Under the pieces are notes generated by a model. It searched no databases, had not been told where the DNA came from, and saw only the letters and a list, made by a program, of their open reading frames with translations. From Chitinophagaceae bacterium (lineage in GTDB: Bacteria > Bacteroidota > Bacteroidia > Chitinophagales > Chitinophagaceae), in the NCBI GenBank assembly GCA_035545755.1, contig DASZXQ010000048.1, positions 5,542 to 69,541 of the forward strand: a stretch of 64,000 nt of DNA. The letters run 5' to 3'. A program made the position numbers and the translations under genes. This document shows positions 1-64,000 of the stretch, piece by piece (the stretch's first letter is position 1; each line of letters begins with the position of its first letter).

Positions 1-33
1 TGCTGAGAAATATCTTTTTCATTGTATGCTGAT

Positions 34-3000
34 TTATTGATTTTGATTAATGATGTCATCATAGCTGTCTATTTCCAAAATTCCTTTCTGATGATCCACG
101 TCATCTTCACAATGCAGTATTACCTGCAAACTGGGTCTCGCCGCTGTTACACCGGCAGGATTGGTTCTTCCTTCAGCAAGCATCTTCTGGATCAGTCGGT
201 TTCTTTCGGCGGCAATTTCCTTGCGCAATTGCAGATCATGCTGCCTATCGAAATAAATAGTACCATCCACGATCGTATAGAGCGCCACTGCGTAAATGCT
301 CAATGGGTTATCACTCCATAGTACGAGGTCTGCATCTTTTCCAACCTTGATACTTCCTACCCTGTTATCGACATGCAATGCTTTGGCAGGATTGAGTGTT
401 ACCATTTTGAATGCATCTTCTTCACTCATACCACCATACTTCACACTTTTAGCTGCTTCCTGATTCAGGCGACGGGCCATTTCTGCATCGTCAGAATTGA
501 TACAAACATTCAGTCCCATTTTCTGCATGATGGTAGCATTGTAAGCAATGGCATCCTGTACTTCCAATTTGTATGCATACCAATCGCTGAAAGTAGAAGC
601 GTTGGAACCATGAGCTTTCATTTTATCCGCTACTTTATAGCCTTCCAGTATGTGGGTGAATGTATTAATACGGAAACCAAATTTATCAGCCACTCTCATC
701 AGCTCTGTAATCTCGCTTTGTACATAAGAGTGACAGGTGATGAAGCGCTTTTTATTCATGATCTCCACCAAAGCATCCAATTGAAGGTTTCTTCTTGTAC
801 TTGCCGGCAGCGCCTTCATTTGATTCTCATAATCCTTCGCTCTTGTGAACGCATCCATCTGCACTTCTTCCACTCCCATTCTTGTATCAGGATAACGGGT
901 GTTACCCTGCGCCGATGCAGTACGTTTAACATTTTCACCTAAAGCAAATTTGATGAAAGGATCAGCGCCTTTGAATTTCAGATCTTCGTCATTCACTCCC
1001 CAACGTAATTTGATCAATTGTGTCTGTCCGCCGATGGTATTGGCAGAACCATGTAATATATGTGCAGTAGTAACGCCACCGCTCAATTCACGATAGATGG
1101 CTATATCTTCCGGGTTAAGATTATCTTGAATGCGAACTTCTGAAGTAACCGAAGCTGCGCCTTCATTGATTGAAAATGCTGCAATGTGTGAATGCTCATC
1201 AATAATGCCGGGCGTCAGGTTTTTCCCGGTTCCGTCGATCACACGGGCAGAAGCATCAGAAAGGTTTTTCCCGATCTGGGCGATCTTGCCGTTTTTCACC
1301 AATACGTCAGCATTCTTTAATATGCCTTCTTTTTCATTGGTCCATACTGTTGCATTCTTAATTAAAATCGTTTCTGGTTTTGGTAATGTATCCCATCCAT
1401 AAGCTCCGAAAGGATAGTCAACTTTTCCTAAACGTAATGGAAACCTTCTGCGGGAGGTAGTATCAGCCTCAGAGGAAGCTTTTACTAAAGTAGCTGTCCA
1501 CAACACAGTATTACCAACAGAATCTTCGCCATTTCCCTGCCATACATCTCCATTATTTACACCACTCAACCTTATGCCAGCGCCGCCACGACCACCGCCA
1601 CCTCTTCCACCCTGAAATCCGCCGCCATTACCACCGGGCCTGCGAACTGGAGTAGTTGAAAAACTCAATTTGATCAATTTACCATCATAGCTAAACTTAC
1701 CGGCCAATGTATCATTGCCGGAAAGTACGTTAGCAGAGCTTGCGCTTTTTACTTCCAGCGTATAACTTTTGGAACCATAAGGAGCATTGATCACTAAATT
1801 GTATTGACCTTTCACATCATTCCACAGATCTTCTTTCACTTCATACTTTTCACCCTGCACCCAGTTTTCAATAATAGATGTTTTTTCATTGAAAAGCGGG
1901 CCGTTAGTTATAAGGAAATTTGCCAGTTTGCCCTGATCCAGGCTTCCTACTTTATCATAAACTCCCAACCAAGTAGCTGGAGTTTTCGTCAACGCATCAA
2001 AAGCTTTTGATTCACTCAACCCATATTCAATTGCTTTACGCAAATTGGTCCAGAATTGTTTTACATCACGCAGGTCTGCACTGGTAAGACAGAAAGGAAT
2101 ATTTGCTTTTTCTACCACAGCAGGATTAGTGGGCGCCAGTTCCCAATGCTTCATATCACGCAATGAAACAAATCTTGCGTCATTAGGATCGTCCATATCC
2201 TGTGCCTGCGGAAAATTAAGTGACAGTATCAACGGAGCTTTAGTGGCTACAATATCATTGATACGCTGGTAATCGTCGCCGCCGGTTTTGATAATATATT
2301 GTACGCCGAATTCATCACCGATACGATCAGCACGGATCACACTCCATTTATCGTTTGCCTCAAATATCTGGGGCAGGCTTTGATTATCGTTCCAGGCCTG
2401 CAAACTCAGGTTCACTCCTTCTTTTGCCGGATTGGTTTTATACCATTGTCCATCGAGGTAAGTCTGGCGCAACAATGCTACGCTTCCCATCATGGAACTT
2501 GGGTAGCTTTGTGTGGAAGTGCCTTTACTGAAAGAATAATTCGCTGAAGCTTTTTCTTTTACCATTACAAGATTTTCCTTTAAATCAGCCAGCGTCACAA
2601 AAGCGCCGGTTCCTCTTGCGATCCCATCCTTATCATGAGTGAGCACAGAACCGAATCCAACATCACGAAGAGATTTTGCTTTAGCCGGATCCGCAGCAAA
2701 CACTTCGAAAGCATTTTCCTGACTGCGAATTGCCTGGTTCCAACCATAAGCTCCTTTTGTATTAGAAGTCATTTGTTGTTGGAAAAAGCCGCCTCCGCCT
2801 GCGCCTCTTCCACCACGGGCTGCTGATTCAGGAGCCGGCATCCCATAATCGGAATAAATGTCGATCAGGGAAGGATAGATGTACTTGCCGGCGCAATTCA
2901 CCACCACTGCATCGGATGGAACTGTCACTGATGTTCCCACCGCTGTTATCTTTCCTTCACGGATAACCAGTGTGGCATTACTTAATGTAGTTTGTCCGTC

Positions 3001-3153
3001 TTTAACAATGGTGGCATTCGTAAAGGCGTAGCAGCCAGTACGGGGATCAGCCACTCCATTAACGGGAAAAGTTTGCTGCGCCAATAACGATGTTGCGATG
3101 TAACACAAAGCGAACATCAACCCCGGCCGCAGCAGGAGTTTCATTTTTCTCAT
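34..3153 (-). CDS. exported amidohydrolase-family protein (two amidohydrolase-like halves)
   Basis: 1039-aa ORF. Signal-peptide-like N-terminus MRKMKLLLRPGLMFALCYIATSLLAQQ. C-terminal half has PGIIDEHSHIA metal motif and GKDADLVLWSDNPL motif typical of the amidohydrolase superfamily. N-terminal half is a degenerate copy. Confidence 0.85.
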   Translation of the reverse strand: MRKMKLLLRPGLMFALCYIATSLLAQQTFPVNGVADPRTGCYAFTNATIVKDGQTTLSNATLVIREGKITAVGTSVTVPSDAVVVNCAGKYIYPSLIDIYSDYGMPAPESAARGGRGAGGGGFFQQQMTSNTKGAYGWNQAIRSQENAFEVFAADPAKAKSLRDVGFGSVLTHDKDGIARGTGAFVTLADLKENLVMVKEKASANYSFSKGTSTQSYPSSMMGSVALLRQTYLDGQWYKTNPAKEGVNLSLQAWNDNQSLPQIFEANDKWSVIRADRIGDEFGVQYIIKTGGDDYQRINDIVATKAPLILSLNFPQAQDMDDPNDARFVSLRDMKHWELAPTNPAVVEKANIPFCLTSADLRDVKQFWTNLRKAIEYGLSESKAFDALTKTPATWLGVYDKVGSLDQGKLANFLITNGPLFNEKTSIIENWVQGEKYEVKEDLWNDVKGQYNLVINAPYGSKSYTLEVKSASSANVLSGNDTLAGKFSYDGKLIKLSFSTTPVRRPGGNGGGFQGGRGGGGRGGAGIRLSGVNNGDVWQGNGEDSVGNTVLWTATLVKASSEADTTSRRRFPLRLGKVDYPFGAYGWDTLPKPETILIKNATVWTNEKEGILKNADVLVKNGKIAQIGKNLSDASARVIDGTGKNLTPGIIDEHSHIAAFSINEGAASVTSEVRIQDNLNPEDIAIYRELSGGVTTAHILHGSANTIGGQTQLIKLRWGVNDEDLKFKGADPFIKFALGENVKRTASAQGNTRYPDTRMGVEEVQMDAFTRAKDYENQMKALPASTRRNLQLDALVEIMNKKRFITCHSYVQSEITELMRVADKFGFRINTFTHILEGYKVADKMKAHGSNASTFSDWYAYKLEVQDAIAYNATIMQKMGLNVCINSDDAEMARRLNQEAAKSVKYGGMSEEDAFKMVTLNPAKALHVDNRVGSIKVGKDADLVLWSDNPLSIYAVALYTIVDGTIYFDRQHDLQLRKEIAAERNRLIQKMLAEGRTNPAGVTAARPSLQVILHCEDDVDHQKGILEIDSYDDIINQNQ

Positions 3154-3345
3154 TGCAATATTAGTTTTAGTTGTGATGATAGATAAATGAATAAATCACT
3201 CATAAAAATGAGAGAGCCGAATATAAAGCAAATGTGGAATACAAAGAACAGAAAATGATGAATGATTATAAACATGAAATAAAATCTTGATACACTATTG
3301 TTTTATCTGAAACCGATTGGCATCAGCAAATGGGCGGAAGTTTGC

Positions 3346-3353
3346 TAATTTTG
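3346..3353 (+). promoter_or_regulatory. candidate Bacteroidota -7 promoter box (TAATTTTG) upstream of deoC
   Basis: Exact match to TAnnTTTG 14 nt upstream of the deoC ATG. No convincing -33 TTTG at the expected spacing. Confidence 0.3.
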
Positions 3354-3366
3354 ATGAAAATGAATA

Positions 3367-4293
3367 ATGGGTATGCCCAAGACCAAATCATTGTTTACTA
3401 TTCCTGATTTTGTATTGTCGCCAAGGATCGACCAGGTAGGTGCGGAAGAGAGAGCCAGCCGTTTCACAAAAAGAAGTATTAAAAAAGAATCCAAAGTGAA
3501 TGGATTGAAGCTGGTGTTGAACATGATTGACCTGACCACATTGGAAGGAAAAGATACAGATGGTAAAGTAAAACAGCTTTGTTATAAAGCGATGCATCCG
3601 CATGATGCTTTGCCGGGATTACCGACTGTTGCCGCAATATGTGTTTATCCAACGATGGTGAAAGTGGCGAAGAAAGCATTGGAAGGTTCAGGAATAAAAG
3701 TGGCATCTGTTGCTACAGCATTTCCCAGCGGGCAGGCGCCGAGAGATGTGAAAATAAGAGACACCAAATATGCGGTTGCCAATGGCGCTGATGAGGTGGA
3801 TATGGTGATCAGCCGTGGTAAATTTCATGCGGGAGAATATAATTATGTGTTTGATGAAATAGCTGCCATCAAAGAAGCTTGCGGCGATGCGAGATTAAAA
3901 GTTATTTTAGAAACAGGTGAACTCGGAACTTTTGATAAAGTCCGTCGTGCAAGTGATATTGCCATGTATGCCGGTGCAGATTTTATAAAAACATCAACCG
4001 GGAAAATTCAGCCCGCTGCTACCATGCCCGTGACATTAGTAATGCTGGAAGCGATCCGTGATTTTTATTACAAAACAGGAAGAATGGTGGGCATGAAACC
4101 TGCAGGTGGAATTTCCAAATCAAAACTTGCTTTGCATTATTTAGTGATGCTAAAAGAAGTATTGGGAGAAGCATGGATGAATAATCACTGGTTCCGGTTC
4201 GGAGCAAGCAGCTTAGCGAATGATGTATTAATGCAGTTGGTAAAAGAGAAAACAGGGATTTACCAGGCTGCAAATTATTTCAGTGTGGATTAA
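3367..4293 (+). CDS. deoC: deoxyribose-phosphate aldolase (long form)
   Basis: 308 aa. LNMIDLTTLEG N-terminal motif and ADFIKTSTGK Schiff-base lysine motif of class I DERA. Confidence 0.9.
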   Translation: MGMPKTKSLFTIPDFVLSPRIDQVGAEERASRFTKRSIKKESKVNGLKLVLNMIDLTTLEGKDTDGKVKQLCYKAMHPHDALPGLPTVAAICVYPTMVKVAKKALEGSGIKVASVATAFPSGQAPRDVKIRDTKYAVANGADEVDMVISRGKFHAGEYNYVFDEIAAIKEACGDARLKVILETGELGTFDKVRRASDIAMYAGADFIKTSTGKIQPAATMPVTLVMLEAIRDFYYKTGRMVGMKPAGGISKSKLALHYLVMLKEVLGEAWMNNHWFRFGASSLANDVLMQLVKEKTGIYQAANYFSVD

Positions 4294-4467
4294 ATCAGAA
4301 CCAGGATTGGGGTGGATTTAATGGATTATGAGGAATAAATCATACAAATCTCTTAATCTATCAAATCATGGTTCAGACAATTGGTGAATAGCGAACAGAA
4401 CGATGAAGGGAGTGACACAACAGACGATGAGTAGAGTTGTTGTCGCCGGTAACATAAAAAATAAATT

Positions 4468-5985
4468 ATGCCAACAACAAAAAAGCCTGTCCGCCGTGGC
4501 GGGAAAGTAGCAACAAAATCAAATACGATCAAACTGAAATTTGATACAAGTTGGTCGTACGCACCTGCTCCGGAAAGTAAAAGCGCTGCGACGATCAAAA
4601 AGCAATATGATCTATTCATCAATGGCGAATGGGTGAAGCCTTCAGGCAATAAATATTTTGATACGATCAATCCCGCGAACGAGGAAAAATTATCTGAAGT
4701 AGCTGATGCAAATGCAGCAGATGTGGATCGTGCCGTAAAAGCGGCGAGGAATGCGTATGAAAAAGTGTGGAGAAAAATGCCGGCAAAAGAAAGAGCCAAA
4801 TATATTTTTCGTATTGCAAGAATGATACAGGAAAGAGCAAGGGAATTGGCGATCATTGAATCACTGGATGGTGGCAAACCAATTCGTGAGAGCCGTGACT
4901 TTGATGTGCCAACAGCAGCGAATCACTTTTTCTATTATGCCGGCTGGGCCGATAAATTAGATTATGCTTTTCCAAACAGAAATGCTGAGCCTTTAGGAGT
5001 AGCAGGACAGATCATTCCCTGGAATTTTCCTTTGCTGATGGCTGCATGGAAAATTGCACCGGCGTTGGCAACGGGAAACACTGTTGTATTAAAACCTGCA
5101 GAAACAACTCCATTAACTGCATTGAAATTGGCAGAAATAATTCAGGAGTCCGGCTTACCTGATGGTGTTGTAAATATTGTTACCGGTGCAGGAAAAACTG
5201 GTGCTGCAATTGTCAATCATCCCGACATTAATAAAATTGCTTTCACCGGTTCTACAGAAGTTGGGAAAATAATTCAGCGAGCCATTGCGGGAACGAATAA
5301 GAAAGTGACATTGGAATTAGGTGGTAAAGCAGCGAATATCATTTTCGAAGATGCGCCAATTGACCAGGCTGTGGAAGGTGTGATCAATGGAATTTATTTT
5401 AACCAGGGCCATGTGTGTTGTGCCGGCTCAAGATTGTATGTACAGGAATCCGTAGCAAAGCAAGTGATTCGAAAATTGAAAGACAGAATTGAATCGCTGA
5501 TCGTCGGAGATCCGATGGATAAAAACACAGACATTGGCGCTATCAATTCCAGACAACAACTGGAAACGATCCATCAATATTTAAAGATCGGAAAAGAAGA
5601 AGGCGCTGAAATGTATGAAAGCAGTTGTTCATTGCCCGGAAGAGGATTCTGGTGCAGACCGACTTTATTTACTAACGTAGCCCAAAGTGCCAGAATAGCG
5701 CAGGAAGAAATTTTCGGACCGGTGTTGGCTATTCTCACTTTCCGCACGGATGATGAAGTGATCGAAAAAGCAAACAACACACCTTATGGACTAAGTGCCG
5801 GTGTCTGGACAGATAAGGGTTCCAAGATCTTCAATATGACAAAGCGAATGAGAGCCGGAGTAGTTTGGGCAAATACATTTAATAAGTTCGATCCCTCCTC
5901 TCCTTTCGGTGGTTATAAAGAAAGCGGATTTGGAAGAGAAGGAGGCTTACATGGATTGTTGGCGTATGTGAATCTTACAAACTAA
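4468..5985 (+). CDS. NAD(P)-dependent aldehyde dehydrogenase
   Basis: 505 aa. ALDH motifs PWNFPL, FTGSTEVG, ELGGKA (catalytic Glu) and QGHVCCAGSR (catalytic Cys). Confidence 0.92.
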   Translation: MPTTKKPVRRGGKVATKSNTIKLKFDTSWSYAPAPESKSAATIKKQYDLFINGEWVKPSGNKYFDTINPANEEKLSEVADANAADVDRAVKAARNAYEKVWRKMPAKERAKYIFRIARMIQERARELAIIESLDGGKPIRESRDFDVPTAANHFFYYAGWADKLDYAFPNRNAEPLGVAGQIIPWNFPLLMAAWKIAPALATGNTVVLKPAETTPLTALKLAEIIQESGLPDGVVNIVTGAGKTGAAIVNHPDINKIAFTGSTEVGKIIQRAIAGTNKKVTLELGGKAANIIFEDAPIDQAVEGVINGIYFNQGHVCCAGSRLYVQESVAKQVIRKLKDRIESLIVGDPMDKNTDIGAINSRQQLETIHQYLKIGKEEGAEMYESSCSLPGRGFWCRPTLFTNVAQSARIAQEEIFGPVLAILTFRTDDEVIEKANNTPYGLSAGVWTDKGSKIFNMTKRMRAGVVWANTFNKFDPSSPFGGYKESGFGREGGLHGLLAYVNLTN

Positions 5986-6056
5986 AAATTCAAAAGTCAA
6001 AATTAAAAACAGGCACTAATTCACTTTTTACTTTTGACTTTCAACTTTTGAATTTT
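5986..6056. repeat. long AT-rich imperfect hairpin between the two ALDH genes
   Basis: AAAATTCAAAAGTCAAAATTAAAAA (5986-6009) pairs with TTTTTACTTTTGACTTTCAACTTTTGAATTTT (6025-6056). The arms match except for a 7-nt bulge and start immediately after the TAA stop. Confidence 0.55.
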
Positions 6057-6061
6057 ACATT

Positions 6062-7015
6062 ATGGAAAAACAAGAAATAAAAAAATCATCGCTCAGCATC
6101 AGTGAAGATGGATTGGAAAAGAAACCCTCTTCCAAACGCTTAGAAGTTTTGAAGACGTATAAAATTTATATCGGCGGGCAATTCCCAAGAACGGAATCAG
6201 GGAGATATTATGTGGCAAAGAATGCAGCCGGAAAACAACTTGCCAATATCTGCTTAAGCTCAAGAAAAGATTTTCGTGATGCGGTTGTCGCAGCAAGAGG
6301 AGCATTTGGCGGCTGGAGCAACAGAGCAGCGTTCAATCGTGGACAAATTTTATATCGCATGGCTGAAATGCTGGAAGGAAGAAAAGCACAGTTCATTGAT
6401 GAATTGATGCAACAGGATGCTACAAAAGGAAAAGCCGAAAAAGAAGTTAATCTCGCTATTGATCGTTTGATCTATTATGCAGGCTGGTGTGACAAATACC
6501 AGCAGGTATTCAGCTCAGTAAATCCTGTAGCTACTTCGCATTTTAATTTTTCTGTTCCGGAACCAACGGGAGTTGTTTCTGTTATTGCTCCGCAACATGA
6601 TTCATTGCTTGGGTTGGTTTCTGTTATTGCACCTGTTATTGCGGGAGGAAACACCTGTGTTGTTTTGGCATCAGAATCAAAACCATTATGTGCGGTTACT
6701 TTTGCTGAAGTGATCAATTCTTCTGATATGCCGGTTGGTGTTGTCAATATTTTAACAGGAAAAGTATCAGAATTGGCTTCCTGGTTTGTAGATCATATGG
6801 ATGTGAATGCAACCATTTTTTGCGAAAAAGATTCTGATATGCAAAAGATGATGCGGGAAAAATCAGCGCTGAATGTAAAACGGATCGTTTTCCATGATAA
6901 AGTGAATTGGTATAATGCAGAGGGACAATCGCCCTATTTTATCATGGATACGCAGGAAATAAAAACCACCTGGCATCCTATCGAGAATATTGCCGGATCA
7001 GGAGCGGGATATTAA
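6062..7015 (+). CDS. ALDH-family paralogue lacking the catalytic domain (probably non-catalytic)
   Basis: 317 aa. Aligns by eye to the N-terminal two thirds of the upstream ALDH (YYAGW.DK, PTGVVSVIAP, GGNTCVVLAS, VGVVNILTG). The WNFP Asn position reads QHDS, and the ORF ends before the ELGGK/Cys region. Confidence 0.75.
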   Translation: MEKQEIKKSSLSISEDGLEKKPSSKRLEVLKTYKIYIGGQFPRTESGRYYVAKNAAGKQLANICLSSRKDFRDAVVAARGAFGGWSNRAAFNRGQILYRMAEMLEGRKAQFIDELMQQDATKGKAEKEVNLAIDRLIYYAGWCDKYQQVFSSVNPVATSHFNFSVPEPTGVVSVIAPQHDSLLGLVSVIAPVIAGGNTCVVLASESKPLCAVTFAEVINSSDMPVGVVNILTGKVSELASWFVDHMDVNATIFCEKDSDMQKMMREKSALNVKRIVFHDKVNWYNAEGQSPYFIMDTQEIKTTWHPIENIAGSGAGY

Positions 7016-7031
7016 AGTTTAAAATACTTTC

Positions 7032-7493
7032 ATGAAACTGTTTTTCATCATAGCATGCTCGCTAATCACAGCACCGTTATTTTCGCAGGATTCATCACTG
7101 CTGAAATTGCCGGACAACAGTTCCGTGATTGTACATAAGGATCCAAGACTTGATCTTTTGGTCAAGAAACAATCAGAGATCAATGAAGCAATCTATCGCA
7201 ATTCCCGCCGCACCGCAAAAGGTTTCCGCATTTTGGTGATCAATACCAGCAAAAGAAATGAAGCGATCGATGCCAAGGCAAAAATGTATATGTACTTTCC
7301 TGAACTGAAAGCATATTTAATTTATCAATCTCCCTACTTCCGTCTGAAAGTAGGCAATTTCAAAGAACGTGAAGATGCGGAAGATTATCAGAAAAAAATC
7401 AATAAATATTTTCCCAACGGCGTGTTTATTGTGAATGACATTATCGAGGTGAAACCTGATGATGATCCTGAGAACCCATCGCCGGGTTTATAA
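7032..7493 (+). CDS. SPOR domain-containing protein
   Basis: 153 aa with a signal peptide. C-terminal GFRILVINTSKRNEAIDAKAKMYMYFPELKAYLIYQSPYFRLKVGNFKEREDAEDY matches the SPOR (peptidoglycan-binding) pattern. Confidence 0.8.
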   Translation: MKLFFIIACSLITAPLFSQDSSLLKLPDNSSVIVHKDPRLDLLVKKQSEINEAIYRNSRRTAKGFRILVINTSKRNEAIDAKAKMYMYFPELKAYLIYQSPYFRLKVGNFKEREDAEDYQKKINKYFPNGVFIVNDIIEVKPDDDPENPSPGL

Positions 7494-7531
7494 TTCCTTG
7501 CAGGCAGGATATCAATTTGTATTTTTGCCGG

Positions 7532-8716
7532 ATGATTGAAACGATCAAAGCACTTGCAGAAAAATTTGCCCCGGAATTCATTGATATCCGCCATCATCTT
7601 CATGCATATCCTGAATTAAGCTACCAGGAATTTGCAACCTCCCAATTTGTGCAGGATAAATTAAGAGAATTAGGAATACCATTTGAGATAAAAGCAACAA
7701 CCGGAGTCGTTGGCCTGATCAAAGGAAAAAATCCGGATATAAGAATAATTGCCCTTCGTGCTGACATGGATGCGTTGCCGATCAAAGAAGCGAACGATGT
7801 TCCTTATAAATCTACAAAAGATGGCGTGATGCACGCCTGCGGGCATGATGTGCATACAACTTGTTTATTGGGAGCAGCAAAAATTCTGAATACATTAAAA
7901 AACGAATGGGAAGGAACGATCAAACTGATCTTTCAACCCGGTGAAGAAAAAAATCCCGGTGGTGCCAGTTTAATGATCAAAGACGGCGTGTTGGAAAACC
8001 CGAAACCGCAAGCCATTTTCGGGTTACATGTAAACCCGCAATTGGAAACCGGTAAATTAAGTTTTCGCCCGGGCAAATCAATGGCCAGCGCCGATGAATT
8101 ATATTTTACTATCAAAGGAAAAGGCGGACATGCTGCCACTGCTCATTTAACTACCGATACCATATTAATAGCAGCTCAGCTGATCGTTGCGCTTCAGCAA
8201 GTGATCAGCAGAAATAAACCTCCGCTTGTTCCATCTGTTCTTTCTATCACTTCTATACAAGGTGGATATACCACCAATGTGATCCCTAATGAAGTGAAAC
8301 TGATGGGAACACTCAGATCACTGGATGAAGAATGGAGATGGAAGGCGCATGAACTGATAAAAAAAATGGCTACAGAACTGGTGCATTCAATGGGTGGAGA
8401 AATTGATGTGCACATTGATGTCGGTTATCCTTCTGTTCAAAATGATGAAAAGCTCTATGAGATTGCGAAAAAGAAAGCCCGGGAATTCATGGGAGTTGAA
8501 AATGTAGAAGAAACTGAAATACGGTTAGGCGCAGAAGACTTTGGTTATTATTCGCAGCTTATTCCCGGTTGCTTTTATCGGCTAGGCACCCGCAATATAA
8601 AAAAAGGTATTACGTCCAGCGTTCACACTCCTACTTTTAATATTGACGAAAACGCTATTGAGATCGGAATGGGCATTATGGCCTGGCTGGGCAGTTCCGT
8701 AAATTTTCCGGACTGA
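7532..8716 (+). CDS. M20D family amidohydrolase (N-acyl-amino-acid amidohydrolase-like)
   Basis: MHACGHDVHT motif, LIFQPGEE and the dimerisation-domain pattern. Start moved from the TTG at 7517 to the ATG at 7532 (MIETIKAL). Confidence 0.88.
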   Translation: MIETIKALAEKFAPEFIDIRHHLHAYPELSYQEFATSQFVQDKLRELGIPFEIKATTGVVGLIKGKNPDIRIIALRADMDALPIKEANDVPYKSTKDGVMHACGHDVHTTCLLGAAKILNTLKNEWEGTIKLIFQPGEEKNPGGASLMIKDGVLENPKPQAIFGLHVNPQLETGKLSFRPGKSMASADELYFTIKGKGGHAATAHLTTDTILIAAQLIVALQQVISRNKPPLVPSVLSITSIQGGYTTNVIPNEVKLMGTLRSLDEEWRWKAHELIKKMATELVHSMGGEIDVHIDVGYPSVQNDEKLYEIAKKKAREFMGVENVEETEIRLGAEDFGYYSQLIPGCFYRLGTRNIKKGITSSVHTPTFNIDENAIEIGMGIMAWLGSSVNFPD

Positions 8717-8833
8717 TATTTATCAATATGCCTTAGGATTATTATTTTGTACATTGCATCCCCTTTTATTTATAAAAGCAGCTTAGGCGATACAGAACAG
8801 AATTGTGATGACAGATGAACCAAAAAATCATTT

Positions 8834-11176
8834 ATGCAAAACGAACTTCGTAAACAGCAGGCTCTTGAGTATCATGCCAAAGGAAGACCCGGAAAAATTG
8901 AAGTAGTTCCTACCAAAGAAGCCAAGACGCAAAGAGACCTTTCATTAGCATATTCGCCAGGTGTTGCTGAACCTTGTAAAGAAATTGCAGCGAACGTAGA
9001 AAACGTTTACAAATATACTGCGAAGGGAAACCTGGTAGCGGTGATCAGCAATGGAACGGCTGTGCTTGGGCTAGGTGATATTGGTCCCGAAGCCGGTAAA
9101 CCGGTGATGGAAGGAAAAGGCGTGTTGTTCAAAATATTTGCTGATATTGATGTTTTCGATATTGAAATCAATGAAAAAGATCCGGAAAAATTCGTACAGA
9201 TCGTAAAAGCTTTGGAGCCCACATTCGGCGGCATCAACCTGGAAGATATTAAAGCACCGGAATGTTTTTATATTGAAAAAAAGCTGAAGCAGGAATTGAA
9301 AATTCCTATCATGCATGATGATCAGCATGGCACTGCCATCATCAGCGCTGCTGCGTTATTAAATGCTTTGGAAATTCAAAAGAAAAAAATAGAGAAAGTA
9401 AAATTTGTTGTCAGTGGTGCCGGAGCTGCAGCCATCGCTTGTTGCCAATTATATGAAGCGTTGGGTGCAAAGCATGAGAATTTCCTGATGTTTGACCGGA
9501 AAGGTGTATTGCATAAAGGAAGGACCGATATGGATGATTTGAAAAAATTATATGCAGGCGCCGATCATGACCTGTCATTGGCTGAAGCCATGAAAGATGC
9601 TGATGTATTTATTGGTTTGAGCAGCGGTAATGTCCTGTCACAGGAAATGGTGAAAAGCATGGCGAAGAATCCAATTGTATTTGCGATGGCCAACCCCGAT
9701 CCCGAAATAAGCTGGGAGGATGCTACTTCGGCAAGAAAAGATGTAATTATGGCAACAGGTCGCAGCGACTATCCGAACCAGGTAAATAATGTATTGGGAT
9801 TCCCTTATATTTTCCGGGGTGCATTGGATGTTCGTGCTACTCAGATCAATGAAGCAATGAAACTGGCTGCGGTAAAAGCATTGGCAGAATTGGCAAAGAC
9901 AACAGTGCCGGATATTGTGAACATGGCCTACAATGAAAAAAGTATTTCTTTCGGAGAAAATTATATTATTCCCAAACCACTTGATCCGAGATTGCTTTCA
10001 ACTGTTGCGCCTGCAGTTGCAAAAGCTGCAATGGATAGCGGCGTGGCGCAGCATCATATTTCCAATTGGGAAACTTATATCAACAACCTGAATAAGAGAT
10101 TGGGCAACGACAACCAGGTGATGCGGATCATCGGCAACAAGGCCCGCCGTGATCCGAAGCGGATCGTTTTTGCCGAAGCTGATAATGTTAAGATATTGAA
10201 AGCAGCACAGATCATTTTTGATGATGCTATCGGGTATCCCATCTTATTGGGAGATGAAAATAAAATTAAGAGTATTGCTGCGGCCAATGCAATTGATATA
10301 GAAGGCCTGCCCATTTTTGATCCCCGCAGTGATGCGATGGAAGAAAAAAGGAATGCGTATGCAGAAATATTCTTTCAAAAAAGAGGACGCCGGGGCTTTA
10401 ATGCCTATGAATCCAAAAAAGTAATGAAAGACCGGAACTATTTCGGATGCATGATGGTGGAATGTGGCGATGCTGATGCAATGATCTCCGGGCTTGCAAA
10501 AAATTATCCGGATACGATTCGCCCTGCTTTGCAAACGATCGGAACAGAACAAGGTGTAAAGAAGATCGCGGGTATGTACCTGATGCTCACCAAGCGTGGA
10601 CCATTGTTCCTGGCAGATACCACTGTTAATTTCAATCCCACTGCAGAAGAATTAGCGGACATCACACTACTGGTAGCCAACGAGATCAAAAATTTCAACA
10701 TCACTCCACGGATCGCTATGCTGAGCTATTCTAATTTCGGCAGCAGCAATTCTCCGGAAGCAAGGTTAGTGGCAGAAGCAAGAAAAATTGTCAAGCAAAA
10801 AATGCCCTCTCTGGTCGTTGACGGCGAAATGCAGGCCAGCGTAGCATTCAATAAAGAATTAATGAAGGAAAATTATCCATTCTGCGAATTGGTGGATAAA
10901 GATGTAAATACTTTGATATTTCCCAACCTCGCCTCAGGCAACATAGCATACAACCTCATGAAAGAATTGGAAACAGCCGATGCTATCGGTCCCATTTTAC
11001 TCGGATTAAATAAACCAGTACACATTTTACAACTGGGAAGCTCCGTACGCAGCATCCTGAATATGGCGCTGGTGGCAGTGGTGGATGCGCAGATCAAATG
11101 CAAAGCTCCTACAGACGAGATCATCAAACGTTCTCCCTGGTGGAAAAGACTCCGGAAATCCTCAAAGGAAATCTGA
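8834..11176 (+). CDS. maeB: NADP-dependent malic enzyme (malic enzyme + phosphotransacetylase-like domain)
   Basis: 780 aa. N-terminal malic-enzyme motifs ([32 protein letters not shown]) and a C-terminal PTA-like domain. Confidence 0.93.
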
Positions 11177-11203
11177 GCAACCGAACATAATAGCTGCATT
11201 TTT

Positions 11204-11223
11204 GAAATGAAAACTTTCATTTC
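11204..11223 (+). terminator. weak AT-rich hairpin after maeB
   Basis: GAAATGAAA-ac-TTTCATTTC perfect 9-bp inverted repeat followed by a T-rich tract. The stem is AT-rich, so termination activity is uncertain. Confidence 0.3.
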
Positions 11224-11241
11224 AACTTAGTTTTTCATTGC

Positions 11242-11249
11242 TACATTTG
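11242..11249 (+). promoter_or_regulatory. candidate -7 box (TACATTTG) upstream of mlaE
   Basis: Exact TAnnTTTG match 24 nt upstream of the ATG at 11273. Confidence 0.3.
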
Positions 11250-11272
11250 TATTTTACATTGCGAAACTTCCA

Positions 11273-12010
11273 ATGAATATTTTCAGAGATATCGGCCGCT
11301 ACCTGCTCATGATCAAAGGAATGTTTTCCCGCCCGGAGAACGGAAAGATGTATTGGAAGGAATTCATGCATCAATGTTCCGATATCGGCATCGGTTCATT
11401 GGGGATTGTCGCAATTATTTCTGTATTTATCGGAGCTGTTTCAACTATTCAAACGGCTTACCAGTTGGTAAGTCCATTGATTCCACGTTCCACCATTGCT
11501 CAAATTGTCAGAGACACGGTGATACTCGAATTTGCCCCTACCCTTGTTTGTATTGTCTTAGCAGGCGTAGTTGGCAGCAAGATCGCCAGCGAGTTGGGCA
11601 ATATGCGTGTCAGTGAGCAAATTGATGCTTTGGAGATCATGGGCATCAATACCAAAACGTATTTGATTTTGCCCAAAATAGTGGCAGCATTGGTCGTCGT
11701 TCCTATGCTTGTTGTAATGGCAATGGTACTTGGGATCTGGGGAGGAAGAGTGGCAGGCAGTGCAGCGAATATCATTTCGGGATATTCATTTGATAAGGGA
11801 CTGCTGGAATTTTTTGTACCGTACAATGTAATTTTTGCTTTGGTAAAATCATATGTATTTGCATTTATGATCTCCAGTGTTTCGGCCTACTATGGATATT
11901 TTGTAAAGGGCGGCGCCCTGGAGATCGGAAAAGCCAGCACCAAAGCAGTTGTGGTGAGTTGCATACTCATTCTTTTTGGAGATTATGTATTATCAGCTTT
12001 GTTATTGTAA
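11273..12010 (+). CDS. mlaE: MlaE-family ABC transporter permease
   Basis: 245 aa, multi-TM. Conserved MlaE/Ttg2B-type segments (ELGNMRVSEQIDALEIMGI, IGKASTKAVV). Confidence 0.85.
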   Translation: MNIFRDIGRYLLMIKGMFSRPENGKMYWKEFMHQCSDIGIGSLGIVAIISVFIGAVSTIQTAYQLVSPLIPRSTIAQIVRDTVILEFAPTLVCIVLAGVVGSKIASELGNMRVSEQIDALEIMGINTKTYLILPKIVAALVVVPMLVVMAMVLGIWGGRVAGSAANIISGYSFDKGLLEFFVPYNVIFALVKSYVFAFMISSVSAYYGYFVKGGALEIGKASTKAVVVSCILILFGDYVLSALLL

Positions 12011-12966
12011 TGTTTAGCCGGCGTTTTAATAAATTCATTTGGGCAGCCTGGATAATAACAGGAATCGCAAGCGCATTCTTTTTTTTAAAGCGAAACGATT
12101 TCAGCAGTTATACTCATTGGTCCAATTACAGCGATCTCTATCCTGCCAAAGGGCCCGGCACGAAAGAATTGGCCAACTGGAAAGAATGCCGCACACAATA
12201 CAGCGAGGAAGAAAAAGAAGCCGGGAAAAAATTATCCGCAACAGAAGCAGGAATTAAAGAGAATGATCCGGTTCTTACCAAAACAATAAAACTCGGACAA
12301 TGGATCATCCATAGTTTATGGCAATGCAAAACAGGCCGGCCATCAGATTCAGTTGACCGATTGCGCCCCATGGCAATTCTGGAGACCGCCAAAGCACGAA
12401 AAACACCTGTCTGGTGCGGAACATACGGAGCTTTATTTTTATTTTTTTGTACCTGCCAGAATATTACCTGCAGGTACATTGAAAGCATCGGGAAAACCGA
12501 TAGCCATGTTATCAACGAATGTTATATACCCGAGCTTCGGAAATGGATCATGGTAGATCTCACTCATAAGATCATAACTGCAACAGATAATAAAGGTAAT
12601 TACCTGAACACGGTGGACATAAAAAATATTTACAATAACAACCTTAGCAAGAACGTAAATGTTCTTTATGTAAAAGACAGTGCTGATGCATCATGGGCTC
12701 CTGCCGACAGCATTAAAACAGAATGGAAATTTTATTTAGGAGGCGAAAGTGTTTTGCGCTATTATCATCTTATCTATCTGACTATGGCATACAAAAGTGC
12801 CGAAAAGGCAAAGCGGTACTTCCTCCCAACTTCCTGGTATGAAGTTTACTCTGAAGAACCAGAATCCAATGCGTGGTTTTTTACCCGGAGTTTTATCACC
12901 ATTTTCTGGCTGCTTATAAGTATTTTTATATTCCTGAGTTTTTTCAAATTAAAAAGGAACCCTTGA
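12010..12966 (+). CDS. transglutaminase-like (Cys-His-Asp) membrane protein, uncharacterised
   Basis: ATG at 12010 overlaps the mlaE TAA (TAATG). N- and C-terminal TM helices. The core VWCGTYGALF...SHVINECYIPELRKWIMVDLT fits the transglutaminase-like C/H/D arrangement. Confidence 0.6.
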   Translation: MFSRRFNKFIWAAWIITGIASAFFFLKRNDFSSYTHWSNYSDLYPAKGPGTKELANWKECRTQYSEEEKEAGKKLSATEAGIKENDPVLTKTIKLGQWIIHSLWQCKTGRPSDSVDRLRPMAILETAKARKTPVWCGTYGALFLFFCTCQNITCRYIESIGKTDSHVINECYIPELRKWIMVDLTHKIITATDNKGNYLNTVDIKNIYNNNLSKNVNVLYVKDSADASWAPADSIKTEWKFYLGGESVLRYYHLIYLTMAYKSAEKAKRYFLPTSWYEVYSEEPESNAWFFTRSFITIFWLLISIFIFLSFFKLKRNP

Positions 12967-13760
12967 TCGAATTAAAAAACATAAAGAAAAGTTTTGGCGA
13001 CCGAATTGTATTGGATGATATTAACGCGGTAATGAAAGCCGGTCAGTGCAATCTCATCATAGGCACCAGCGGTAGCGGAAAGACGGTGCTAATGAAATGC
13101 ATGGTTGGATTGTTTGAACCTGATAGCGGAGATATTTTATATAATGGCAAAAGCTTCACCGCCATGAATCATGATGAACGCACTGAGATACGAAAAGAGA
13201 TTGGTATGTTGTTCCAGGGCGCTGCGTTATTTGACAGCCTGACGGTAGAACAAAACGTGATGTTCCCTTTGAATATGTTTACCAAATGGACACCCAAACA
13301 AAAATTGGACAGAGTAAATGAAGTGTTAGCGAGAGTGAATTTGGAAAACACCAATAAAAAATTCCCGGCTGAATTAAGTGGTGGCATGAAAAAAAGAGTG
13401 GGCATTGCCAGGGCAATTGTTTTAAACCCAAAATATCTTTTTTGCGATGAGCCAAATTCCGGCCTCGATCCGCAAACATCGCTGGTAATTGATAAACTGA
13501 TCCGTGAAATAACCACCGAATTTAATATTACCACTGTAGTCAATACGCATGATATGAACAGCGTGATGGAGATCGGGAATTATATTCTTTACCTCTACCA
13601 GGGCTGCAAAGAATGGGAAGGCAATAATAAAGAGATCATTTTTTCAAAGAACCAGCGATTAAATGAATTTATTTTTGCATCTGAATTTTTGCAGGATGCA
13701 AAACAAATGCGGATGCTGGAAGAAAGCGGTAAAATGCCAAACCCGCACAAACCCCAATAA
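12963..13760 (+). CDS. mlaF: MlaF-like ABC transporter ATP-binding protein
   Basis: Walker A GTSGSGKT, signature LSGGMKKR, Walker B LFCDEPNSGLD. Start placed at TTG 12963 (MIELKNIKKSFG, the typical MlaF N-terminus), overlapping the upstream TGA (TTGA). The track start at 12873 lies inside the previous ORF. Confidence 0.88.
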   Translation: MIELKNIKKSFGDRIVLDDINAVMKAGQCNLIIGTSGSGKTVLMKCMVGLFEPDSGDILYNGKSFTAMNHDERTEIRKEIGMLFQGAALFDSLTVEQNVMFPLNMFTKWTPKQKLDRVNEVLARVNLENTNKKFPAELSGGMKKRVGIARAIVLNPKYLFCDEPNSGLDPQTSLVIDKLIREITTEFNITTVVNTHDMNSVMEIGNYILYLYQGCKEWEGNNKEIIFSKNQRLNEFIFASEFLQDAKQMRMLEESGKMPNPHKPQ

Positions 13761-13803
13761 AAGGAAAATTTCGTTCCGTTCTTATTCATTGCATTTTAAG
13801 GCT

Positions 13804-13811
13804 TACTTTTG
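13804..13811 (+). promoter_or_regulatory. candidate -7 box (TACTTTTG) upstream of sucD
   Basis: Exact TAnnTTTG match 19 nt upstream of the ATG at 13830. Confidence 0.35.
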
Positions 13812-13829
13812 CCGGACTTTAAAATTTGT

Positions 13830-14705
13830 ATGAGTATTCTTGTCAATAAAAATTCGAAAATTTTAGTTCAGGGTTTCACCGGTACCGAAGGTACTTTTCA
13901 TGCTACTCAAATGATCGAGTACGGTACCAATGTTATCGGAGGTGTCACTCCCGGCAAAGGTGGCAGCAAACATTTGGATCGCCCTGTGTTCAATACAGTA
14001 GCTGATTGTGTAAAAGCGACAGGCGCCGATGTAAGTATCATTTTTGTTCCGCCAGCATTTGCAGCCGATGCGATCATGGAATCAGCGGAAGCGGGTATTC
14101 GCTTAGTGGTTTGTATTACCGAAGGAATACCAACACAGGATATGGTGAAAGTGAAAAATTATCTGCAGGGGAAAAACACAAGACTCGTCGGTCCTAACTG
14201 TCCGGGTGTTATTACTGCGGGAGAAAGTAAGGTGGGCATCATGCCGGGATTCGTTTTTAAACCCGGAAGAATTGGTATTGTTTCCAAATCCGGTACGCTT
14301 ACTTATGAAGCAGCGGATCAGGTTGCAAAAGCAGGATTGGGAATTTCAACGGCAGTTGGTATTGGTGGTGACCCGATCATTGGCACAACCACTAAAGAAG
14401 CGGTGGAATTATTTTTCAATGATCCGGATACAGATGCTGTTGTCATGATCGGCGAGATCGGCGGTGGCATGGAAGCGGAAGCAGCCAGATGGGTGAAAGC
14501 AAGCGGTAATAAAAAACCAGTTGTTGGTTTCATTGCCGGACAAACTGCTCCTCCCGGACGAAGAATGGGACATGCGGGTGCTATTGTCGGCGGCGCAGAT
14601 GATACTGCTGCTGCAAAAATGAAGATCATGAATGAATGCGGAATATATGTGGTGCAAAGCCCGGCAGACATAGGAAAACGAATGGCAGAAGTCATGAAAA
14701 AGTAA
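13830..14705 (+). CDS. sucD: succinate--CoA ligase subunit alpha
   Basis: [25 protein letters not shown]-terminus, GHAGAIV phosphohistidine motif. Start moved from TTG 13809 to ATG 13830. Confidence 0.93.
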
Positions 14706-14716
14706 TGTTAAAATAA

Positions 14717-14745
14717 AACCTCTTCAAAACTGAAGAGGTTTTTTG
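14717..14745 (+). terminator. rho-independent terminator after sucD
   Basis: CCTCTTC-aaaact-GAAGAGG stem-loop followed by TTTTTT. Confidence 0.8.
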
Positions 14746-15096
14746 ATTAGAGCCATAATCGATTTCTATCAGCCAATCTCTTGTTAATAACGTACTACTC
14801 CCATATTACCGGCAAATGAAAATTAGTCAATCACACAACGATAATTTTCCTGATCAATAGTTTATTGTAAGTCAATTCTGTTAATTCCAATTTATTATTC
14901 TTACAACTACATATCCGTATATTTCTTTCTCCAGATCTGTTATAAAGTAATTGCATAAAAGGTGTGATATTGGTTCAGGATTTATCCACTTTATCAGTGC
15001 TCTCCGCCTGAAAGGTTTCTCCGCTTTTATGAAATTATCATTTTCATGCATCTTAAGCAAGCATACAATCATTTACTTTGTACCAAATCTCGACTC

Positions 15097-18000
15097 ATGC
15101 CCGTACGACCAATTAAAAAAATTTTGCTGTTCAGTGTATTTTTAAGCCTTTTTACAGGTGCTTCAGCGCAAATTCCCCTCAAGAACTATGAATCAGAATG
15201 GAAGAAAGTGGAAGCATTTGTCCAAAAGAATCTTCCGAAATCCGCATTGGAGCAAGTGAAGAAGATCTACAGCATGGCCAAAGCCGATAAGCAGGATGCG
15301 CAGATCATCAAATCGTTATTGTATATGACGTCGCTCCAATCAGAGACCCGCGAGAATAATGATGTACAATCCATAAAAGATTTTGAAAAAGAAATTGCGT
15401 CTGCCAATCAACCGGCACGTTCGATCTTACAAAGTATCGTTGCTGAAATGTACCTGGATTATTTCGCCAATCATCGCTACCAATTTTATAGTCGAACTAA
15501 TACCATCAATTTTCAGAAAGATGATATTGCCACCTGGACGTCTGATGATCTTAATAAAAAGATCACTGAGTTGTACTTGCAATCTATCAAAGAAGAAAAA
15601 TTATTGGAACAGACAAAACTCGAACCTTTTGACGCTATCATTACAAAGGGGAATGTTCGCCACCTTCGCCCTACCCTATTTGACCTGCTGGCCCACCGGG
15701 CACTGGATTATTTTAAAAGTGATGAAAGAGATATTTCCCGGCCAGCTTATGCATTCGAAATAAACACTTCATCTGCATTTGATCCGGCATCCGATTTTGT
15801 TAAAGTAAAATTTCCAACTAAAGATTCAGCGTCTCTTCAGCAAAAAGCATTATTGCTGTTTCAAAAATTAATAGCATTTCACTTAAACGATGCCAAGCCT
15901 GATGCTTTAATTGATGTTGATATAGAAAGAATAGTATTTGTAAATGAAAAAGGAGTTCAGCCGGATAAGAAACAATTATATGTATCTGCCCTGAACCATA
16001 TTGCCCGGCAATATGAAAATTATCCTGCTGCTTCCCAAGCATTGTACCTGGTAGCGCAACAATACAATGAAGATGCTGATGAATACAAACCTTACGGAGA
16101 TACTACTCATCGTTTTGACCGGATAAAAGCAAAAGAAATTTGTGAAAGAGTGCTGCAACAGAAAGATTCTTCTGAAGGAAAGATCAATTGTTACAACCTG
16201 CTTAACGAGATCAATCAAAAGGATCTGTCATTTTCAGTTGAGAAAGTAAATATTCCCAATCAGCCGTTTCGCTCATTAGTGCAATACAAAAATTTTACTA
16301 CACTTTATCTGCGGATCGTTAAGTCTGATGAGAACCCGGTATCAGAGCCGGAAAATTTTTATGCTGATAAATTCTGGGAAAAACTTATAGCCACAACTCC
16401 AATAAGAAGCTGGCAACAATCCTTACCCGATACCAAAGACCTGCAACGGCATAGTGCAGAATTAAAAGTAGACGGTTTGCCAAACGGCAGATATGTACTG
16501 ATCGCTTCAACAGAAAAAGATTTCAACCTGAAAGATGGGTTCATCAGAGCCAGGTATTTTTATGTTTCCGATATCAGCTTTGTTAATAATGGAAGAAATT
16601 ACTTCGTAGTAAACCGGGAAACAGGGCAACCACTGGCCGGAGCTACCATTCAATCATGGGAAGGGAGATATGATTATAAAACCTCAAAATATATTTCGGA
16701 AAAAGGAAAGGCATTTAAAACAGATGAAAAAGGGTATTTCAATTTTGAAACAAAAAAAGATGCTACCACTTATGGCGTTAATTACCGGCTCGACATTACA
16801 TACAACAACGATCGTCTTTTCCTGAATGATGAATTGTATGACTATTATTATAACAACAATGCGGCAATTACCTCTTCAGAAAATATCACAGTGTTTTTAT
16901 TTACAGATCGTTCCATTTATCGCCCCGGGCAGACTGTTTTTTTCAAAGGCATTGCTGTAAGTAAAATGACTGACGAAACCACCAGTACGATCAAGGCCGG
17001 TTATGATACTAAAGTTTATTTGCGCAATGCAAATTATCAGACCATCGATTCAATGAATGTAAAAACCAATGAGTATGGTTCCTTCTCAGGAAATTTTCAG
17101 TTGCCACAATCCGGATTGAATGGAAATTTTACCCTGTACATGAAAGACAATAAGGGGACGGTCGATTTTTCTATGGAAGAATATAAGCGGCCAAATTTCT
17201 ATGTGGACTATGAAAAAATAAAAGGTACTTACAAGGTCAATGATTCCATAAAAGTTACTGGCATTGCAAAAGCCTATGCAGGCAATAATATTGATGGCGC
17301 CCAGGTGAAATATCGTGTAGTTCGCCAACCACGATTTATTTATTCATGGATGTTTTGGCGTTGGTGGCAACCTCCTGCCAAAGAAATGGAAATTGCACAT
17401 GGAGAAATGCAAACGGATAAAGATGGAAAATTTGATATCAGGTTTGCAGCTATTCCCGATCTGACCATTGATAAAAAATTTGATCCGGTATTTGATTATA
17501 CCATTTACGCAGATGTTACAGACATAAACGGTGAAACGAGAAGTGGTCAATCTTCCGTTACAGTCGGCTATCAATCTTTATTATTAAATGTAGATCTGCC
17601 TTCATCGCTTCCGTCAGATAGCTTGAAAAATATTACTATCCTTACTACCAATATGAACGGCGAGTTTGAAGCATCTAAAGTGAATGTCGTTATTTACAAA
17701 CTGAAACAGGAAGATCGTTTGATCCGCAACCGTTACTGGGATCGGCCTGACCAGTTTGTGATGAGTAAGGAAGAGTATATCCAAAATTTTCCGCATGATG
17801 AATATGATGATGAGGCTGATTACAGAAGCTGGGATGATCAAGAAAAGGTTTTTGAAAAGGGAGATTCAATCAATGAAAATTCAGAATTCAAAATTCAAAA
17901 TTCAAAACTTGCACCAGGCTTTTATAGAATCGAGGTTTCAACAAAAGATAAAGACGGCAATGACGTGAAAGATGTAGAATACATCGAACTATACAATGAA

Positions 18001-21000
18001 AAGAGCAATCAACTCACCAATGCAAAATATTTGTGGACGCAGGGATCAAATCCCATCGAGCCGGGAGAAAAAACGAATATTCAGTTAGGAACTTCCGCTG
18101 ATAATCTTTTCGTGATTGAACATATTGATAAGCAGTCAGGAGTCAGGAGTCAGGAATCAGGAGTTGGGAATTTCAGTGTTGTTCAATTAAACAATGAAAA
18201 GAAGTTGTTTGATTTTACAGCAACAGAATCGGATCGTGGCGGATATGGAGTAAATTATTTTTTTGTAAAAGACAATCACTTTTATGAATTCAATGATGTG
18301 ATCCGCGTGCCGTGGACTAATAAAGATTTGAAAATTGAATACGCTACTTTTCGTGATAAAACTTTGCCGGGAAGTGAAGAAAAATGGAAAGTAAGAATTA
18401 CCGGTTATAAAAATGAAAAAGTGGCAGCAGAAATGTTAGCCAGTATGTACGATGCATCGTTAGATCAATTCAAATATCATAGCTGGAATGAGCCTTATTT
18501 ATGGCCGATTTATTATTCCGGGCAAAGATGGAATAGTAGCTATAATTTTAGCCAGTTAATATCACAGCAACAGGCAAACAATAATTCAGATTTTAAATAC
18601 CTTAAGAAAGAATACGACTATTTAATTTTCAGCTTGCTAAATAATATATATGGCTATGGCGGCAATGTTATTCGCTTAAGAAGAATCAGTAGTATTGCTC
18701 AGCCAACAATGGCATTAGAAGGAAAAGTAGCAGGGCTACAAGAAGCTGTCGTTACCGGTCATGGCAAACAAAATAGAAAAAGCGATTCCACAGCTTTTAG
18801 AGCAAATAATGATGAAAATCAAATTTTTGAAAAAGTAGATGTAACGTTGCCCGACGGTACTCATATTGTAAATGGAAGAATAATTAACAAAAACATTAAA
18901 CCTGAAAATAATCAAGAAACTCAGATCAGAAAAAACTTCAACGAAACTGCGTTCTTCTTTCCTGTCCTGCACACCGATTCAACAGGGTCAATAGAATTTT
19001 CATTCACTATGCCGGAAGCATTGACAAGATGGAAGTTCATGGCATTGGCTCATACGAAAGACCTGGCATTCGGATATAGCACAAAAGAAATTGTTACACA
19101 AAAACAACTGATGGTACAACCTAATGCTCCGAGATTTTTAAGAGAAGGAGACCGGGTTGAATTCAGCGCCAAGATCGCTAACCTCACTGATAAAGAATTG
19201 ACCGGCTCAGCTGAATTACAATTATTCGATGCAGCAACTAACGAACCGGTTGATGGCGCTTTTCAGAATATGTATGCCAATCAATACTTCACTGTCGGTG
19301 CAGGACAAAGTGAAGCAGTAAATTTCCAATTACAAGTTCCCTATCAATTCAACAAAGCATTGACATGGCGCATCGTTGCCAAAGCTGGCGATTTCAGCGA
19401 TGGTGAAGAAGCATCACTGCCTGTTCTTACAAACCGGATGCTTGTCACTGAAACATTACCATTGAATATGAGAGGAACCGGAACTAAAAATTTCAAATTT
19501 GAAAAATTGCTGAATTCCGGAAATTCCGAAACATTACAAAATCATGCACTCACCATAGAATATACCAGCAATCCTGCCTGGTATGCGGTGCAGGCGCTGC
19601 CCTACCTCATGGAATATCCGTACGAGTGTGCAGAGCAAACATGGAACCGCTATTATGCAAATTCATTAGCAACAATGATCGTTAACAGTTCCCCCCGTAT
19701 CAAACAGGTATTTGAGAAATGGAGAACAGAAGACACAGCGGCTTTGCTTTCCAATCTTCAAAAGAATGAAGAATTAAAATCTGTATTACTGGAAGAAACT
19801 CCCTGGGTGCTGGATGCAAATAATGAAGAACAGCAAAAGAAAAATATTGCTCTCTTGTTTGATATGGTAAAAATGAGCAAAGAACTGGATGCTGCTTATG
19901 AAAAATTAAAACAGATGCAAAGCAGCAACGGTGGGTTTGTCTGGTTCAAAGGAGGGCCGGATGATCAATACATCACTCAATACATCATTACCGGAATTGG
20001 GCATTTGAAAAAACTGAATAGTTATTCAAAAGATCAGGACACCAAATTGAAACAAATACTCAATACTGCCCTGCCTTATCTTGATAAAAAAATTAAAGAA
20101 GATTATGATGAACTCGTAAAATATAAAACGGATCTGAAAAAATATGTTCCGGGTTATACAGAGATACAATATTTATATATGCGCAGCTTTTTCCCGGAAT
20201 ATCCCATTGCTTCAAATTCGCAAAAAGCATATAATTATTTCAGGCAAAGAGCGCAGAAAACCTGGGTGCAGCAAAACAAATACATGGAAGGAATGATCGC
20301 TTTGTCATTGTACAGGACTGGTGACGCAAGAACTCCGGCTGATATTTTGAGATCATTAAAAGAAACTTCTATTAATAATGAAGAGCTCGGCATGTATTGG
20401 AAAGATATCAGTAGCGGTTGGTTCTGGTACCAGGCGCCGATTGAAACGCAATCGTTGTTGATCGAAGCTTTCCAGGAAATTAGTAAGGATACAAAAACCG
20501 TTGATGACCTGAAAACATGGCTACTCAAAAACAAACAAACAAATAACTGGCAAACGACAAAAGCAACAGCAGAAGCTTGTTATGCTTTATTGTTGGAAGG
20601 AAGTGATTGGATCAGTGAAGCACCGCAAGTAGATATCAAATTGGGAAACACAGCTATCAATTCAAATGATAATAAGCAGGAAGCAGGGACCGGGTATTTC
20701 AAAAAAATTATTGATGGTGCAAGCGTAGAGCCCAATATGGGAAATATCAGTGTAACAGTTCAGCCCTCCAGTGATCAAAATAAATCTGCCACATCATGGG
20801 GAAGTATTTACTGGCAATATTTTGAAGACCTCGATAAGATCACTCCTGCTGCTACTCCGTTGAAATTGGTGAAGAAATTATTTATAGAAAAGAATACTGA
20901 TAACGGGCCGGTACTTACACCGGTAAGTGACGGTGATGAATTAAAAGTCGGAGATAAGGTGAAAGCGAGAATTGAACTGCGTGTCGATCGGGACATGGAA

Positions 21001-21276
21001 TATGTGCACATGAAAGATATGCGGGCCAGCTGCATGGAGCCTGTGAATGTATTGAGTGGCTATCAATGGCAGGATGGTTTAGGTTATTATGAATCTACCA
21101 AAGATGCCAGCACGAATTTCTTTTTCAATTACCTGAAAAAAGGAACGTACGTCTTCGAATACCCATTGTTCGTGACCAATAAAGGAAATTTCAGCAATGG
21201 GATCACTTCGATTCAGTGCATGTATGCACCTGAGTTTAGTTCGCATAGTGAAGGAATCAGAGTAACTGTGGAATAA
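15097..21276 (+). CDS. bacterial alpha-2-macroglobulin family protein (thioester-containing)
   Basis: About 2059 aa from ATG 15097 (signal peptide MPVRPIKKILLFSVFLSLFTGASAQ). MG-domain-like repeats. YPYECAEQT matches the CxEQ thioester motif. Confidence 0.9.
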   Translation: MPVRPIKKILLFSVFLSLFTGASAQIPLKNYESEWKKVEAFVQKNLPKSALEQVKKIYSMAKADKQDAQIIKSLLYMTSLQSETRENNDVQSIKDFEKEIASANQPARSILQSIVAEMYLDYFANHRYQFYSRTNTINFQKDDIATWTSDDLNKKITELYLQSIKEEKLLEQTKLEPFDAIITKGNVRHLRPTLFDLLAHRALDYFKSDERDISRPAYAFEINTSSAFDPASDFVKVKFPTKDSASLQQKALLLFQKLIAFHLNDAKPDALIDVDIERIVFVNEKGVQPDKKQLYVSALNHIARQYENYPAASQALYLVAQQYNEDADEYKPYGDTTHRFDRIKAKEICERVLQQKDSSEGKINCYNLLNEINQKDLSFSVEKVNIPNQPFRSLVQYKNFTTLYLRIVKSDENPVSEPENFYADKFWEKLIATTPIRSWQQSLPDTKDLQRHSAELKVDGLPNGRYVLIASTEKDFNLKDGFIRARYFYVSDISFVNNGRNYFVVNRETGQPLAGATIQSWEGRYDYKTSKYISEKGKAFKTDEKGYFNFETKKDATTYGVNYRLDITYNNDRLFLNDELYDYYYNNNAAITSSENITVFLFTDRSIYRPGQTVFFKGIAVSKMTDETTSTIKAGYDTKVYLRNANYQTIDSMNVKTNEYGSFSGNFQLPQSGLNGNFTLYMKDNKGTVDFSMEEYKRPNFYVDYEKIKGTYKVNDSIKVTGIAKAYAGNNIDGAQVKYRVVRQPRFIYSWMFWRWWQPPAKEMEIAHGEMQTDKDGKFDIRFAAIPDLTIDKKFDPVFDYTIYADVTDINGETRSGQSSVTVGYQSLLLNVDLPSSLPSDSLKNITILTTNMNGEFEASKVNVVIYKLKQEDRLIRNRYWDRPDQFVMSKEEYIQNFPHDEYDDEADYRSWDDQEKVFEKGDSINENSEFKIQNSKLAPGFYRIEVSTKDKDGNDVKDVEYIELYNEKSNQLTNAKYLWTQGSNPIEPGEKTNIQLGTSADNLFVIEHIDKQSGVRSQESGVGNFSVVQLNNEKKLFDFTATESDRGGYGVNYFFVKDNHFYEFNDVIRVPWTNKDLKIEYATFRDKTLPGSEEKWKVRITGYKNEKVAAEMLASMYDASLDQFKYHSWNEPYLWPIYYSGQRWNSSYNFSQLISQQQANNNSDFKYLKKEYDYLIFSLLNNIYGYGGNVIRLRRISSIAQPTMALEGKVAGLQEAVVTGHGKQNRKSDSTAFRANNDENQIFEKVDVTLPDGTHIVNGRIINKNIKPENNQETQIRKNFNETAFFFPVLHTDSTGSIEFSFTMPEALTRWKFMALAHTKDLAFGYSTKEIVTQKQLMVQPNAPRFLREGDRVEFSAKIANLTDKELTGSAELQLFDAATNEPVDGAFQNMYANQYFTVGAGQSEAVNFQLQVPYQFNKALTWRIVAKAGDFSDGEEASLPVLTNRMLVTETLPLNMRGTGTKNFKFEKLLNSGNSETLQNHALTIEYTSNPAWYAVQALPYLMEYPYECAEQTWNRYYANSLATMIVNSSPRIKQVFEKWRTEDTAALLSNLQKNEELKSVLLEETPWVLDANNEEQQKKNIALLFDMVKMSKELDAAYEKLKQMQSSNGGFVWFKGGPDDQYITQYIITGIGHLKKLNSYSKDQDTKLKQILNTALPYLDKKIKEDYDELVKYKTDLKKYVPGYTEIQYLYMRSFFPEYPIASNSQKAYNYFRQRAQKTWVQQNKYMEGMIALSLYRTGDARTPADILRSLKETSINNEELGMYWKDISSGWFWYQAPIETQSLLIEAFQEISKDTKTVDDLKTWLLKNKQTNNWQTTKATAEACYALLLEGSDWISEAPQVDIKLGNTAINSNDNKQEAGTGYFKKIIDGASVEPNMGNISVTVQPSSDQNKSATSWGSIYWQYFEDLDKITPAATPLKLVKKLFIEKNTDNGPVLTPVSDGDELKVGDKVKARIELRVDRDMEYVHMKDMRASCMEPVNVLSGYQWQDGLGYYESTKDASTNFFFNYLKKGTYVFEYPLFVTNKGNFSNGITSIQCMYAPEFSSHSEGIRVTVE
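17879..17906. repeat. heptanucleotide microsatellite (ATTCARA x4) inside the macroglobulin ORF
   Basis: attcaga attcaaa attcaaa attcaaa read directly, translated as SEFKIQNSK. Confidence 0.85.
18134..18168. repeat. heptanucleotide microsatellite (AGTCAGG x3 plus 2 degenerate units) inside the macroglobulin ORF
   Basis: agtcagg agtcagg agtcagg aatcagg agttggg read directly, translated as QSGVRSQESGVG. Confidence 0.85.
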
Positions 21277-21341
21277 AGCCCTGAACTTGAAAAAAGTCTA
21301 AAAATATTCAATATTCAACGCTCCATACTTAAGGAATGATG

Positions 21342-21383
21342 AATACCCAATAATTGAAAATTGATTATTGAATATTGGGTATT
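21342..21383. repeat. hairpin (11-bp perfect inverted repeat, 20-nt loop) after the macroglobulin gene
   Basis: AATACCCAATA ... TATTGGGTATT. May act as a terminator, but there is no clean T-run. Confidence 0.45.
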
Positions 21384-21390
21384 GAACATT

Positions 21391-21398
21391 TATTTTTG
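21391..21398 (+). promoter_or_regulatory. candidate -7 box (TATTTTTG) immediately upstream of the oxidoreductase ATG (possible leaderless mRNA)
   Basis: Exact TAnnTTTG match ending 5 nt before the ATG at 21403. Confidence 0.3.
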
Positions 21399-21402
21399 TT
21401 TC

Positions 21403-22458
21403 ATGCAAATTGAATATTTAGTTGTTGGACAGGGGATCTGTGGTACATGGCTCAGCTATTTTTTGAATAAAGAAAAAAAGTCATTTCTCGTCATTGATGA
21501 TAACCAGCCGAATTCATCTTCCCGGATCGCAGCCGGCATCATCAATCCCTTTACAGGAAGAAGGATCGTAAAAACGTGGATGATTGATGAATTAATTCCT
21601 TTTATTGAATCATCATATTCAGAGATAGGAAAAGATCTTGGCATTACCGCACTTTCTCCAAAAACAATTATTGATTTCTTCCCTACCCCACAAATGCGAG
21701 AAGCTTTTTTGCAACGACAAAAAGATGAACCTTTCTTGCAAACAGCCAGTAATGATGATGAATTCAGAAATAACTTCAATTATGAATTCGGGTTCGGCAA
21801 GATCAATCCTTCATTTATCGTTCATTTGGAATCTTTGCTTCCAGCGTGGCAAAATCATCTTAAAAAATCAAATCAAATTACTAAAGAAAGTTTCGACCTT
21901 TCTCAATTAAAAATTTCAGCTGACAAAATTCATTACAAAGAATTTGTAGCTGAGAAGATCATTTTCTGCGATGGAATTAGCAGTTTAGAGAATCCTTTAT
22001 TGGCCCGCTTACCTTTCGCATTTAACAAAGGAGAAATGTTACTCATCGAAGCAGATGGTATTTCTCCTGACTACATTTATAAAAAAGGGATCATCCTTGC
22101 CCCGCTACAAACAAAAGATATTTTCTGGGCAGGCACTAATTACATTTGGAATTATATTGACAACTTGCCGACAAAAGAATTTCGTGAAAAAACGGAGCAT
22201 CTATTAAAAGAATGGTTGAAAATTCCGTTCAATATTTTGGATCATCAGGCATCAGTTCGTCCGGCGAATGTGGAACGAAGGCCGTTTGTGGGAATGCACC
22301 CGGCTCATAAAAATGTTGGTATTCTTAATGGAATGGGAAGTAAAGGTTGCTCCCTGGCGCCTTTTTTTGCAAAGCAATTAGCGGATCACCTTATCTATGG
22401 AAAAAATATTTTGCCTGAAGCGGATATTCTCCGGTTCAGAAAAATATTAAGTCAATAA
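21403..22458 (+). CDS. FAD-dependent oxidoreductase (DAO/glycine-oxidase-like)
   Basis: N-terminal dinucleotide-binding motif YLVVGQGICGTW. About 350 aa, typical of the DAO family. Start moved to the ATG at 21403. Confidence 0.8.
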   Translation: MQIEYLVVGQGICGTWLSYFLNKEKKSFLVIDDNQPNSSSRIAAGIINPFTGRRIVKTWMIDELIPFIESSYSEIGKDLGITALSPKTIIDFFPTPQMREAFLQRQKDEPFLQTASNDDEFRNNFNYEFGFGKINPSFIVHLESLLPAWQNHLKKSNQITKESFDLSQLKISADKIHYKEFVAEKIIFCDGISSLENPLLARLPFAFNKGEMLLIEADGISPDYIYKKGIILAPLQTKDIFWAGTNYIWNYIDNLPTKEFREKTEHLLKEWLKIPFNILDHQASVRPANVERRPFVGMHPAHKNVGILNGMGSKGCSLAPFFAKQLADHLIYGKNILPEADILRFRKILSQ

Positions 22459-22550
22459 AAAAAAAGATTACCGAATAACGATCGCAGCCGGTTGGTTTCG
22501 TTTTTTGTACTGGATGAAAAACTTTCTTGCGAAATAGATCAGGGTAATTG

Positions 22551-23336
22551 TTAACATGGTTCGGATTTTAATATTTTACATGGGGTTAACGGATCCTGGT
22601 TTAGAACTTTGCACAACGCTTCATACAGGTCTGTCATATTCTCTTTCAATCCCTGCGGGTTTTCGAAAAACGCTTCCACACTCACAGCCCAGAACTCATG
22701 CAGGTTACTGAATGCATAGCTTCGCAAATAACTTCTCCGGTTGGTGATCACATCTGCCAGTATCGGGCCGGTGCTGCTGGAAAACCGCTCATAGTTCATC
22801 CTGAAATGTGAATCAATTCCGTATTGCGCAAAAAAATTATTATACAATAATGCATGCGCCATTTCATGAACGGCAACGTTGATATTATCGCTCTTATTAG
22901 AATAGCCGTATAAAAAATGTTTCCATGATAAGTAAATACCCTCAGGTGCTACATGGCCAATGTACAATTCTTCGTCGTCGTCCATACGATAAGCATCGGC
23001 CAGTATATAAATGTCATTAAAATGGGACAGCAAATAATTTTTCAATCCGAACGTCACCTGCACTGCGGAAGCGCTGACCAATATTGCGGTGTCATCATTA
23101 TTTTCCAAACCGATGTAGTGAAACTTTTTACTTTCCTTGAAGCGATGCACTCTTGAAACAAATCGCTCTTTTTCTTCCTCAGGAAGTTCATTGAAGTAAC
23201 TGAAAAGGCTGCCGATTACGAAGGAGTAGTTATTATAAACAGAATCGCTGATGACTGTTTCATCAGGGACGGTGGCGGAGGTGGCATCGGATCCGCTGGA
23301 AAAAATTTTATTCAGTTTTCGCAGGAAAGTCCGCAT
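22551..23336 (-). CDS. MtfA-like zinc metallopeptidase (M90 family)
   Basis: HEMAH zinc motif plus the downstream EFWAVSVEAFFE motif. The ORF is open up to 23549, but that start overlaps aspS, so I chose the internal ATG at 23336 (MRTFLRK). The start is uncertain. Confidence 0.7.
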   Translation of the reverse strand: MRTFLRKLNKIFSSGSDATSATVPDETVISDSVYNNYSFVIGSLFSYFNELPEEEKERFVSRVHRFKESKKFHYIGLENNDDTAILVSASAVQVTFGLKNYLLSHFNDIYILADAYRMDDDEELYIGHVAPEGIYLSWKHFLYGYSNKSDNINVAVHEMAHALLYNNFFAQYGIDSHFRMNYERFSSSTGPILADVITNRRSYLRSYAFSNLHEFWAVSVEAFFENPQGLKENMTDLYEALCKVLNQDPLTPCKILKSEPC

Positions 23337-23534
23337 AGCATACGGTTCGAACCTTAAATATAGATATTTGATTTCCAATTTGCAAGCCTTCAGCAGTTTT
23401 GTTGGTATATTTGCCGGCCGCTGAAAATGGGATTGCATAAGGTTTTGGTAGTCAGCGTTCATACTACTATCAACGTCCCTTGCGTCGCACTCTTCAGCTG
23501 CATCAATTCTACTCAGCAATATTGAATTTTTTAT

Positions 23535-25322
23535 ATGTACAGAACTCATACATGCGGTGAATTAAGGATCGCCGAGAAGGGCAAACAAGTTACGCTCTCC
23601 GGTTGGGTACAAACTATTCGGAAGTTCGGCGCAATCACTTTCGTTGATCTTCGTGACCGCTACGGTGTCACACAATTATTATTTGGCGAAAACCTGAACA
23701 AACAATTAGATGAAAATCCACTGGGCCGTGAATTTGTATTGCAGGCAACTGGCTTAGTTTCTGAAAGAAGTAATAAAAACCCGAACCTTCCGACAGGCGA
23801 TATCGAGATCAATGTTGATTCATTCAAAATCCTGAACAAATCCATTGTTCCCCCTTTCACCATCCAGGATGATACGGATGGCGGCGATGACCTTCGGATG
23901 AAGTACCGTTACCTTGATCTGAGAAGAAATATTGTCAAGAAAAATATTGAACTGCGCTATGCAGTGAATCGTGCCGCAAGAAATTACTTACACAACCATG
24001 GATTCATTGATATTGAAACACCGTTTCTCATCAAATCAACTCCTGAAGGAGCAAGAGATTTTGTGGTGCCTTCAAGAATGAACCCGGGACAATTTTATGC
24101 ATTGCCACAATCACCGCAAACGTTCAAGCAATTGCTGATGATCAGTGGATACGACCGGTATTACCAGATCGTAAAATGTTTTCGTGACGAAGACCTCAGG
24201 GCCGACCGCCAGCCGGAATTCACACAGATCGACTGTGAGATGAGTTTTGTAGAGCAGGAAGATATTCTGAACACTTTTGAAGGAATGGTAAAATCCATTT
24301 TCAAAGAAGTAAAAGGAATTGATTACAATGAAAAGTTATCCCGAATGAGTTGGGATGATGCCATGCGTTATTATGGGAATGACAAACCTGACATTCGTTT
24401 CGGTATGAAGCTGGTGGAATTAAAATCACTGTTTGCGGAAGAAGAAAGAAATGTTTTTAAAGAAGAAATTGAAGCCAGCGGATTCAAAGTATTCAATGAT
24501 GCTGAACTTGTGGGAGCCATTGCTGTTCCCGGCTGCAGCGAGTATACCAGGAAACAGACCGATGAATTGACAGAATGGGTAAAACGTCCGCAGATAGGTA
24601 TGGCTGGTTTAGCGTTTGTCAAATACAATAATGATGGATCGTTGAAAAGCTCCATTGACAAATTTTTCGATGAAAATAAATTAAGACTCTTAGTAGAAAA
24701 ATGCCAGGCAAAACCCGGTGATCTTCTTCTTATCCTTGCAGGAAAAGAAGAACGCACAAGAAAAGCTCTAAGTGAATTACGACTGGAAATGGGCGAACGT
24801 TTAGGTTTTCGAAAAGCAGATGAATTCAAATTGCTGTGGGTATTGGATTTCCCATTATTCGAATTCAGTGAAGAAGACAATCGTTGGGCCGCCCGTCATC
24901 ATCCATTCACTTCACCCAAACCCGATCAAATACATTTACTTGATGATCCCTCACAGTACGGAACTATCAAAGCCAATGCTTATGATATGGTGCTGAATGG
25001 AAATGAAATTGGCGGTGGTTCCATCAGAATTTTCCAAAGAGATGTGCAGGAAAAAATGTTTTCAGCTTTGGGCATGAGCAAGGAAGAAGCCTTACACAAA
25101 TTCGGGTTTCTCCTTGGCGCATTTGAATACGGTGCTCCTCCGCATGGTGGCATTGCTTTTGGCTTTGACCGTCTTTGTGCTATTCTCGGCGGCAGTGAAA
25201 GCATCCGTGATTTTATTGCCTTTCCTAAAAACAATGCAGGGAGAGATGTGATGCTGGATGCTCCTTCAACCATTGATGATAAACAGTTGGATGAATTGCA
25301 GATAAAATTGGATTTGAAATAA
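23535..25322 (+). CDS. aspS: aspartate--tRNA ligase
   Basis: 595 aa. Class II aaRS motifs ([30 protein letters not shown]). Confidence 0.95.
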
Positions 25323-25356
25323 TCATAAACGGTTTTCAACTCGTAATTAAAATGAA

Positions 25357-25385
25357 AAATGCGAAGCCTGCCACTTCGCATTTTT
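25357..25385 (+). terminator. rho-independent terminator after aspS
   Basis: AAATGCGAAG-cctgcca-CTTCGCATTT perfect 10-bp stem followed by a T-run. Confidence 0.8.
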
Positions 25386-25474
25386 ATGCCATTAAATCTC
25401 GTAACAGGGCATAAACATTCTTAAAGAGAATGTAAAATATTAATTTTTCATTTTACCATAACAAGGTTCTGACT

Positions 25475-25498
25475 TTGTAAATTTGTTTCTATTTACAA
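25475..25498. promoter_or_regulatory. perfect 8-bp inverted repeat overlapping a TAAATTTG -7 box upstream of the GH18 gene
   Basis: TTGTAAAT-ttgtttct-ATTTACAA. TAAATTTG at 25478-25485 lies 29 nt upstream of the ATG at 25514. Confidence 0.3.
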
Positions 25499-25513
25499 AA
25501 TGAATTTTCCCCA

Positions 25514-26569
25514 ATGAAAAAAATTATTCAATTCCTGTTCCTGTTCCCGTTGGCGTTAAGCGTAACGGCGCAAGTAGTATCAGAAAATCTTTTTTACATG
25601 GTGGATACTCCGGAGTCATTTGCAAGTTTCAAAACTAATCTCAGCCAGATCTCCATAGTTTGTCCCCAGACTTTCCAGATAAGCAAGGAAGGAGTGATCT
25701 CCGGGTCGGTAGATCACCGCATATTGGAATTGGCAAGAGCAAATAAAATAAAAGTGATGCCGCTGATTGTGAACAGTGGTTTCACTGCACAGTTGTTACA
25801 TACTATTCTCAGCAATCCGCTGGCAAGAAAACGTTCGATCAAAATGATGCTCGAATATGGCAAGAAATATAAATTAGATGGCTGGCAATTCGACCTCGAA
25901 GGATTGAACATTTCCGATAGAGACAATTACACTTCCTATTTCAAAGAAACCGCTGATGCATTGCATAAAGCAGGGCTGCAATTGTCAGCAGCGTTGGTTC
26001 ATGCGGTTGAAAATGTTGGCGGGCCTACACCTTATCATAGTTTTCTCTATGAAAATTGGAGAGCAGGTTACGATTTTAAAGAATTAGCGGCAGCCGGAGA
26101 TTTTTTATCTATCATGGCGTATGACCAACACACCCGTCGCACACCACCGGGTCCAGTAGCCGGCGCTGATTGGGTGGAGCGTATCGTCCAATACCTGATC
26201 AATGAAGGAGTGGCACCGGAAAAAATATCGCTAGGGGTTCCTGATTATTCCATGCACTGGTTTCCTGATTACACAGAAGAAAAAGGTGGTTTTTCAAATG
26301 GCCAGCAGATCGGTTATAAAGTCGTAGAACATCTTTTGGCAAAATACAATGCAGAACTGATGTGGAATGAAAAAGCAGGATGCCATTATACTTTCTGGGA
26401 TAATGATGGCGTGTATGAGTACATGTATATCGAGGACGGAGCATCGCTGAAACCCAAACTGGATATTGTAGCAACATACAAACTCAGGGGAATTTCTGTA
26501 TGGGTGCTGGGAAAAGAAGCGCCGGATTTCTGGACTACATTGCAACAGCAAACAACTGTAAAAAAATAA
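25514..26569 (+). CDS. secreted glycoside hydrolase family 18 protein
   Basis: Signal peptide. LDGWQFDLEG matches the GH18 DxxDxDxE catalytic motif. Confidence 0.85.
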   Translation: MKKIIQFLFLFPLALSVTAQVVSENLFYMVDTPESFASFKTNLSQISIVCPQTFQISKEGVISGSVDHRILELARANKIKVMPLIVNSGFTAQLLHTILSNPLARKRSIKMMLEYGKKYKLDGWQFDLEGLNISDRDNYTSYFKETADALHKAGLQLSAALVHAVENVGGPTPYHSFLYENWRAGYDFKELAAAGDFLSIMAYDQHTRRTPPGPVAGADWVERIVQYLINEGVAPEKISLGVPDYSMHWFPDYTEEKGGFSNGQQIGYKVVEHLLAKYNAELMWNEKAGCHYTFWDNDGVYEYMYIEDGASLKPKLDIVATYKLRGISVWVLGKEAPDFWTTLQQQTTVKK

Positions 26570-26593
26570 AATCATGTTGGCCGACAGACCTTA

Positions 26594-27565
26594 TTATCCA
26601 CCTTTGACTGCCTTTGAAATAAGCCAAACATTCAAAACAATGTAAGCTACCAGGATCACCTGAGCCATAATCAGGTCAAATTGGCGAGCTTTCGAAGCTT
26701 TATTATTTTTAACGAGTTTCAATGAATACGCATTGGCGGCGATCACAGAAAAAATAAAGAACAATGTGATACCATGCAGTAGATCTACCAATGTAAAAGA
26801 AGAGGATTCCGGCAGCGAAGAATCAATAATATACTTATTGCCGATCACTGCAAACAATGCACCAACGCTCAAACCGAACCGGGAATCAATGCCATCAATG
26901 TGAATGTAAAAGCAAACATAAGCGATCAGGAAAGCGATAAACATTCCCAAAAACATTTTCCAGAATAATCCGCTGGCGTCACGTTTTATATCCAGCCTTA
27001 CCCGGAAATTACTGTACTCGGTGTGAGGTTTAGAAAGTGTTTCATCACCGAATGCAGTTTCGTAGGCTTTTGTGCCCGTTTGGATGACACAACTGTCAAT
27101 TGTCCACCCGCTGAGCGTGAAGCGAGGATCGAAATGTTCGCCGATTGTATCAGGTACAAAGATCAGCGACCTTGAGTCGTATTGTGAATTCTCGATGGAA
27201 AGACGCAGTTTTTGCTCATCAAAAGGAAAATTCCGGATCCTCCAGGAATCTTTCATTACACACTGCAGTTTCATGGTCATAAATATTCTTCCACCCGAAC
27301 TGTCTACCGTGAAAAAAGATTTATTGACGGTTTTTGCCATCGGTACTTCCAGGTTATTGGAAAAATCGAAATCCTTGTTTTTGTATTTCAACCACAACCA
27401 AAACGTAATGGTGTACTCCTTTTGTTTGAAATCTATATCATGTATGCTTATAATATAGATCCCGACCTTAACCGTATCCGGCTTTACATCCTGTGCAAGG
27501 GAATTATTGCTGAAAAAAAAGACAGAAAAAATAAAACTGATAGCATAAGCCAAATATCTTTTCAC
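26594..27565 (-). CDS. pentameric ligand-gated ion channel (Cys-loop receptor family) homologue
   Basis: Beta-rich N-terminal domain with VKVGIYIISIHDIDFKQKEYTITFWLWL and FPFDEQKLRLSIE (Cys-less Cys-loop signature), followed by four TM helices with an LPESSSFTLVDLL M2-M3 motif. Start placed at GTG 27565 (MKRYLAYAISFIFSVFFFSNNSLAQ signal peptide). The ORF is open to GTG 27637. Confidence 0.6.
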   Translation of the reverse strand: MKRYLAYAISFIFSVFFFSNNSLAQDVKPDTVKVGIYIISIHDIDFKQKEYTITFWLWLKYKNKDFDFSNNLEVPMAKTVNKSFFTVDSSGGRIFMTMKLQCVMKDSWRIRNFPFDEQKLRLSIENSQYDSRSLIFVPDTIGEHFDPRFTLSGWTIDSCVIQTGTKAYETAFGDETLSKPHTEYSNFRVRLDIKRDASGLFWKMFLGMFIAFLIAYVCFYIHIDGIDSRFGLSVGALFAVIGNKYIIDSSLPESSSFTLVDLLHGITLFFIFSVIAANAYSLKLVKNNKASKARQFDLIMAQVILVAYIVLNVWLISKAVKGG

Positions 27566-27656
27566 CGAATTACAATTTTGATCAGGAAAGATAGAGAACC
27601 CGGGATGAAAAACCAAACTCAGAAAAGCTTTAACCACACATTATTATTCAAATTTA

Positions 27657-28112
27657 TTATAACATATTTCTGCTTTCAATATCCCTGATCTTGTCCAATC
27701 GCCGCTGATGCCTCGGCTCATGACTGAATGTTGCTGTCAAAAAAGTTAAAACGATCTCCCTTGCCAGTTCAATGCCAATAACCCTCTGACCTATACATAA
27801 CACATTCACATCATCATGCTCTACACACTGATGTGCGGAATACGTATCATGGCAAACACCTGCCCGAATGCCTTTGAATTTATTTGCTGCTACAGACACG
27901 CCTACCCCACTACCGCAAATAAGAATGCCTTTCTCTGCAGCACCACTTAAAATTGCTTTGGCTATATGCTCAGCATGATCGGGGTAATCATCTGCTGTTT
28001 CACCGGAATAGGTTCCGAGATCGATGAACTCATATACATTATCCCGGATATTCTGTAATAAGATATTCTTGTATTCAAAACCGGCATGATCACACGCAAT
28101 TACTACTTTCAT
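27657..28112 (-). CDS. rpiB: ribose 5-phosphate isomerase B
   Basis: 151 aa. MKVVIACDHAGFEYK N-terminus and GILICGSGVGVSVAANK motif of the RpiB/LacAB family. Confidence 0.9.
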   Translation of the reverse strand: MKVVIACDHAGFEYKNILLQNIRDNVYEFIDLGTYSGETADDYPDHAEHIAKAILSGAAEKGILICGSGVGVSVAANKFKGIRAGVCHDTYSAHQCVEHDDVNVLCIGQRVIGIELAREIVLTFLTATFSHEPRHQRRLDKIRDIESRNML

Positions 28113-28130
28113 AATGTTATTTTTAAAAAC

Positions 28131-28403
28131 TCATTTGCCTCTGACAACTTTTTCTTTTGCCTCAGCGGAAGTGATCACAGGTATGATCTCAAAATCAACC
28201 ATATCATTCCAGTTAGCTATCCATTGTTGCAGGTTCTCCATCGAATCGCTTTCCATTACCTGGTAGCAAACAGTTATTTCTTCATTGATCCAGCTATGGA
28301 TATAGCGAACACCCTCCGGCAACATTCTTCCTTTTTCTGCAAAACGGTCATATAAATCCCTGACTTTCCCTTCGCGGTATTTCTCAATAACCATGTAAAG
28401 CAT
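28131..28403 (-). CDS. small conserved protein (DUF3303-like)
   Basis: 90 aa. The pattern MVIEKYREG..LYDRFAEKGRMLPEGV.YI.SW resembles my recollection of DUF3303. No search was run. Confidence 0.55.
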   Translation of the reverse strand: MLYMVIEKYREGKVRDLYDRFAEKGRMLPEGVRYIHSWINEEITVCYQVMESDSMENLQQWIANWNDMVDFEIIPVITSAEAKEKVVRGK

Positions 28404-28410
28404 GACTATT

Positions 28411-29046
28411 TTATTTTTTTGAAAAATTACTTTTATAATACCCGCAAACTTTTTTCATCAGGCATTTTTCGCAAAAAGGTTTTGGACGGCATATCTCTCT
28501 GCCCAGGAATGAGATTGCCATGCCAGCGTCCCAATCTTTTTGAGGAAGCGTTTCCATAATCTGTTTTTCGATTTTTTTAGGATCAGTTCCTGTTGCAATT
28601 CCAAGCCTCGGCGCTACACGAACCACGTGAAGATCCACGATCACACCTTGGGCTGGCTTACCGGCTTCCCGTAAGATAACATTTGCAGACTTTCTCCCAA
28701 TACCTTTTAATTCTGTGAGCTCATTTAATGTGAGAGGAATATTTTTATTATCCCTTATTTTCTGTGCCATACTCACAAGCCATTCTGCTTTAACGGCGAA
28801 ATTGCGTACTGATCCAATAAACGGATAGAGCCCTTCAGCGGTTGCTTTTGACAGGGCCTTCATATCCGGATAGGCTTCGAATAATTTCGGCGCCAGTTGA
28901 TTGATATGCTTGTCGGAATCCTGTGCGGAAAGCATAACCATTACGATCAACTGGTAAACGTTTTTATACTCCAACGGATGCTTTTTGTCCTTGTATTTTT
29001 TCAGCAATGGCTGAATGGCTTTGGTCCAATCCGTTTTAGCAGGCAT
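28411..29046 (-). CDS. nth: endonuclease III
   Basis: HhH-GPD motif (LTELKGIGRKSANVIL) and C-terminal 4Fe-4S cluster Cys ligands (CRPKPFCEKCLMKKVC). Start moved to the ATG at 29046 (MPAKTDW). Confidence 0.9.
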   Translation of the reverse strand: MPAKTDWTKAIQPLLKKYKDKKHPLEYKNVYQLIVMVMLSAQDSDKHINQLAPKLFEAYPDMKALSKATAEGLYPFIGSVRNFAVKAEWLVSMAQKIRDNKNIPLTLNELTELKGIGRKSANVILREAGKPAQGVIVDLHVVRVAPRLGIATGTDPKKIEKQIMETLPQKDWDAGMAISFLGREICRPKPFCEKCLMKKVCGYYKSNFSKK

Positions 29047-29189
29047 AGAAAAGATTTGAGAATTAAATCTACAATAAAATAGTGGACGCATTTCAAGCCA
29101 CGCCAACAGAATTTTAATTGAATACTTCAGATAAAACGCTAAAATTCATACATTGGAAGCCAATAACCGACCGCAACTGCCATTGATCC

Positions 29190-30590
29190 ATGCAAAAAAC
29201 AAGATTATACTTTTTCATACTGCTGCTTATTTGTAGCAGCACTGGTATTTATTCTCAAAAACAAAAGGCGGACAGTTTACGGAACCTGTTGGCACAAGAA
29301 AAAACAGACACTGACAAGGTAAGAGTAATGTGGCAACTGGCAAATGTTCTTTACAGCAATGATCCCGATACGTCGCTGAGCCTGGCACAGGAGGCTTATT
29401 ATCTTGCCAAGCGCAATAATTATGTAGAAGGGGAATCCCGTTCGCTGGGAATTCTCGCAAGCACATTCAGGATAATCGGTAATTATCCCCGTGCTCTTGC
29501 GCTGAATCTTGAGAAGTTGAAACTGGAAGAAAAAAGAAATGTGCCCCGCAATCAGGCAAGTGTGCTGATGAATATCGGCATCGTATATGTGTTCCAGGAA
29601 GAATATAACAAAGCATTGGGTTATTATTCCCAGGCAGATTCAGTGATCAATAAAGATAATGTAGAAGATTTCAAATACAATATTGCACTGAATATCGGTG
29701 ATGCTTACAACAAACTAAACATTTCAGATTCGGCATACCTGTATTTCCAAAAATCGTTGAATATTGCCAAAGCACAAAACGATGGCGACCTGATAGGCAC
29801 TTCAATGACCGGACTTGGGCACACTTACTTAAAGAAGGGGAATTATACAGAAGCAGAATCAAACTATCAAACTGCTATAAAATTATTAAAGGAAGCAGAA
29901 GATGATGAAGTACTTTGTGAAGCAGCATTGGGCATGGCCAAATTGTATGAAACACTGAATAGAAATGATTCTGCCCGGCGATATGCCGATCTAGCACTTT
30001 CTGTTGCAACAAATGATGGGTTTCTTTCCTGGCAATATGATGCTACAAATTTTCTTACCAACCATTTTAAAAAAGTGAACAAAATAGACAGTGCTTTTTT
30101 CTTTGCAGAATATTCCCACCAACTCAATGATTCATTGAACAGCAAGGCAAAGATCCGCCAATTTCAAAGCCTGACAGTAGAGGAGCAATTTCGTCAGCGG
30201 GAGTTACAGGAAGAAAAAGCTATTGCAGCAAAAAAAAGGTACCAGCAATTGCAACTGCTGCTGATCGGAATATTCATTCCCGGATTTTTCCTGATCACTT
30301 TATTATTGAGCCGTGCCCAAATTCATATAGGGATAATCCGTGCATTGGGAGTATTGTCACTTCTCTTTTTCTTTGAATACCTTACTTTATTACTGCACCC
30401 CACTGTAGCAGAATTAACTGATCATACACCGATATTGGAAATACTGATATTTGTGGGAATAGCAGCGATACTGATCCCACTGCATCATCGTGTGGAGCAT
30501 TGGTTGATTCATCGTCTCATCCATCACCGTATACATCATGAAGAGGAAGACAAAAAAAATCACCCGCATAAGATCTCACCGGTTAAATGA
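29190..30590 (+). CDS. TPR-repeat membrane protein (sensor-like, no output domain)
   Basis: Signal peptide, then about 300 aa of TPR-like repeats, a coiled-coil segment, about 3 TM helices and a His-rich tail (HHRVEHWLIHRLIHHRIHHEEEDKKNHPHK). Confidence 0.75.
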   Translation: MQKTRLYFFILLLICSSTGIYSQKQKADSLRNLLAQEKTDTDKVRVMWQLANVLYSNDPDTSLSLAQEAYYLAKRNNYVEGESRSLGILASTFRIIGNYPRALALNLEKLKLEEKRNVPRNQASVLMNIGIVYVFQEEYNKALGYYSQADSVINKDNVEDFKYNIALNIGDAYNKLNISDSAYLYFQKSLNIAKAQNDGDLIGTSMTGLGHTYLKKGNYTEAESNYQTAIKLLKEAEDDEVLCEAALGMAKLYETLNRNDSARRYADLALSVATNDGFLSWQYDATNFLTNHFKKVNKIDSAFFFAEYSHQLNDSLNSKAKIRQFQSLTVEEQFRQRELQEEKAIAAKKRYQQLQLLLIGIFIPGFFLITLLLSRAQIHIGIIRALGVLSLLFFFEYLTLLLHPTVAELTDHTPILEILIFVGIAAILIPLHHRVEHWLIHRLIHHRIHHEEEDKKNHPHKISPVK

Positions 30591-30633
30591 AACCCCGAAC
30601 GGATGATGAACTGATTTTAGAAATACAACAGTA

Positions 30634-30858
30634 TTAATTACCTTCCTTTACAGGCCTTGTTCCTGCTGTATCCATTTTGTTCATGCCGGTATCCATCTTT
30701 TTCATACTTGATGAATCAGACGACATTGTATTCATCGTGTTGGTAGTGGTATCTTTGTTAGCAGCCTTTTCCTCGCTCTTATTATTACAAGCAACGAACA
30801 GGAATGCAGCAACCACCACAGACAAAATGATCCGGTAAACAGTTTTTTGTTTGGTCAT
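30634..30858 (-). CDS. small Met-rich lipoprotein
   Basis: The ATG at 30858 gives MTKQKTVYRIILSVVVAAFLFVAC (lipobox). The mature part is Met/Thr/Ser/Asp-rich (TMNTMSSDSSSMKKMDTGMNKMDT). Confidence 0.5.
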   Translation of the reverse strand: MTKQKTVYRIILSVVVAAFLFVACNNKSEEKAANKDTTTNTMNTMSSDSSSMKKMDTGMNKMDTAGTRPVKEGN

Positions 30859-30912
30859 AATTAAAAAATTTAACCATAAGAGTACGACAAGTACCGGTCT
30901 TTTCCAAAAAAA

Positions 30913-32337
30913 ATGAAAGGTTTGCAAAAAGCTGTAGCTTTAAAATTCAAACATTTGTTCGTGAGGTCAAAAATATTCATACTTTTTGCATTGATGTTCA
31001 TTGATTGCGTTGCTATTTACGGACAATCTATTTATAATTTTCAATACAATTTCCAGGGTCAGAATAGCACCGTGACGTACCACACTTTCATGCTCCGCAA
31101 TATTGATGGCAGTGGTTTGATACGGATACGGTTTCAAAACGCAACCGACGGGACTGATGTTCTTGTAGAGACAGATGTTGACGAGCAGTACCCGATGGAT
31201 GCGTCCGGTACGCAAGATACCAGCACTTTATTGATCACTGCTATCAATCCAAATGTCATCATTGGCAATAACCAATCAAATTATACATTACCTGTTTTTA
31301 TTTTTAAGTATAATGCCGCAACTGATTTTTTTGAGCCTTCGGGAGCAGTTGATGCAAAAAACAATAATAACCATGCAGATTCTTTTTCATGGCAATTGAT
31401 AGAAGCGGCTGCGATAAGCAAAGAATTTATTTTACAATATTTCAGCGAGGATGAAGATTTTTATACTAATCTTTTCAAACCGGTTACTAAAGGATTATCC
31501 CCGTTAGAAAAAAATATCCGCTTGCATTTGCTGGTAGTTGCAGATACGTTGGATGAGACGATCGGATCATCGTGCAACAAGGACATGCAGCGAGCTGTTG
31601 AAACTTTTCAAAATCTTACAGATTATCTTGGCATAAAATTTCTACCTACTACAATTTGCGGAAAGCAGTACAGCAAAACAAATGTCCAGGCTGCCATTGA
31701 AGCCTTGAAGCCATCGCACGATGATATTGTTGTGTTTTATTATTCCGGGCATGGTTTCAGAATACCGGAGAAACCGAGAGATTTCCCAAACCTGAAACTC
31801 AAAAACTTTAAAAATCTCCTGCAGAATTTCAGAGATAGTGCATCATGGATCAAAAAAGACAGGCAGGATAACATTACCTACTCCATGAACATGGAAGATA
31901 TTTTTGACATGATCAGGAAAAAAGGAGCCCGATTCAACTTAGTACTGAGTGATTGCTGCGATGATGATATTTTTTCCGTTAATGCCACCGGTACCAAACC
32001 GGGAAAAACAAAAGGCTCTGGTGTAGAATGGAGCGAGGATAATATCCGGGCACTTTTTCTGAACAAAACACCCATGTCAATCTTAGCAACTGCAGCAAGG
32101 CAAGGTCAGCGGGCATCAAGTAATAATAATTTTGGCGGATTCTTTTCTTATTTTTTCAAAATGTCCATGGAAAATTATTGCAGCAAATTGAAAACCTCTC
32201 CTACCTGGGACCAAATTTTCCAGGACGCCATCGTTCAGACTATCAACAAAGCGAATCATACTTATTGCGACAAACCATACATCCCGGCCAACATCTGCCA
32301 CCAGGAACCTATTTATAAAATTGTATTTGGACAGTGA
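30913..32337 (+). CDS. exported caspase-family (peptidase C14) protein with unassigned N-terminal domain
   Basis: 474 aa with a hydrophobic signal-like N-terminus. Caspase dyad contexts VVFYYSGHGF (His) and LVLSDCCDD (Cys). Confidence 0.8.
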   Translation: MKGLQKAVALKFKHLFVRSKIFILFALMFIDCVAIYGQSIYNFQYNFQGQNSTVTYHTFMLRNIDGSGLIRIRFQNATDGTDVLVETDVDEQYPMDASGTQDTSTLLITAINPNVIIGNNQSNYTLPVFIFKYNAATDFFEPSGAVDAKNNNNHADSFSWQLIEAAAISKEFILQYFSEDEDFYTNLFKPVTKGLSPLEKNIRLHLLVVADTLDETIGSSCNKDMQRAVETFQNLTDYLGIKFLPTTICGKQYSKTNVQAAIEALKPSHDDIVVFYYSGHGFRIPEKPRDFPNLKLKNFKNLLQNFRDSASWIKKDRQDNITYSMNMEDIFDMIRKKGARFNLVLSDCCDDDIFSVNATGTKPGKTKGSGVEWSEDNIRALFLNKTPMSILATAARQGQRASSNNNFGGFFSYFFKMSMENYCSKLKTSPTWDQIFQDAIVQTINKANHTYCDKPYIPANICHQEPIYKIVFGQ

Positions 32338-35300
32338 TCAGTGTTTGACTTTATCATAGTCGATCGGATTGATCTTTCCTGTCATCTCTTTCCATTTATT
32401 TTTTGACCGGTAATCATCCCATGTTGTATCCAATTTCAAAATCCAGTAATAATGAAAGCCTTTATCAATTGATAGCTGCAACCATTGCCATGCTTCCTTT
32501 TCATTTTTCATCTGGGCATATAATTTGGCAATGGTATACATTACGGAAAAATTATCAGGGTTTGAAGAAAGAAAATCCTGGTAATAGGGCAGTGCCTTTA
32601 CAGGATTTTTTGACAAGAGTTCCAATCTTCCATTCAGATCAGCTATTCCCGGTAACATATAAGGATAAATAGATACCGCCTCTGCCAATATTTTTTTGGC
32701 CTTATCAAACTGGCCTGAGTAGATACTAAATTCGCCCAGTAGCAGACGATCCGGAAAATTTATTTTTTTATTGTCATACAAATAATCAAGATTTTCAAGT
32801 GCTGCCCTGTTTTTGTAAATAGACTTGCATACATCGATAATTCGTAAACGGGTAGCAGCATTCTCCGGATCCATTTGAATAGATTTTGCATAATTAGGAT
32901 AAGCCTGTTTGTTGGAGCCAGCCCAGACAAACACATTGCCGACCTTAAAATAAATGTCGGCAACTGTTTTAGTTTCTGTAAATAAGTCGGCTGCTTTTAA
33001 TAAAAATTCGATAGCGTCTTTTCGGGGTGTATAAATCGGTTCGGCCAAAGAAATTTGTTCTTTTGTGCCGGGTATTTCCAGTGATTCACTGAATTCTCTT
33101 ATCATTCCTAACTGAATGTTTTGAGGAGAAGAGGGGTCATTCTTATCACCAATAAAAAGAGTCGGGTCGTTTGTAAGTTTGCTGTAAATATCAAAATCAA
33201 TGAATTTTTCCTGGTTCAATACAGGGAAATGAACGATCGTATCAAAATAGGGTGCCCTCGATGGACGTTCAGCACGGGGGTAAAGCAGCAGCCCTAACCG
33301 GTAATACCAATCCCCGTTAGTGGGAAAACGCTGGATCATTCTTCGATAAAACGCATTTAGCTCCCGATCCGAACTTTCCCTATCCTGTACAGCAAAACTT
33401 TTAATTGTTGCTTCGGCTTCGGTGTATCGTTCTGTTCTTTCCTGCATTTGCCAAAGCTTGACATAGCCTCCCATATAAAAGGGTCGCATTTTAATAACCT
33501 TTCTTAAATATGTTTCTGCCTCTTCATAATGAGACCATGATTCATAAACAGTGGCAATGAAAAAATAATCTTCGATATCATCATATTGGCTTTCTCTGAA
33601 AAAATTTTCGAAACAATCATGCGGGTACGGATATTTTACTTTTTTGATCACAGAATCACAGTACAATCCTAAGGAACTATCTGACAAATGACAGTCAATG
33701 GCAAATTTGAACATCAATTCTGCATCTTCCCATTGCTGCTGGTCGAAGAATATCTTACCCATGTAATGAAATACCAGCGGGTTTGTTTTATCCAGTGCGA
33801 TGACCTTTTTAAAGAATCGGACTGCAGTTTTATAATCCCGGACCTGGTATTGCTGAAGCGCATACGTAAAAAAAGCCATGATGTCATCTTTTTTCAGGAT
33901 GCTTGTATCCACCTCGCAATGCGGGCCTACTACTGCCGGCAGCACGATCGGAGAAGCTACTACTGCCCAACCATTGCCTTCAAAATGAAATCCCTTTTTT
34001 CTTTTATCGGCTTCATAAAAAAAAGAATCTGCCTGGGCGTATTTTGTAGTATTCATATATACATATCCCAATCGTTCAAATGGCAGGTAATGGCGGGAAT
34101 TGATATCAATACTTTTCCTATAATCTTCTTCAGCAAATAATAAGTTCCCGGAATTTTCATTGAGCACACCGAGATTCACATGCGTACCCTGAAGATCGGG
34201 TTGCAAACTATCGGCTATATGTGCAGTTTCTAAACCTTTATCAAACTTTTTTTCAAGTGCATAGAGTCCACACATATTGGCCCAGGGAATGGCCCATGTC
34301 GGCGCTATTTGGGTAGCTCTGAAAAAATATTTTTCGGCAGCAGCATAATTTTTCTTAAGTTCTGATAGGACGCCAAGTTCATTCTGAATATAAGCGGCAT
34401 TTTCTTCTAACTGGAATGCCTTTTGTTGTTCGGCCATTGCCAGGTCTAATAATGGTTTTGGATCTTCAACTGTCGGGATTTTTAACCTGGCTACAACGCC
34501 GGAAAAATAATGAAGCTTCACCAGCAGAATATGATAGATCGGGCTTTGCGGATCGGCTAACTTTAATGCAACTGAAAACATCTTTGGATAAATATCATAT
34601 CCGCTACTATTAACATTATAATACTGTCTTTTTTCTAATTCGGCAGCATCCCCGGTCAGGTATAAATTGATGATCTCCTGCCCCCGATCACTTAGGGCAA
34701 CAACAAGTTTATCATCGAATCGTTTTAAGGCGTCCGGATTTTGATCAAACGATTTCTCTAACTGATCAATCTTGCCAATATCTACTTTCAGGCTGTCGGC
34801 TGTTTGGAAAGCGGATTGCTTTTGAAGAGTGTCGACAAGCATCTTGATAAATGCCAATGGAATTTCTTCTTTTGATAATTGATCGAGTTTATTGAAATCA
34901 ACCAACTCTTCGATATTCTTTTTGCCGATCAAACCAAAAAGATAACCCAGTGGCGGCACCGGCAATGGTTTTAAAAAAATTGATGGCTGACTTCTTTGTA
35001 AACCAGCTGCGGAAAAAAACCGTTGCTTCAAAGAATCCAAAGAAGTTTTATTTACGCTTGCCAATCGGAAATTAGAAGGTCCGTTAATTACAGGAGTTTG
35101 TTTCTGGTTTTTTTGAGCTAACAAAATATCTTTCGAAAGGGAAGAGTCCAGGTAGTTTCCTATTTCTTTTACAGTAACGACCCCGTTATTGAGATTATCC
35201 GCAAGGCCGATCATTCCATTGACGAGGTAATAAGAAAATACGCCTCTGCCGCCACCCCACCCTTCATCTTCATTGGAAAGTTCATCAGGCCCGCAGGAAG

Positions 35301-35916
35301 TAATGCGAACTTCATTTCCCTGCACTGTTCTCAATTGATCACCGACCAACAAACTTCCTCTGAATTCATTACCGGCTAAATTCCCTGAATGACAGGCATC
35401 AGTAATGAGCACTACTCTTGCTTGTCGTTGTACAGATAAAGTGTTCGCAAAATTGTTCAGGTCTTCCAATCGTACGGCATTGTTAAGATAATTAAATCGT
35501 GGAGTGTTATAAGTGAGCAGGAAACCGAGTTTATAGATCGTATTATTTTCCATATCACCATGGCCTGAAAAATAAAAATAGACCATGTCTCCTTTCTGAC
35601 ATGTTTCCAATAACCAGTTCATTGCATCATAAACAGCAGCAAATGTGGCGCTCTCATTAGTCAGCAACCGGATATTTTCCGGCGGCACCGAGCCTCCTGC
35701 TTTTGATTCGAGATAAGAAGCAAACACTTTTGCATCCCGGTCTGCATAATCCAGTTGGGTGATCACGGTACTTTCATATTGGGAAATACCAACGACTATC
35801 GCATACGTATTGCTGCTGACAGCAGTTTGCTGTGGCGAAGCATTGGGAGAATTGATTTGAGAAAATCCTGCAAAGCAGTTTATAAATAAACTTATTATCA
35901 GAAAGCAGTTTCTCAT
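32338..35916 (-). CDS. exported caspase-family (peptidase C14) domain fused to a long TPR-like repeat region
   Basis: 1192 aa. Signal peptide MRNCFLIISLFINCFAGFSQ. YAIVVGISQY, YFYFSGHGD (His) and VLITDACHSGN (Cys). The remaining ~900 aa are helical TPR-like repeats. Confidence 0.85.
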   Translation of the reverse strand: MRNCFLIISLFINCFAGFSQINSPNASPQQTAVSSNTYAIVVGISQYESTVITQLDYADRDAKVFASYLESKAGGSVPPENIRLLTNESATFAAVYDAMNWLLETCQKGDMVYFYFSGHGDMENNTIYKLGFLLTYNTPRFNYLNNAVRLEDLNNFANTLSVQRQARVVLITDACHSGNLAGNEFRGSLLVGDQLRTVQGNEVRITSCGPDELSNEDEGWGGGRGVFSYYLVNGMIGLADNLNNGVVTVKEIGNYLDSSLSKDILLAQKNQKQTPVINGPSNFRLASVNKTSLDSLKQRFFSAAGLQRSQPSIFLKPLPVPPLGYLFGLIGKKNIEELVDFNKLDQLSKEEIPLAFIKMLVDTLQKQSAFQTADSLKVDIGKIDQLEKSFDQNPDALKRFDDKLVVALSDRGQEIINLYLTGDAAELEKRQYYNVNSSGYDIYPKMFSVALKLADPQSPIYHILLVKLHYFSGVVARLKIPTVEDPKPLLDLAMAEQQKAFQLEENAAYIQNELGVLSELKKNYAAAEKYFFRATQIAPTWAIPWANMCGLYALEKKFDKGLETAHIADSLQPDLQGTHVNLGVLNENSGNLLFAEEDYRKSIDINSRHYLPFERLGYVYMNTTKYAQADSFFYEADKRKKGFHFEGNGWAVVASPIVLPAVVGPHCEVDTSILKKDDIMAFFTYALQQYQVRDYKTAVRFFKKVIALDKTNPLVFHYMGKIFFDQQQWEDAELMFKFAIDCHLSDSSLGLYCDSVIKKVKYPYPHDCFENFFRESQYDDIEDYFFIATVYESWSHYEEAETYLRKVIKMRPFYMGGYVKLWQMQERTERYTEAEATIKSFAVQDRESSDRELNAFYRRMIQRFPTNGDWYYRLGLLLYPRAERPSRAPYFDTIVHFPVLNQEKFIDFDIYSKLTNDPTLFIGDKNDPSSPQNIQLGMIREFSESLEIPGTKEQISLAEPIYTPRKDAIEFLLKAADLFTETKTVADIYFKVGNVFVWAGSNKQAYPNYAKSIQMDPENAATRLRIIDVCKSIYKNRAALENLDYLYDNKKINFPDRLLLGEFSIYSGQFDKAKKILAEAVSIYPYMLPGIADLNGRLELLSKNPVKALPYYQDFLSSNPDNFSVMYTIAKLYAQMKNEKEAWQWLQLSIDKGFHYYWILKLDTTWDDYRSKNKWKEMTGKINPIDYDKVKH

Positions 35917-36004
35917 GTTGTTTTGTGCGAGACAGAATTTATATCATCGGCCAATTCATTCAAAAGGTAAACAATTTATCAGATCAATGAAAAGATATGA
36001 AATG

Positions 36005-36038
36005 AAAAGCCGTCAAATTACTCTTCAACGGCTTTTTT
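36005..36038 (-). terminator. hairpin downstream of the OM barrel gene
   Basis: AAAAGCCGT ... ACGGCTTTT 9-bp perfect inverted repeat with flanking A/T runs. Confidence 0.5.
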
Positions 36039-36091
36039 AATAATATATATGATCTGAAATTGTTTTAGCTACGATTCAAAAGATCAACTTT

Positions 36092-36859
36092 TTAATGCTT
36101 CAATAAAATCGCATACCCCAAAGTGATAAATAATCCACCAGTATGGTTTTTACCATCATCTTGTTTGTCTTTTTGAATAGTGGTAAGGCCATCAGCAGCT
36201 CTAACATCCAAAATGAGATCTCCGCATTTACCCATATTTTTACTGATACCGGCTCCGCCTGTGATTCCAAAGTTTGTTGTTTTCAAACTTGATTTTACAT
36301 CCGTAGTTGCGTCGAAAGACTGAGGCGGCAGAGGTTGCCCGGAAATTTCTACAGGCTGAGTGCCGCCGCTGTCAAAATAGAGTTGGCTGCTGCCACTGGT
36401 TTTTTGTTTAGCTGCTAAAAGAAATCCGACATAAGGGCCAATATCCACGTAGTATCGCCAGCTATTACCCCACTCCCATTTTGCCATTACCGGTATCTCC
36501 AGATAATCTAAAGCAGACACATTTTTAAAATCTGCATAAAGCAATGTGCCGGGAGGTATCATTGAACTAAGCGCCGGTGGAATATCAGTAACAGGTTGCA
36601 TGCCGGTTCTCTTGCCACCCTGGCCGGCATAGTTGATAAAAGTTTTTATAGAAAATGTTTTATCAATATTGAAATCAGCAAAAGCGCCAAATGTTGATGC
36701 AAGCCTGGATTTATAGCCCTGGCTGAGTTCATTGCTATTGTTGCTCTTTAATTCGGGGATACTAACACCGGCATTCAAGCCAAGCTTGATCTTTTGTGCT
36801 TTTGATGAATACCAAAACAATATGCATGAGGATAGTAGAAGGAAGATAGCTTTTCTCAT
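36092..36859 (-). CDS. outer-membrane beta-barrel (porin-family) protein
   Basis: 255 aa. Signal peptide MRKAIFLLLSSCILFWYSSKAQ. Alternating-hydrophobic strands and Gly/aromatic-rich segments typical of small OM barrels. Confidence 0.75.
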   Translation of the reverse strand: MRKAIFLLLSSCILFWYSSKAQKIKLGLNAGVSIPELKSNNSNELSQGYKSRLASTFGAFADFNIDKTFSIKTFINYAGQGGKRTGMQPVTDIPPALSSMIPPGTLLYADFKNVSALDYLEIPVMAKWEWGNSWRYYVDIGPYVGFLLAAKQKTSGSSQLYFDSGGTQPVEISGQPLPPQSFDATTDVKSSLKTTNFGITGGAGISKNMGKCGDLILDVRAADGLTTIQKDKQDDGKNHTGGLFITLGYAILLKH

Positions 36860-37087
36860 AACAAAAGATTTAGTGAAAAGAAAGTGTTATTAAATTTAGA
36901 AAAGAAATTTAAAATACGAAATATATTTTCTTCACGCCAGTCGTTAACATCGTAATGACAAGTCAATCCGAAATCAGACTTGCCTAAGTTCATAGGCGAT
37001 TCTTTCCATTAGATCGAAATGAATTGCCATCCATTATAAATATTTTATTTTCCGAAAAACAGTAACCGATCCGTCGGGTGACTTTAT

Positions 37088-38326
37088 TTATACCGCTCTT
37101 TGAGAAAAAGTTCTTCCATATCGCTTGCTTCCATTTCTTTTGAAGGTTCGGTTCGTACCCGAAGACGGAGGAGTAGTCGTCGTATGCAAGGAACTTATAT
37201 CGTACGGATGATCTTTAATTGCAGGGATATTTTTGCGGATCAGCTTCTGAATATCTTTCAGAAATATTTTTTCGCTCCAATCACAAAAAGAAATTGCGGT
37301 TCCGCTTGCCCCCGCTCTGCCTGTTCTCCCGATACGATGCACATAGGTTTCCGGAACGTTCGGCAATTCATAATTGATCACATGTTTCAATTCATCTATG
37401 TCAATTCCTCTTGCAGCAATATCTGTTGCTACCAACACTCTTGTTCTTTTATTTTTAAAATTCATGAGTGCAGTTTGCCTGGCATTCTGATTCTTATTGC
37501 CATGAATAGCTTCGGAACGGATACCTGCCCTGTTAAGGCTTTTTGATAACCGGTCAGCACTGTGTTTCATTTGTGTAAATACTAAAACAGTATCGATCGC
37601 ACTGCTACTCAACAAATGGATCAACAGTGACTGTTTGTTTTGCTTTTCTACAAAATATATCTGCTGAAGCACTGTATCTACCGTTGAAGATACCGGATCA
37701 ACCTGCACCGTTTCGGGATTGGTTAATAAAATACCAGCCAGATGCTTTATTTCACTGGGCATGGTAGCGGAGAAAAAAAGTGTCTGTCTTTTTGAGGGCA
37801 GTTTGGCAATGATGCGTTTTACATCATGCACAAAACCCATATCCAGCATCCGGTCTGCTTCGTCCAACACGAAAAACTGTATATCGTTGAGGGAAATATG
37901 GCGCTGCTGAATCAGGTCCAGCAAGCGTCCCGGAGTAGCAACTATTATATCTGCACCCTGGCGAATGCCATGCACTTGTTTGTATTGGGATACCCCGCCA
38001 AAAATAACCTGGTGCTTTACATTCAAATATTTTCCATAGGAGCGAATACTGTCTCCTATCTGGATAGCCAGTTCCCGGGTAGGTGTTAATACAAGGGCTT
38101 TTATTCTATTATTCTTTTGTGATGTTTGCTCCTGGTGTATCATTTGTAATAACGGAATCACAAACGCGGCCGTTTTACCGGTTCCTGTTTGCGCACAACC
38201 TAACAGATCTCGTTTTTGTAAAATAACAGGAATGGAACTTTCCTGGATGGGTGTAGGATTGACGTATCCTTCATCGCTTAAAGCGTTTAGCACAGGCTCA
38301 ATGAGCTGCAAATTCTTAAATGACAA
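37088..38326 (-). CDS. DEAD-box ATP-dependent RNA helicase
   Basis: Q motif, AQTGTGKT, PTRELA, DEAD, SAT and HRIGRTGRAG motifs. Start placed at TTG 38326 (M-SFKNLQL, the typical N-terminus). The track start is TTG 38368. Confidence 0.92.
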   Translation of the reverse strand: MSFKNLQLIEPVLNALSDEGYVNPTPIQESSIPVILQKRDLLGCAQTGTGKTAAFVIPLLQMIHQEQTSQKNNRIKALVLTPTRELAIQIGDSIRSYGKYLNVKHQVIFGGVSQYKQVHGIRQGADIIVATPGRLLDLIQQRHISLNDIQFFVLDEADRMLDMGFVHDVKRIIAKLPSKRQTLFFSATMPSEIKHLAGILLTNPETVQVDPVSSTVDTVLQQIYFVEKQNKQSLLIHLLSSSAIDTVLVFTQMKHSADRLSKSLNRAGIRSEAIHGNKNQNARQTALMNFKNKRTRVLVATDIAARGIDIDELKHVINYELPNVPETYVHRIGRTGRAGASGTAISFCDWSEKIFLKDIQKLIRKNIPAIKDHPYDISSLHTTTTPPSSGTNRTFKRNGSKRYGRTFSQRAV

Positions 38327-38736
38327 TTGTAAAATGTTTAAAGTAAAAAAATGTGGTAAGGCTATCAAAAAAATAAATGATACATTACCTGCCTTACGTT
38401 AAGCCATCACGGTATTTGGGTGGATCAATTCAACACAAATTAGAGAGAGCAATAACATTAAGAACAGTAAAGGTACAACTATTTTCCGGCAATTGCTAAT
38501 TCCTTTCAACCCGTCCTTTTAAAAAGAAATATTCAACAAGGAAAATAAAGCTTACTTTTGTCATGAAATTACGTTTCGCTTTGCGTTTGTAATTGAACAA
38601 AATTTGCTTTCACAGTTTTTTTGCATAAGGAATCTCTCGTAATTAAATTGTTATAACCTGCCAAAGTGGAAATTCATTTAATAGCATAAAGTTTTAAAAG
38701 CTCAGTTAACCTATTTATCATATATAAACTTCTCAA

Positions 38737-38991
38737 ATGACACCGGATAAAATAGAAGAATACATTGACAAAAAAGAAAGAAAAGATATCCCGTTAAATA
38801 TACATTTTAAAGACCGCGACACGGTAAAAGGGATCTTCATCCGAAGCGCTGATTACAATGAATTGAAATCCAAAAATCTTTGGCGCATCGTAAGTACCAA
38901 TTACCTGAATGATTGGGAAAAAACAAAAAATGAGAACCTGGCCCGGATTTTTAATGGAATATCGTTTACGAGGCTTACTGATGACAATTAA
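38737..38991 (+). CDS. small hypothetical protein
   Basis: 84-aa ATG-initiated ORF with balanced composition, co-directional with the KAS III gene. No recognisable motif. Confidence 0.5.
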   Translation: MTPDKIEEYIDKKERKDIPLNIHFKDRDTVKGIFIRSADYNELKSKNLWRIVSTNYLNDWEKTKNENLARIFNGISFTRLTDDN

Positions 38992-39097
38992 AATATCTCC
39001 ACCTATCATTTCCGCAGCAAATCAAGTCCAATTAAATTCAGAATTCATCCTTTATCTTTAGCATGAGTCCAATTAATAGACTTTAATTTTTTAGGTT

Positions 39098-40171
39098 ATG
39101 CTAAAAACCGTCATCACCGGCACCGGTTCCTATATTCCTCCTTTTATACAATCGAACCGTGATTTTGCAAAACATCTTTTTTACACTGAAGAACAGCAAC
39201 CTCTTGATAAATCTCCGGAAGAGATCATCGAAAAATTTAAACAGATCACCGGAATCGAAGAACGGCGTTATACAACGGATGAGCTGAATGCATCAGATAT
39301 AGGAGCTATAGCAGCGAAAATGGCGCTGGAAAGCAGTGGTACGGATCCCGAACAAATCGATCAGTTGATTGTGGCTCATAATTTTGGTAACGTTATAAAA
39401 TTCACCATCCAAACCGATGCAGTTCCTTCACTTGCCAGCCGTATCAAACATGTTTTAGGCATTCGTAATCCCAATTGCGTGGCATACGATATCCTTTTCG
39501 GTTGTCCCGGATGGCTACAGGGATTGATACAGGCTGATGCTTTTTTTAAAGCCGGTATCGCAAAAAAAGCATTGATCATAGGAACAGAAACACTCTCAAG
39601 GGTGATTGACATGTACGATCGAGACAGTATGATCTTCAGCGATGGAGCCGGTGCTTGTGTAGTGGAGTATCAGGAAACCGGTGATGACGGTCCGGGTATT
39701 TTAGGAATGACAGCGCAGACATTTTCGACCGAGGAGGTGGGATATATCGATATGGGAATGGCGTTTAAGCCCGGCAGCGATCCCAAAATCCGGTTTATAA
39801 AAATGAAAGGAAGAAAAGTATATGAGTTTGCAATGAAACATGTCCCCGTTGCCATGAAAGAATGTCTGGAAAAAAGTAATGTACCAATTGATCAGCTAAA
39901 AAAGATTTTCATTCACCAGGCCAATGAAAAAATGGATCATGGCATTATTAAACGATTGTACCAGTTGTATGGCATTGCTACGCCTCCTGAAAATATCATG
40001 CCGATGAGCATTCACTGGTTGGGCAACAGTTCTGTGGCAACTGTACCAACATTATTCGATATGGTGCTGAATAATAAAGTACCGCCACACCAGGTTCATG
40101 CAAACGATGTTGTCCTATTTGCTTCAGTAGGTGCTGGAATGAATGTGAATGCTGTATGTTACAGATGCTGA
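39098..40171 (+). CDS. 3-oxoacyl-ACP synthase III (KAS III/FabH-like)
   Basis: 357 aa. Active-site contexts FGCPGW (Cys), IHQANEKM (His) and GNSSVATV (Asn). Confidence 0.88.
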   Translation: MLKTVITGTGSYIPPFIQSNRDFAKHLFYTEEQQPLDKSPEEIIEKFKQITGIEERRYTTDELNASDIGAIAAKMALESSGTDPEQIDQLIVAHNFGNVIKFTIQTDAVPSLASRIKHVLGIRNPNCVAYDILFGCPGWLQGLIQADAFFKAGIAKKALIIGTETLSRVIDMYDRDSMIFSDGAGACVVEYQETGDDGPGILGMTAQTFSTEEVGYIDMGMAFKPGSDPKIRFIKMKGRKVYEFAMKHVPVAMKECLEKSNVPIDQLKKIFIHQANEKMDHGIIKRLYQLYGIATPPENIMPMSIHWLGNSSVATVPTLFDMVLNNKVPPHQVHANDVVLFASVGAGMNVNAVCYRC

Positions 40172-40193
40172 GAAGTTATCCTGCAATAGATCG

Positions 40194-40640
40194 TCAGTTC
40201 AATATTTTCACATTAACTGCAATAGGGCCCCGTTGTCCTATCTCAACTTCAAAACTCACTTTGTCGTTCTCTTTTACTTCTCCCGACAAATTATTTACAT
40301 GCACAAATATGCTTTGTTGCGACTGCTGATCTTTTATAAATCCAAATCCTTTTTCGTGATTGAAGAAAGTGACCTTTCCTTTGTGGGTAAGTTCTTCCTG
40401 GGTTAATGGGACATATTCAGGAACACCAATCTGAATATCTTCAAGTTTGATCTCAACTTTTCTCCTCGGATCCGGCGGCGTGGAAGAAATATTTCCGTTC
40501 TCATCGATATAAGCCATCATCTCCGCCAGGCTTTTTCCCTTTTTTGCATTTTCTTTCCGCTCTTTCATTTTATCTGCCTTGTCCATTTTGGCTTTTTGCT
40601 TTTTCTTTTCCCGTTCTTTTTTATTCCATGATTCACCCAT
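40194..40640 (-). CDS. cold-shock-domain protein with Lys/Glu-rich N-terminal extension
   Basis: C-terminal CSD (KGKVTFFNHEKGFGFIKD...IFVHVNNL). N-terminal ~85 aa are highly charged (KKEREKKKQKAKMDKADKMKERKENAKKGK). Confidence 0.88.
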   Translation of the reverse strand: MGESWNKKEREKKKQKAKMDKADKMKERKENAKKGKSLAEMMAYIDENGNISSTPPDPRRKVEIKLEDIQIGVPEYVPLTQEELTHKGKVTFFNHEKGFGFIKDQQSQQSIFVHVNNLSGEVKENDKVSFEVEIGQRGPIAVNVKILN

Positions 40641-40818
40641 ATGGTATTTGTTTTAAATTAAATAAATGCCGCTATAGCTACAATAATATAGAAAGCTCAA
40701 AATAATGAAAGGCGTTGTTGTAGTGCGGAATACTTGTGAAGGTACTCTTTTCTGGGCAAAGAGAATAATTATTGAGATCAGGAATTATTCAACTTTTCCC
40801 GATTAGCCCGAAAATAAA

Positions 40819-40841
40819 AAAGAGCCTTTGCAGGCCCTTTC
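40819..40841 (-). terminator. rho-independent terminator after the RRM gene (minus strand)
   Basis: The minus-strand transcript reads AAAGGGCC-ugcaa-GGCUCUUU (8 bp including one G-U) followed by UUUUAUUUU. Confidence 0.6.
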
Positions 40842-40856
40842 AAAAAATTTATGGTT

Positions 40857-41141
40857 TTACCATTTCCTTTTTTCGCCGGAAAAAGAATTTCTTCTGTCTT
40901 CTTTCGGCCTGGCCACTGATACTGACATAGGACGACCTTCCAGTTCCTTGTTATTAAGTCCGCGGATCGCTTCTTTGGCTTCATCGTCAGAAGACATTTC
41001 AACAAATCCGAATCCACGGGAACGTCCTGTCTCACGATCGGTGATCACTTTGGCAGAACTTACATTGCCATATTCAGAAAAAAGGGTTTTCAGGTCATTG
41101 TCGGCAGTGCCGAAACTTAAATTTGAAACATACAAATTCAT
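40857..41141 (-). CDS. RRM-type RNA-binding protein
   Basis: 94 aa. RNP2 LYVSNL and RNP1 RGFGFVEM motifs. Confidence 0.9.
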   Translation of the reverse strand: MNLYVSNLSFGTADNDLKTLFSEYGNVSSAKVITDRETGRSRGFGFVEMSSDDEAKEAIRGLNNKELEGRPMSVSVARPKEDRRNSFSGEKRKW

Positions 41142-41573
41142 GATTAAAAAAAATTTAAATAAAAAAAATTAATACTTGCGAGTAAAGTAGAAAGCAAAAA
41201 GTAAAGAAAAGGAAAATGTTACTGAAGGGGAAAGTAAAAATTTGCGCTGATCCTGTACAATGTGCTGACAAACCTTATCATCACTTTGTAAAGATAAGAC
41301 TTAATATTCAAAGCAGCGATTTTATTTATTATAGCTCCAACTGTATCAAGAGCAGTAATAAACCGGTTACTATTAGCAAATAGCAATCATGGTTTTGGTA
41401 ATAGCCACTGGTATGCGCTGTATTTATCAAAAATAAACTACGGTCAAAAAAAATTTATGTATAAAAAAGGCTTACCTTACTGTCGCTTTCACCTACTCTA
41501 TCAAGATCTGATCTGTCCTTTGGAGCTATTGTAAACTTTACTTTATTTTATTACTTAAAAAACAACTGACAAC

Positions 41574-42098
41574 ATGAAAAAGCTTGTAATCATGGCTGCC
41601 GCTACATTATTTTTTGCCGCTTGCAACAATGAGAAAAAAGGAGAACAAAAAGAATCCGGAACTTCTATTCAAATGCCTTACAAAGCAAACTATTCATCTC
41701 AATTCAACAGCAATGTTTCTGATTCAGCTGTGCTGACGGTGTTAAACTCCTATAAGTATTGGGAAAATGCAGATATGAATGGACTTGCAGGAACTATAGG
41801 CGACAGTCTTTACTTCCAGGGCTGGGATGGAATGAGGGTAAACGGAACAAATGCAGACATCATGAAACTCTGGTCAAGCCACCGGGATAGCATGAGCAAG
41901 GTTGAGATATCTATGGATGCGTGGAGCAAGGATCACAGTGCAGACAAAAATGAAGATTTTGTATTGGTATGGTACAAAGAAACCGATACGTACAAAACCG
42001 GGAAAGTAGATTCGGCAAACTATGCTGATATTAACCAGGTGAAAAACGGAAAGATATATTGGTACGCTCAATACAGACAGGAATTAAAACAGAAATAG
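41574..42098 (+). CDS. lipoprotein, possibly NTF2/SnoaL-like fold
   Basis: Lipobox MKKLVIMAAATLFFAAC. Size and alpha+beta pattern are compatible with an NTF2-like fold. The function call is weak. Confidence 0.55.
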   Translation: MKKLVIMAAATLFFAACNNEKKGEQKESGTSIQMPYKANYSSQFNSNVSDSAVLTVLNSYKYWENADMNGLAGTIGDSLYFQGWDGMRVNGTNADIMKLWSSHRDSMSKVEISMDAWSKDHSADKNEDFVLVWYKETDTYKTGKVDSANYADINQVKNGKIYWYAQYRQELKQK

Positions 42099-42126
42099 TA
42101 TTCTGTAAATCACTGTTACAAAAAAT

Positions 42127-42155
42127 TAAATGCCGGTGAAATCACCGGCATTTTT
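42127..42155. terminator. bidirectional rho-independent terminator
   Basis: ATGCCGGTGA-aa-TCACCGGCAT perfect 10-bp inverted repeat flanked by A-run and T-run, between convergent genes. Confidence 0.8.
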
Positions 42156-42194
42156 ACTATCGTTTCAGAATTTTCCTTATACCAATTATTTTGC

Positions 42195-42992
42195 CTAAAA
42201 ATCGGAATACTCTGTGGGCCGTAAAAAAATATCATCAATATGCGAAACATTATGCTGGTATTCCGGCATTGCGGAAAGTTTTCTCCATGTGGAATCACTG
42301 GAAAAACTTTTCCAATGAGCATTCCTGTCAGCCATATTTTCATAAGTTGTCAGGTACATCAGGTTAGGCATCTTGTTTCCCGATATAACTGATCCAAAAA
42401 AAACAGGATTAAAATTCAGTCTTTTAAAAATGCTGATCTCCCCTCCTTCATTAAACATCCGGACTTTACTTCTGTGCAGTTTCTCTGTAGCACTTTCATA
42501 ACTCCGAAGTTCATACACACGATCTTTTTTATCAGCTTTTAAATTCGGAAGTTCCATCTGCGGAGTTAATGGAAAAGCTTTTAGTAAAATAGTTTCCATC
42601 CGGCTATATGGAGGAGTATCGTATACGGCGTTGATATATTCAGCTCCCGCATTTTGATAGGCCTCATCGGCATCAAGTGTTGAAGAAATTTTCGTTGTTT
42701 CCCCGGGAGATTTTAATGAAATGAAAACATACAACGTTTTTAACGCCGAAGTATCATTGGCAATTGCTTTAAAAACTCCAACGTTTTTAATATGCATCCT
42801 GTGCAAAGCAGGTAACAAGGCATTCTGAAGATAATTGTCCAGCACTTTTTCCTGTGATCCATCGGTGTAATGATATACTGTAAGTTGATAAAAAGACCTT
42901 GATTGTTTGGGAATCTGAGTCCACGATAAAAAATTTACAGTAATAATAATTGCGAAGATGGCAGCCGATAAGTTATGGACCCTTTTTTTCAT
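42195..42992 (-). CDS. NIPSNAP family protein (two NIPSNAP repeats, signal peptide)
   Basis: FYQLTVYHYTDG...LPALHRMHIKNVGVF and VYELRSYESATEK...FN repeats fit the NIPSNAP pattern. Confidence 0.78.
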   Translation of the reverse strand: MKKRVHNLSAAIFAIIITVNFLSWTQIPKQSRSFYQLTVYHYTDGSQEKVLDNYLQNALLPALHRMHIKNVGVFKAIANDTSALKTLYVFISLKSPGETTKISSTLDADEAYQNAGAEYINAVYDTPPYSRMETILLKAFPLTPQMELPNLKADKKDRVYELRSYESATEKLHRSKVRMFNEGGEISIFKRLNFNPVFFGSVISGNKMPNLMYLTTYENMADRNAHWKSFSSDSTWRKLSAMPEYQHNVSHIDDIFLRPTEYSDF

Positions 42993-43149
42993 TAGAGAAT
43001 GATTTAAGACTTTGCAGTAAGAACAGATAAAATACTTAAAAATTATTCATTGCACTCACTCGGGCCAATTGTGCAAGGATATTGATATTGGCGTATAAAA
43101 AAACAAAGCTGATCCGATCATTAACCAACATCGTAACAGCCTTGGATTT

Positions 43150-43827
43150 TTACTTTAGAATATAAGTAATAGCTCCTACATTTTGCCGGTATAATCCGGA
43201 CTTCAACCCGCTTCTGTTTATGTCAAACGAAGAATACCATACATATGGCACCGAGCCAATGCTTTTGATCTTTCCTTTATAAGCTTTATCGTCAAAAGAA
43301 GAGTAATAAGTGATAGCAGTATTGCCGATAGCTTTGAGTTTACCGCGGAACATTTCATCTTCGAAAGAAGAATAATAATCCAGTTCCAGGTTGCCGGCAA
43401 ACTTTATTTTCCCCCTGAAAAGCTTATCATCAAAATTATTGTAGTAATCAAAAATGGCCGTTCCGATACTTCTTATTTTTCCGGGCCTGTTATCCGATTC
43501 GTAAGAACCATAATAAGTGATGGTGCAGGTGCCGATATTTTTTATTTTTCCCCTGAATGCAGAATCAGATTGCTGATCATAATAGTCCATTCTTCCCATA
43601 AATGGCTGCAGCTTTGGCGCATAAAAATTGTATCGGTCAGATAATAATTCAGTTCCCCATTCCAATATTTTCCCTTCCGGAGAAATGCGTATAAGCACTC
43701 CCTGGTCAGTCAGAAAGGAAATATAATCAAGATTAGATCCCCCGGAAAAAGTTACCTGGCTCAGTTGCTGGCTGTGGAGTGAAAGGGCAAGGATCAAAAC
43801 GGACAGTGTTATTAAAAGTTTGCGCAT
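43150..43827 (-). CDS. secreted protein built from ~23-residue GKIK.IG....YYSSFDD repeats
   Basis: Signal peptide MRKLLITLSVLILALSLHSQ. Five to six tandem copies of G-K-I-K-x-I-G-x3-I-x-Y-Y-x2-F-D-D-x2-F-R. Confidence 0.65.
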   Translation of the reverse strand: MRKLLITLSVLILALSLHSQQLSQVTFSGGSNLDYISFLTDQGVLIRISPEGKILEWGTELLSDRYNFYAPKLQPFMGRMDYYDQQSDSAFRGKIKNIGTCTITYYGSYESDNRPGKIRSIGTAIFDYYNNFDDKLFRGKIKFAGNLELDYYSSFEDEMFRGKLKAIGNTAITYYSSFDDKAYKGKIKSIGSVPYVWYSSFDINRSGLKSGLYRQNVGAITYILK

Positions 43828-43896
43828 GGTTTTACAATCTTACTGTAAAATTATAAAAAATCCACACCCATGCAACTAAGCAGTATAAAAGGCAGA

Positions 43897-44325
43897 TCAG
43901 AGTATGGTCTCTCTGAATTTCTTATTATGAAACAAAAAAGGAATCGATAAAATACCAACTCCGGTGATAATAATAATACCCAGTAGCAAACCCCTGAATT
44001 GTTCTGTGATTTCATGATCGGATGAACGTACCACGGATCCGGCTTTTATTATTCCCAGTATCGTCAGCAAAAGAAATACTGCAACAAAAATGAATTCTGA
44101 CTTTTTAGAATTCATAAATGAGAAATAAATAAACCCAATGACTACAAAAAGAAGATTTACTGCAAAGATCAGCGTAGATACGTTAATGATATCATTTAAA
44201 GGGAACCCTGTTTCATCACGATAAATAATGTTATAGATCAGGCAAACAATGCAGGTAACAAAGCCTACAAATACGCTGGTCAGCATTGCCTTGGAAAACG
44301 GGGTTTGAAAAGTTTCTTCTTTCAT
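43897..44325 (-). CDS. small integral membrane protein (about 4 TM)
   Basis: 142 aa with four hydrophobic helices. No recognisable motif. Confidence 0.55.
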   Translation of the reverse strand: MKEETFQTPFSKAMLTSVFVGFVTCIVCLIYNIIYRDETGFPLNDIINVSTLIFAVNLLFVVIGFIYFSFMNSKKSEFIFVAVFLLLTILGIIKAGSVVRSSDHEITEQFRGLLLGIIIITGVGILSIPFLFHNKKFRETIL

Positions 44326-44596
44326 ACTAATTAAATTTTTGAGCGTTAGAAATATTGATATCTCGTAGTGGCGGGCAGTGATGCAAGTTACTAATAAAGA
44401 AAAAGCAAACCGGATCTTGAGTAGCTGAAACGAATTAGAATAGCATTAAAATTTGCCAGCAATAACTGTGTTCGACAGGATATCTAAAAAAATCTTCATA
44501 AAACTATTCAGCAGTTCCTGTCAGAATAATGAATGGCGGTAAATAATTTTGAAACCATAAATCGGGAAATAGACAGGTCGGTGGCTTTCCTAACAA

Positions 44597-45238
44597 CTAT
44601 TTTTTCAACAGCACATCAATCGCTGCGATCACAGTATCTGCCGACGCCAGGATTTGCGGAGTGTAGATCTCTACATCATGAGCAAACATGCGCCGATCGA
44701 ACAATACAGAGCGGAATACAGGGTCGGCGATCAGGTTATACTGATTTTCGCCTGACTTGAATAAACCATTATTATAAAGATAAGGTCTTGCTGTTTGATC
44801 CCATTGCTCATCCCAATGACGTTTTGATGCAGCAATGCCTTCAAACCAGGCAACATGCCGGGCGATCTTCAATTTCACTTCAGCATTACTGATATAATTT
44901 CCATTGAGAATATCTTTGTACGCAAGGAGTGTCATGTCATAAGCCCTTGTGGTCATGATCCCTTTTATGAGATCTGCATTGGATGCATTCTTTATTAACC
45001 CGTTTAATAAAGAATCAATTCTTTTTACAATACTGCCGGCAATAGTATAGATAGTGGTCACATCTTCTTTATGCTTTATAAAATCATTGCGGATCTGCAT
45101 AAGATAAACTGTTTCATCTGCATTGCTTATCGATGCCGAGGTTGATTTTGCAGAGCTGCATGAAACCAAATTAGTCGTAAAGAAAAAAATACTGCAGCTT
45201 ATCCCTGCAGCCATACATAAAAGGTGAGATTTCCGCAT
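44597..45238 (-). CDS. hypothetical lipoprotein
   Basis: The ATG at 45238 gives MRKSHLLCMAAGISCSIFFFTTNLVSCSS. No recognisable motif. Confidence 0.55.
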   Translation of the reverse strand: MRKSHLLCMAAGISCSIFFFTTNLVSCSSAKSTSASISNADETVYLMQIRNDFIKHKEDVTTIYTIAGSIVKRIDSLLNGLIKNASNADLIKGIMTTRAYDMTLLAYKDILNGNYISNAEVKLKIARHVAWFEGIAASKRHWDEQWDQTARPYLYNNGLFKSGENQYNLIADPVFRSVLFDRRMFAHDVEIYTPQILASADTVIAAIDVLLKK

Positions 45239-45419
45239 ATATTTAAGTTTGGAGATAAAAGCGGGTAGCACATCCGAAGATAGCTATTCTAAGTACAATT
45301 ATTTTTTCAGCTTTCACTTGCCAACCAGCATCATTCATCTTCGTGATGATTGTCATTTTCCACAGTAAAAGACAAACATAGCTTCGCAGTATATTATTCA
45401 CTCTTTAAAATTAATATAT

Positions 45420-46127
45420 ATGCTTACACTACAGGAAAGCGATGTTCTCGCAATGCCAAGGATCGGCGACAAAGCTCCTTCTTTCACTGCAGAAACCACG
45501 CAGGGCACCATTCATTTTCCGGAAGATTATAAAGGAAAATGGATCATCCTGTTCAGCCATCCCGCAGATTTCACTCCGGTTTGCACTTCGGAGTTTATGA
45601 CCTTTGCCAAAAGAGAAAAAGAATTTGCAAAACTGAATACGCAATTGGTGGGATTAAGCGTGGATGGTTTGTACAGCCACATTGCCTGGCTGCGTACGAT
45701 CAAAGAAAAGATCGAGTTCAGAGATATGAAAAATATGGAAGTAAATTTTCCATTGATCGAAGACATAACCATGACCGTTGCCAAGAAATATGGCATGATC
45801 CAGCCAAATGAAAGTTCAACCAAAGCAGTGAGGGCTGTATTCTTCATTGACCCAAAAGGGGTCATCCGGGCAATCATTTATTATCCATTGTCGCTCGGCA
45901 GAAATTTTAATGAGCTGAAACGAGTATTGATCGGATTACAAACAGCCGATAAATATGCAGTGTCATTACCGGCAGACTGGCAACCCGGCGAAGACGTTAT
46001 CGTTCCGCCTCCAAACAGTTGCGGAGTGGCAAAAGATCGTATGGCAGGTAAAGACGAAAATGTGTATTGCAAAGATTGGTTTTTCTGCCTGAAGCCATTG
46101 CCCAAAGAAGAGTTGGAAGTTGTCTAG
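45420..46127 (+). CDS. peroxiredoxin (1-Cys/Prx6-type)
   Basis: PRIGDKAPSF, FSHPADFTPVCTSE peroxidatic Cys motif. An alternative start at ATG 45453 is possible. Confidence 0.92.
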   Translation: MLTLQESDVLAMPRIGDKAPSFTAETTQGTIHFPEDYKGKWIILFSHPADFTPVCTSEFMTFAKREKEFAKLNTQLVGLSVDGLYSHIAWLRTIKEKIEFRDMKNMEVNFPLIEDITMTVAKKYGMIQPNESSTKAVRAVFFIDPKGVIRAIIYYPLSLGRNFNELKRVLIGLQTADKYAVSLPADWQPGEDVIVPPPNSCGVAKDRMAGKDENVYCKDWFFCLKPLPKEELEVV

Positions 46128-46151
46128 GTGCTTTCAATCTTAGTACGTTGC

Positions 46152-46178
46152 AGGCCTTCTTTTGAAGGCCTTTTTTTG
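46152..46178 (+). terminator. rho-independent terminator after the peroxiredoxin gene
   Basis: AGGCCTTC-tttt-GAAGGCCT followed by TTTTTTT. Confidence 0.85.
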
Positions 46179-46428
46179 TTGTGGAGGATACTAACTTTTT
46201 CTGTCATAGTAATTTTATCCTGACTGAATATTAAACTTTGCAAAAGCCGTCTTAAAGTCAAACCCCTTCTCCGGTTTTGCTTCGTACTATGAAATATGAA
46301 TTACTAACTGCAGACACACTCAGGGGATTGATCATTGCCATAGATATTGTGGCTGCATTGTTGTATAAATTCTTTATCAGCAAAAAAATATTAATCCTAT
46401 CTTCAATCCGCTTTTAAAAAACTAATTT

Positions 46429-47706
46429 ATGAAAGTAAAAAGAAGAGATTTCATCAATCTTTCTGCATTGGCAGCGGGCAGCGTAGTAGCGGGTATCAGC
46501 GCCTGCAACAGTAATGAAAAATCAGGCGCATCAACAAATCCCGCCACCGATCTCCAATCAATGACAGGGGATGTAGTACCTATTACATTAGAAGAAAGAA
46601 AGTCAAGAATTGCAAAAGCGCAACGATTGCTTACTGAACAAAAGATCGGAGCGCTGATCCTGGACTCGGGCACTTCGCTTCGGTATTTTACAGGAGTTAA
46701 ATGGGGATCAATCGAACGTCCGACTGTGGCGATCATTCCTGCCAATGGTGAGCCCCGGTATGTTTGTCCCGGTTTTGAAGAATCAAGATTGCGGGAATTG
46801 ATCAGCATCGGAAAAGATGTGTATCCCTGGCAGGAAGATGAAAGCCCTTATCATCAAATGGTGCTGGCATTGAAAGATGCCGGCGTTTCATCAGGAAATA
46901 TTGCTATGGAAGAACGACTTCGCTTTTTCATATTCGATGGCGTCCGGCAGGAAGCGCCTCAATTCAATTTCGTCAGTGGTACGCCGATCACCATGCCCTG
47001 CCGGATGTTTAAATCAAAAGCAGAATTAGCATTGATGCAAAAAGCCAATGATATCACTGTTGCCGGAATTAAATATGGTATCAGTCAGTTGCATGAGGGA
47101 ATGACGCAAAGTGAACTTTCTTCGATCATTGCCGGCGCACAGGAAAAATTGGGAGGAAGTTCTCCAGATGCATTGGTACTCTTTGGTGAATCTTCCGCTT
47201 TTCCGCACGGCAGTATCAAACCCAAAACATTAAAGAAAGGAGATATTGTATTGATGGATTGCGGATGCCAGGTGCAGGGTTATACTTCAGATATTACAAG
47301 AACCATTGTATTTGGTGCTGAGCCTACCAAACGACAACTTGAGATCTGGAATTTGGAAAAGCAGGCGCAGGCTTCCGGCTTCAATGCTGCAAAGATCGGA
47401 ACAGCTTGTGAAGAAGTGGATGCTGCCGCTCGTAAAGTGATCACTGATGCAGGCTTTGGCCCAGGATATAAACTACCTGGTTTGCCGCATCGCACCGGGC
47501 ATGGCATTGGCATGGATGGACATGAATGGGGTAATATGGTAAAAGGCAACAAACAAATAATTCAACCAGGCATGTGTTTCAGCGTGGAGCCAACTATTGC
47601 TATTCCGGGTGAATTTGGAATACGACTTGAAGATTGTGCCTACATCACCGAAGATGGCGCTAAATGGTTTTCTCCCACTGCTAAATCTATTACTGAACCT
47701 TTTTAA
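46429..47706 (+). CDS. M24 family metallopeptidase (Xaa-Pro dipeptidase-like) with Tat-type signal and lipobox
   Basis: MKVKRRDFINLSALAAGSVVAGISAC (RRxFI twin-arginine motif plus an ISAC lipobox). Pita-bread metal ligands in DCGCQVQGYTSDITRT, HRTGHGIG, SVEP and RLED contexts. Confidence 0.9.
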   Translation: MKVKRRDFINLSALAAGSVVAGISACNSNEKSGASTNPATDLQSMTGDVVPITLEERKSRIAKAQRLLTEQKIGALILDSGTSLRYFTGVKWGSIERPTVAIIPANGEPRYVCPGFEESRLRELISIGKDVYPWQEDESPYHQMVLALKDAGVSSGNIAMEERLRFFIFDGVRQEAPQFNFVSGTPITMPCRMFKSKAELALMQKANDITVAGIKYGISQLHEGMTQSELSSIIAGAQEKLGGSSPDALVLFGESSAFPHGSIKPKTLKKGDIVLMDCGCQVQGYTSDITRTIVFGAEPTKRQLEIWNLEKQAQASGFNAAKIGTACEEVDAAARKVITDAGFGPGYKLPGLPHRTGHGIGMDGHEWGNMVKGNKQIIQPGMCFSVEPTIAIPGEFGIRLEDCAYITEDGAKWFSPTAKSITEPF

Positions 47707-47745
47707 AATTTCTCCCGGAAAGGATCATTAATAACTCCTTCATCT

Positions 47746-48474
47746 ATGGCAGAACAGGAAATCATCAAACACACGAAAAAGATATTTGGTATCTGGAAAA
47801 CTGAAAGCAGTTTTTTACATAAGCTCAGTGATTTTATCTTGGAAATTTTCATCATAGTATTTGCGATCACACTTTCCATTTACTTTCATGACCAAAGCGA
47901 ATTAAGGCATCAGCGAAAAGAAACAAAAGAATTTTTGTTGGGATTAAGAGAAGACCTGAAAACCGACACAGTAGAAATGAATGATGATAAAGATTCTTAC
48001 AGCAATGCAGGTCACATATTTCAATACATAACAAACCGGAAATTGAAAGAGGTGCTCAATTCCGATACGATAAACAAATATTTTCACTGGATAATGAATA
48101 CAACCGGGCTGATCCCGAACGACGGAAGATTTGAAGGGTTTAAATCTTCAGGCAAGATCGGAACAATCGAAAACGAAGAATTGCAGAATAATATTATGGA
48201 CCTGTACCAGGAAGACATACCCAGCGTAATAACCGGCACCAATGCCTATACTCAAAGAAAAGAAAAACTCTTTGACTATCTTACTGCTAATCTGAAAAGG
48301 ATCACCGACACTACTACCAACTTCGTTTCAGTTTTATCAACTGAACAAGCCTTTAATATTTGCATCGGCCTTAATTATGTCGGCCAGATAATGGAACGCT
48401 ATGATTCCTGTATCAGTAAAGCAAGAGCAATTATCAAAGAGATCGATAAAGAGTATGGAAATGAGAACAAATAG
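47746..48474 (+). CDS. hypothetical N-terminally membrane-anchored protein
   Basis: 242 aa with a single TM (FILEIFIIVFAITLSIYF) then a soluble helical region. It vaguely resembles Bacteroidota DUF6090-type proteins from memory only. Confidence 0.5.
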   Translation: MAEQEIIKHTKKIFGIWKTESSFLHKLSDFILEIFIIVFAITLSIYFHDQSELRHQRKETKEFLLGLREDLKTDTVEMNDDKDSYSNAGHIFQYITNRKLKEVLNSDTINKYFHWIMNTTGLIPNDGRFEGFKSSGKIGTIENEELQNNIMDLYQEDIPSVITGTNAYTQRKEKLFDYLTANLKRITDTTTNFVSVLSTEQAFNICIGLNYVGQIMERYDSCISKARAIIKEIDKEYGNENK

Positions 48475-48476
48475 TT

Positions 48477-48510
48477 TATTTCTTTCAAAATCTCTTTTTT
48501 GAAAGAAATA
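48477..48510. terminator. bidirectional AT-rich hairpin between convergent genes
   Basis: TATTTCTTTCAAAA-tctctt-TTTTGAAAGAAATA perfect 14-bp inverted repeat. Confidence 0.65.
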
Positions 48511-48521
48511 AAATCAATTAC

Positions 48522-51500
48522 TCAATTCTTCCAGATAGCACCTACGCCGGCATCCCAGAATTTTTTATTCAGTTCCGGAATATCTTTTTCTAACAATTCT
48601 ACCCCCCTGCTTTTTAATGTGACCCATTCTGCATTCAATTCTTTCATTCTTTCCAGTGAAGGTTGGTTCACCCTGGGTATGTCACTTGCAGTTTGATTGA
48701 TCAGGAAGAAATAATTAGCGGTGAACTTTAGAGGGAAATTCTCAATGTCATCATACACTTTTGTTTTACGTTGTATCATGTCTGTATCCCAGGCTTTCAT
48801 TTTTTCCGCTAATGCCGCACCATCTTTTTTTAATGCAGCAAATTTTTCATCGTTCAACGATCCCAGCAATGATTCAAGTTGTTCTCTTTTTGAATACAAT
48901 GTGTTGATCATTTTATGCATCGTGGTTAGTTCATTTTCCATACTGCTCATAACGCTATCATACTCTTTATATGTAGCCGCATCTGTTGGATACAATGGAT
49001 TAGCGAGTATCTCCGCTGTTGTTGATACCGTCTGATCTCCCATTTTTAAAACGATGCTGTACTTTCCGGGGATTGCTTTATGTCCCTCAAAACTGCCTTC
49101 CATATAAATATCCGGTACACCGACGATAGTAGGGTAACGCATATTCCATACAAACCGATTCAATCCTTTCGATTTAGGCAAAACAGGATCAGCTGGAGGA
49201 CCGCCATCCCATTTTCTGTAAGTGCTGTCTTTTTGTGAACTGAATGAACGAACCAGTTTTCCGGAGGCATCTTTTATTCCGATTGATAGTTGTATAGAAT
49301 CGTTCAATTCAGGAAGCTGATAATAAATTACAACCCCGGTGGAAGGATTAACACCCCGGTAAAAATCGGCTCCCGTAAAACTCGAATCCATATGGTCCAA
49401 TTCACTGGACCCATTGATCAAATAAGATGGTGAAGGAGTGAAAATGGAAAACGCAGGAGCATCTTTTTTATATTGGCGTATCAGGCTCAGATCATCAAGT
49501 ATCCAGAAAGAACGGCCTGAAGTTGCCGCAATTAAATTGCCTTTATAAACTTTCAGATCCGTAATAGGAGTAACGGGCATATTCAATTGAAAAGGCTCCC
49601 AGTTCTTTCCGCCATTCCATGAAATATAAATGCCGGTCTCGGTTCCTGCATATAACAAGTCCTTTCTTGTATCATCTTCTCTCACTACTCTTGTGAAGGC
49701 ACCATCGGGAATTCCATTGTTTATATTTGTCCACGTCTTGCCATAGTCAGTTGATTTGTATAAGCCCGGTGTATGATCATTGAATTTATACCGGGTTGTT
49801 GCAATATAAACCGTCGCATTATCAAATGGCGATACTTCGATTGCATTGATCAGGCATTCCTTCAAACCGGCAGGAGTTATATTTTTCCATGTTTTGCAAT
49901 TGTCCCTTGTTATATAAACCAAGCCATCATTACTACCAGTATAAATAACTCCCTTTTCATGCGGCGATTCCATGATGTAAGAAAGTACGCCATAATTTTC
50001 TGCACCTACTGCTTCATTCGTGTAAGGCACGCCGGGTGTTCCCTGTTTGTCTTTTTCATTTCTTGTCAGATCAGGAGATACTTCTTTCCATGTTTTTCCC
50101 AGATCATCAGTACGCAACAGGCACTGTGCACCATGATAATAAACGTTGGGCTCATGCCGACTCCAGATGATAGGAGAATTCCAATCAAAACGGTATTTCA
50201 TATCCTTTGCATCACGGCTTTCATATTGAATAGGCGCAGCCATAATGTTGGTGGCGGCTTTTGCTTTTGTATTCAGCACTTCTATAGTGCCCTGGTAACT
50301 TCCACCCACCACAAATTGAGGATCGTCTGGATTAAAAGCCAGGAATGCACTTTCACCTCCGGCAGAATTACTCCAACCCGTATTGGTAATGCCTCCTCCT
50401 CCCGGTTCACGACTTTCAATTTTTACAGAGCTATTATCCTGTTGGCCTCCATAAATATTATATGGAAAAAGATTATCTACACTGATACGATAGATCTGTG
50501 CGGTAGGCTGGTTGTCCTGGCTGCTCCATGTTTTACCGCCATTAAAAGAAATAGCAGAGCCCCCATCATCGGAAATGATCATGTTATTTGAATTATTCGG
50601 ATTGATCCATAGATTATGATAATCGCCATGCGTATTTGAAACATCAGCCCATGTTTTGCCTCCATCAATTGATTTAAATGCTGCAGCACTCATTACATAT
50701 AAAACATTTTCGTTGTTAGGGTCAGGAAAAAGCTCAATATAATACCATGCTCTTTGTATCAAATGATGATCGCTGGTGACATGGCTCCATGTTTTGCCGG
50801 CATCTGCTGACATATATAAGCCGCCGGCCTCTTTGTCAAAATTGCTTTCAATGAGCGCATACACTTTTTCTGAATTGGATCGGCAAACAGCAATGGACAT
50901 CTTGCCCATTTCTTTCGGCAAGCCTTCCGTCATCTTTTCCCAATGTTCTCCCGCATCTGTTGATTTATATAATCCACTTCCGGGTCCGCCACTGATCACT
51001 TTCCAGGGTAACCTTCCATGCTCCCACATGGCTGCATAAAGGATCATAGGGTTATTCATATCCATTGATATTTCAGCACAACCGGTTTTATCATCTACAT
51101 ACAAAACTTTTTTCCAGGTTGTGCCGCCATCAACCGATTTATAAACGCCTCTTTCTTTATTAGGACCGTATAACTGCCCTTGTGCCGCCACGAAAACGAT
51201 ATCCGGATCTTTGGGATTAATTACGATGCGGGCAATATGCTCTGTCAGATCAAGGCCGATCTTTTTCCATGTTTTTCCTGCGTCTGTTGATTTGTAGACT
51301 CCATCTCCGCCTGATGTCATTACTCCACGCACTGCATGTTCACCCATTCCTGCATATACTATATTAGGATCACTTTCCGCAACTGCTACTGCACCGACTG
51401 ATCCTGTTTTAAAAAATCCGTCAGAAACATTTTTCCACGTCAGTCCCGCATCTTCTGTTTTCCAAAGTCCGCCGCCAGTTGAACCCTGGTAATAAACCAA

Positions 51501-51677
51501 CGGATTACCAACAACCCCTGTAGCACAATTGGAACGGCCTCCGCGGAAAGGACCAATGCATCGCCACTTCACCGTTTTGAAATAACTATTTAGATCTGAA
51601 CTATCTTTTGCAACCTGTGAATTTGAATTGAAACCAATAAAAAATAATGAAACCAGCAGGAATAATCGCTTTACCAT
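48522..51677 (-). CDS. BNR/Asp-box repeat protein (Vps10/sortilin-like, 'glycosyl hydrolase'-annotated family)
   Basis: About 10 SxDxGxTW-type Asp boxes ([50 protein letters not shown] and others). Signal peptide from the ATG at 51677 ([21 protein letters not shown]). Confidence 0.85.
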
Positions 51678-51771
51678 AATGAGTATTTTATAGGACAATG
51701 TAAATTTTATTTGGAAAACCGTAATTTTTATTCTGAATTCAATAAATCTCTTTCAGAGTGACCATTATGAA

Positions 51772-52800
51772 TTATTTTATTGCTTCACGCACTTTCGGTG
51801 CTATCTTATTTCCAAAAATTTCAATTGACTTCATTAATAAAGAATGCGAAGGGCCGCCTACATCCATATGCGCCGAAAAACGGGTAAGTCCAAAGAGTTC
51901 CTGCAGGTATAAAATTTTATCAATTGCTTCATTGGCATCGCCGATGATCAGGTGTCCGCTTTTACTTCTGCCCAAATCATATTGTTGCCTCTGGTATGCA
52001 GGCCATCCACGACTGCGGCCAACCCGATCCATTTGCGAAGAATAAATAGGATAATATTCCTCAGCAACGTTCCTGCTGTCATCTCCAAAAAACGCATGCA
52101 TATGTACTCCTACCTGGAATTTATTCGCATCATGTTCATAATGTTCATACACTTTTTTATAATATTCAAATAATGGTTTGAACTGAACCGGGTTGCCACC
52201 GATGATAGCAAAGATCACGGGCAATCCATATTTACCTGCACGCACTACACTTTCGGGTGTTCCTCCAACAGCTACCCAGATATTCAAATGATCATTAACC
52301 GCACGGGGCAGTATCAATTGATTTTTCAACGGGAGCCTGAATTTTCCTTTCCAGTTAATGGGATTTTCTTTATTTATTTTCACCAGCAGGTCCAGTTTTT
52401 CTTCAAACAGTTCATCATAATCTTCGAGCTGATAACCATACAAAGGAAAAGATTCAATAAAACTGCCACGTCCTGCCATCAGCTCGGCTCTCCCGTTGGA
52501 GATCTGATCGATCATTGCATAACTCTCGTACAATCGTACCGGGTCTGATGAACTCAATACATTTACGGCACTGCCCAGTTTGATATTGTTTGTAACAGTA
52601 GCTGCTGCTGCCAAAATTATTTCAGGCACTGATACTGCATAGTCGGGACGGTGATGCTCGCCAATGCCAAAAAAATCCAGGCCGACTTCATCCATTAATT
52701 TTATTTCTTCTATCAGTTCCTGCAATCTTTGACCGGGTTGTTGTGGTTTTCCATCCTTGTCATAATGGTTATCGCCAAACATGCTGATGCCAAGTTCCAT
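51772..52800 (-). CDS. LLM-class (luciferase-like) flavin-dependent oxidoreductase
   Basis: 342 aa. N-terminal pattern GISMFGD...EVGLDFFGIGEHH and length typical of the LLM family. Confidence 0.85.
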   Translation of the reverse strand: MELGISMFGDNHYDKDGKPQQPGQRLQELIEEIKLMDEVGLDFFGIGEHHRPDYAVSVPEIILAAAATVTNNIKLGSAVNVLSSSDPVRLYESYAMIDQISNGRAELMAGRGSFIESFPLYGYQLEDYDELFEEKLDLLVKINKENPINWKGKFRLPLKNQLILPRAVNDHLNIWVAVGGTPESVVRAGKYGLPVIFAIIGGNPVQFKPLFEYYKKVYEHYEHDANKFQVGVHMHAFFGDDSRNVAEEYYPIYSSQMDRVGRSRGWPAYQRQQYDLGRSKSGHLIIGDANEAIDKILYLQELFGLTRFSAHMDVGGPSHSLLMKSIEIFGNKIAPKVREAIK

Positions 52801-52888
52801 AAAGTATTGTTTGATGGCGAAGTTACAGTATCGGATCTTTTGTATCAGCCTGCCAACACCCGTGCAGAAAATGAACTATATTCATTGA

Positions 52889-53677
52889 ATGACTGCATCG
52901 AACAGTTTTAAATTTTTCCCCTTATTCCTTTTACAGTTATTTGTAATGAATACGCATGCACAATTACGTCCCATTACTTCAGGTGTCTTTCACTGGGCTG
53001 ATCTGCCGTTAAAAAATGAAGCAGACCGGGAAACCCGAAACATAGCAGAAGGTACCACCGCTGAGTTTGATTATTTTGAAATACATGCCACCACACAAAT
53101 GAAAGGAGCTGCGCCCAGGCCATCGCATACACAAAAAGACATTGAAGAATTGATCATCATCAAAGAGGGAAAAGCAAAATGTACTATTGGAAATAAAATA
53201 TCGGTATTGGGAGCCGGCAGCGTGATTTTGATACCGCCATTGAAATCGCAGGCGTTCGAAAATGTTGGCGACGGGCCCCTTACCTATTATGTACTCATGT
53301 TCCGCTCCCGCAAGCCAATGAATATGGAAAGAAGTAATAAAGCCGGCGGTGCTTTATTGTTAGATGCGGATACCATTACTTACACAGAAAAAAATGACAG
53401 GGGCACTAAAAAATATTTTGACCGTCCTACCGCCATGTGCGAGAACTATGAAATGCATGTCAGCTATATGAAACATAAAGGGCCCAGCCATGCGGCTCAC
53501 CGGCATGTGGACACTGAGATCATTTTAGTCATCGATGGTGATATGTCAATGACCATTGATGGAAAATATTATAAAGGCAGCGCCGGAGATCTTTTTATTG
53601 CGGAAAGCGGTGAAATGCACCAAGTCTTCAATGCTGCTGACAAACCCTGCAGTTATTTTGCTTTCAAATGGCGATAG
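52889..53677 (+). CDS. exported bicupin protein
   Basis: Signal-like N-terminus and two cupin-like modules (GSVILIPPLKSQAFENVGDGPLTYYVL; GDLFIAESGEMHQVFNAADKPCSYFAF). Confidence 0.72.
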   Translation: MTASNSFKFFPLFLLQLFVMNTHAQLRPITSGVFHWADLPLKNEADRETRNIAEGTTAEFDYFEIHATTQMKGAAPRPSHTQKDIEELIIIKEGKAKCTIGNKISVLGAGSVILIPPLKSQAFENVGDGPLTYYVLMFRSRKPMNMERSNKAGGALLLDADTITYTEKNDRGTKKYFDRPTAMCENYEMHVSYMKHKGPSHAAHRHVDTEIILVIDGDMSMTIDGKYYKGSAGDLFIAESGEMHQVFNAADKPCSYFAFKWR

Positions 53678-53803
53678 TGAAAGGGCTTGGCAATGTAAAT
53701 TTCTTACAGGGGGCAGTTGCATCTCCTTACGCTTATATTTATTTTAAGCCATTCACCATAAATCGGAACAGCTATCCGCACCGGCTTACTAACTTGAACG
53801 CTT

Positions 53804-56242
53804 ATGCCCGGGCTGAGAAAATCGATCTGCTTCCTTATAGTATTAGTCTTGTATTCCGCTGCGCATTGCCAGCAGGCGCTTAACACTGCTTCTGATTTTT
53901 CCCTAACCATTCTGGATGAAAATACAAAGCCTGCCACCGGCGCTATTGTTGAATTATTGAAAAATAATAAACTGGTAAAAGCAGCCATAACAGACGCTAA
54001 GGGCATTGTTACATTCGGAAAAATTGAAGACGGTGACTATACCTTTTCAATTACCTATACCGGGTATAAACCGCATAGCACGGAAGTGTATCATTTCCCT
54101 TCGAAAATTAATACAGTAACGATACAATTAGAATCAGCAAGCATCACATTACAGGGCGTAAGCATTGTTTCAAAAAAACCATTCATTCAGCAACAGCCGG
54201 GTAAAGTAGTACTAAATGTGGATGCTTCTGTTACAAATGTTGGCTCCACAGTTCTTGAAGTATTGGAAAAATCTCCCGGCGTAACCGTTGACCGGAATGG
54301 CGGCATTGCCTTGCAGGGCAAACAAGGCGTACTGGTGCTGATCGATGATAAACCCACTTATCTCTCCGGTGCGGACCTGAATAATTTATTAAGCAGCATG
54401 AGCTCATCGCAGGTGGAACAAATAGAGTTGATGTCAAATCCATCTGCAAAATATGATGCCAGCGGCAATGCAGGTATCATCAATATCAAAACAAAGAAAA
54501 ATAAATTGAAAGGCTTCAATGGCTCTTTCACTGTTTTAGGCGGACAAGGCTCTTATCCAAAGAATACTGATAACCTCGCATTGAATTATCGTAATGGTAA
54601 GGTCAATACCTACTTTAATTACAATGTAAACCTGATCAACTATCTGACTGACCTGTATGCTTTGCGAAAATATTACGATACTAACCATGTCATTACTGCC
54701 ATGCTCGATCAACCTGCTTTCTTTTCAGGAAGTTTTCTGAATAACACCTTCAAAACAGGTTTGGATTATTATGTTACTCCGAAAACAACATTAGGGATCG
54801 GGCTTGGCGGAACATTTATTTACAGGAACGGGATCAATAATGGATTAGCCAGGTGGCAGGATGCTGCAGGAGTAACAGATTCCACCATTTCAACAGAAAA
54901 CAAAAGCAGGAGCCGGTTTACCAATGGAGCTATTAATCTTAATGCAAGGCACACTATATCTTCTTCGCAGGATATTTCAGCAGATATTGACTGGCTGCAT
55001 TATTCCATAAGCAATTATCAATTTTTCAATAATCAATTGCAAACAGCGGGCGGGTACCAGGAGTTATCGAGAGGAAATATCCCGACAGCCATTTCAATTT
55101 TTTCCGGTAAAGTGGATCACACGCTGAAGCTTAACAAAAAAACTACGCTGCAATCGGGTTGGAAATCATCTTCCACCAGCACGGACAACACAGCTTTCTA
55201 TGAAAACTTTGACGGCACCCAATGGACGGAGGACTACAGCAAAAGCAATCATTTTATTTATAAAGAAAACATCACAGCTTTTTACAGCAGCATTGAGAAA
55301 AAAGATGATGGGTTAAGTTACCAGGCGGGACTGCGCTACGAGAACACCGGCTATAAAGCCGATCAGTTAGGCAATGCACTACAAAAAGATTCTTCTTTTT
55401 CCAGGAGCTACAGCGGATTTTTTCCCAGTGGTTACATAAATTACCAGGCAGATTCTTCTAACAGTTTCACTGTTACCGCAGGTCGCCGCATCGACCGGCC
55501 ACCGTTTCAGACATTGAACCCATTTTATTTTATTGTAAATAAATACACTTATTCCACCGGCAATCCGTTTCTTTTACCTCAGTATAGCTGGAACCTTGAA
55601 CTGAATCATCAATACAAAAATTTATTATCAACTAGCATATCATACAGTATCGTCAAAAATTATTTCTCCCAATTGTTTCTGAATGATTCTGCAAAAGGAG
55701 TGTTGTTATATTCACAGGGAAATGTGGGGCATACCAATACATTCGGATTATCTTCTACCTTAACAACACCGCTGTTTAAGTGGTGGTCCGTCACGGCATC
55801 AGCCATTTATAATCACAAAGAATTGAAAGGATTTAATGGAAATAACTATTCAAGCAATATCAACCAGCTTACAATTAATATCAATAACCAGTTCAGCTTC
55901 GCAAAAGTATATACTGGTGAGATCTCCGGCTTTTATACTACCAAAGCCCGTAATGATATACAGGAATTATTGTACCCTACCGGGCAATTATCATTAGGTG
56001 TATCAAGGCCGGTATTGAAAAACAAAGCCACATTAAAACTCAATGCCCGTGATATTTTTCATACAAATACCATGGAAGGGCTTACGCAGTTTCCCAACGC
56101 TACCGAATACTTCATCATACACAGGGATAGCCGGGTGATCACTCTTTCTTTTACTTTCCGTTTTGGTAAAGCATATAAAGCAGCCAAACATTCAGGCGGT
56201 GGCGCCGAGGATGAGATTGAAAGAGTAGGAAACGGTGGCTAG
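53804..56242 (+). CDS. TonB-dependent-receptor-like outer-membrane beta-barrel protein with CarboxypepD_reg-like N-domain
   Basis: Signal peptide, a carboxypeptidase-regulatory-like beta-sandwich (ILDENTKPATGAIVELLKNNK...DGDYTFSITYTGYKP), a plug-like segment (LEKSPGVTVDRNGGIALQGK) and a long barrel region ending in aromatic-rich strands. Confidence 0.88.
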   Translation: MPGLRKSICFLIVLVLYSAAHCQQALNTASDFSLTILDENTKPATGAIVELLKNNKLVKAAITDAKGIVTFGKIEDGDYTFSITYTGYKPHSTEVYHFPSKINTVTIQLESASITLQGVSIVSKKPFIQQQPGKVVLNVDASVTNVGSTVLEVLEKSPGVTVDRNGGIALQGKQGVLVLIDDKPTYLSGADLNNLLSSMSSSQVEQIELMSNPSAKYDASGNAGIINIKTKKNKLKGFNGSFTVLGGQGSYPKNTDNLALNYRNGKVNTYFNYNVNLINYLTDLYALRKYYDTNHVITAMLDQPAFFSGSFLNNTFKTGLDYYVTPKTTLGIGLGGTFIYRNGINNGLARWQDAAGVTDSTISTENKSRSRFTNGAINLNARHTISSSQDISADIDWLHYSISNYQFFNNQLQTAGGYQELSRGNIPTAISIFSGKVDHTLKLNKKTTLQSGWKSSSTSTDNTAFYENFDGTQWTEDYSKSNHFIYKENITAFYSSIEKKDDGLSYQAGLRYENTGYKADQLGNALQKDSSFSRSYSGFFPSGYINYQADSSNSFTVTAGRRIDRPPFQTLNPFYFIVNKYTYSTGNPFLLPQYSWNLELNHQYKNLLSTSISYSIVKNYFSQLFLNDSAKGVLLYSQGNVGHTNTFGLSSTLTTPLFKWWSVTASAIYNHKELKGFNGNNYSSNINQLTININNQFSFAKVYTGEISGFYTTKARNDIQELLYPTGQLSLGVSRPVLKNKATLKLNARDIFHTNTMEGLTQFPNATEYFIIHRDSRVITLSFTFRFGKAYKAAKHSGGGAEDEIERVGNGG

Positions 56243-56306
56243 CAAAATTAAAAATCAGCGATCGCTACGTAAATGAAGTCAGCCTGTGGCATAAAGATAG
56301 CGTCCG

Positions 56307-57194
56307 TTACTCAGGATCAACTTTTTGCTGCATCTTTTTATCAAATTCCCTTTTCAGATCGTTTAGTTCTGCATCATAACCTGCCCGATCAAAAAAAGCG
56401 GCAGGATCATAGGCATCACCGGGATGATGTTTTTTCTGCAGATCGAACTGGCTGGCATGGGAAGCCAGCCAGATGTCGAAGCTTAAATTTTTCATTGCAG
56501 CTAAAGTGTAAGCATAATCCTTCGCAATGCCGGGATAATCAGCAATAGCATTAAAAGGTTTATCTGTCACAATGGTGGGCATATTAGCAATAAGCACCCG
56601 GTAGGAGCGCTTTTCATCTTTTACAGTAAATAAAAAACTGCAGGAGCCTTTTGTATGGCCGGGATGATGAAGTATTTTCAATTGCATATCACCCAATCTT
56701 ATTGTATCGCCATCATGAAGCAACCGATCAGGCATAACAGGTGCATAGTAACTACCATGACCACCCAATGCATAATCGGTACTTCCTCCGTCTTCTGCAA
56801 CTTCCGCATCACCTTCATCGACCATAAATTGTGCGCCGGTTTTATTTTTAATGAATGCCATGGCGCCCATATGATCGAAATGCGCCTGTGTGGTAAGCAG
56901 AATTTTAATATCGCTGAACTTAAAGCCCAAAGCCTTGATATTATCTTCAATTTGCTTCGCAGAAGCTGCCATGCCGGTGTTGATCAAAATATTCCCCTTT
57001 GAAGTAACAATGAGATAACAAGCTAACTCATACGTACCGACATAGTATAAATTTCCTGCAATACGGAATGGCTGATATGGTTTACCCCAATCATCAGAAG
57101 AAGGTTTTGGCTCATTTACTTTTTGTGCAGTAGCAGCACTTGTTAGTACTACAGCAAGTGCAAACGCTATATTTCTCAATGAATGGTTGAACAT
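56307..57194 (-). CDS. subclass B3 metallo-beta-lactamase-fold hydrolase, GOB-like Gln116 variant
   Basis: LLTTQAHFDHMG (Q-x-H-x-D-H), HHPGHTKGS and LASHAS ligand contexts. Signal peptide from the ATG at 57194 (MFNHSLRNIAFALAVVLTSAATAQ). The track start at 57224 is TTG. Confidence 0.85.
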   Translation of the reverse strand: MFNHSLRNIAFALAVVLTSAATAQKVNEPKPSSDDWGKPYQPFRIAGNLYYVGTYELACYLIVTSKGNILINTGMAASAKQIEDNIKALGFKFSDIKILLTTQAHFDHMGAMAFIKNKTGAQFMVDEGDAEVAEDGGSTDYALGGHGSYYAPVMPDRLLHDGDTIRLGDMQLKILHHPGHTKGSCSFLFTVKDEKRSYRVLIANMPTIVTDKPFNAIADYPGIAKDYAYTLAAMKNLSFDIWLASHASQFDLQKKHHPGDAYDPAAFFDRAGYDAELNDLKREFDKKMQQKVDPE

Positions 57195-57344
57195 ATCAGG
57201 GATAAAATGTGATTGATGAATCAAATATATTCTTTTGAAGACAATTCTTTATACAAAAAAGAGTCATTTTCCCCTGATATATAACAATCCCGATCCCTGA
57301 AATTCTCTTTAATTTTATAGCCCTAATGTTTCAAGCAGATAACA

Positions 57345-58238
57345 ATGGAATTTATAGATTACTACAAAGTGCTGGGTATTGATAAAAATGCCTCGCAGGA
57401 TGATATCAAGAAAGCATACAGAAAGCTGGCCCGCAAACTTCATCCCGACCTTAATCCCAACGATAAGGAAGCTCACAAAAAATTTCAACAGCTCAACGAA
57501 GCCAATGAAGTACTGAGTGACCCTGAAAAAAGAAAAAAATATGACCAGTATGGAAAGGACTGGAAACATGCTGAGCAGTTTGAACAGGCACAACAATCCC
57601 GTGCAGGTGCTCAGCAATTCGGAGAACAAACGTTTCATGGCGATTTTGAACAGGGTGATTTTTCTGATTTTTTCAATTCCTTATTCGGAAATATGGGTGG
57701 CAGCCGCCGGCAACGGCAGACAAAATTCAGAGGTGAAGATTATCATGCAGAATTGCAACTGAATCTTACTGATGCTTATCGAACCCATCAACAAACACTA
57801 ACGGTGAATGGAAAAAATATCCGCATTACCATTCCCGCCGGCATAGAAAACGGGCAAAAGATCAGGATAAAAGGGCATGGAGGAGAAGGCATCAATGGCG
57901 GCCCCAACGGAGATCTGTATATCACATTCAATATTATTAATCATACAAAGTTTCTGCGGGATGGAAATGACCTGCACACTACCGTTGAACTGGATCTCTA
58001 CACTGCTGTATTAGGAGGCGAAATAACTGTAGATACACTTGACGGAAAAGTAAAACTGAAAGTGAATCCCGAAACCCAAAACGGAACTAAAGTAAGATTG
58101 AAAGGAAAAGGTTTTCCTGTCTATAAAAAAGAAGGCGAATTCGGTGACCTCATCATCAGTTACCAGGTGAAGATCCCAACCAACCTTACCGATAAACAAA
58201 AAGAATTGTTTGAGCAGTTAGCAAAATTATCATCCTAA
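57345..58238 (+). CDS. cbpA: J-domain co-chaperone without zinc finger (CbpA-type)
   Basis: [35 protein letters not shown] domain with HPD, a G/F-like linker and two C-terminal DnaJ_C modules. No CxxCxGxG repeats. Confidence 0.85.
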
Positions 58239-58248
58239 ACATTTTTTT

Positions 58249-58560
58249 ATGACAACCGAAAACATGATACCCATTACTGAATTTTGTTCAGTCCACCATT
58301 TGGAGATGACATTCGTACAGTCACTGGAGCAACAGGGATTGATCGAGACCACGGTGGTGAATGAAATACAATATGTGGAGGTCAATCAACTGCCAAAACT
58401 CGAACAAATAGTAAGGTTACACCGTGAACTGAACATCAATTTTGAAGGCATTGATGCCATCAGCCATTTGCTGAATCAAATGGAGGACATGCAACGCCAG
58501 ATCACTGAACTTAAAAACAGGCTCCATTTTTTTGAAGAAAAAGAACAAAAATTTTATTAA
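58249..58560 (+). CDS. cbpM: chaperone modulator CbpM-like (MerR-type HTH)
   Basis: 103 aa, 10 nt downstream of cbpA. The N-terminal HTH-like IPITEFCSVHHLEMTFVQSLEQQGLI segment and coiled-coil tail match the CbpM arrangement. Confidence 0.7.
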   Translation: MTTENMIPITEFCSVHHLEMTFVQSLEQQGLIETTVVNEIQYVEVNQLPKLEQIVRLHRELNINFEGIDAISHLLNQMEDMQRQITELKNRLHFFEEKEQKFY

Positions 58561-58700
58561 TCAATAATAGTACAACAAGGCGGTGCGTAACTGCGGGCAC
58601 GACCGGTAGAACTTACTGTAATACTCATTAAAGCTGTTCACATTGAAACGAACAAATCTCTTACTTCCATCAATTCTTTTTTTCTATTTCTATTATCAGC

Positions 58701-59092
58701 ATGTTCAGAAAAAATAAAACCCCGCTACATGCAGCTAACGAAAACTAGCTCCATGTTTCCGGGGACAAGATCGTCAACCAAAAAGGGGATACCGTTCTCT
58801 TACGTGGCTTTGGCCTGGGCGGCATGCTCCATATGGAAAATTTCATTGATGGCTACACCGGCAATGAAGAAGCCATGCGTGAAGGATTGAAAAGTTTGTT
58901 GGGCGAAAAGAAATACAACCTGTATCTCGACACATTTCTCAAAAGTTACTTCACAGAACCAGATGCTGCCTATATTGAAAGTCTTGGATTGAATTTAGTC
59001 CGCATTCCGATCAATTATCATTTGTTTGAAGATGATATGAACCCCGGTGTTATCAAAGAAGCATCATTTGCATACCTTGATAAAACGCAGGC
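58701..59092 (+). pseudogene. glycoside hydrolase family 5 gene remnant (in-frame stop, 3' truncated)
   Basis: ATG 58701 MFRKNKTPLHAANEN-TAG-LHVSGDKIVNQKGDTVLLRGFGLGGMLHMENFIDGYTGNEEAMRE...NLVRIPINYHLFEDDMNPG...AYLDKT. This is a typical GH5 N-terminus but lacks both catalytic Glu regions. The reading frame then runs antisense into the next gene. Confidence 0.7.
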
Positions 59093-59299
59093 TTATCTGC
59101 CCAATATCTTTTCTGCTGCTTCCCTATCCTTTTCAAATATTTTCAGCTCCACGCCGGCTATCGGATCCATTCCGAGAACATTCTCATCATTGAGAAATGA
59201 TTCAATGCCATTTTCTTTTAGTTTATCCTGCATCATTTTAGCTTGTACCGCATCTACGTAAGTGTGCAGGGTGATCGTTTTTTCTTTTTCCGTTGTCAT
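59093..59299 (-). CDS. small DUF2007-like protein
   Basis: 68 aa. The pattern ..AVQAKMMQDKLKENGIESFLNDEN......GVELKIFEKDREAAEKIL resembles the DUF2007 fold from memory. Confidence 0.55.
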   Translation of the reverse strand: MTTEKEKTITLHTYVDAVQAKMMQDKLKENGIESFLNDENVLGMDPIAGVELKIFEKDREAAEKILGR

Positions 59300-59394
59300 G
59301 ATATTTTTATTATTGTCAAAATTAAAGGTATTTAAACTCCTGTTACAATGATCAAGATCAGTTAATACCTTGATCCGGAGAATTTTTTATCCGC

Positions 59395-60468
59395 TCAATT
59401 CCGTTCTTTCTGCGTTTCAGGAAAAATATTAATGTACCCAACGTTTACCAGGAGATCTGCTTCAGCAACATCGTTGGCTTTTACCACGGAAGCGTCAAAT
59501 AGTTTGGTTTTATCGCAATCCAGGCAGTTCAACGTAATTCCTACTTTTCTGAAATCAATAGTACCCATCTTCTCCGGTTTTATCATGAAGGCGAAGTCTG
59601 ACCGCTTGCCATAGATCTCAAAATCACTACTATTCAGTTTCAACAATTCTTTTATAGTCATTCCGCAATGAATTCCGTTTTTCAGTTCCCACTGATTATT
59701 ATCAAAAAAAACTCCTGTGAATTGTTTGCCGCTGACCGTCGGCATCACATCACTGATAATGATATAAGAAAGAGACTGCAGGTTCCGCTGATCCTCCCAT
59801 ACAAATACCGCCTGCTTGTTGCTGTTGGGGAATATCACGGTACACTTTCTCAGATCGTCCTTTGAAAAATAATAAAGATCCTGCTTTACGTTAGCGGCGC
59901 CAAAAAAGCCAACCAGGTATTCATTCGAATTAAAACTAAGGAGGTCTTCCGCATATTTAACCGTGCGTGGATCCGGGTATTCTTTCTTTTTTAAAACAAA
60001 ACTATACCTCGATATACCATCATTTACTTCATGCATAGTTTCAACAGTAATATTTTTTCTTTGAAAAAGCAATGAAGTATCCTGTTCCAGGCTTACACTG
60101 TGATCATAAAAAAAACCAGCCCCTGCCAATTGCATTTTACCTTCTATGAATTCTTTTTCAGAAGAAGTGTGCCAGGCAAAATATTTTGAACCATCTTTAG
60201 TATAGATATCAATGCTTCGTATAACCGGGGAATCGTTACTAATAGTTTGGTTATTACTTTTCATTTCATTTTCAAAGAAAGATGTCATTGTTGAATTGTA
60301 ATCAACCTTCCCGGAATTAGACAGGAAGCCTTTCCTGATCAAAAACTGTTCGGCATTTTTAGGAGTAAAGGAAGACAAGGCCACCAGGTCATCGGAAGTA
60401 AATGATTGGCCGAATGCTGCATTGACAGCAAAACCCAACGAAATAAATATGAGTAACAAACTCTTCAT
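59395..60468 (-). CDS. hypothetical secreted protein
   Basis: Signal peptide MKSLLLIFISLGFAVNAAFGQ from the ATG at 60468. No recognisable motif. Confidence 0.6.
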   Translation of the reverse strand: MKSLLLIFISLGFAVNAAFGQSFTSDDLVALSSFTPKNAEQFLIRKGFLSNSGKVDYNSTMTSFFENEMKSNNQTISNDSPVIRSIDIYTKDGSKYFAWHTSSEKEFIEGKMQLAGAGFFYDHSVSLEQDTSLLFQRKNITVETMHEVNDGISRYSFVLKKKEYPDPRTVKYAEDLLSFNSNEYLVGFFGAANVKQDLYYFSKDDLRKCTVIFPNSNKQAVFVWEDQRNLQSLSYIIISDVMPTVSGKQFTGVFFDNNQWELKNGIHCGMTIKELLKLNSSDFEIYGKRSDFAFMIKPEKMGTIDFRKVGITLNCLDCDKTKLFDASVVKANDVAEADLLVNVGYINIFPETQKERN

Positions 60469-60732
60469 GAACAACATTGTTCTTCATATCTATTGTTTGG
60501 TCTTTAAAAAGAATGCAGGATTGAAGGAGGGTATCCGGCTTATTTCAAGGAGTAGAAAGAATTCTCTACAAAATACTACATTTTCCTGATAGATAAAAGG
60601 GCCCGGAGAGCCTGGGGTTATGCACGTTCATTCACGCCATGCTTTTACCGGAAACATTGCGGAAAGAAAAAAGAATTCCATTCAAACCCGGACGGCTATC
60701 CCTTTACATGCCCGGTCCTGCATCAGTAAATT

Positions 60733-60921
60733 TTAGAATCGCTCTAGCCTCTTCCTGATACTCCACATATCTACAACGCCAAAGCGTTTTACAGGCGTCA
60801 ATTTATTCCGGGCCAAACCAATCTCCGGTTCCACTATTATAGCCGGAATTACCAGTTCCTGTGAAAGATCAACTACCGGGTCAATAATAATAATTTCTGT
60901 CTTTAAACTTGTATCGTTCAT
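60733..60921 (-). CDS. small hypothetical protein
   Basis: 62-aa ATG-initiated ORF in an otherwise empty interval. No motif, so weak support. Confidence 0.35.
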   Translation of the reverse strand: MNDTSLKTEIIIIDPVVDLSQELVIPAIIVEPEIGLARNKLTPVKRFGVVDMWSIRKRLERF

Positions 60922-61197
60922 AATTTTTTATTTATAGAAGTATAAAAGCAAGGTATAGTGAAGCGCTCAGGCGGGTGGCGAAAGAAGTTGAGAAATTCAG
61001 GTATTCGCTGCTTTATTAATACCTGCAATTTACGTACTACCAGTTTGTGGATCTGATTTATACCTGTACTAAACGTTAAACTTATCAACAAACAACAGCT
61101 AACTGCATGTTTTCCAAAAATAAAATCTCAGCAGCAGTTTAATAAGCCTACATTACATGCAATGCAGGTTATTCTATCTGCAAATAAATTTAAGAAC

Positions 61198-61608
61198 ATG
61201 TCAAACATTTTAGATGTTGTTGTGGCCGACAAAAACCTCGCCACTATGATGAGAGGTGTAAAAGCAGCAGGATTGGAATCAGAACTGAGTCAGGCAGGGC
61301 CTTTTACCGTATTCGCTCCCACAGATCTGGCTTTTGGAAAATTAGCAGCCGGTGAAATGACCGAATTGCTGAAACCTGAAAATAAAGTGAAACTTTCGGA
61401 CATTCTGAATTATCATGTAGTAGCAGGGAAAACTAATTTCAAAGACCTGAAAGACGGCCAGAAATTAAAAACCATAAATGGAAAGGAACTGGATGTGAAA
61501 ATAAGCAACGGCAATGTTACGATCAATGGTGCCAAAATTCAGGGACGTGATAACGAAGCGTCCAACGGAGTGGTGCATTCAGTGGATACCGTAATTGCAG
61601 TTAACTAA
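61198..61608 (+). CDS. single FAS1 (fasciclin) domain protein without obvious signal peptide
   Basis: GPFTVFAPTDLAFGKL and NYHVVAGK ... NGVVHSVDTVI are canonical FAS1 motifs. Start placed at ATG 61198 (MSNILDVV). Confidence 0.85.
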   Translation: MSNILDVVVADKNLATMMRGVKAAGLESELSQAGPFTVFAPTDLAFGKLAAGEMTELLKPENKVKLSDILNYHVVAGKTNFKDLKDGQKLKTINGKELDVKISNGNVTINGAKIQGRDNEASNGVVHSVDTVIAVN

Positions 61609-61649
61609 ATGTTCACTGCCTTATATCTTTCATGAAAAACAAATATTAC

Positions 61650-61686
61650 AAAAGCTGCCTGTCACTAAGGTGGCTTTTGTTTCTTA
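61650..61686 (+). terminator. possible terminator after the fasciclin gene
   Basis: AAAGCUGCC ... GGUGGCUUU (9 bp with two G-U pairs) followed by UUGUUUCUU. Confidence 0.4.
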
Positions 61687-61768
61687 ACAAAGCCGCTGTA
61701 GTTTGATAACTGATAAAAACAGTAATCACATTCAGACAGATTTTTTTAAACCCCTGAAAACCCATTTT

Positions 61769-62089
61769 ATGTTTCAATACAGCAAATACAAAATTGATCC
61801 TGAAGACAGCTTTCAGCCTGATGATTTCCCCAAAGTAAGAGATGAACTGGCTGATCTGTGCCATGGAATAGCAGGCTTGCCTGCTGACCATAAAAAAGAG
61901 ATAGTTCTTTCTTTTATAAAAAATCATTTATTAAACACCGATTGGCTCAAGTCAAATCCCGAGCTAACCAGCCTGGTCACCAGCGGTGCATTCGCTACCG
62001 GTCATTTGGAATCGCTTTTCGATTCCTGCAGGATGAACAAACAATTTCAGCAGGAATATGAAGATTACATCCGGGAAATGATAGTGTAA
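61769..62089 (+). CDS. hypothetical protein
   Basis: 106 aa from ATG 61769 (MFQYSKYKIDPED). The track start is TTG 61703. No motif. Confidence 0.45.
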   Translation: MFQYSKYKIDPEDSFQPDDFPKVRDELADLCHGIAGLPADHKKEIVLSFIKNHLLNTDWLKSNPELTSLVTSGAFATGHLESLFDSCRMNKQFQQEYEDYIREMIV

Positions 62090-62577
62090 ATCACAAAGTC
62101 GGTCATAGAAGTGCCGGCGCTCATTATAAAAGTAATTGCATCTTGATGCCGGAGATAAAATCCGGCAAAGGCGAAGAACTGCGCCTTATTATTTTTTAAT
62201 GAACCCCTGCAAAAAATTAAAATTGCTTGAATGCCGAACTTTCTGAGATGCTTGCCGCAGGCAAGAACAATACAGCAGATGTAGCAATAAATTCTCCCCT
62301 CATGCTGTCTGTTAGATCACTATTATTCGGGCCTTCATCGTCTTTTCTCCCACCCATGTTCGGAACTTTGGCCGGATGGCTCAAAGCAGGCAGAAGTACG
62401 TTCCGAACGAGACCCGAACAAAACCCCTACCGAAGAATTTCCATTTTAGCAGCAAAATCCGGCAATTGGCAGCAATTCACAGCAACAACGTGAGCAAAGG
62501 GATGTTTGAAGGCGTGCCTCGGTTGGAACCGTGGCACGCCTGCGCAAGCAGATGTACCTTTACAAAAAGGTTAAGGC

Positions 62578-62943
62578 ATGAAAAAATTAATAGCCACAAT
62601 TACGGCCCTGTGTTTTTTTGTTTTTGCAAAAGCACAGCAGGAGATCAAAATAGACGAACTGAATAAGCATACCGGCGATTCAGTGACGGTATGTACTAAA
62701 ATATTCGGCGGCATTTATCTTGACCGGAGCAAGGGCGCCCCCACCCTTTTAGATGCCGGCGGCAAATACCCGGATGCACCGCTGACACTTTTTATAGGGC
62801 AGGAAACAAGAAAACAATTTAAAGAAGCACCCGAATCATTTTACAAAGACAAAGATGTTTGCATTACCGGCAGAATAAAATTGTATAAAGGCAAACCCGA
62901 AATAGAGATCTACGATGAAAAACAGATACAGGTGGGTAAATGA
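62578..62943 (+). CDS. small secreted protein (possibly OB-fold-like)
   Basis: Signal peptide MKKLIATITALCFFVFAKAQ. 100-aa beta-rich mature part ending in ITGRIKLYKGKPEIEI. Confidence 0.6.
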   Translation: MKKLIATITALCFFVFAKAQQEIKIDELNKHTGDSVTVCTKIFGGIYLDRSKGAPTLLDAGGKYPDAPLTLFIGQETRKQFKEAPESFYKDKDVCITGRIKLYKGKPEIEIYDEKQIQVGK

Positions 62944-63099
62944 GATATAGCGCTTTCGGTTCTTGAGATAGGAACCGGGGCCGGGGCATCGGGAAATCAG
63001 CTAAGAAAAAATACGAATCTGCCGCAGGCAGCGAAGCAGTTTTTCTTTTTTCAGCAATAGCATTCATCGTGCAATTACCATAAATATATAGCGGAGGGA

Positions 63100-63262
63100 G
63101 GCAATCATTTGACGTGGGAAGCCTTTCATCTTCCAGACGAAGCCAATCATTTGGAAAGGGAAGCCTTTCATCTTCCAGACAAAGCCAATCATTTGGAAAG
63201 CGAAGCCTTTCATCTTCAAGACAAAGCCAATCATTTGGAAAGGGAAAGGCATCTTTTGGATG
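63100..63262. repeat. 42-bp tandem repeat, about 3.8 copies
   Basis: Units at 63100-63141, 63142-63183, 63184-63225 and 63226 to ~63262 (last degenerate). Consensus GCCAATCATTTGGAAAGGGAAGCCTTTCATCTTCCAGACAAA. Full units 2 and 3 differ at 2 positions. Confidence 0.9.
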
Positions 63263-63602
63263 AAATGTTTTTGATTACCAAGGGTTTTTGATTTTTGCTT
63301 TGATGTTTAAGCTGTGTGCGGCGTTTTCTCTACCCTTCACAGATCTGTAAGTTAGTCCCGATGCTGATATAGAAAACTACGACGTGTTATTTCTATACGT
63401 TAATTCTGATGATGGCTTAGAAGACACCGACCATGGCGTGTTATTTTTATTGAGAACACCTGCCAAGACGGAAAAGTAAAATATTGCCGGAAAAGGGAAG
63501 TACCTAAACTGCCCGGCGGCGGGCAGGGAACATTCAGTATATTCGATGTGCCCACGACAACCGCCGCAGCCCTTGTGTAAACCTCATTTTCATTTTCACA
63601 AT

Positions 63603-64000
63603 ATGAAACAATTTCTGATACTTCTCGCATTCGCTTCAGCTGTCTATACCTCATACAGCCAGGATTCATCCGGGCTTAGCTATTCATTCAAAGAAGCCGG
63701 TATCTCCATTAAGCTTCCTAATTCAAAATGGTACCTGGCCGACAGTGAGGAAAATAACAGCCGGGCAGTTTATATTTTTAAAAGAGAGGCGATAACAGAT
63801 AATTCCAACACGCATGTAATTCCAAACATTGCGGTAATTATTGAAGACGTGGACGAAAATACCGATGTAATCGAATATTCAATAGTAAAAAGAACCAAAA
63901 CTCCGTTTGATGTGTCAGAAACATTCATACATGGCGATGGCAAAATAAATTATGAAAATGCTGTTGGGTACAAAGGAAGCTATACGGACCAACGATCCAT
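63603..64000 (+). CDS. hypothetical secreted protein (5' part; runs off the window)
   Basis: ATG 63603 gives MKQFLILLAFASAVYTSYSQ (signal peptide), then an open frame with no stop to the window end. It is absent from the ORF track because it is open-ended. Confidence 0.55.
   Translation, partial: MKQFLILLAFASAVYTSYSQDSSGLSYSFKEAGISIKLPNSKWYLADSEENNSRAVYIFKREAITDNSNTHVIPNIAVIIEDVDENTDVIEYSIVKRTKTPFDVSETFIHGDGKINYENAVGYKGSYTDQRS

Follow-up and report, generated by a model that had tools for sequence, protein, structure and literature searches.

[quoted passage not shown] The inventory was later widened by Jaiteh et al., who coined the name Pro-loop receptors (PMC4795631). One of the three C. 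hutchinsonii homologues has the same simple layout, a ligand-binding domain followed by four transmembrane helices, as the gene considered here, while the other two carry MCP-N/Cache fusions that are absent here; the organism belongs to a different order, and the likeness is one of architecture (PMC549065). In the portions of the literature available to us, the characterised prokaryotic models that recur are GLIC, ELIC, sTeLIC and DeCLIC, and none from Bacteroidota was found there.

We analysed a window of 64,000 nt from a Chitinophagaceae bacterium (GCA_035545755.1, contig DASZXQ010000048.1, 5,542-69,541 forward), in which an earlier note, made from the sequence alone, had described one gene as an uncharacterised homologue of the Cys-loop receptors. 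The gene is confirmed to be a prokaryotic pLGIC that lacks the Cys-loop cysteines, and it proves to be an ordinary, though unannotated, member of a known superfamily.

The gene and its family

Within the maximal open frame (26594..27637, minus strand), which amounts to 347 aa counted from its GTG, the true start of the channel gene most likely lies at GTG 27565. This gives a product of 323 aa (Table 1), and was chosen because the majority of homologues in the databases have been called with a length of about 322-323 aa and because this GTG and the MKRY codons are conserved in two aligned sister loci. A start at GTG 27637 was rejected, as that codon is not conserved in the sister loci and the homologues are mostly of about 323 aa; the extension would also bury the signal peptide. 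Predicted cleavage between SLA and QD would expose a glutamine, which fits the Bacteroidetes Q-rule, according to which signal peptidase I substrates expose Gln after cleavage (PMC5837995).

Of the two Pfam families that the earlier note had proposed as an hmmscan check, one gave a significant match and the other did not. The protein passes Neur_chan_LBD (PF02931), scoring 34.9 bits where the gathering threshold is 26, but Neur_chan_memb (PF02932) has no match in it at E<=1, and the homology of the transmembrane domain rests on two NCBIfam models, on sequence matches in the PDB and on the fold search described below. The Neur_chan_memb model consists mainly of animal sequences with long M3-M4 loops, and the other evidence for the transmembrane domain outweighs the miss. 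Both NCBIfam models, TIGR00860 (LIC; 3.3e-18) and NF033918 (LGIC_1; 8.6e-14), match the stretch that runs from the Pro-loop to M4, albeit far under their curated cut-offs (65.6 vs 280.2 bits and 51.6 vs 500 bits, respectively). These sub-cut-off scores probably explain why the homologues are called "hypothetical protein" in every named database record examined. A phmmer search of the PDB found a GLIC-GlyR chimera at 6e-14, as well as GlyR, GLIC and GABA-A chains, with alignments that cover M1-M4.

For a more sensitive comparison we used a subfamily alignment of 103 diverse sequences, which reaches down to relatives of about 27% identity and is the basis of all conservation counts given below. 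Its profile matches GLIC residues 12-311 at E~1e-28, and the best 60 profile matches are all GLIC or GLIC chimeras; ELIC, sTeLIC and DeCLIC, which have the superfamily and membrane topology in common with the channel protein, are not among them. The score above the Neur_chan_LBD gathering threshold, the GLIC profile match and the fold match thus all agree in making the protein a homologue of the Cys-loop receptors. The description as uncharacterised holds too, since GLIC is only about 18% identical and the protein is without a characterised close relative.

Table 1. Features of the channel gene and its surroundings (window coordinates; residues in 323-aa numbering)
Feature	Coordinates	Strand	Basis or remark
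pLGIC (Pro-loop receptor) subunit, 323 aa	26594..27565	-	GTG start; TAA at 26594-26596
Upstream in-frame extension, 24 codons	27566..27637	-	from GTG 27637; probably untranslated
Sec signal peptide, residues 1-24, MKRYLAYAISFIFSVFFFSNNSLA then QD	27494..27565	-	read from sequence; model helix 2-17
Periplasmic ligand-binding domain, residues 25-195, beta-sandwich	26981..27493	-	PF02931, AF2 strands, subfamily conservation
Pro-loop core F113-P114-F115-D116, Cys-loop equivalent without cysteines	27218..27229	-	alignment
M1 helix, residues 197-220	26906..26977	-	AF2 model
M2 pore helix, residues 226-248	26822..26890	-	AF2 model; register from GlyR alignment
M3 helix, residues 259-286; D261 in at least 90% of subfamily	26708..26791	-	AF2 model, alignment
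M4 helix, residues 290-322, after 3-residue M3-M4 loop	26600..26698	-	AF2 model
Intergenic block TTTG-N20-TATCTTTC	27586..27617	-	conserved in three loci; resembles Bacteroidota -33/-7 promoter
rpiB, upstream neighbour	27657..28112	-	PF02502 4.5e-54
DUF3303 gene	28131..28403	-	PF11746 4.7e-28
nth-like HhH-GPD glycosylase	28411..29106	-	TIGR01083 2.5e-43, under curated cut-off

Predicted fold and the periplasmic domain

The AlphaFold2 (AF2) monomer model, computed with the 103-sequence alignment, has a pLDDT of 95.6 and a pTM of 0.84, and shows eight long strands followed by four helices, the beta-sandwich plus four-helix arrangement that a pLGIC requires. Foldseek matches it to GLIC, GlyR, GluCl and GABA-A at TM 0.77-0.80 over 311-331 columns, with 16-18% identity. 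Most of what had been said of the protein from its sequence is recovered in this model and in the 323-aa frame: the Sec signal peptide, four transmembrane helices with a short M3-M4 loop, and the beta1-beta2 pattern, the FPFDxQ signature without cysteines and the M2-M3 motif. The frame contains VKVGIYIISIHDIDFKQKEYTITFWLWL, which falls on strands beta1-beta2 of the model (30-45, 50-61), and the other quoted motifs, FPFDEQKLRLSIE and LPESSSFTLVDLL, are likewise present. The beta-rich domain was rightly recognised, but it spans about 171 aa rather than the roughly 200 proposed.

The hallmarks of the superfamily are strongly conserved among the relatives. P114 is the sole invariant column (103/103), D116 is kept in 99 of the 103 sequences, in accordance with the [FY]-P-x-D pattern, and the pre-M1 arginine R195 in 102. 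The disulfide pair of the Cys-loop is absent, with D106 and L120 standing at the places of its cysteines, eight residues before P114 and six beyond it, and the only cysteines of the periplasmic domain (C102 and C159) lie away from the Pro-loop flanks. W56, conserved in the subfamily, occupies the loop D position equivalent to GLIC F42, and in loop C the subfamily conserves Y168, T170, F/Y172, G173, D174 and Y/F184; W58, E73, K78, D130, D139 and W154 are also conserved elsewhere in the domain.

The closest match among known channels is GLIC, the proton-gated channel of Gloeobacter violaceus (PDB ID: 3eam). It too has a signal peptide and a beta-sandwich without an N-terminal helix, and a Pro-loop without cysteines, four transmembrane helices and a minimal M3-M4 loop are common to both; the two superpose at TM 0.75-0.80, yet are only some 18% identical. 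However, about 21 residues that follow beta2 in GLIC, near loop A, are missing here, and loop C is longer here, so that the orthosteric pocket may be built differently, given these missing residues. DeCLIC has extra N-terminal domains that the channel protein is without. The animal Cys-loop receptors (GlyR, GABA-A, GluCl, nAChR) are alike in full-length fold (TM 0.78-0.79; 16-18% identity), but their Cys-loop disulfide, N-terminal helix and long M3-M4 cytoplasmic domain are all absent here.

The pore and a proposed gating mechanism

The register of M2 was taken from a gapless alignment to GlyR, from R0' to P23'. The pore positions are D227 (-2'), S228 (-1'), R229 (0'), G231 (2'), G235 (6') and F238 (9'), followed in the outer part by G242 (13'), Y245 (16') and D248 (19'), with P252 (23') just past the helix in the M2-M3 loop. 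F238 (9') is conserved in 100 of the 103 subfamily sequences, R229 (0') in 95, P252 (23') in 93, G6' in 92 and Y16' in 88, while D or E is found at -2' in 72 and at 19' in 78. When the registers are counted back from P23', D227 matches the position of the -2' glutamate in M2 of GLIC, which is the GLIC selectivity filter, and an acidic residue at -2' is thus common to both channels. The remainder of the lining differs, with F9', G6' and Y16' here against I9', S6' and I16' in GLIC (the GLIC side read from the alignment). Across pLGICs as a whole, Phe accounts for 13% of 9' residues and Leu for 75% (PMC4795631). Taken from the sequence, the pore points to a cation-selective channel with a Phe gate.

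A pore selecting anions instead of cations is unlikely. It would agree with the conserved R0', with K244 at 15' and with the -1' proline adjoining R0' in 46 of the 103 relatives, which loosely resembles the anionic P-A-R motif, and both selectivities were expected among prokaryotic members by Tasneem et al. (PMC549065). However, in the protein itself -2' is D and -1' is S rather than P-A, the acidic -2' and 19' rings are the majority state of the subfamily, and R0' occurs in cationic channels as well, with 79% R/K overall (PMC4795631).

Returning to the cation-selective pore, we consider it very probable that the product of this gene is the subunit of a homopentameric ion channel, ligand-gated and of the pLGIC/Pro-loop superfamily, and that the gene works as a stand-alone unit. 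A homopentamer is expected because the genome holds a single channel gene, the other copy found belonging to a sister population (see below). Five copies would assemble in the cytoplasmic membrane with their ligand-binding domains facing the periplasm, where a small solute would bind at the subunit interfaces beneath loop C. The pocket would be lined by the subfamily-conserved aromatic residues W56, Y168, F172 and Y184 together with the acidic E73, D130 and D174. Binding would be relayed via the beta1-beta2 loop, the Pro-loop, the pre-M1 R195 and the M2-M3 loop to the ring of F238 (9'), which would act as a hydrophobic gate and open, while the acidic rings of D227 (-2') and D248 (19') would confer cation selectivity. 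Opening would depolarise the cell or let in Na+, K+ or H+, and in this way the channel would signal rapidly, either in chemosensing or in ionic homeostasis.

By analogy, our favoured functional model is ELIC, a cation channel gated by amines and constricted by bulky hydrophobic residues at 9' and 16', though at such a distance its ligand would not be transferable. At low confidence, we would guess from the composition of the putative pocket that the ligand is cationic or an amine, as for ELIC.

It could also be that the channel has no organic agonist, and is gated mainly by pH or by divalent cations, as GLIC is by acid, sTeLIC by alkaline conditions and DeCLIC by Ca2+ depletion. Such gating holds for three of the four prokaryotic pLGICs characterised, according to the literature available to us, and GLIC is the top match both by sequence and by profile. 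The residues concerned argue against the idea, however. GLIC E35, the principal proton sensor of that channel, aligns with K49 here and with N, K, Q or R across the subfamily, and two further proton-sensor residues, E26 and H11', are replaced by S40 and V240, so none of the three is conserved at its aligned position. GLIC-type proton gating is thus not supported by residue conservation. Moreover, identity with GLIC is only about 18%, and the well-conserved aromatic and acidic set of loops C and D argues for a common small-molecule site, which makes gating mainly by pH or divalent cations improbable, if still worth a minor share of belief.

Very improbable, lastly, is that the protein is a decayed or non-conducting relic, plugged for good by, for instance, its Phe 9' and Tyr 16' rings: the lining of G2', G6', F9', G13' and Y16' is certainly odd, but the pore motif is retained in 88-100 of 103 diverse sequences, dN/dS is about 0.05, no locus examined has a broken frame except for two profile matches of the phylum survey, each with one internal TAA, and ELIC conducts despite its own bulky 9' and 16' rings.

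Gene context, distribution and meaning

The channel gene had been placed at the end of a string of nth, DUF3303 and rpiB genes. In the window the string is indeed co-directional with the gaps described (7 nt between nth and DUF3303, 18 nt between DUF3303 and rpiB, and 19 or 91 nt between rpiB and the channel for starts at GTG 27637 or GTG 27565), but the adjacency is kept only at the genus level. The nth-like gene itself probably starts at ATG 29046, for a product of 211 aa. On the other side, a GH18 gene is convergent on the channel 3' end, with 24 nt separating the stop codons. No GC anomaly or mobile element was seen at the locus.

We searched for the window neighbours by tblastn at 11 genus-level loci and at the best 80 of 505 loci obtained by a pattern scan of species-representative genomes, for which a 13-sequence alignment was used. 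Among these best 80, rpiB lies upstream of the channel in five, all with channels at least 79% identical to that of the window, nth lies near it in six and DUF3303 in five. When three genes on each side were clustered at the best 80 of the 505 loci, no neighbour family recurred beyond 6/80. In other genera the Pfam families found next to the channel include metallo-beta-lactamase, SWIB, urocanase, urate oxidase with amidohydrolase, polysaccharide deacetylase and others. That the channel and the three genes form a single operon with a common role in physiology is therefore hardly credible: the small gaps and common direction in the window, the string retained in the nearest relatives (79-92% identity) and the nth gene immediately upstream in Terrimonas amount to the residual synteny expected among close relatives, whereas the neighbours differ in almost every genus and the 91-nt spacer carries a conserved promoter-like block. 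We rejected the operon on these grounds, and the string reads as local gene order without a functional signal.

The TTTG-N20-TATCTTTC block in this spacer is a weak candidate for a promoter serving the channel gene alone. It is conserved in the three loci, unlike the sequence right after the rpiB stop, but the two-box Bacteroidota promoter pattern is not enriched, and the motif scan by itself is not significant. A second candidate for a -7 box, TAAATTTG directly past the rpiB stop, was rejected, being unconserved in the sister loci and of a frequency at chance level.

A search of the genome with the profile found only the window gene and a copy on a 3.5-kb contig (C41). Gene order on the latter follows that of the window from DUF3303 to aspS, with 82-86% nucleotide identity, and this collinearity, which includes aspS, led us to reject a paralogue in favour of a co-binned sister population. 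Among the three copies compared, dN/dS is 0.05-0.08, with dS near saturation, and the channel gene is under strong purifying selection; the protein shows roughly the degree of conservation that aspS has at these loci, and is 70-89% identical between genera of the Chitinophagaceae.

The gene is patchy in occurrence: of the 61 genera sampled for this family 11 carry it, and in a survey of the phylum it was present in 18/301 genomes and 13/144 genera. The best 80 of the 505 loci are nearly all labelled as Chitinophagaceae or related Bacteroidota, and include cultured strains of Flavisolibacter, Ginsengibacter, Hanamia, Terrimonas, Niastella and Flavihumibacter. At E<=1e-3 an exhaustive search of representative sequences gave 2,864 clusters (50% identity), of which 312 remain at E<=1e-30.

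Bacteroidota pLGICs were already reported in 2004 from Cytophaga, and a chemosensory role is an inference that was already made then (PMC549065). The locus has no fused or operonic sensor partner, its gene context holds no clue to a ligand, and in these respects it offers no advantage over many other bacterial pLGIC loci.

The protein and its relatives could form a distinct, large and uncharacterised pLGIC subfamily that shares one new agonist or physiological role, marked by a compact periplasmic domain (short of about 21 residues past beta2), a near-invariant pore motif and a conserved loop C. The pore motif is R-F-G-L-x-V-G-A-L-F-A-x-x-G-N-K-Y, with G6', F9' and Y16', and the loop C motif is Y-x-T-x-[FY]-G-D. 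We regard a subfamily with one shared agonist as quite doubtful; if true, it would mean that in Chitinophagaceae a chemical stimulus is turned directly into an electrical input acting on the proton-motive force. Several hundred Chitinophagaceae genes now called "hypothetical protein" become annotatable as pLGIC subunits, and a compact, highly conserved subfamily with an unusual Gly/Phe/Tyr pore lining could add a structural model beside GLIC, ELIC, sTeLIC and DeCLIC. Orthologues are carried by cultured organisms, for instance Flavisolibacter ginsengisoli DSM 18119, Niastella yeongjuensis DSM 17621, Hanamia caeni and Terrimonas pollutisoli, and these offer a route into the function of bacterial pLGICs.

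The periplasmic domain and its cysteine pair

The channel has a compact periplasmic domain: GLIC, the proton-gated pLGIC of Gloeobacter violaceus, carries ~21 residues after beta2, ahead of the loop A region, and the whole subfamily is without them. At the corresponding site, the AlphaFold2 monomer model of the channel contains nothing but a short helix, residues 68-71. The same domain holds two cysteines, C102 and C159, which are kept as a pair in 120/120 close homologues, and the two positions are mostly Ala/Phe in the wider subfamily. Judged by these sequence comparisons, the pair is clade-specific. The two residues may form a disulfide that spans the beta-sandwich at a site other than that of the animal Cys-loop.

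Coordinates of the features discussed
Feature	Location	Strand	Remark
Site of the gap relative to GLIC	channel residues 62-76; window 26594-27565	-	
C102 and C159	channel; window 26594-27565	-	
TTTG-N20-TATCTTTC block	window 27586-27617	-	20 nt upstream of GTG 27565
nth-like ORF	window 28411-29106	-	231 aa if read from TTG 29106
Contig C41	L014, 1-3517		collinear with window 24879-28418
PF06983 gene	L029, 4902-5390	+	between DUF3303 and rpiB
Tandem pLGIC paralogues	L018, 5019-5999 and 6106-7068	-	in G026

Upstream block and neighbouring genes

The TTTG-N20-TATCTTTC block, a candidate promoter of the Bacteroidota type by its sequence, is kept in three loci, and the stretch directly past the rpiB stop is not. 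Further upstream, the nth-like gene probably starts at ATG 29046 (MPAKTDW..., 211 aa), because its relatives are called at 208-211 aa with the same first residues. The closest complete relative (88% identical) has an additional 3-demethylubiquinone-9 3-methyltransferase-like gene (PF06983) between DUF3303 and rpiB, and the local gene string therefore differs even among close relatives.

Further copies of the channel

A 3.5 kb contig of the same assembly, C41, repeats the gene order of the window (DUF3303-rpiB-pLGIC-GH18-aspS), and its channel is 88% identical to that of the window at the amino acid level. Duplication is disfavoured as its origin by the collinearity of the contig and a nucleotide identity of 82-86%; C41 looks like a sister population co-binned into the assembly, whose bin contamination is 3.94%. 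A genome from another genus of Chitinophagaceae (G026) has two pLGIC paralogues in tandem; they share 67% and 62% identity with the channel and might form heteromers.

Follow-up and report, generated by a model that had tools for sequence, protein, structure and literature searches.

Bacterial caspase homologues number in the thousands, and their roles beyond phage defence are essentially unknown. The gasdermin- and NTPase-linked caspases are cytoplasmic, share an operon with the gene of a gasdermin or of some other effector, and often carry fused NACHT/STAND modules; fusions of a C14 peptidase to TPR or WD40 repeats are common in bacterial conflict systems. The secreted clan CD proteases of the Bacteroidota include the gingipains and PorU (family C25) as well as PmC11 and fragipain (family C11), exported caspase-fold peptidases that are often Arg/Lys-specific and activated by loop cleavage. 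Clan CD has been reviewed (PMC4357240). Surveys of orthocaspases and metacaspases found TPR and WD40 repeats to be the most frequent fusion partners, interpreted an N-terminal helix in some of the proteins as a signal peptide, and recorded many such genes in the Bacteroidetes (Asplund-Samuelsson et al. 2012, PMC3501461; Klemencic et al. 2019, PMC6426788). Bacterial C14 proteins that combine a signal peptide with TPR or WD40 repeats were already listed in the 2012 survey (PMC3501461). Literature searches turned up no bacterial C14 peptidase that is periplasmic or secreted and has been characterised, and nothing on the present family in Chitinophaga.

The locus described here lies in a window of 64,000 nt, the whole stretch analysed, from a Chitinophagaceae bacterium (GCA_035545755.1, contig DASZXQ010000048.1, positions 5,542–69,541 of the forward strand). 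It presents a defined, conserved set of parts: two exported proteases (A and B), a new barrel domain, a membrane TPR protein (T) and a lipoprotein (Table 1). A and B share with the surveyed orthocaspases and metacaspases (MEROPS C14B, PF00656) the C14 fold, the His-Cys dyad and the acidic residues of the S1 pocket. The surveys do not describe a conserved convergent pair of very divergent C14 genes, the family-specific barrel domain, or T with a lipoprotein alongside. The association of C14 with TPR or WD40 repeats is common to A/B and the gasdermin- and NTPase-linked caspases; A and B differ from these in their signal peptides, in the absence of an effector or NTPase, and in model scores that fall below the cut-offs. 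With the gingipains, PorU, PmC11 and fragipain they share the properties of exported caspase-fold cysteine peptidases of the same phylum, but they belong to another family (C14 rather than C25 or C11) and lack the gingipain T9SS C-terminal domain, and those proteases in turn have neither a TPR scaffold nor a paired second protease.

Organisation of the locus

Both ORFs were found where the first-pass annotation had placed them, and the two convergent C14 genes indeed meet stop to stop. The TGATCA junction leaves 0 intergenic bp, and a search for a terminator-like site at this junction found none, in accord with the earlier remark that there is no room for terminators. Two gene extents were revised. 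The start of A, previously set at 30913, is probably GTG 30961 because homologues start there, giving a protein of 458 aa; residue numbers of A (Gln38, His280, Cys348 and so on) follow the ATG numbering. The lipoprotein gene, formerly extended to 30927, spans 30634–30858.

The five-gene envelope neighbourhood proposed earlier reduces to a four-gene set of T, lipoprotein, A and B. The claim that all flanking genes encode envelope proteins holds for the immediate neighbours only: the outer-membrane (OM) barrel gene is kept only in close relatives, where A is at least 73% identical, and lies beyond a strong hairpin that is likely a terminator. With this terminator-like hairpin between them, the OM-barrel gene would form a separate transcription unit from B; on both counts it was rejected as a module member and treated as incidental. 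The base composition (GC content) of the A-B locus is like that of the rest of the window and hence native, and an Rfam scan of the window gave no match. A PADLOC scan returned only domain-level 'caspase' and 'TPR' matches, the neighbours being T, the lipoprotein, the OM barrel and housekeeping genes; Pfam, NCBIfam and PADLOC scans together show no conflict-system partner, which bears out the earlier observation that no gasdermin-like gene is present.

Table 1. Features of the A-B locus (window coordinates; residues of A in ATG numbering; a slash in a leader marks the predicted cleavage point).
Feature	Position	Strand	Basis or detail
T: signal peptide (cut before Q23), periplasmic TPR, coiled coil, three TM helices	29190..30590	+	Pfam TPR_12, TM analysis
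Small lipoprotein, ~74-aa precursor, lipobox ..FVAC/NN	30634..30858	-	Sequence, start codon; convergent with T
Protein A, exported C14 peptidase with family-specific N-terminal barrel	30913..32337	+	ORF, Pfam, homologues, AF2; probable start 30961
A signal peptide (M/V-RSK, hydrophobic core, ..IYG/Q)	30961..31023	+	Gln38 invariant
A N-domain, residues 38-165	31024..31407	+	Eight-stranded antiparallel calycin-like barrel, AF2
A interdomain linker, motif FFSEDEDFY..LF..T(R/K)G(L/F)	31408..31518	+	Conserved; lower model confidence
A caspase-fold domain	31519..32334	+	His280 at 31750-31752; Asp347-Cys348-Cys349 at 31951-31959
A/B stop codons, TGA/TCA (TGATCA)	32335..32340	.	Abutting, 0 intergenic bp
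Protein B, exported C14 peptidase with TPR scaffold	32338..35916	-	ORF, Pfam, NCBIfam, homologues
B TPR region, ~700 aa	32341..34446	-	TPR end-of-group domain at residues 1126-1178
B middle region, residues 281-490, ~210 aa	34447..35076	-	No family matched
B caspase domain, residues 36-280	35077..35811	-	His119 at 35560-35562, Cys175 at 35392-35394
B signal peptide, MRNCFLIISLFINCFAGFS/Q	35860..35916	-	Leader pattern
Strong 13-bp hairpin, flanking A and T tracts	36005..36036	-	Between OM-barrel gene and B

Export signals

The leaders of A and B follow one pattern, a basic n-region and a hydrophobic core followed by Gln, which a heuristic test detected in 108/113 relatives of A and 97/115 relatives of B (median Gln position 22 and 20, respectively). 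The same pattern is absent from cytoplasmic proteins of the window and present in a secreted GH18 protein and the OM barrel, and T and two further families, c13 and c23, have conserved signal peptides as A and B do. Judged by this pattern, with a small residue at -1 before the Gln, A and B have Sec/SPI signal peptides that are conserved and follow the Gln+1 rule of the Bacteroidota at the cleavage site (PMC5837995); the signal peptides formerly proposed for both proteins are thereby found family-wide, with controls that behave as expected. Assignment of B as a lipoprotein was rejected, as its leader Cys lies outside any lipobox and is not conserved. A T9SS C-terminal domain (Por_Secre_tail/CTD) has no Pfam or NCBIfam match in A or B, and gingipain-like T9SS secretion was discarded on this ground.

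Two diverged C14 peptidases with intact dyads

B matches Pfam Peptidase_C14 at 52.3 bits (cut-off 21.4), along with many TPR families, and its FYFSGHG and TDACHSG motifs align with the catalytic His and Cys of the yeast metacaspase Yca1. H119, D173 and C175 are retained in 120/120 relatives and Asp61 in at least 97%; Asp61 and Asp173 are acidic residues of S1 type. A search of Pfam with the middle region of B (E up to 10) returned nothing. A tandem paralogue of B in another locus (L084), considered as a pseudo-protease for want of a precomputed C14 match, proved to have an intact dyad.

A matches the same family (PF00656) at 41.1 bits against the cut-off of 21.4, and its FYYSGHG motif aligns with Arabidopsis metacaspase-9. 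None of the 38 relatives deviates at H280, D347, C348 or C349, nor at the S1-type Asp224. The catalytic Cys would be one of the adjacent C348 and C349, of which C349 fits the D-x-C pattern. The loop that follows, KPGKT(K/R)GSG, holds a conserved basic residue, K/R367, and the invariant Cys452 and Cys462 may form a disulfide, fitting an oxidising compartment. The AlphaFold model of A (pLDDT 85.5) matches MALT1, caspase-3/7/8, GSU0716 and metacaspase-9 at E = 1e-7 to 1e-5. A sequence search of the PDB gave a His-motif match only.

A and B belong to the C14 (caspase/metacaspase-fold) peptidases, diverged from each other long ago and keep their dyads intact and invariant; both are probably catalytically competent, in agreement with the earlier assignment of a His/Cys dyad to each: both exceed the Pfam cut-off, and the dyads align and are unchanged in all 38 and 120 relatives. 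Two acidic residues in the S1 pocket are typical of metacaspases and orthocaspases. Such a pair is present in B (D173 and D61) and in A (D347 and D224), one residue lying two positions before the catalytic Cys and the other in an early xxDA motif, which by comparison with TbMCA2 and Yca1 would line the S1 pocket. With two acidic S1 residues in each, both enzymes probably cleave after Arg/Lys.

A barrel domain confined to one architecture

The N-domain of A matched no Pfam family at E up to 10, and a profile search recovered 222 clusters, every one of the same architecture. The barrel is a new domain confined to the barrel-C14 architecture. It is modelled with a pLDDT of 87.7 as eight antiparallel strands. 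Foldseek against the PDB gave nothing significant (best E = 0.045, TM 0.36–0.47), and the weak matches are all 8-stranded barrels, among them ToxS and MucB (TM about 0.36). In RseB/MucB-DegS and ToxS-ToxR, a periplasmic β-barrel ligand sensor controls periplasmic proteolysis of a membrane protein; for A this is a functional analogy only, as the fold match is non-significant, the protease class differs, and no sigma/anti-sigma pair is linked. R/K193, in the linker between barrel and protease, is conserved in 38/38 relatives and is a candidate processing site.

The membrane TPR protein and the lipoprotein

Sensors of the FimS/SusR type combine periplasmic TPR repeats, TM helices and a cytoplasmic output. 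T resembles such Bacteroidota sensors in that it aligns with the NCBIfam FimS model over its N-terminal section of TPR repeats and TM helices (positions 3–370 of 618), and its homologues give faint TPR_SusR matches; unlike them, it scores 91.6 bits against a cut-off of 600 and has no kinase or DNA-binding output domain, its C-terminus matching nothing in Pfam at E up to 10. What follows TM3 is a short cytoplasmic HHRxEHW tail with the conserved motif HHR(V/I/L)EHW. Of 63 evaluable loci, 35 have T no more than three genes upstream of A, and T sits beside A in 3/3 loci that were reached via B.

The lipoprotein family conserves the C-terminal motif (M)DTAxT(R/K)P(V/I). Its gene sits at the 3′ end of T in at least 30/44 cases, convergent each time, and is absent from many A-B loci. 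The Met-rich lipoprotein and the His-tail of T pointed out in the first-pass annotation are present here but are lineage-specific, and a 'metal theme' built on these two features was rejected, as neither is conserved in homologues.

Conservation of the pairing

Where A is at least 47% identical, 22/22 species-level loci carry a convergent exported C14 partner, counts and p-values of this kind overstating independence because the loci are phylogenetically related. The partner is B in 16 of these and a C14-DUF4384 plus WD40-C14 pair in the other 6; in one clade, these other exported C14-repeat proteins replace the partner in situ. Over all A loci, a convergent B is found in 34/72 and a convergent C14-DUF4384 in 7, and only 3/58 have neither a C14 partner nor T. 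In the reverse direction, A adjoins the 3′ end of all three B relatives that were picked irrespective of A. The A-B gap has a median of 9 bp, compared with 85 bp for other convergent pairs, and flanking genes other than the C14 partner and T are not conserved and turn over. A-B pairing is not chance, and the conserved set is T, the tiny lipoprotein, A and B, with T and the lipoprotein frequently alongside. Adjacency of A and B is not obligatory: among the more distant paralogues of A, roughly half are accompanied by T yet have no B next to them. Convergent neighbours argue less strongly for co-regulation than genes of one operon would.

The pairing occurs in many soil and sludge Chitinophagaceae, the relatives sampled being nearly all from MAGs, and the module belongs largely to the Chitinophagaceae and other Chitinophagales, the family keeping to one bacterial lineage. 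The three points on which the earlier interpretation depended, namely signal peptides on both proteins, dyads that align with catalytic positions, and C14 genes that neighbour one another in related genomes, were each looked at and each is borne out, the last by the close A loci (B next to A in 16 of 22) and the three reached from B.

Proposed function and alternatives

On balance, and with moderate confidence, we regard the locus as a conserved extracytoplasmic protease module, mostly of Chitinophagaceae and other Chitinophagales, that would process or turn over envelope proteins. We set it apart from the known cell-death and phage-defence systems because both proteases bear export signals and their pairing is widely conserved. 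The site of action of both enzymes would be the periplasm or the outer membrane, with cleavage after Arg/Lys. The TPR array of B (~700 aa) would recruit protein substrates or partners, whereas the calycin-like barrel of A may bind a small ligand or peptide and gate its protease domain. R/K193 in the linker and K/R367 after the catalytic Cys, both in flexible loops of A, are putative activation cleavage sites, cut by A itself or by B. T, sensor-like but devoid of an output domain, and the lipoprotein, whose C-terminal peptide is conserved, may serve as anchors, regulators or substrates. Overall, the module would process or turn over envelope proteins in a regulated manner and would not serve cytoplasmic cell-death signalling. 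The locus thus predicts a non-cytoplasmic, non-defence role, with the dyads, R/K193, K/R367 and Cys452/Cys462 as its sites. The wording of the first-pass annotation, 'ligand-sensing TPR scaffolds driving envelope protein processing', is conjecture; its claim of a different, uncharacterised use of C14 gains from the conserved exported pair and the lack of a conflict partner, but is weakened by the signal-peptide-bearing C14-TPR/WD40 proteins catalogued in 2012 (PMC3501461).

An alternative in which A and B serve nutrient scavenging as independent digestive peptidases, secreted and adjacent but not functionally coupled, is unlikely. Chitinophagaceae are polymer degraders, both enzymes are exported, and a role of Bacteroidetes metacaspases in polymer degradation was proposed in a 2016 survey (PMC4933709). 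Against this, the tight pair is kept while other flanking genes turn over, the partner is swapped for other C14-repeat proteins, a T9SS C-terminal domain through which they could leave the cell is missing, and neither SusC/SusD nor a transporter is linked; the 700-aa TPR scaffold and the membrane TPR partner further suggest specific protein–protein recognition.

Autolysis or programmed death from outside the cytoplasm, in which envelope stress activates the proteases and essential envelope proteins are dismantled, appears distinctly unlikely. C14 proteases are generally linked to cell death, their genes are expanded in filamentous and aggregate-forming Chitinophagales (28 copies in Haliscomenobacter; PMC3501461), and a scaffolded protease next to a small one resembles two tiers. 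Against it, no lytic effector (amidase or pore-former) is linked to the A-B pair.

Clan CD enzymes can catalyse transpeptidation, and A and B, exported with intact dyads, might accordingly attach or mature surface proteins as sortase-like transpeptidases or maturases (cf. PorU, legumain, GPI transamidase), with the strictly conserved C-terminal peptide of the lipoprotein as a possible recognition tag. We hold this to be very unlikely: to our knowledge no C14 enzyme acts in this manner, the analysis turned up no family of candidate cargo proteins that share a sorting signal, and the lipoprotein is missing at many A-B loci.

A cytoplasmic conflict or abortive-infection system of the gasdermin-activating or EACC1/NTPase-linked type, suggested by a match of B to the PADLOC 'caspase' model (E = 1e-19), a domain-level match to NCBIfam caspase_w_EACC1 and the C14-TPR and C14-WD40 fusions common in such systems, is largely refuted and was rejected because the PADLOC and EACC1 matches are sub-threshold and domain-level only (caspase_w_EACC1: B 67.8 and A 26.7 bits, cut-off 140), and it is further opposed by conserved signal peptides in A, B, c13, c23 and T, by the lack, near A and B, of a gasdermin, a NACHT/STAND NTPase or any further PADLOC component, and by native base composition in a family that stays within one bacterial lineage.

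Returning to the extracytoplasmic protease module, a more specific form of it, to which we attach a low probability, is a caspase-type cascade in which a scaffolded initiator, B (or C14-DUF4384/WD40-C14), would activate a ligand-gated executioner, A, wired to T and the lipoprotein, and thereby control envelope remodelling or cell fate; were this so, two-tier caspase-like activation would extend to the bacterial envelope.

Catalytic domains of the convergent protease pair

The two caspase-family genes proposed in the first-pass annotation, encoding a small C14 protease (A) and a C14-TPR protease (B), are found where it had placed them (Table; residues of A are counted from the first ATG). The Pfam Peptidase_C14 model matches residues 220-434 of A with 41.1 bits and residues 38-279 of B with 52.3 bits (gathering cut-off 21.4), and ~10 Pfam TPR families match B over roughly residues 490-1190, which bears out the repeats claimed for it. 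The catalytic His and Cys of yeast metacaspase Yca1 align residue-for-residue with FYFSGHG and TDACHSG of B, and the His motif of Arabidopsis metacaspase-9 aligns with FYYSGHG of A. H280, D347, C348, C349 and D224 are invariant among 38 A-family sequences (43-86% identity), as are H119, D173 and C175 among 120 sequences of the B family, where the T-D-A-C-H-S-G motif is near-fixed (T-D-A-C and the final G in 120/120, the His and Ser after the Cys in 119/120). The claimed His/Cys dyads thus hold both in alignment to metacaspases and in conservation, and at the sequence level A and B are catalytically intact. The AlphaFold2 model of A is confident (mean pLDDT 85.5, pTM 0.82), and its predicted C-terminal domain matches MALT1 paracaspase, caspases, Geobacter GSU0716 and metacaspase-9 (E = 1e-7 to 1e-5). 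The C14 domains of A and B resemble each other at motif level only (BLASTP E = 0.002 over 11 residues), which marks them as ancient paralogues rather than products of a recent duplication. In both proteins one Asp lies two residues N-terminal of the (likely) catalytic Cys and a second in an early '..DA/..DM' motif; by analogy with TbMCA2 and Yca1 we take these positions to form an acidic S1 pocket, which would make A and B Arg/Lys-specific.

Table. Features of the locus and its surroundings (window coordinates; L-numbers denote fetched homologous loci)
Feature	Position	Strand	Description
Alpha-2-macroglobulin gene	15046-21276	+	2076 aa; MG2, A2M, bMG10 domains
Neur_chan_LBD protein gene	26594-27637	-	347 aa; hydrophobic C-terminal segments
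T	29190-30590		Q-rule signal peptide, TPRs, coiled coil, three TM helices
Small lipoprotein gene	30634-30858		lipobox FVAC/NN
Divergent region	30859-30960		~100 bp, AT-rich
A ORF	30913-32337	+	474 aa from first ATG
TGATCA	32335-32340		A-B junction
B ORF	32338-35916	-	1192 aa
Hairpin	36005-36036	-	13-bp, perfect, flanking A-tract and T-tract; between OM barrel gene and B
OM barrel gene	36092-36859
DUF6370 protein (cluster c15)	L084 1-255; L085 6590-6958; also L054, L056, L064, L073, L079, L082, L083

Export signals

Export was judged by conservation and by a hydropathy heuristic with control proteins (a hydrophobic 10-mer of mean Kyte-Doolittle at least 2.2 within the first 45 residues, then Gln). 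Nearly all A homologues begin with M-(K/R)-x-(K/R), ~15 hydrophobic residues and an invariant Gln-Ser (Q38-S39), and complete B homologues show the same pattern, closing in ..(S/A)-Q ~10-20 residues ahead of the first caspase strand. The pattern is present in 108/113 A relatives (median Gln position 22) and 97/115 B relatives (median 20); among the controls it is present in the secreted GH18 and OM barrel proteins (Gln at 20 and 22) and absent from the window's AspRS, RpiB, DEAD helicase, FabH, CSD and RRM proteins. The signal peptides claimed for A and B are upheld, and these leaders mark both as exported proteins. A homologues start 16 codons 3' of the first ATG of A in the window; with GTG 30961 as the start codon, M-RSK leads into the hydrophobic core, Gln falls at position 22 and the apparent overlap with the upstream gene vanishes. 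The established 'Bacteroidetes Q-rule' places Gln at +1 of signal-peptidase-I sites and is explicitly no sorting signal (PMC5837995), so the leaders support export and not a final destination. Pfam and NCBIfam scans found no T9SS C-terminal domain in A or B, and comparison of B homologues revealed no conserved lipobox in the leader. C452 and C462, near the C-terminus of A, are invariant in the 38 sequences, which would fit a disulfide formed in an oxidising compartment.

The N-terminal domain of A

Modelled alone, this domain gives a confident prediction (pLDDT 87.7, pTM 0.81) of eight antiparallel strands and two short helices. It matches no Pfam family, and Foldseek against the PDB returns nothing at E <=0.001; the best, weak matches (E = 0.045-0.2, TM 0.36-0.47) are all eight-stranded up-and-down barrels, comprising the ToxS periplasmic domain, lipocalins, nitrophorins, nitrobindin, GID4 and MucB. 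A search of 1.84 billion representative proteins with the profile of the domain yields only 222 clusters, essentially all of 440-460 aa with the domain from ~residue 22, directly after the leader; the exceptions, fragments and two variants of 575 aa that are extended at the C-terminus, all retain the same core. Together, the eight-stranded model and matches and this single architecture identify a predicted family-specific calycin-like barrel, which may plausibly bind a ligand or peptide. Two positions of A are basic in 38/38 sequences: R/K193, within the T-(R/K)-G-(L/F) motif of the linker between the domains, and K/R367, which belongs to the KPGKT(K/R)GSG loop immediately C-terminal of the catalytic Cys. 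Both lie in lower-confidence loops of the model and, given an Arg/Lys-specific protease, would be natural candidates for activation cleavage. One profile match, P0292, is a giant repeat protein (6458 aa) in which 26 separate stretches match profile positions 24-58; the probable explanation is a short 'DGSG..R.RY'-like beta-hairpin motif in common, which may be YD/RHS-like, and not true homology.

Conservation of the A-B pair

When one genome for each GTDB species was scanned with a degenerate pattern, A relatives turned up in 449 species, almost all of them Chitinophagaceae or other members of Chitinophagales (Ferruginibacter, Terrimonas, Agriterribacter, Lacibacter); we called and clustered ORFs around the best 80 A loci. 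At loci with at least 1.5 kb downstream, A faces a convergent B in 34/72 and a convergent 660-aa c13 gene instead in 7/72; where A is at least 47% identical, B or c13 is present at 22/22. T, a TPR/3-TM protein gene 5' of A, lies within three genes of A at 35 of the 63 loci readable upstream, and neither partner is present at only 3 of 58 readable on both sides. Three B relatives picked regardless of A all have a convergent C14 gene of ~445 aa at their 3' end (the called gene in L085 is 370 aa), followed each time by a T-like gene. A and B are evolutionarily linked, neighbouring each other whichever gene the comparison starts from.

The c13 product combines a signal peptide, Peptidase_C14 and DUF4384, and the 1245-aa gene behind it (c23) encodes a signal peptide, WD40 propellers and a C-terminal caspase domain. 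In a neighbour-joining tree of A, loci partnered by c13 group as a single clade inside the B-partnered loci, and those with T divergent from A that lack an adjacent B group as another, separate one. The layout seen in the window (T>, lipoprotein<, A>, B<) recurs in several deep branches and is, on that ground, probably ancestral. Replacement of B in situ by other exported C14-repeat proteases speaks for A acting together with a second C14 enzyme that bears a scaffold.

The reported touching stop codons are read directly in the sequence (...GGA CAG TGA/TCA GTG...), and no terminator-like element was found at the junction, as had also been claimed. The A-B gap has a median of 9 bp (83% <=25 bp) against 85 bp (30%) for 141 other convergent pairs at the same loci (Fisher p ~2e-8), the loci being phylogenetically non-independent and the dropping of ORFs <150 aa inflating some background gaps. 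GC content at the locus is that of the surrounding window, in which Rfam has no match.

Several variants were observed. L006 and L054 lie ~45 kb apart on one contig (JBGSPB010000011.1) as an A>B< locus and a separate lipoprotein>T<A> locus, so both A subfamilies occur in one genome, and the four genes of the set need not share a site. In L045, L046, L059, L071, L076 and L084 a single A is followed by two to four tandem B paralogues; the dyad is intact in the second L084 copy although that copy lacks a precomputed C14 match. A small secreted Cys-rich (CxxC) DUF6370 protein recurs near T/A or B in several lineages and could be a further accessory component.

T, the lipoprotein and flanking elements

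T carries a conserved IPxHHR(V/I/L)EHW(L/F)I motif C-terminal of its TM helices; its alignment to the FimS sensor kinase is confined to the periplasmic TPR and TM segments and scores far under the NCBIfam cut-off, and a Pfam scan detects no output domain. The lipoprotein family shares a C-terminal (M)DTAxT(R/K)P(V/I) motif, with a Met content of 1 to 11%, and its gene lies at the 3' end of T in at least 30/44 cases, convergent with T every time. The divergent region between the corrected starts of the lipoprotein gene and A presumably holds the promoters of both. Two elements of the first-pass annotation do not carry over to the family: the His-rich tail of T is lineage-specific (10 His in the last 45 residues vs a family median of 3), and the OM barrel gene is conserved in the closest relatives only and is parted from B by the hairpin, which looks like a bidirectional intrinsic terminator. 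The other flanking genes, including those for DEAD helicase and endonuclease III, likewise lack conservation beyond close relatives.

Interpretation of the locus

The best-supported reading of these comparisons is that the two C14 proteases make up a predicted extracytoplasmic module, often accompanied by T and the lipoprotein. The signal peptides, the alignment of the dyads and the neighbouring C14 genes, on any of which the first-pass view of an exported pair could have failed, all left it standing. On the module's specificity, activation, substrates, final location and physiological role we infer rather than observe, and a caspase-like activation cascade in the envelope seems unlikely. A defence or gasdermin system is very unlikely: as claimed, no gasdermin is encoded, nor any STAND/NACHT NTPase or other defence component, PADLOC gives domain-level 'caspase' and 'TPR' matches only, and the NCBIfam EACC1-type caspase model scores far under its cut-off.

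In earlier surveys, bacterial C14 domains are fused most often to TPR and WD40; the surveys also describe some C14 proteins with N-terminal helices, probably signal peptides (PMC3501461), so an exported C14-TPR protein is a known architecture of unknown function. Copy numbers are very high in the Chitinophagales member Haliscomenobacter (PMC3501461), and Bacteroidetes hold ~12% of bacterial orthocaspases (PMC6426788). Within the journals covered, we found no account of the convergent A-B pair, the barrel domain or the link to T and the lipoprotein, and no characterised extracytoplasmic bacterial C14 peptidase.

Two further genes of the window were observed. The bacterial alpha-2-macroglobulin, a periplasmic protease trap encoded ~10 kb upstream of A/B, is not conserved beside them at other loci and is thus probably unrelated. 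The protein with a Pfam Neur_chan_LBD match (E = 1.4e-8) looks like a prokaryotic pentameric ligand-gated ion-channel homologue.

Follow-up and report, generated by a model that had tools for sequence, protein, structure and literature searches.

The tandem repeat in the window, by which we mean the whole 64,000-nt stretch of contig DASZXQ010000048.1 analysed here, is the core of a conserved leader-array-tail element of about 400 bp (about 62993-63393) and does not form a stand-alone feature. Judged by alignment, it is paralogous to an array that lies upstream of a gene encoding a protein with a fibronectin type III (FN3) domain. In the genomes sampled, the pairing of this gene family with such arrays holds, and the period of the arrays is conserved while their sequence turns over. 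On balance, we favor the interpretation that the window locus is a non-coding minisatellite with a 21-bp period, an orphan copy of the upstream region of an FN3 gene, and an element that acts at the level of DNA. A helically phased DNA element of variable copy number would be the best reading of the comparative data presented below.

Structure of the array and of the surrounding element

The initial annotation described a 42-bp tandem repeat at this locus. This repeat is real, as TRF reports a period-42 array at 63102-63246 (3.5 copies, 92% matches, score 241), together with a second reading of period 21 at 63118-63228 (5.3 copies, 64%). Its description can be refined to a basic unit of 21 bp, of which seven stand in register at 63097-63243 (equal to 3.5 x 42 bp) and one degenerate copy at 63244-63264 ends the array, a count that comes from a 268-contig MAG and in which the number of units could be mis-assembled. 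Two diverged 21-bp half-units, A and B, make up the 42-bp unit, and within each 21-bp unit the first ~14 nt (rAAGnCnaTCATyT) are conserved while the last 7 nt are variable. As had been noted, the units abut without unique spacers and the two central 42-bp copies differ at only two bases, which indicates a recent duplication. In a pattern search the 42-mer matched exactly at 63142-63183 and with 2 mismatches at 63184-63225, and it had no match in 100 dinucleotide-preserving shuffles. Both CCAAtcatTTGG and GAAAGGgaagCCTTTC were found in the window repeat. The palindrome and hairpin previously pointed out in the unit are thus present as sequences, but the longest inverted repeat of the window unit (6-nt arms) is within chance expectation when compared with shuffled units (p = 0.11).

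Table 1. Positions of the parts of the element and of the open frames that overlap it.
Feature	Position	Strand	Basis or remark
Minisatellite	63097..63264	.	TRF, pattern search with shuffles, unit table, per-column entropies
Leader	62993..63099	.	Alignment, own-genome search, G002 copies, terminator-like call, inverted repeat
Leader A-run	63003-63011		
Leader hairpin CTGCC-GCA-GGCAG	63019-63031		
Leader T-run	63040-63051		
3' block cttttggatgaaatgtttttgattaccaagggtttttgatttttgctttg	63252..63302	.	Comparison of element copies
Tail	63303..63393	.	Common only to the window copy and C205b
60-aa ORF, TTG start, heptads EAFHLPD/KANHLER	63109..63291	+	Judged incidental
62-aa ORF, ATG start, QMIGFVWKMKGFPF repeats	63064..63252	-	Judged incidental
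Third open frame, 49 aa	63114-63263	+	

The leader is conserved with two paralogous copies in the source genome, C205a and C205b, and in patches with the copies in G002, a genome of the same genus. Its hairpin has a counterpart in the same place in the G002 leaders, built there from another stem sequence (ACAAC...GTTGT), and a site resembling a terminator was predicted at 63031-63019 of the minus strand. Further along the leader are the boxes GCAATAGCATTCATC and ATAAATATATAGCGGA. The 3' block is rich in TTTG, contains the direct repeat GTTTTTGATT at a spacing of 17 nt, and is the best-conserved part of the element across the five copies compared (window, C205a, C205b and two in G002).

In the source genome (G000), a search with the element found it at three loci, namely the window and the two paralogs, both of which are located on contig C205. 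The unit is therefore not widely dispersed, and the possibility of an ordinary REP-like element, which had been considered earlier, can be set aside. Elsewhere we found two copies in G002 and one fragment in the related genome G005; the 58 remaining related genomes had no match, and scans of metagenome and viral contigs gave 0 true matches. An exact-pattern scan for the 3' block in 185,579 species genomes returned same-genus MAGs only, plus chance matches; the corresponding scans yielded only unrelated matches in metagenome contigs and none in viral contigs. The leader and the 3' block occur in all three G000 copies and the tail in two of them. Leader, unit core and 3' block align with the C205a and G002 copies at 70-90% identity, and the flanks are better conserved among copies than the array: the leader hairpin and the 3' block retain 76-90% identity while the array turns over, and C205a and C205b have almost identical leaders and arrays that are about 50% different. 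The window array has 7 units, compared with 3 in each C205 paralog.

Pairing of the arrays with an FN3-domain gene family

Three of the copies, C205a and both of those in G002, are located about 250 bp upstream of, and divergent from, an FN3-like gene. The proteins of this family are ~200 aa long and consist of a helical part at the N-terminus and an FN3 domain at the C-terminus. By tblastn, the source genome contains five family genes, on contigs C205, C190, C193, C233 and C209, and none on the window contig (C48). A 21/42-bp array precedes all five paralogs, at a distance of 90-280 nt. The window copy, having no FN3-like gene on its contig, is an orphan. Orphans recur, as contig C245 carries units of the C193 type without an FN3-like gene, and the source genome has eight such arrays in total, five linked to genes and three orphans. 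Such arrays can thus leave their partner gene, taking leader and tail along.

When family genes from sampled Chitinophagaceae were considered, an array was located no more than 900 nt upstream in 21 of 28 cases and downstream in 1 of 28, against a genome background of 0.017 arrays per 900 nt. A phylum-wide sample added 12 further loci, taken from two more families of the order, another family of the class and also from outside that class, and 8 of these had an array. Among the sampled Bacteroidota as a whole, an array is present upstream of 29 of 40 family genes and downstream of 2 of 40. The period is a multiple of 21 in 26 of these 29 arrays (21, 42, 63, 84, 105, 126 or 168/189), although any multiple of 21 is also a multiple of 3, and the period alone cannot separate helical phasing from a seven-codon repeat. 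The exceptions have periods of 22/44 (two arrays) and 85 (one array). Across the source genome, periods of 21 (30 arrays) and 42 (11) stand out against 20 (7), 22 (9) and 41/43 (0); above 14 bp the over-represented periods are multiples of 21, and 28, 35, 49 and 56 are rare or absent. Array sequences are unrelated from locus to locus, and no convincing motif or strand bias was common to arrays of different loci. In one related array seen in two metagenome samples, the number of units was 9.5 in one and 8.5 in the other, a difference of one 21-bp unit. The largest arrays noted reach 23 units, in a Chitinophagales species with a complete genome (G046) that carries 7 family genes. We found no publication on FN3-gene-linked arrays of 21-bp period in the literature searched. 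The window locus adds a case to this unpublished pattern, in which an FN3-family gene is regularly preceded by an array that is free in sequence and has a two-turn period.

Twenty-one base pairs correspond to two turns of the DNA helix. In the reading we favor, the array would act as DNA, presenting short identical sites every two helical turns on one face of the helix. Any intrinsic bend would add up along such a phased array, and the stack of sites could affect how neighboring genes are transcribed by offering a platform for binding or for DNA architecture. Slippage or unequal recombination would change the number of units in steps that keep the helical phase. The window copy, which has no FN3 partner, may act on the genes that flank it or may be drifting. 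If the arrays are functional, they would represent a mechanism at the DNA level that measures length rather than sequence. Among the earlier proposals, that of an array of protein-binding sites on one DNA face comes closest to the comparative data, while the parts of it that tied the array to the gene at 63603 or likened it to a plasmid-type iteron did not hold.

Several observations count against the DNA-level reading. No binding protein was identified, and arrays of different loci have no motif in common. A significant dyad is present in only 8 of 33 units, and the window unit is not among the convincing cases. The element also has no recognizable promoter in it or near it: the exact Bacteroidetes -7 box TAnnTTTG does not occur in the element, where only relaxed matches were found, and the single match of a sigma-70 scan, at 63595-63622 beside the 63603 gene, is within chance expectation. 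The window copy lacks a partner gene, and the uncertainty of its unit number in a fragmented assembly applies here as well. More tentatively, and with a probability that we consider low, the FN3 gene and its two-turn array could form a cis-regulatory or chromatin-like module, with the orphans as portable, copy-number-tunable and phase-preserving platforms for a DNA-binding factor, possibly the helical domain of the FN3 protein itself. A structure model of this protein reached a pLDDT of 93, and Foldseek (PDB, BFVD) and a PDB profile search returned the fn3 domain only, with no DNA-binding clue from the helical domain. Pfam, NCBIfam, PHROGs and PADLOC likewise gave nothing beyond the fn3 domain, and a sigma-54 promoter was found before FN3-like genes at 0 of 46 loci.

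Neutral, mobile, coding, RNA and replicon alternatives

The alternative with the best prospects, though still an unlikely one, is that the window copy is a neutral relic, derived from the C205 region by segmental duplication and now located in a variable intergenic hotspot, with an array that persists and grows by slippage only and has no function here. The absence of an FN3-like gene from the window contig would be expected in that case, as would the low number of copies in the genome, the loss from the window copy of the ATG present in both C205 copies, and the lack of a detectable promoter or structured RNA. The locus is moreover variable within the genus. Compared with the orthologous G002 locus, the stretch that differs is 62977..63472, and the G002 gap, between the orthologs of the 121-aa and 194-aa genes, is occupied by a 4.3-kb cassette encoding a Dam-like methylase, a ParB-like protein, a 278-aa protein and an IS110-type transposase. 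The element is missing at the orthologous loci of both G002 and G005, and G005 lacks the 194-aa gene as well. However, a relic of this kind does not sit well with a leader hairpin and 3' block that keep their identity next to an array that turns over, or with an array that has more than twice as many units as its paralogs and near-identical central copies. Furthermore, the class as a whole retains its position and period from family to family, and neutral drift does not account for this.

A rather small probability attaches to a non-autonomous mobile element (MITE) of the BrickBuilt type, carrying a minisatellite and moved by a transposase encoded elsewhere. The leader-array-tail layout resembles that of BrickBuilt in P. 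gingivalis (PMC4596501), the three dispersed copies have common flanks, and the insertion is absent from the orthologous loci just described. In addition, the end of the tail, CGTGTTATTTC (63383-63393), is a 9/11 inverted match to GAAAAAATACG in the leader (63005-63015), and these ends coincide with the limits of homology. However, the left "end" is also present, as the A-run of the hairpin, in the ancestral gene-linked C205a and G002 copies. We read the flanks of the window and C205b copies and found no consistent target-site duplication, and the copies number only three, two of them with the tail. A scan of the genome for the core of the inverted ends gave 18 scattered matches with no IS-end pattern evident by position, and no insertion sequence with matching ends emerged.

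The array is most likely non-coding, as far as comparison of the copies can tell. The open frames described on both strands exist as reported (Table 1), and the 62-aa frame on the minus strand is the codon-aligned antisense of the plus-strand frame. They carry no weight, because a unit that has no stop codon and a length divisible by three remains open however often it is repeated. A spacer-free repeat of such a length yields ORFs on both strands that look convincing, and two have already been deposited as proteins. We consider it improbable that the locus encodes a small repeat protein, whether the plus frame is read as 43-86 aa of x-x-(D/N/F)-H-L-x-x heptads (a metal-binding protein or multi-core precursor) or the minus frame as a cationic amphipathic F-I-R-K-M-I-A repeat. 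All five copies keep the His-Leu frame open, four of them with an ATG start, and the two 43-aa C205 ORFs stand in NCBI nr as predicted proteins. Leucine is retained through the four codons CTT, CTG, TTG and TTA, but we dropped this variety as a coding signal because the column was picked post hoc and the unit has no excess of variation at third (wobble) positions, its entropy by codon position being 0.99/0.71/0.71.

Conservation of the ORF also argues against a peptide. Its N- and C-termini differ between species, with unrelated N-termini in G000 and G002, and the repeat-frame ORF of G002 stops where the 3' block begins, whereas the G000 ORFs run into this block and take their C-terminus from it. 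In related genomes the frame changes at the junction between array and flank, the conserved 3' block being read in another frame or lying beyond the stop codon, which argues for a non-coding element. The only start left to the plus frame of the window copy is a TTG inside the repeat unit, and the minus-strand frame is interrupted by stop codons in C205a and, in the G002 arrays, in the last unit. Searches of 5.8 billion protein clusters with the 79-aa ORF of G002 and the 43-aa ORF of C205b recovered nothing beyond the two C205 paralogs, and the small ORF gave nothing in Pfam, NCBIfam, PHROGs or PADLOC. The RiPP-like or amphipathic repeat peptide proposed in the initial annotation is accordingly not borne out, while its remark that no maturase gene is visible holds beyond the window too: no maturase or exporter/transporter gene was found from the repeat to the end of the contig, about 12 kb. 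Located in that direction are genes for a DUF2911 protein, an M23 peptidase (at a distance of 5 kb) and a GPR1/FUN34/YaaH channel, along with four ORFs that match nothing in Pfam; those upstream of the repeat encode a fasciclin-domain protein and proteins of unknown function. In the class of FN3-linked arrays, none of the frames is open consistently, and 6 of 22 arrays have all six frames closed. Periods of 22/44 cannot keep a reading frame either, and the class as a whole is probably non-coding.

Similarly improbable, and slightly more so, is a small RNA, in which the array would be transcribed, most plausibly from the minus strand, ending at the leader hairpin and T-run, to give a regulatory RNA or a protein sponge. 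The terminator-like hairpin and T-run do follow the array on that strand, the G002 hairpin keeps its place with a different stem sequence, and some sister arrays have strong dyads in every unit. However, the hairpin has an A-run on its other side and reads equally well as a bidirectional terminator insulating the neighbors, and no minus-strand promoter was found. A permissively filtered Rfam cmscan of 60000-64000 returned no match at E <= 1, and folding was no better than that of shuffled sequences on either strand (z = -1.37 for the minus strand and +0.42 for the plus strand), so that the repeat-hairpin small RNA suggested earlier finds no backing.

Iterons or a partition site of an integrated replicon are the least probable reading, hardly credible even though spacer-free direct repeats of 21-22 bp fit the geometry of iteron arrays (R6K gamma has seven 22-bp iteron repeats) and copies of the element adjoin mobile and defence genes, since Pfam scans of the neighboring genes found no rep, parA or parB beside any G000 copy, 2 kb separate the element from the closest DnaA-box-like site, with no DnaA box any nearer (over the window such sites are fewer than the shuffle mean), the FN3-like protein has no match in plasmid or phage collections, and one genome holds eight such arrays.

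Comparison with known repeat systems

The closest published analogue is, by likeness of layout, BrickBuilt of Porphyromonas gingivalis, a spacer-free 23-nt minisatellite with leader and tail that is always intergenic and has promoter activity, to which the 41-nt repeats of PgRS/MITE464 in the same species are related (PMC4596501). As in the window element, the host belongs to the Bacteroidota, the units abut (23 nt in BrickBuilt and 41 nt in PgRS, compared with 21/42 here), the later part of the unit is variable, the leader and tail are non-repetitive, and an intergenic location goes together with spurious ORFs called by annotation pipelines and with a narrow host range. The two differ in that BrickBuilt occurs 19 times per genome, carries IS5-like terminal inverted repeats and is in some cases accompanied by target-site duplications (Klein et al. 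2015, PMC4596501), whereas the window element has three copies, a 9/11 candidate end and no duplication. There is no sequence similarity between them, and no tie to a gene family is reported for BrickBuilt, while the window element derives from an FN3-family array.

Heptamer direct repeats (STRR) have been described in cyanobacteria, and TAACTGA repeats in Beggiatoaceae and some Bacteroidetes (MacGregor 2015, PMC4679880). The source genome is likewise rich in 7- and 14-bp arrays (31 of each), and heptamer arrays are likewise intergenic and unexplained. Unlike these, the window array has no 7-bp sub-period.

The iterons of theta plasmids (R6K, pSC101, RK2, P1) are direct repeats of 17-22 bp spaced at about two turns, on one face of the helix. 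The window array is similar in its tandem units, each with a conserved core and a variable part. It differs in that a Rep gene, an AT-rich unwinding element with DnaA boxes and a plasmid context are all missing, and in that one chromosome carries many arrays of unrelated sequence.

In Haemophilus influenzae, 7-bp repeats upstream of hmw1A and hmw2A make expression phase-variable. There, as here, an array stands upstream of a gene and changes its number of units, as seen in the one-unit difference in a sister array. In contrast to the 7-bp tracts, the 21-bp units would keep the helical phase instead of shifting it.

Structure of the repeat and of the element around it

The repeat lies where the initial annotation had placed it, as confirmed by TRF, which reported a period-42 array (3.5 copies, 92% matches) and a weaker period-21 reading, and by the annotated 42-mer, which was found once exactly and once with two mismatches; none of 100 shuffles contained any match. 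Read in register, the array consists of units of types GAAGCCTTTCATCTTCCAGAC and AAAGCCAATCATTTGGAAAGG in alternation, seven in all, a number that may reflect mis-assembly in so fragmented a host MAG (G000; 4.1 Mb, 268 contigs, estimated contamination 3.9%), followed by one degenerate unit. Nucleotides 1-14 of the 21-bp unit are conserved and the final 7 are variable. Both ORFs described earlier are present, and an additional plus-strand frame is open too. The small palindromes are also present, but the longest is within chance expectation for the unit (p = 0.11). The window corresponds to C48:5542-69541, and the same contig carries, some 4 kb ahead of it, a period-63 array of 3.5 copies with 21-bp sub-units of type CCNCGGAATCTNTCAGGAGTN.

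The array belongs to a larger element with two paralogs in G000, C205a and C205b, on a single 10.8-kb contig. All three copies have a leader of ~105 nt (A-run, hairpin, T-run), a short series of 21-bp units and a near-invariant, cttttggatgaaatgtttttgattaccagggggtttttgatttttgctttg-like 3′ block, and a ~90-nt tail, ending at 63393 in the window, is found in the window copy and C205b. The arrays are far less conserved than the flanks. The leader hairpin is the sole structural feature with comparative support (window CTGCC-GCA-GGCAG, C205a GTGCT-GCA-GGCAC, G002 ACAAC-N7-GTTGT); it was called as a terminator on the minus strand and, because an A-run and a T-run flank it, resembles a bidirectional terminator. 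Among 61 related genomes, DNA similarity to the element was confined to two of the same genus: G002 has two complete copies, each with about ten units, and G005 a single fragment. Exact-pattern scanning of 185,579 species, each represented by one genome, and two scans of metagenome contigs brought to light no further genuine copies. One chance match (TGATAACCAATGATTTTTGATTTT), in Bacteroides sp. KG123, follows four ~22-bp direct repeats (GACAGACACAAGTGTTTTAGCC) that resemble the window element in layout and are unrelated to it in sequence. A short dispersed motif of terminator-like appearance, ACACCGACCAYGGCGTGTTATTTTTATTGAGAACACC, follows the window element and recurs at a few further sites.

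Table. Coordinates of the repeat, its paralogs and other features
Feature	Contig or locus	Position
Period-42 array	window	63102-63246
Period-21 reading	window	63118-63228
42-mer, exact	window	63142-63183
42-mer, two mismatches	window	63184-63225
Seven in-register units	window	63097-63243
C205a	C205	about 4995-5227
C205b	C205	about 6570-6909
Period-63 array	C48	1418-1636
Gap between 121-aa and 194-aa genes	window	62977-63472
Locus compared with gap	L062 (G002:C9)	383500-395700
Example arrays, G000	C190; C233; C193; C209	19528-19787; 6164-6411; 2192-2396; 5767-5939
TTTTGCAATTGTTGAAATGTATTTGACTATTGTTTGAATGTT arrays	C179; C42; C167; C182; C69	2930-3096; 6398-6553; 883-1051; 309-473; 23467-23625
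161-177-bp repeats	C205; C10; C187	2706-3013; 454-873; 1-417
25-codon ORF	C190; C233; C193; C268 (fourth copy)	19414-19498; 6441-6523; 2435-2516; 5530-5589
ACACCGACCAYGGCGTGTTATTTTTATTGAGAACACC motif	window; C152; C205; G006:C3	63424-63473; 3701-3742; about 7025-7070 and 7160-7200; 798033-798079
T-run/CACC(C)/A-run motif	L086, L090, L091, L093, L097, L108, L109, L122, L128, L136, L137	
Repeat in 518-aa frame	L081 (G067:C46)	749-904
~22-bp direct repeats and chance match	L029 (NZ_CP171223.1)	4470-4602

Arrays with a 21-bp period and the FN3-like genes

The plus-strand frame of the array reads as heptads in which Leu is invariant and His nearly so. When the G002 heptad peptide was used as the query in a six-frame search, dozens of unrelated 21-bp arrays came up across Chitinophagaceae, in many of which the matching frame contains stops. 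We therefore undertook whole-genome TRF and a survey of the FN3-like gene family. TRF yielded 198 non-redundant arrays in G000 with strongly quantised periods: 31, 31, 30 and 11 arrays fell at periods 7, 14, 21 and 42, respectively; the neighbouring periods 20 and 22 had 7 and 9, and 41 and 43 had none. Above 14 bp, multiples of 21 are favoured (63, 84 and 105 are also present); the remaining multiples of 7 occur rarely (two arrays at period 28) or not at all. The eleven distinct 42-bp arrays lie mostly outside long ORFs and represent several sequence families. A family of five 42-bp arrays with unit TTTTGCAATTGTTGAAATGTATTTGACTATTGTTTGAATGTT, whose flanks are conserved at either end, is closer in appearance to a dispersed MITE-type element than is the element in the window. 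A separate dispersed family consists of 161-177-bp repeats with GTCATTGCGAGG...GATTGCTTCG, adjoining a GIY-YIG-like ORF.

C205a and both G002 copies are located about 250 bp upstream of an FN3-like gene of ~204 aa and divergent from it. The AlphaFold model of the product (pLDDT 93) comprises an N-terminal helical part and an fn3 domain, the only recognisable domain. G000 has exactly five such genes (on C205, C190, C193, C233 and C209), some of which (C190/C193/C233) may stem from co-binned strains, and all five have a 21/42-bp array 90-280 nt upstream. The family is patchy, occurring in 16 of 150 other Chitinophagaceae genera, often in multiple copies. Counting arrays of period at least 15 and TRF score at least 60 within 900 nt, we found one upstream of 21 of the 28 Chitinophagaceae genes examined and downstream of 1, where the background density in G000 is 0.017 per 900 nt. 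Sampling across the phylum contributed 12 more loci, from a further two families in the order, a further family in the class and more distant groups; 8 of these loci had arrays, with up to 23.5 units. Overall, arrays were upstream in 29/40 and downstream in 2/40, and the period was a multiple of 21 in 26 of the 29, the exceptions being 22/44 (two arrays) and 85 (one). Unit sequences are unrelated between loci; position and period, not sequence, are conserved across families. All six frames are closed in 6 of 22 arrays.

Unit number changes in nature: two ENA metagenome contigs of the same FN3-like locus (L114 and L115) have 9.5 and 8.5 copies of GGCTTCTTTTGTTTTTTGAAG in the region 550-780 nt upstream of the gene at 4001, a difference of one 21-bp unit. 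A gene caller placed a 136-aa ORF in one of these arrays and none in the other. In many family members, belonging to various genera, a T-run, then CACC(C), then an A-run (e.g., tttttttcacccccaaatttt) occurs about 20-35 nt upstream of the FN3-like start codon, where TAnnTTTG boxes are rare. Immediately distal to their arrays, three FN3-like paralogs have a conserved 25-codon ORF (MKQKPIYRP....PVFSPSSSDD.W), oriented towards array and gene. The full-text literature searched contained no account of the FN3-array pairing.

Interpretation of the window copy

The window repeat is an orphan member of this gene-linked family of arrays. We consider it an orphan in a variable spot because C48 has no FN3-like gene and the orthologous loci differ: in G002 a 4.3-kb cassette (Dam-like methylase, ParB-like protein, 278-aa protein, IS110-type transposase) replaces the element, and in G005 both the element and the 194-aa gene are absent. 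The gap between the flanking 121-aa and 194-aa genes varies within the genus. G002 has another insertion, of 5.4 kb, one gene farther upstream. C205b is likewise an orphan, adjoining a type II restriction-modification pair and a DpdB-like gene, and contig C245 carries a second, independent orphan with C193-type units and no gene.

The array looks non-coding, keeps a strict 21-bp register and descends from a gene-linked array. We infer that the constraint lies on DNA geometry: because 21 bp is two helical turns, repeated sites would lie on the same side of the helix and any intrinsic bends would sum, and gain or loss of units would preserve helical phase. The occasional 22/44-bp arrays would be compatible with a helical ruler and not with a codon ruler. 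Given this putative constraint, we favour a DNA-level platform of variable unit number, which would be bound by a protein or have an architectural role, but the loci have no common motif (neither k-mer nor strand bias), a dyad is significant in just 8 of 33 units, and neither sigma-54 promoters before FN3-like genes (canonical boxes, 46 loci) nor canonical Bacteroidetes promoters at the window element are evident.

For the orphan copy in the window, a neutral relic has to be taken seriously as an alternative. A MITE-like origin of the element in the window and C205b is possible, as its ends pair in an inverted match of 9/11, but no target duplication was seen there and the copies number just three.

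The repeat-peptide (RiPP-like) reading of the initial annotation is not supported by the sequences compared. The heptad frame is open in 5/5 copies, with an ATG start in 4/5, and both C205 ORFs are deposited in NCBI nr as predicted proteins. However, the G000 and G002 ORFs share neither N-terminus nor C-terminus. The G002 frame ends (…SDALQ*) right at the start of the conserved 3′ block, which the G000 ORFs translate as …LLDEMFLITxGF*, so that the best-conserved nucleotides are unconserved as protein. Mean column entropy per codon position among 24 distinct units was 0.99/0.71/0.71, with no third-position excess, and in C205a and G002 stops interrupt the codon-aligned antisense frame (QMIGFVWK… peptide). 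A search of 5.8 billion protein clusters matched only the two C205 paralogs, and family libraries gave no match to the small ORF. Despite open frames and ATGs, a heptad-frame product therefore fails the conservation, entropy and homology tests. Radical-SAM, protease-exporter or similar genes, suggested as partners beyond the window, are absent from the repeat to the contig end. At a locus in another genome (L081), a 21/42-bp repeat with unit TGCGGAAGATCATTTATGCCA, resembling the core of the window family, lies within a 518-aa open frame that by eye is like a putative non-ribosomal peptide synthetase condensation domain; similar repeats can therefore also occur within coding DNA. The small-RNA reading is not supported either, with no Rfam match at E ≤ 1 and folding that on neither strand surpasses that of shuffled sequences (z = -1.37 minus, +0.42 plus).

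Comparison with known repeat systems

The nearest published analogue of the window element is BrickBuilt of P. gingivalis, an intergenic 23-nt minisatellite without spacers that has a leader, a tail and bidirectional promoter activity, and whose relative PgRS/MITE464 has 41-nt repeats (PMC4596501). The two are alike in layout but differ in copy number, terminal repeats and gene linkage. Heptamer repeats (PMC4679880) are plentiful in G000 too, but form a separate class from the window array. Iterons resemble the array in geometry, although their context is entirely unlike.
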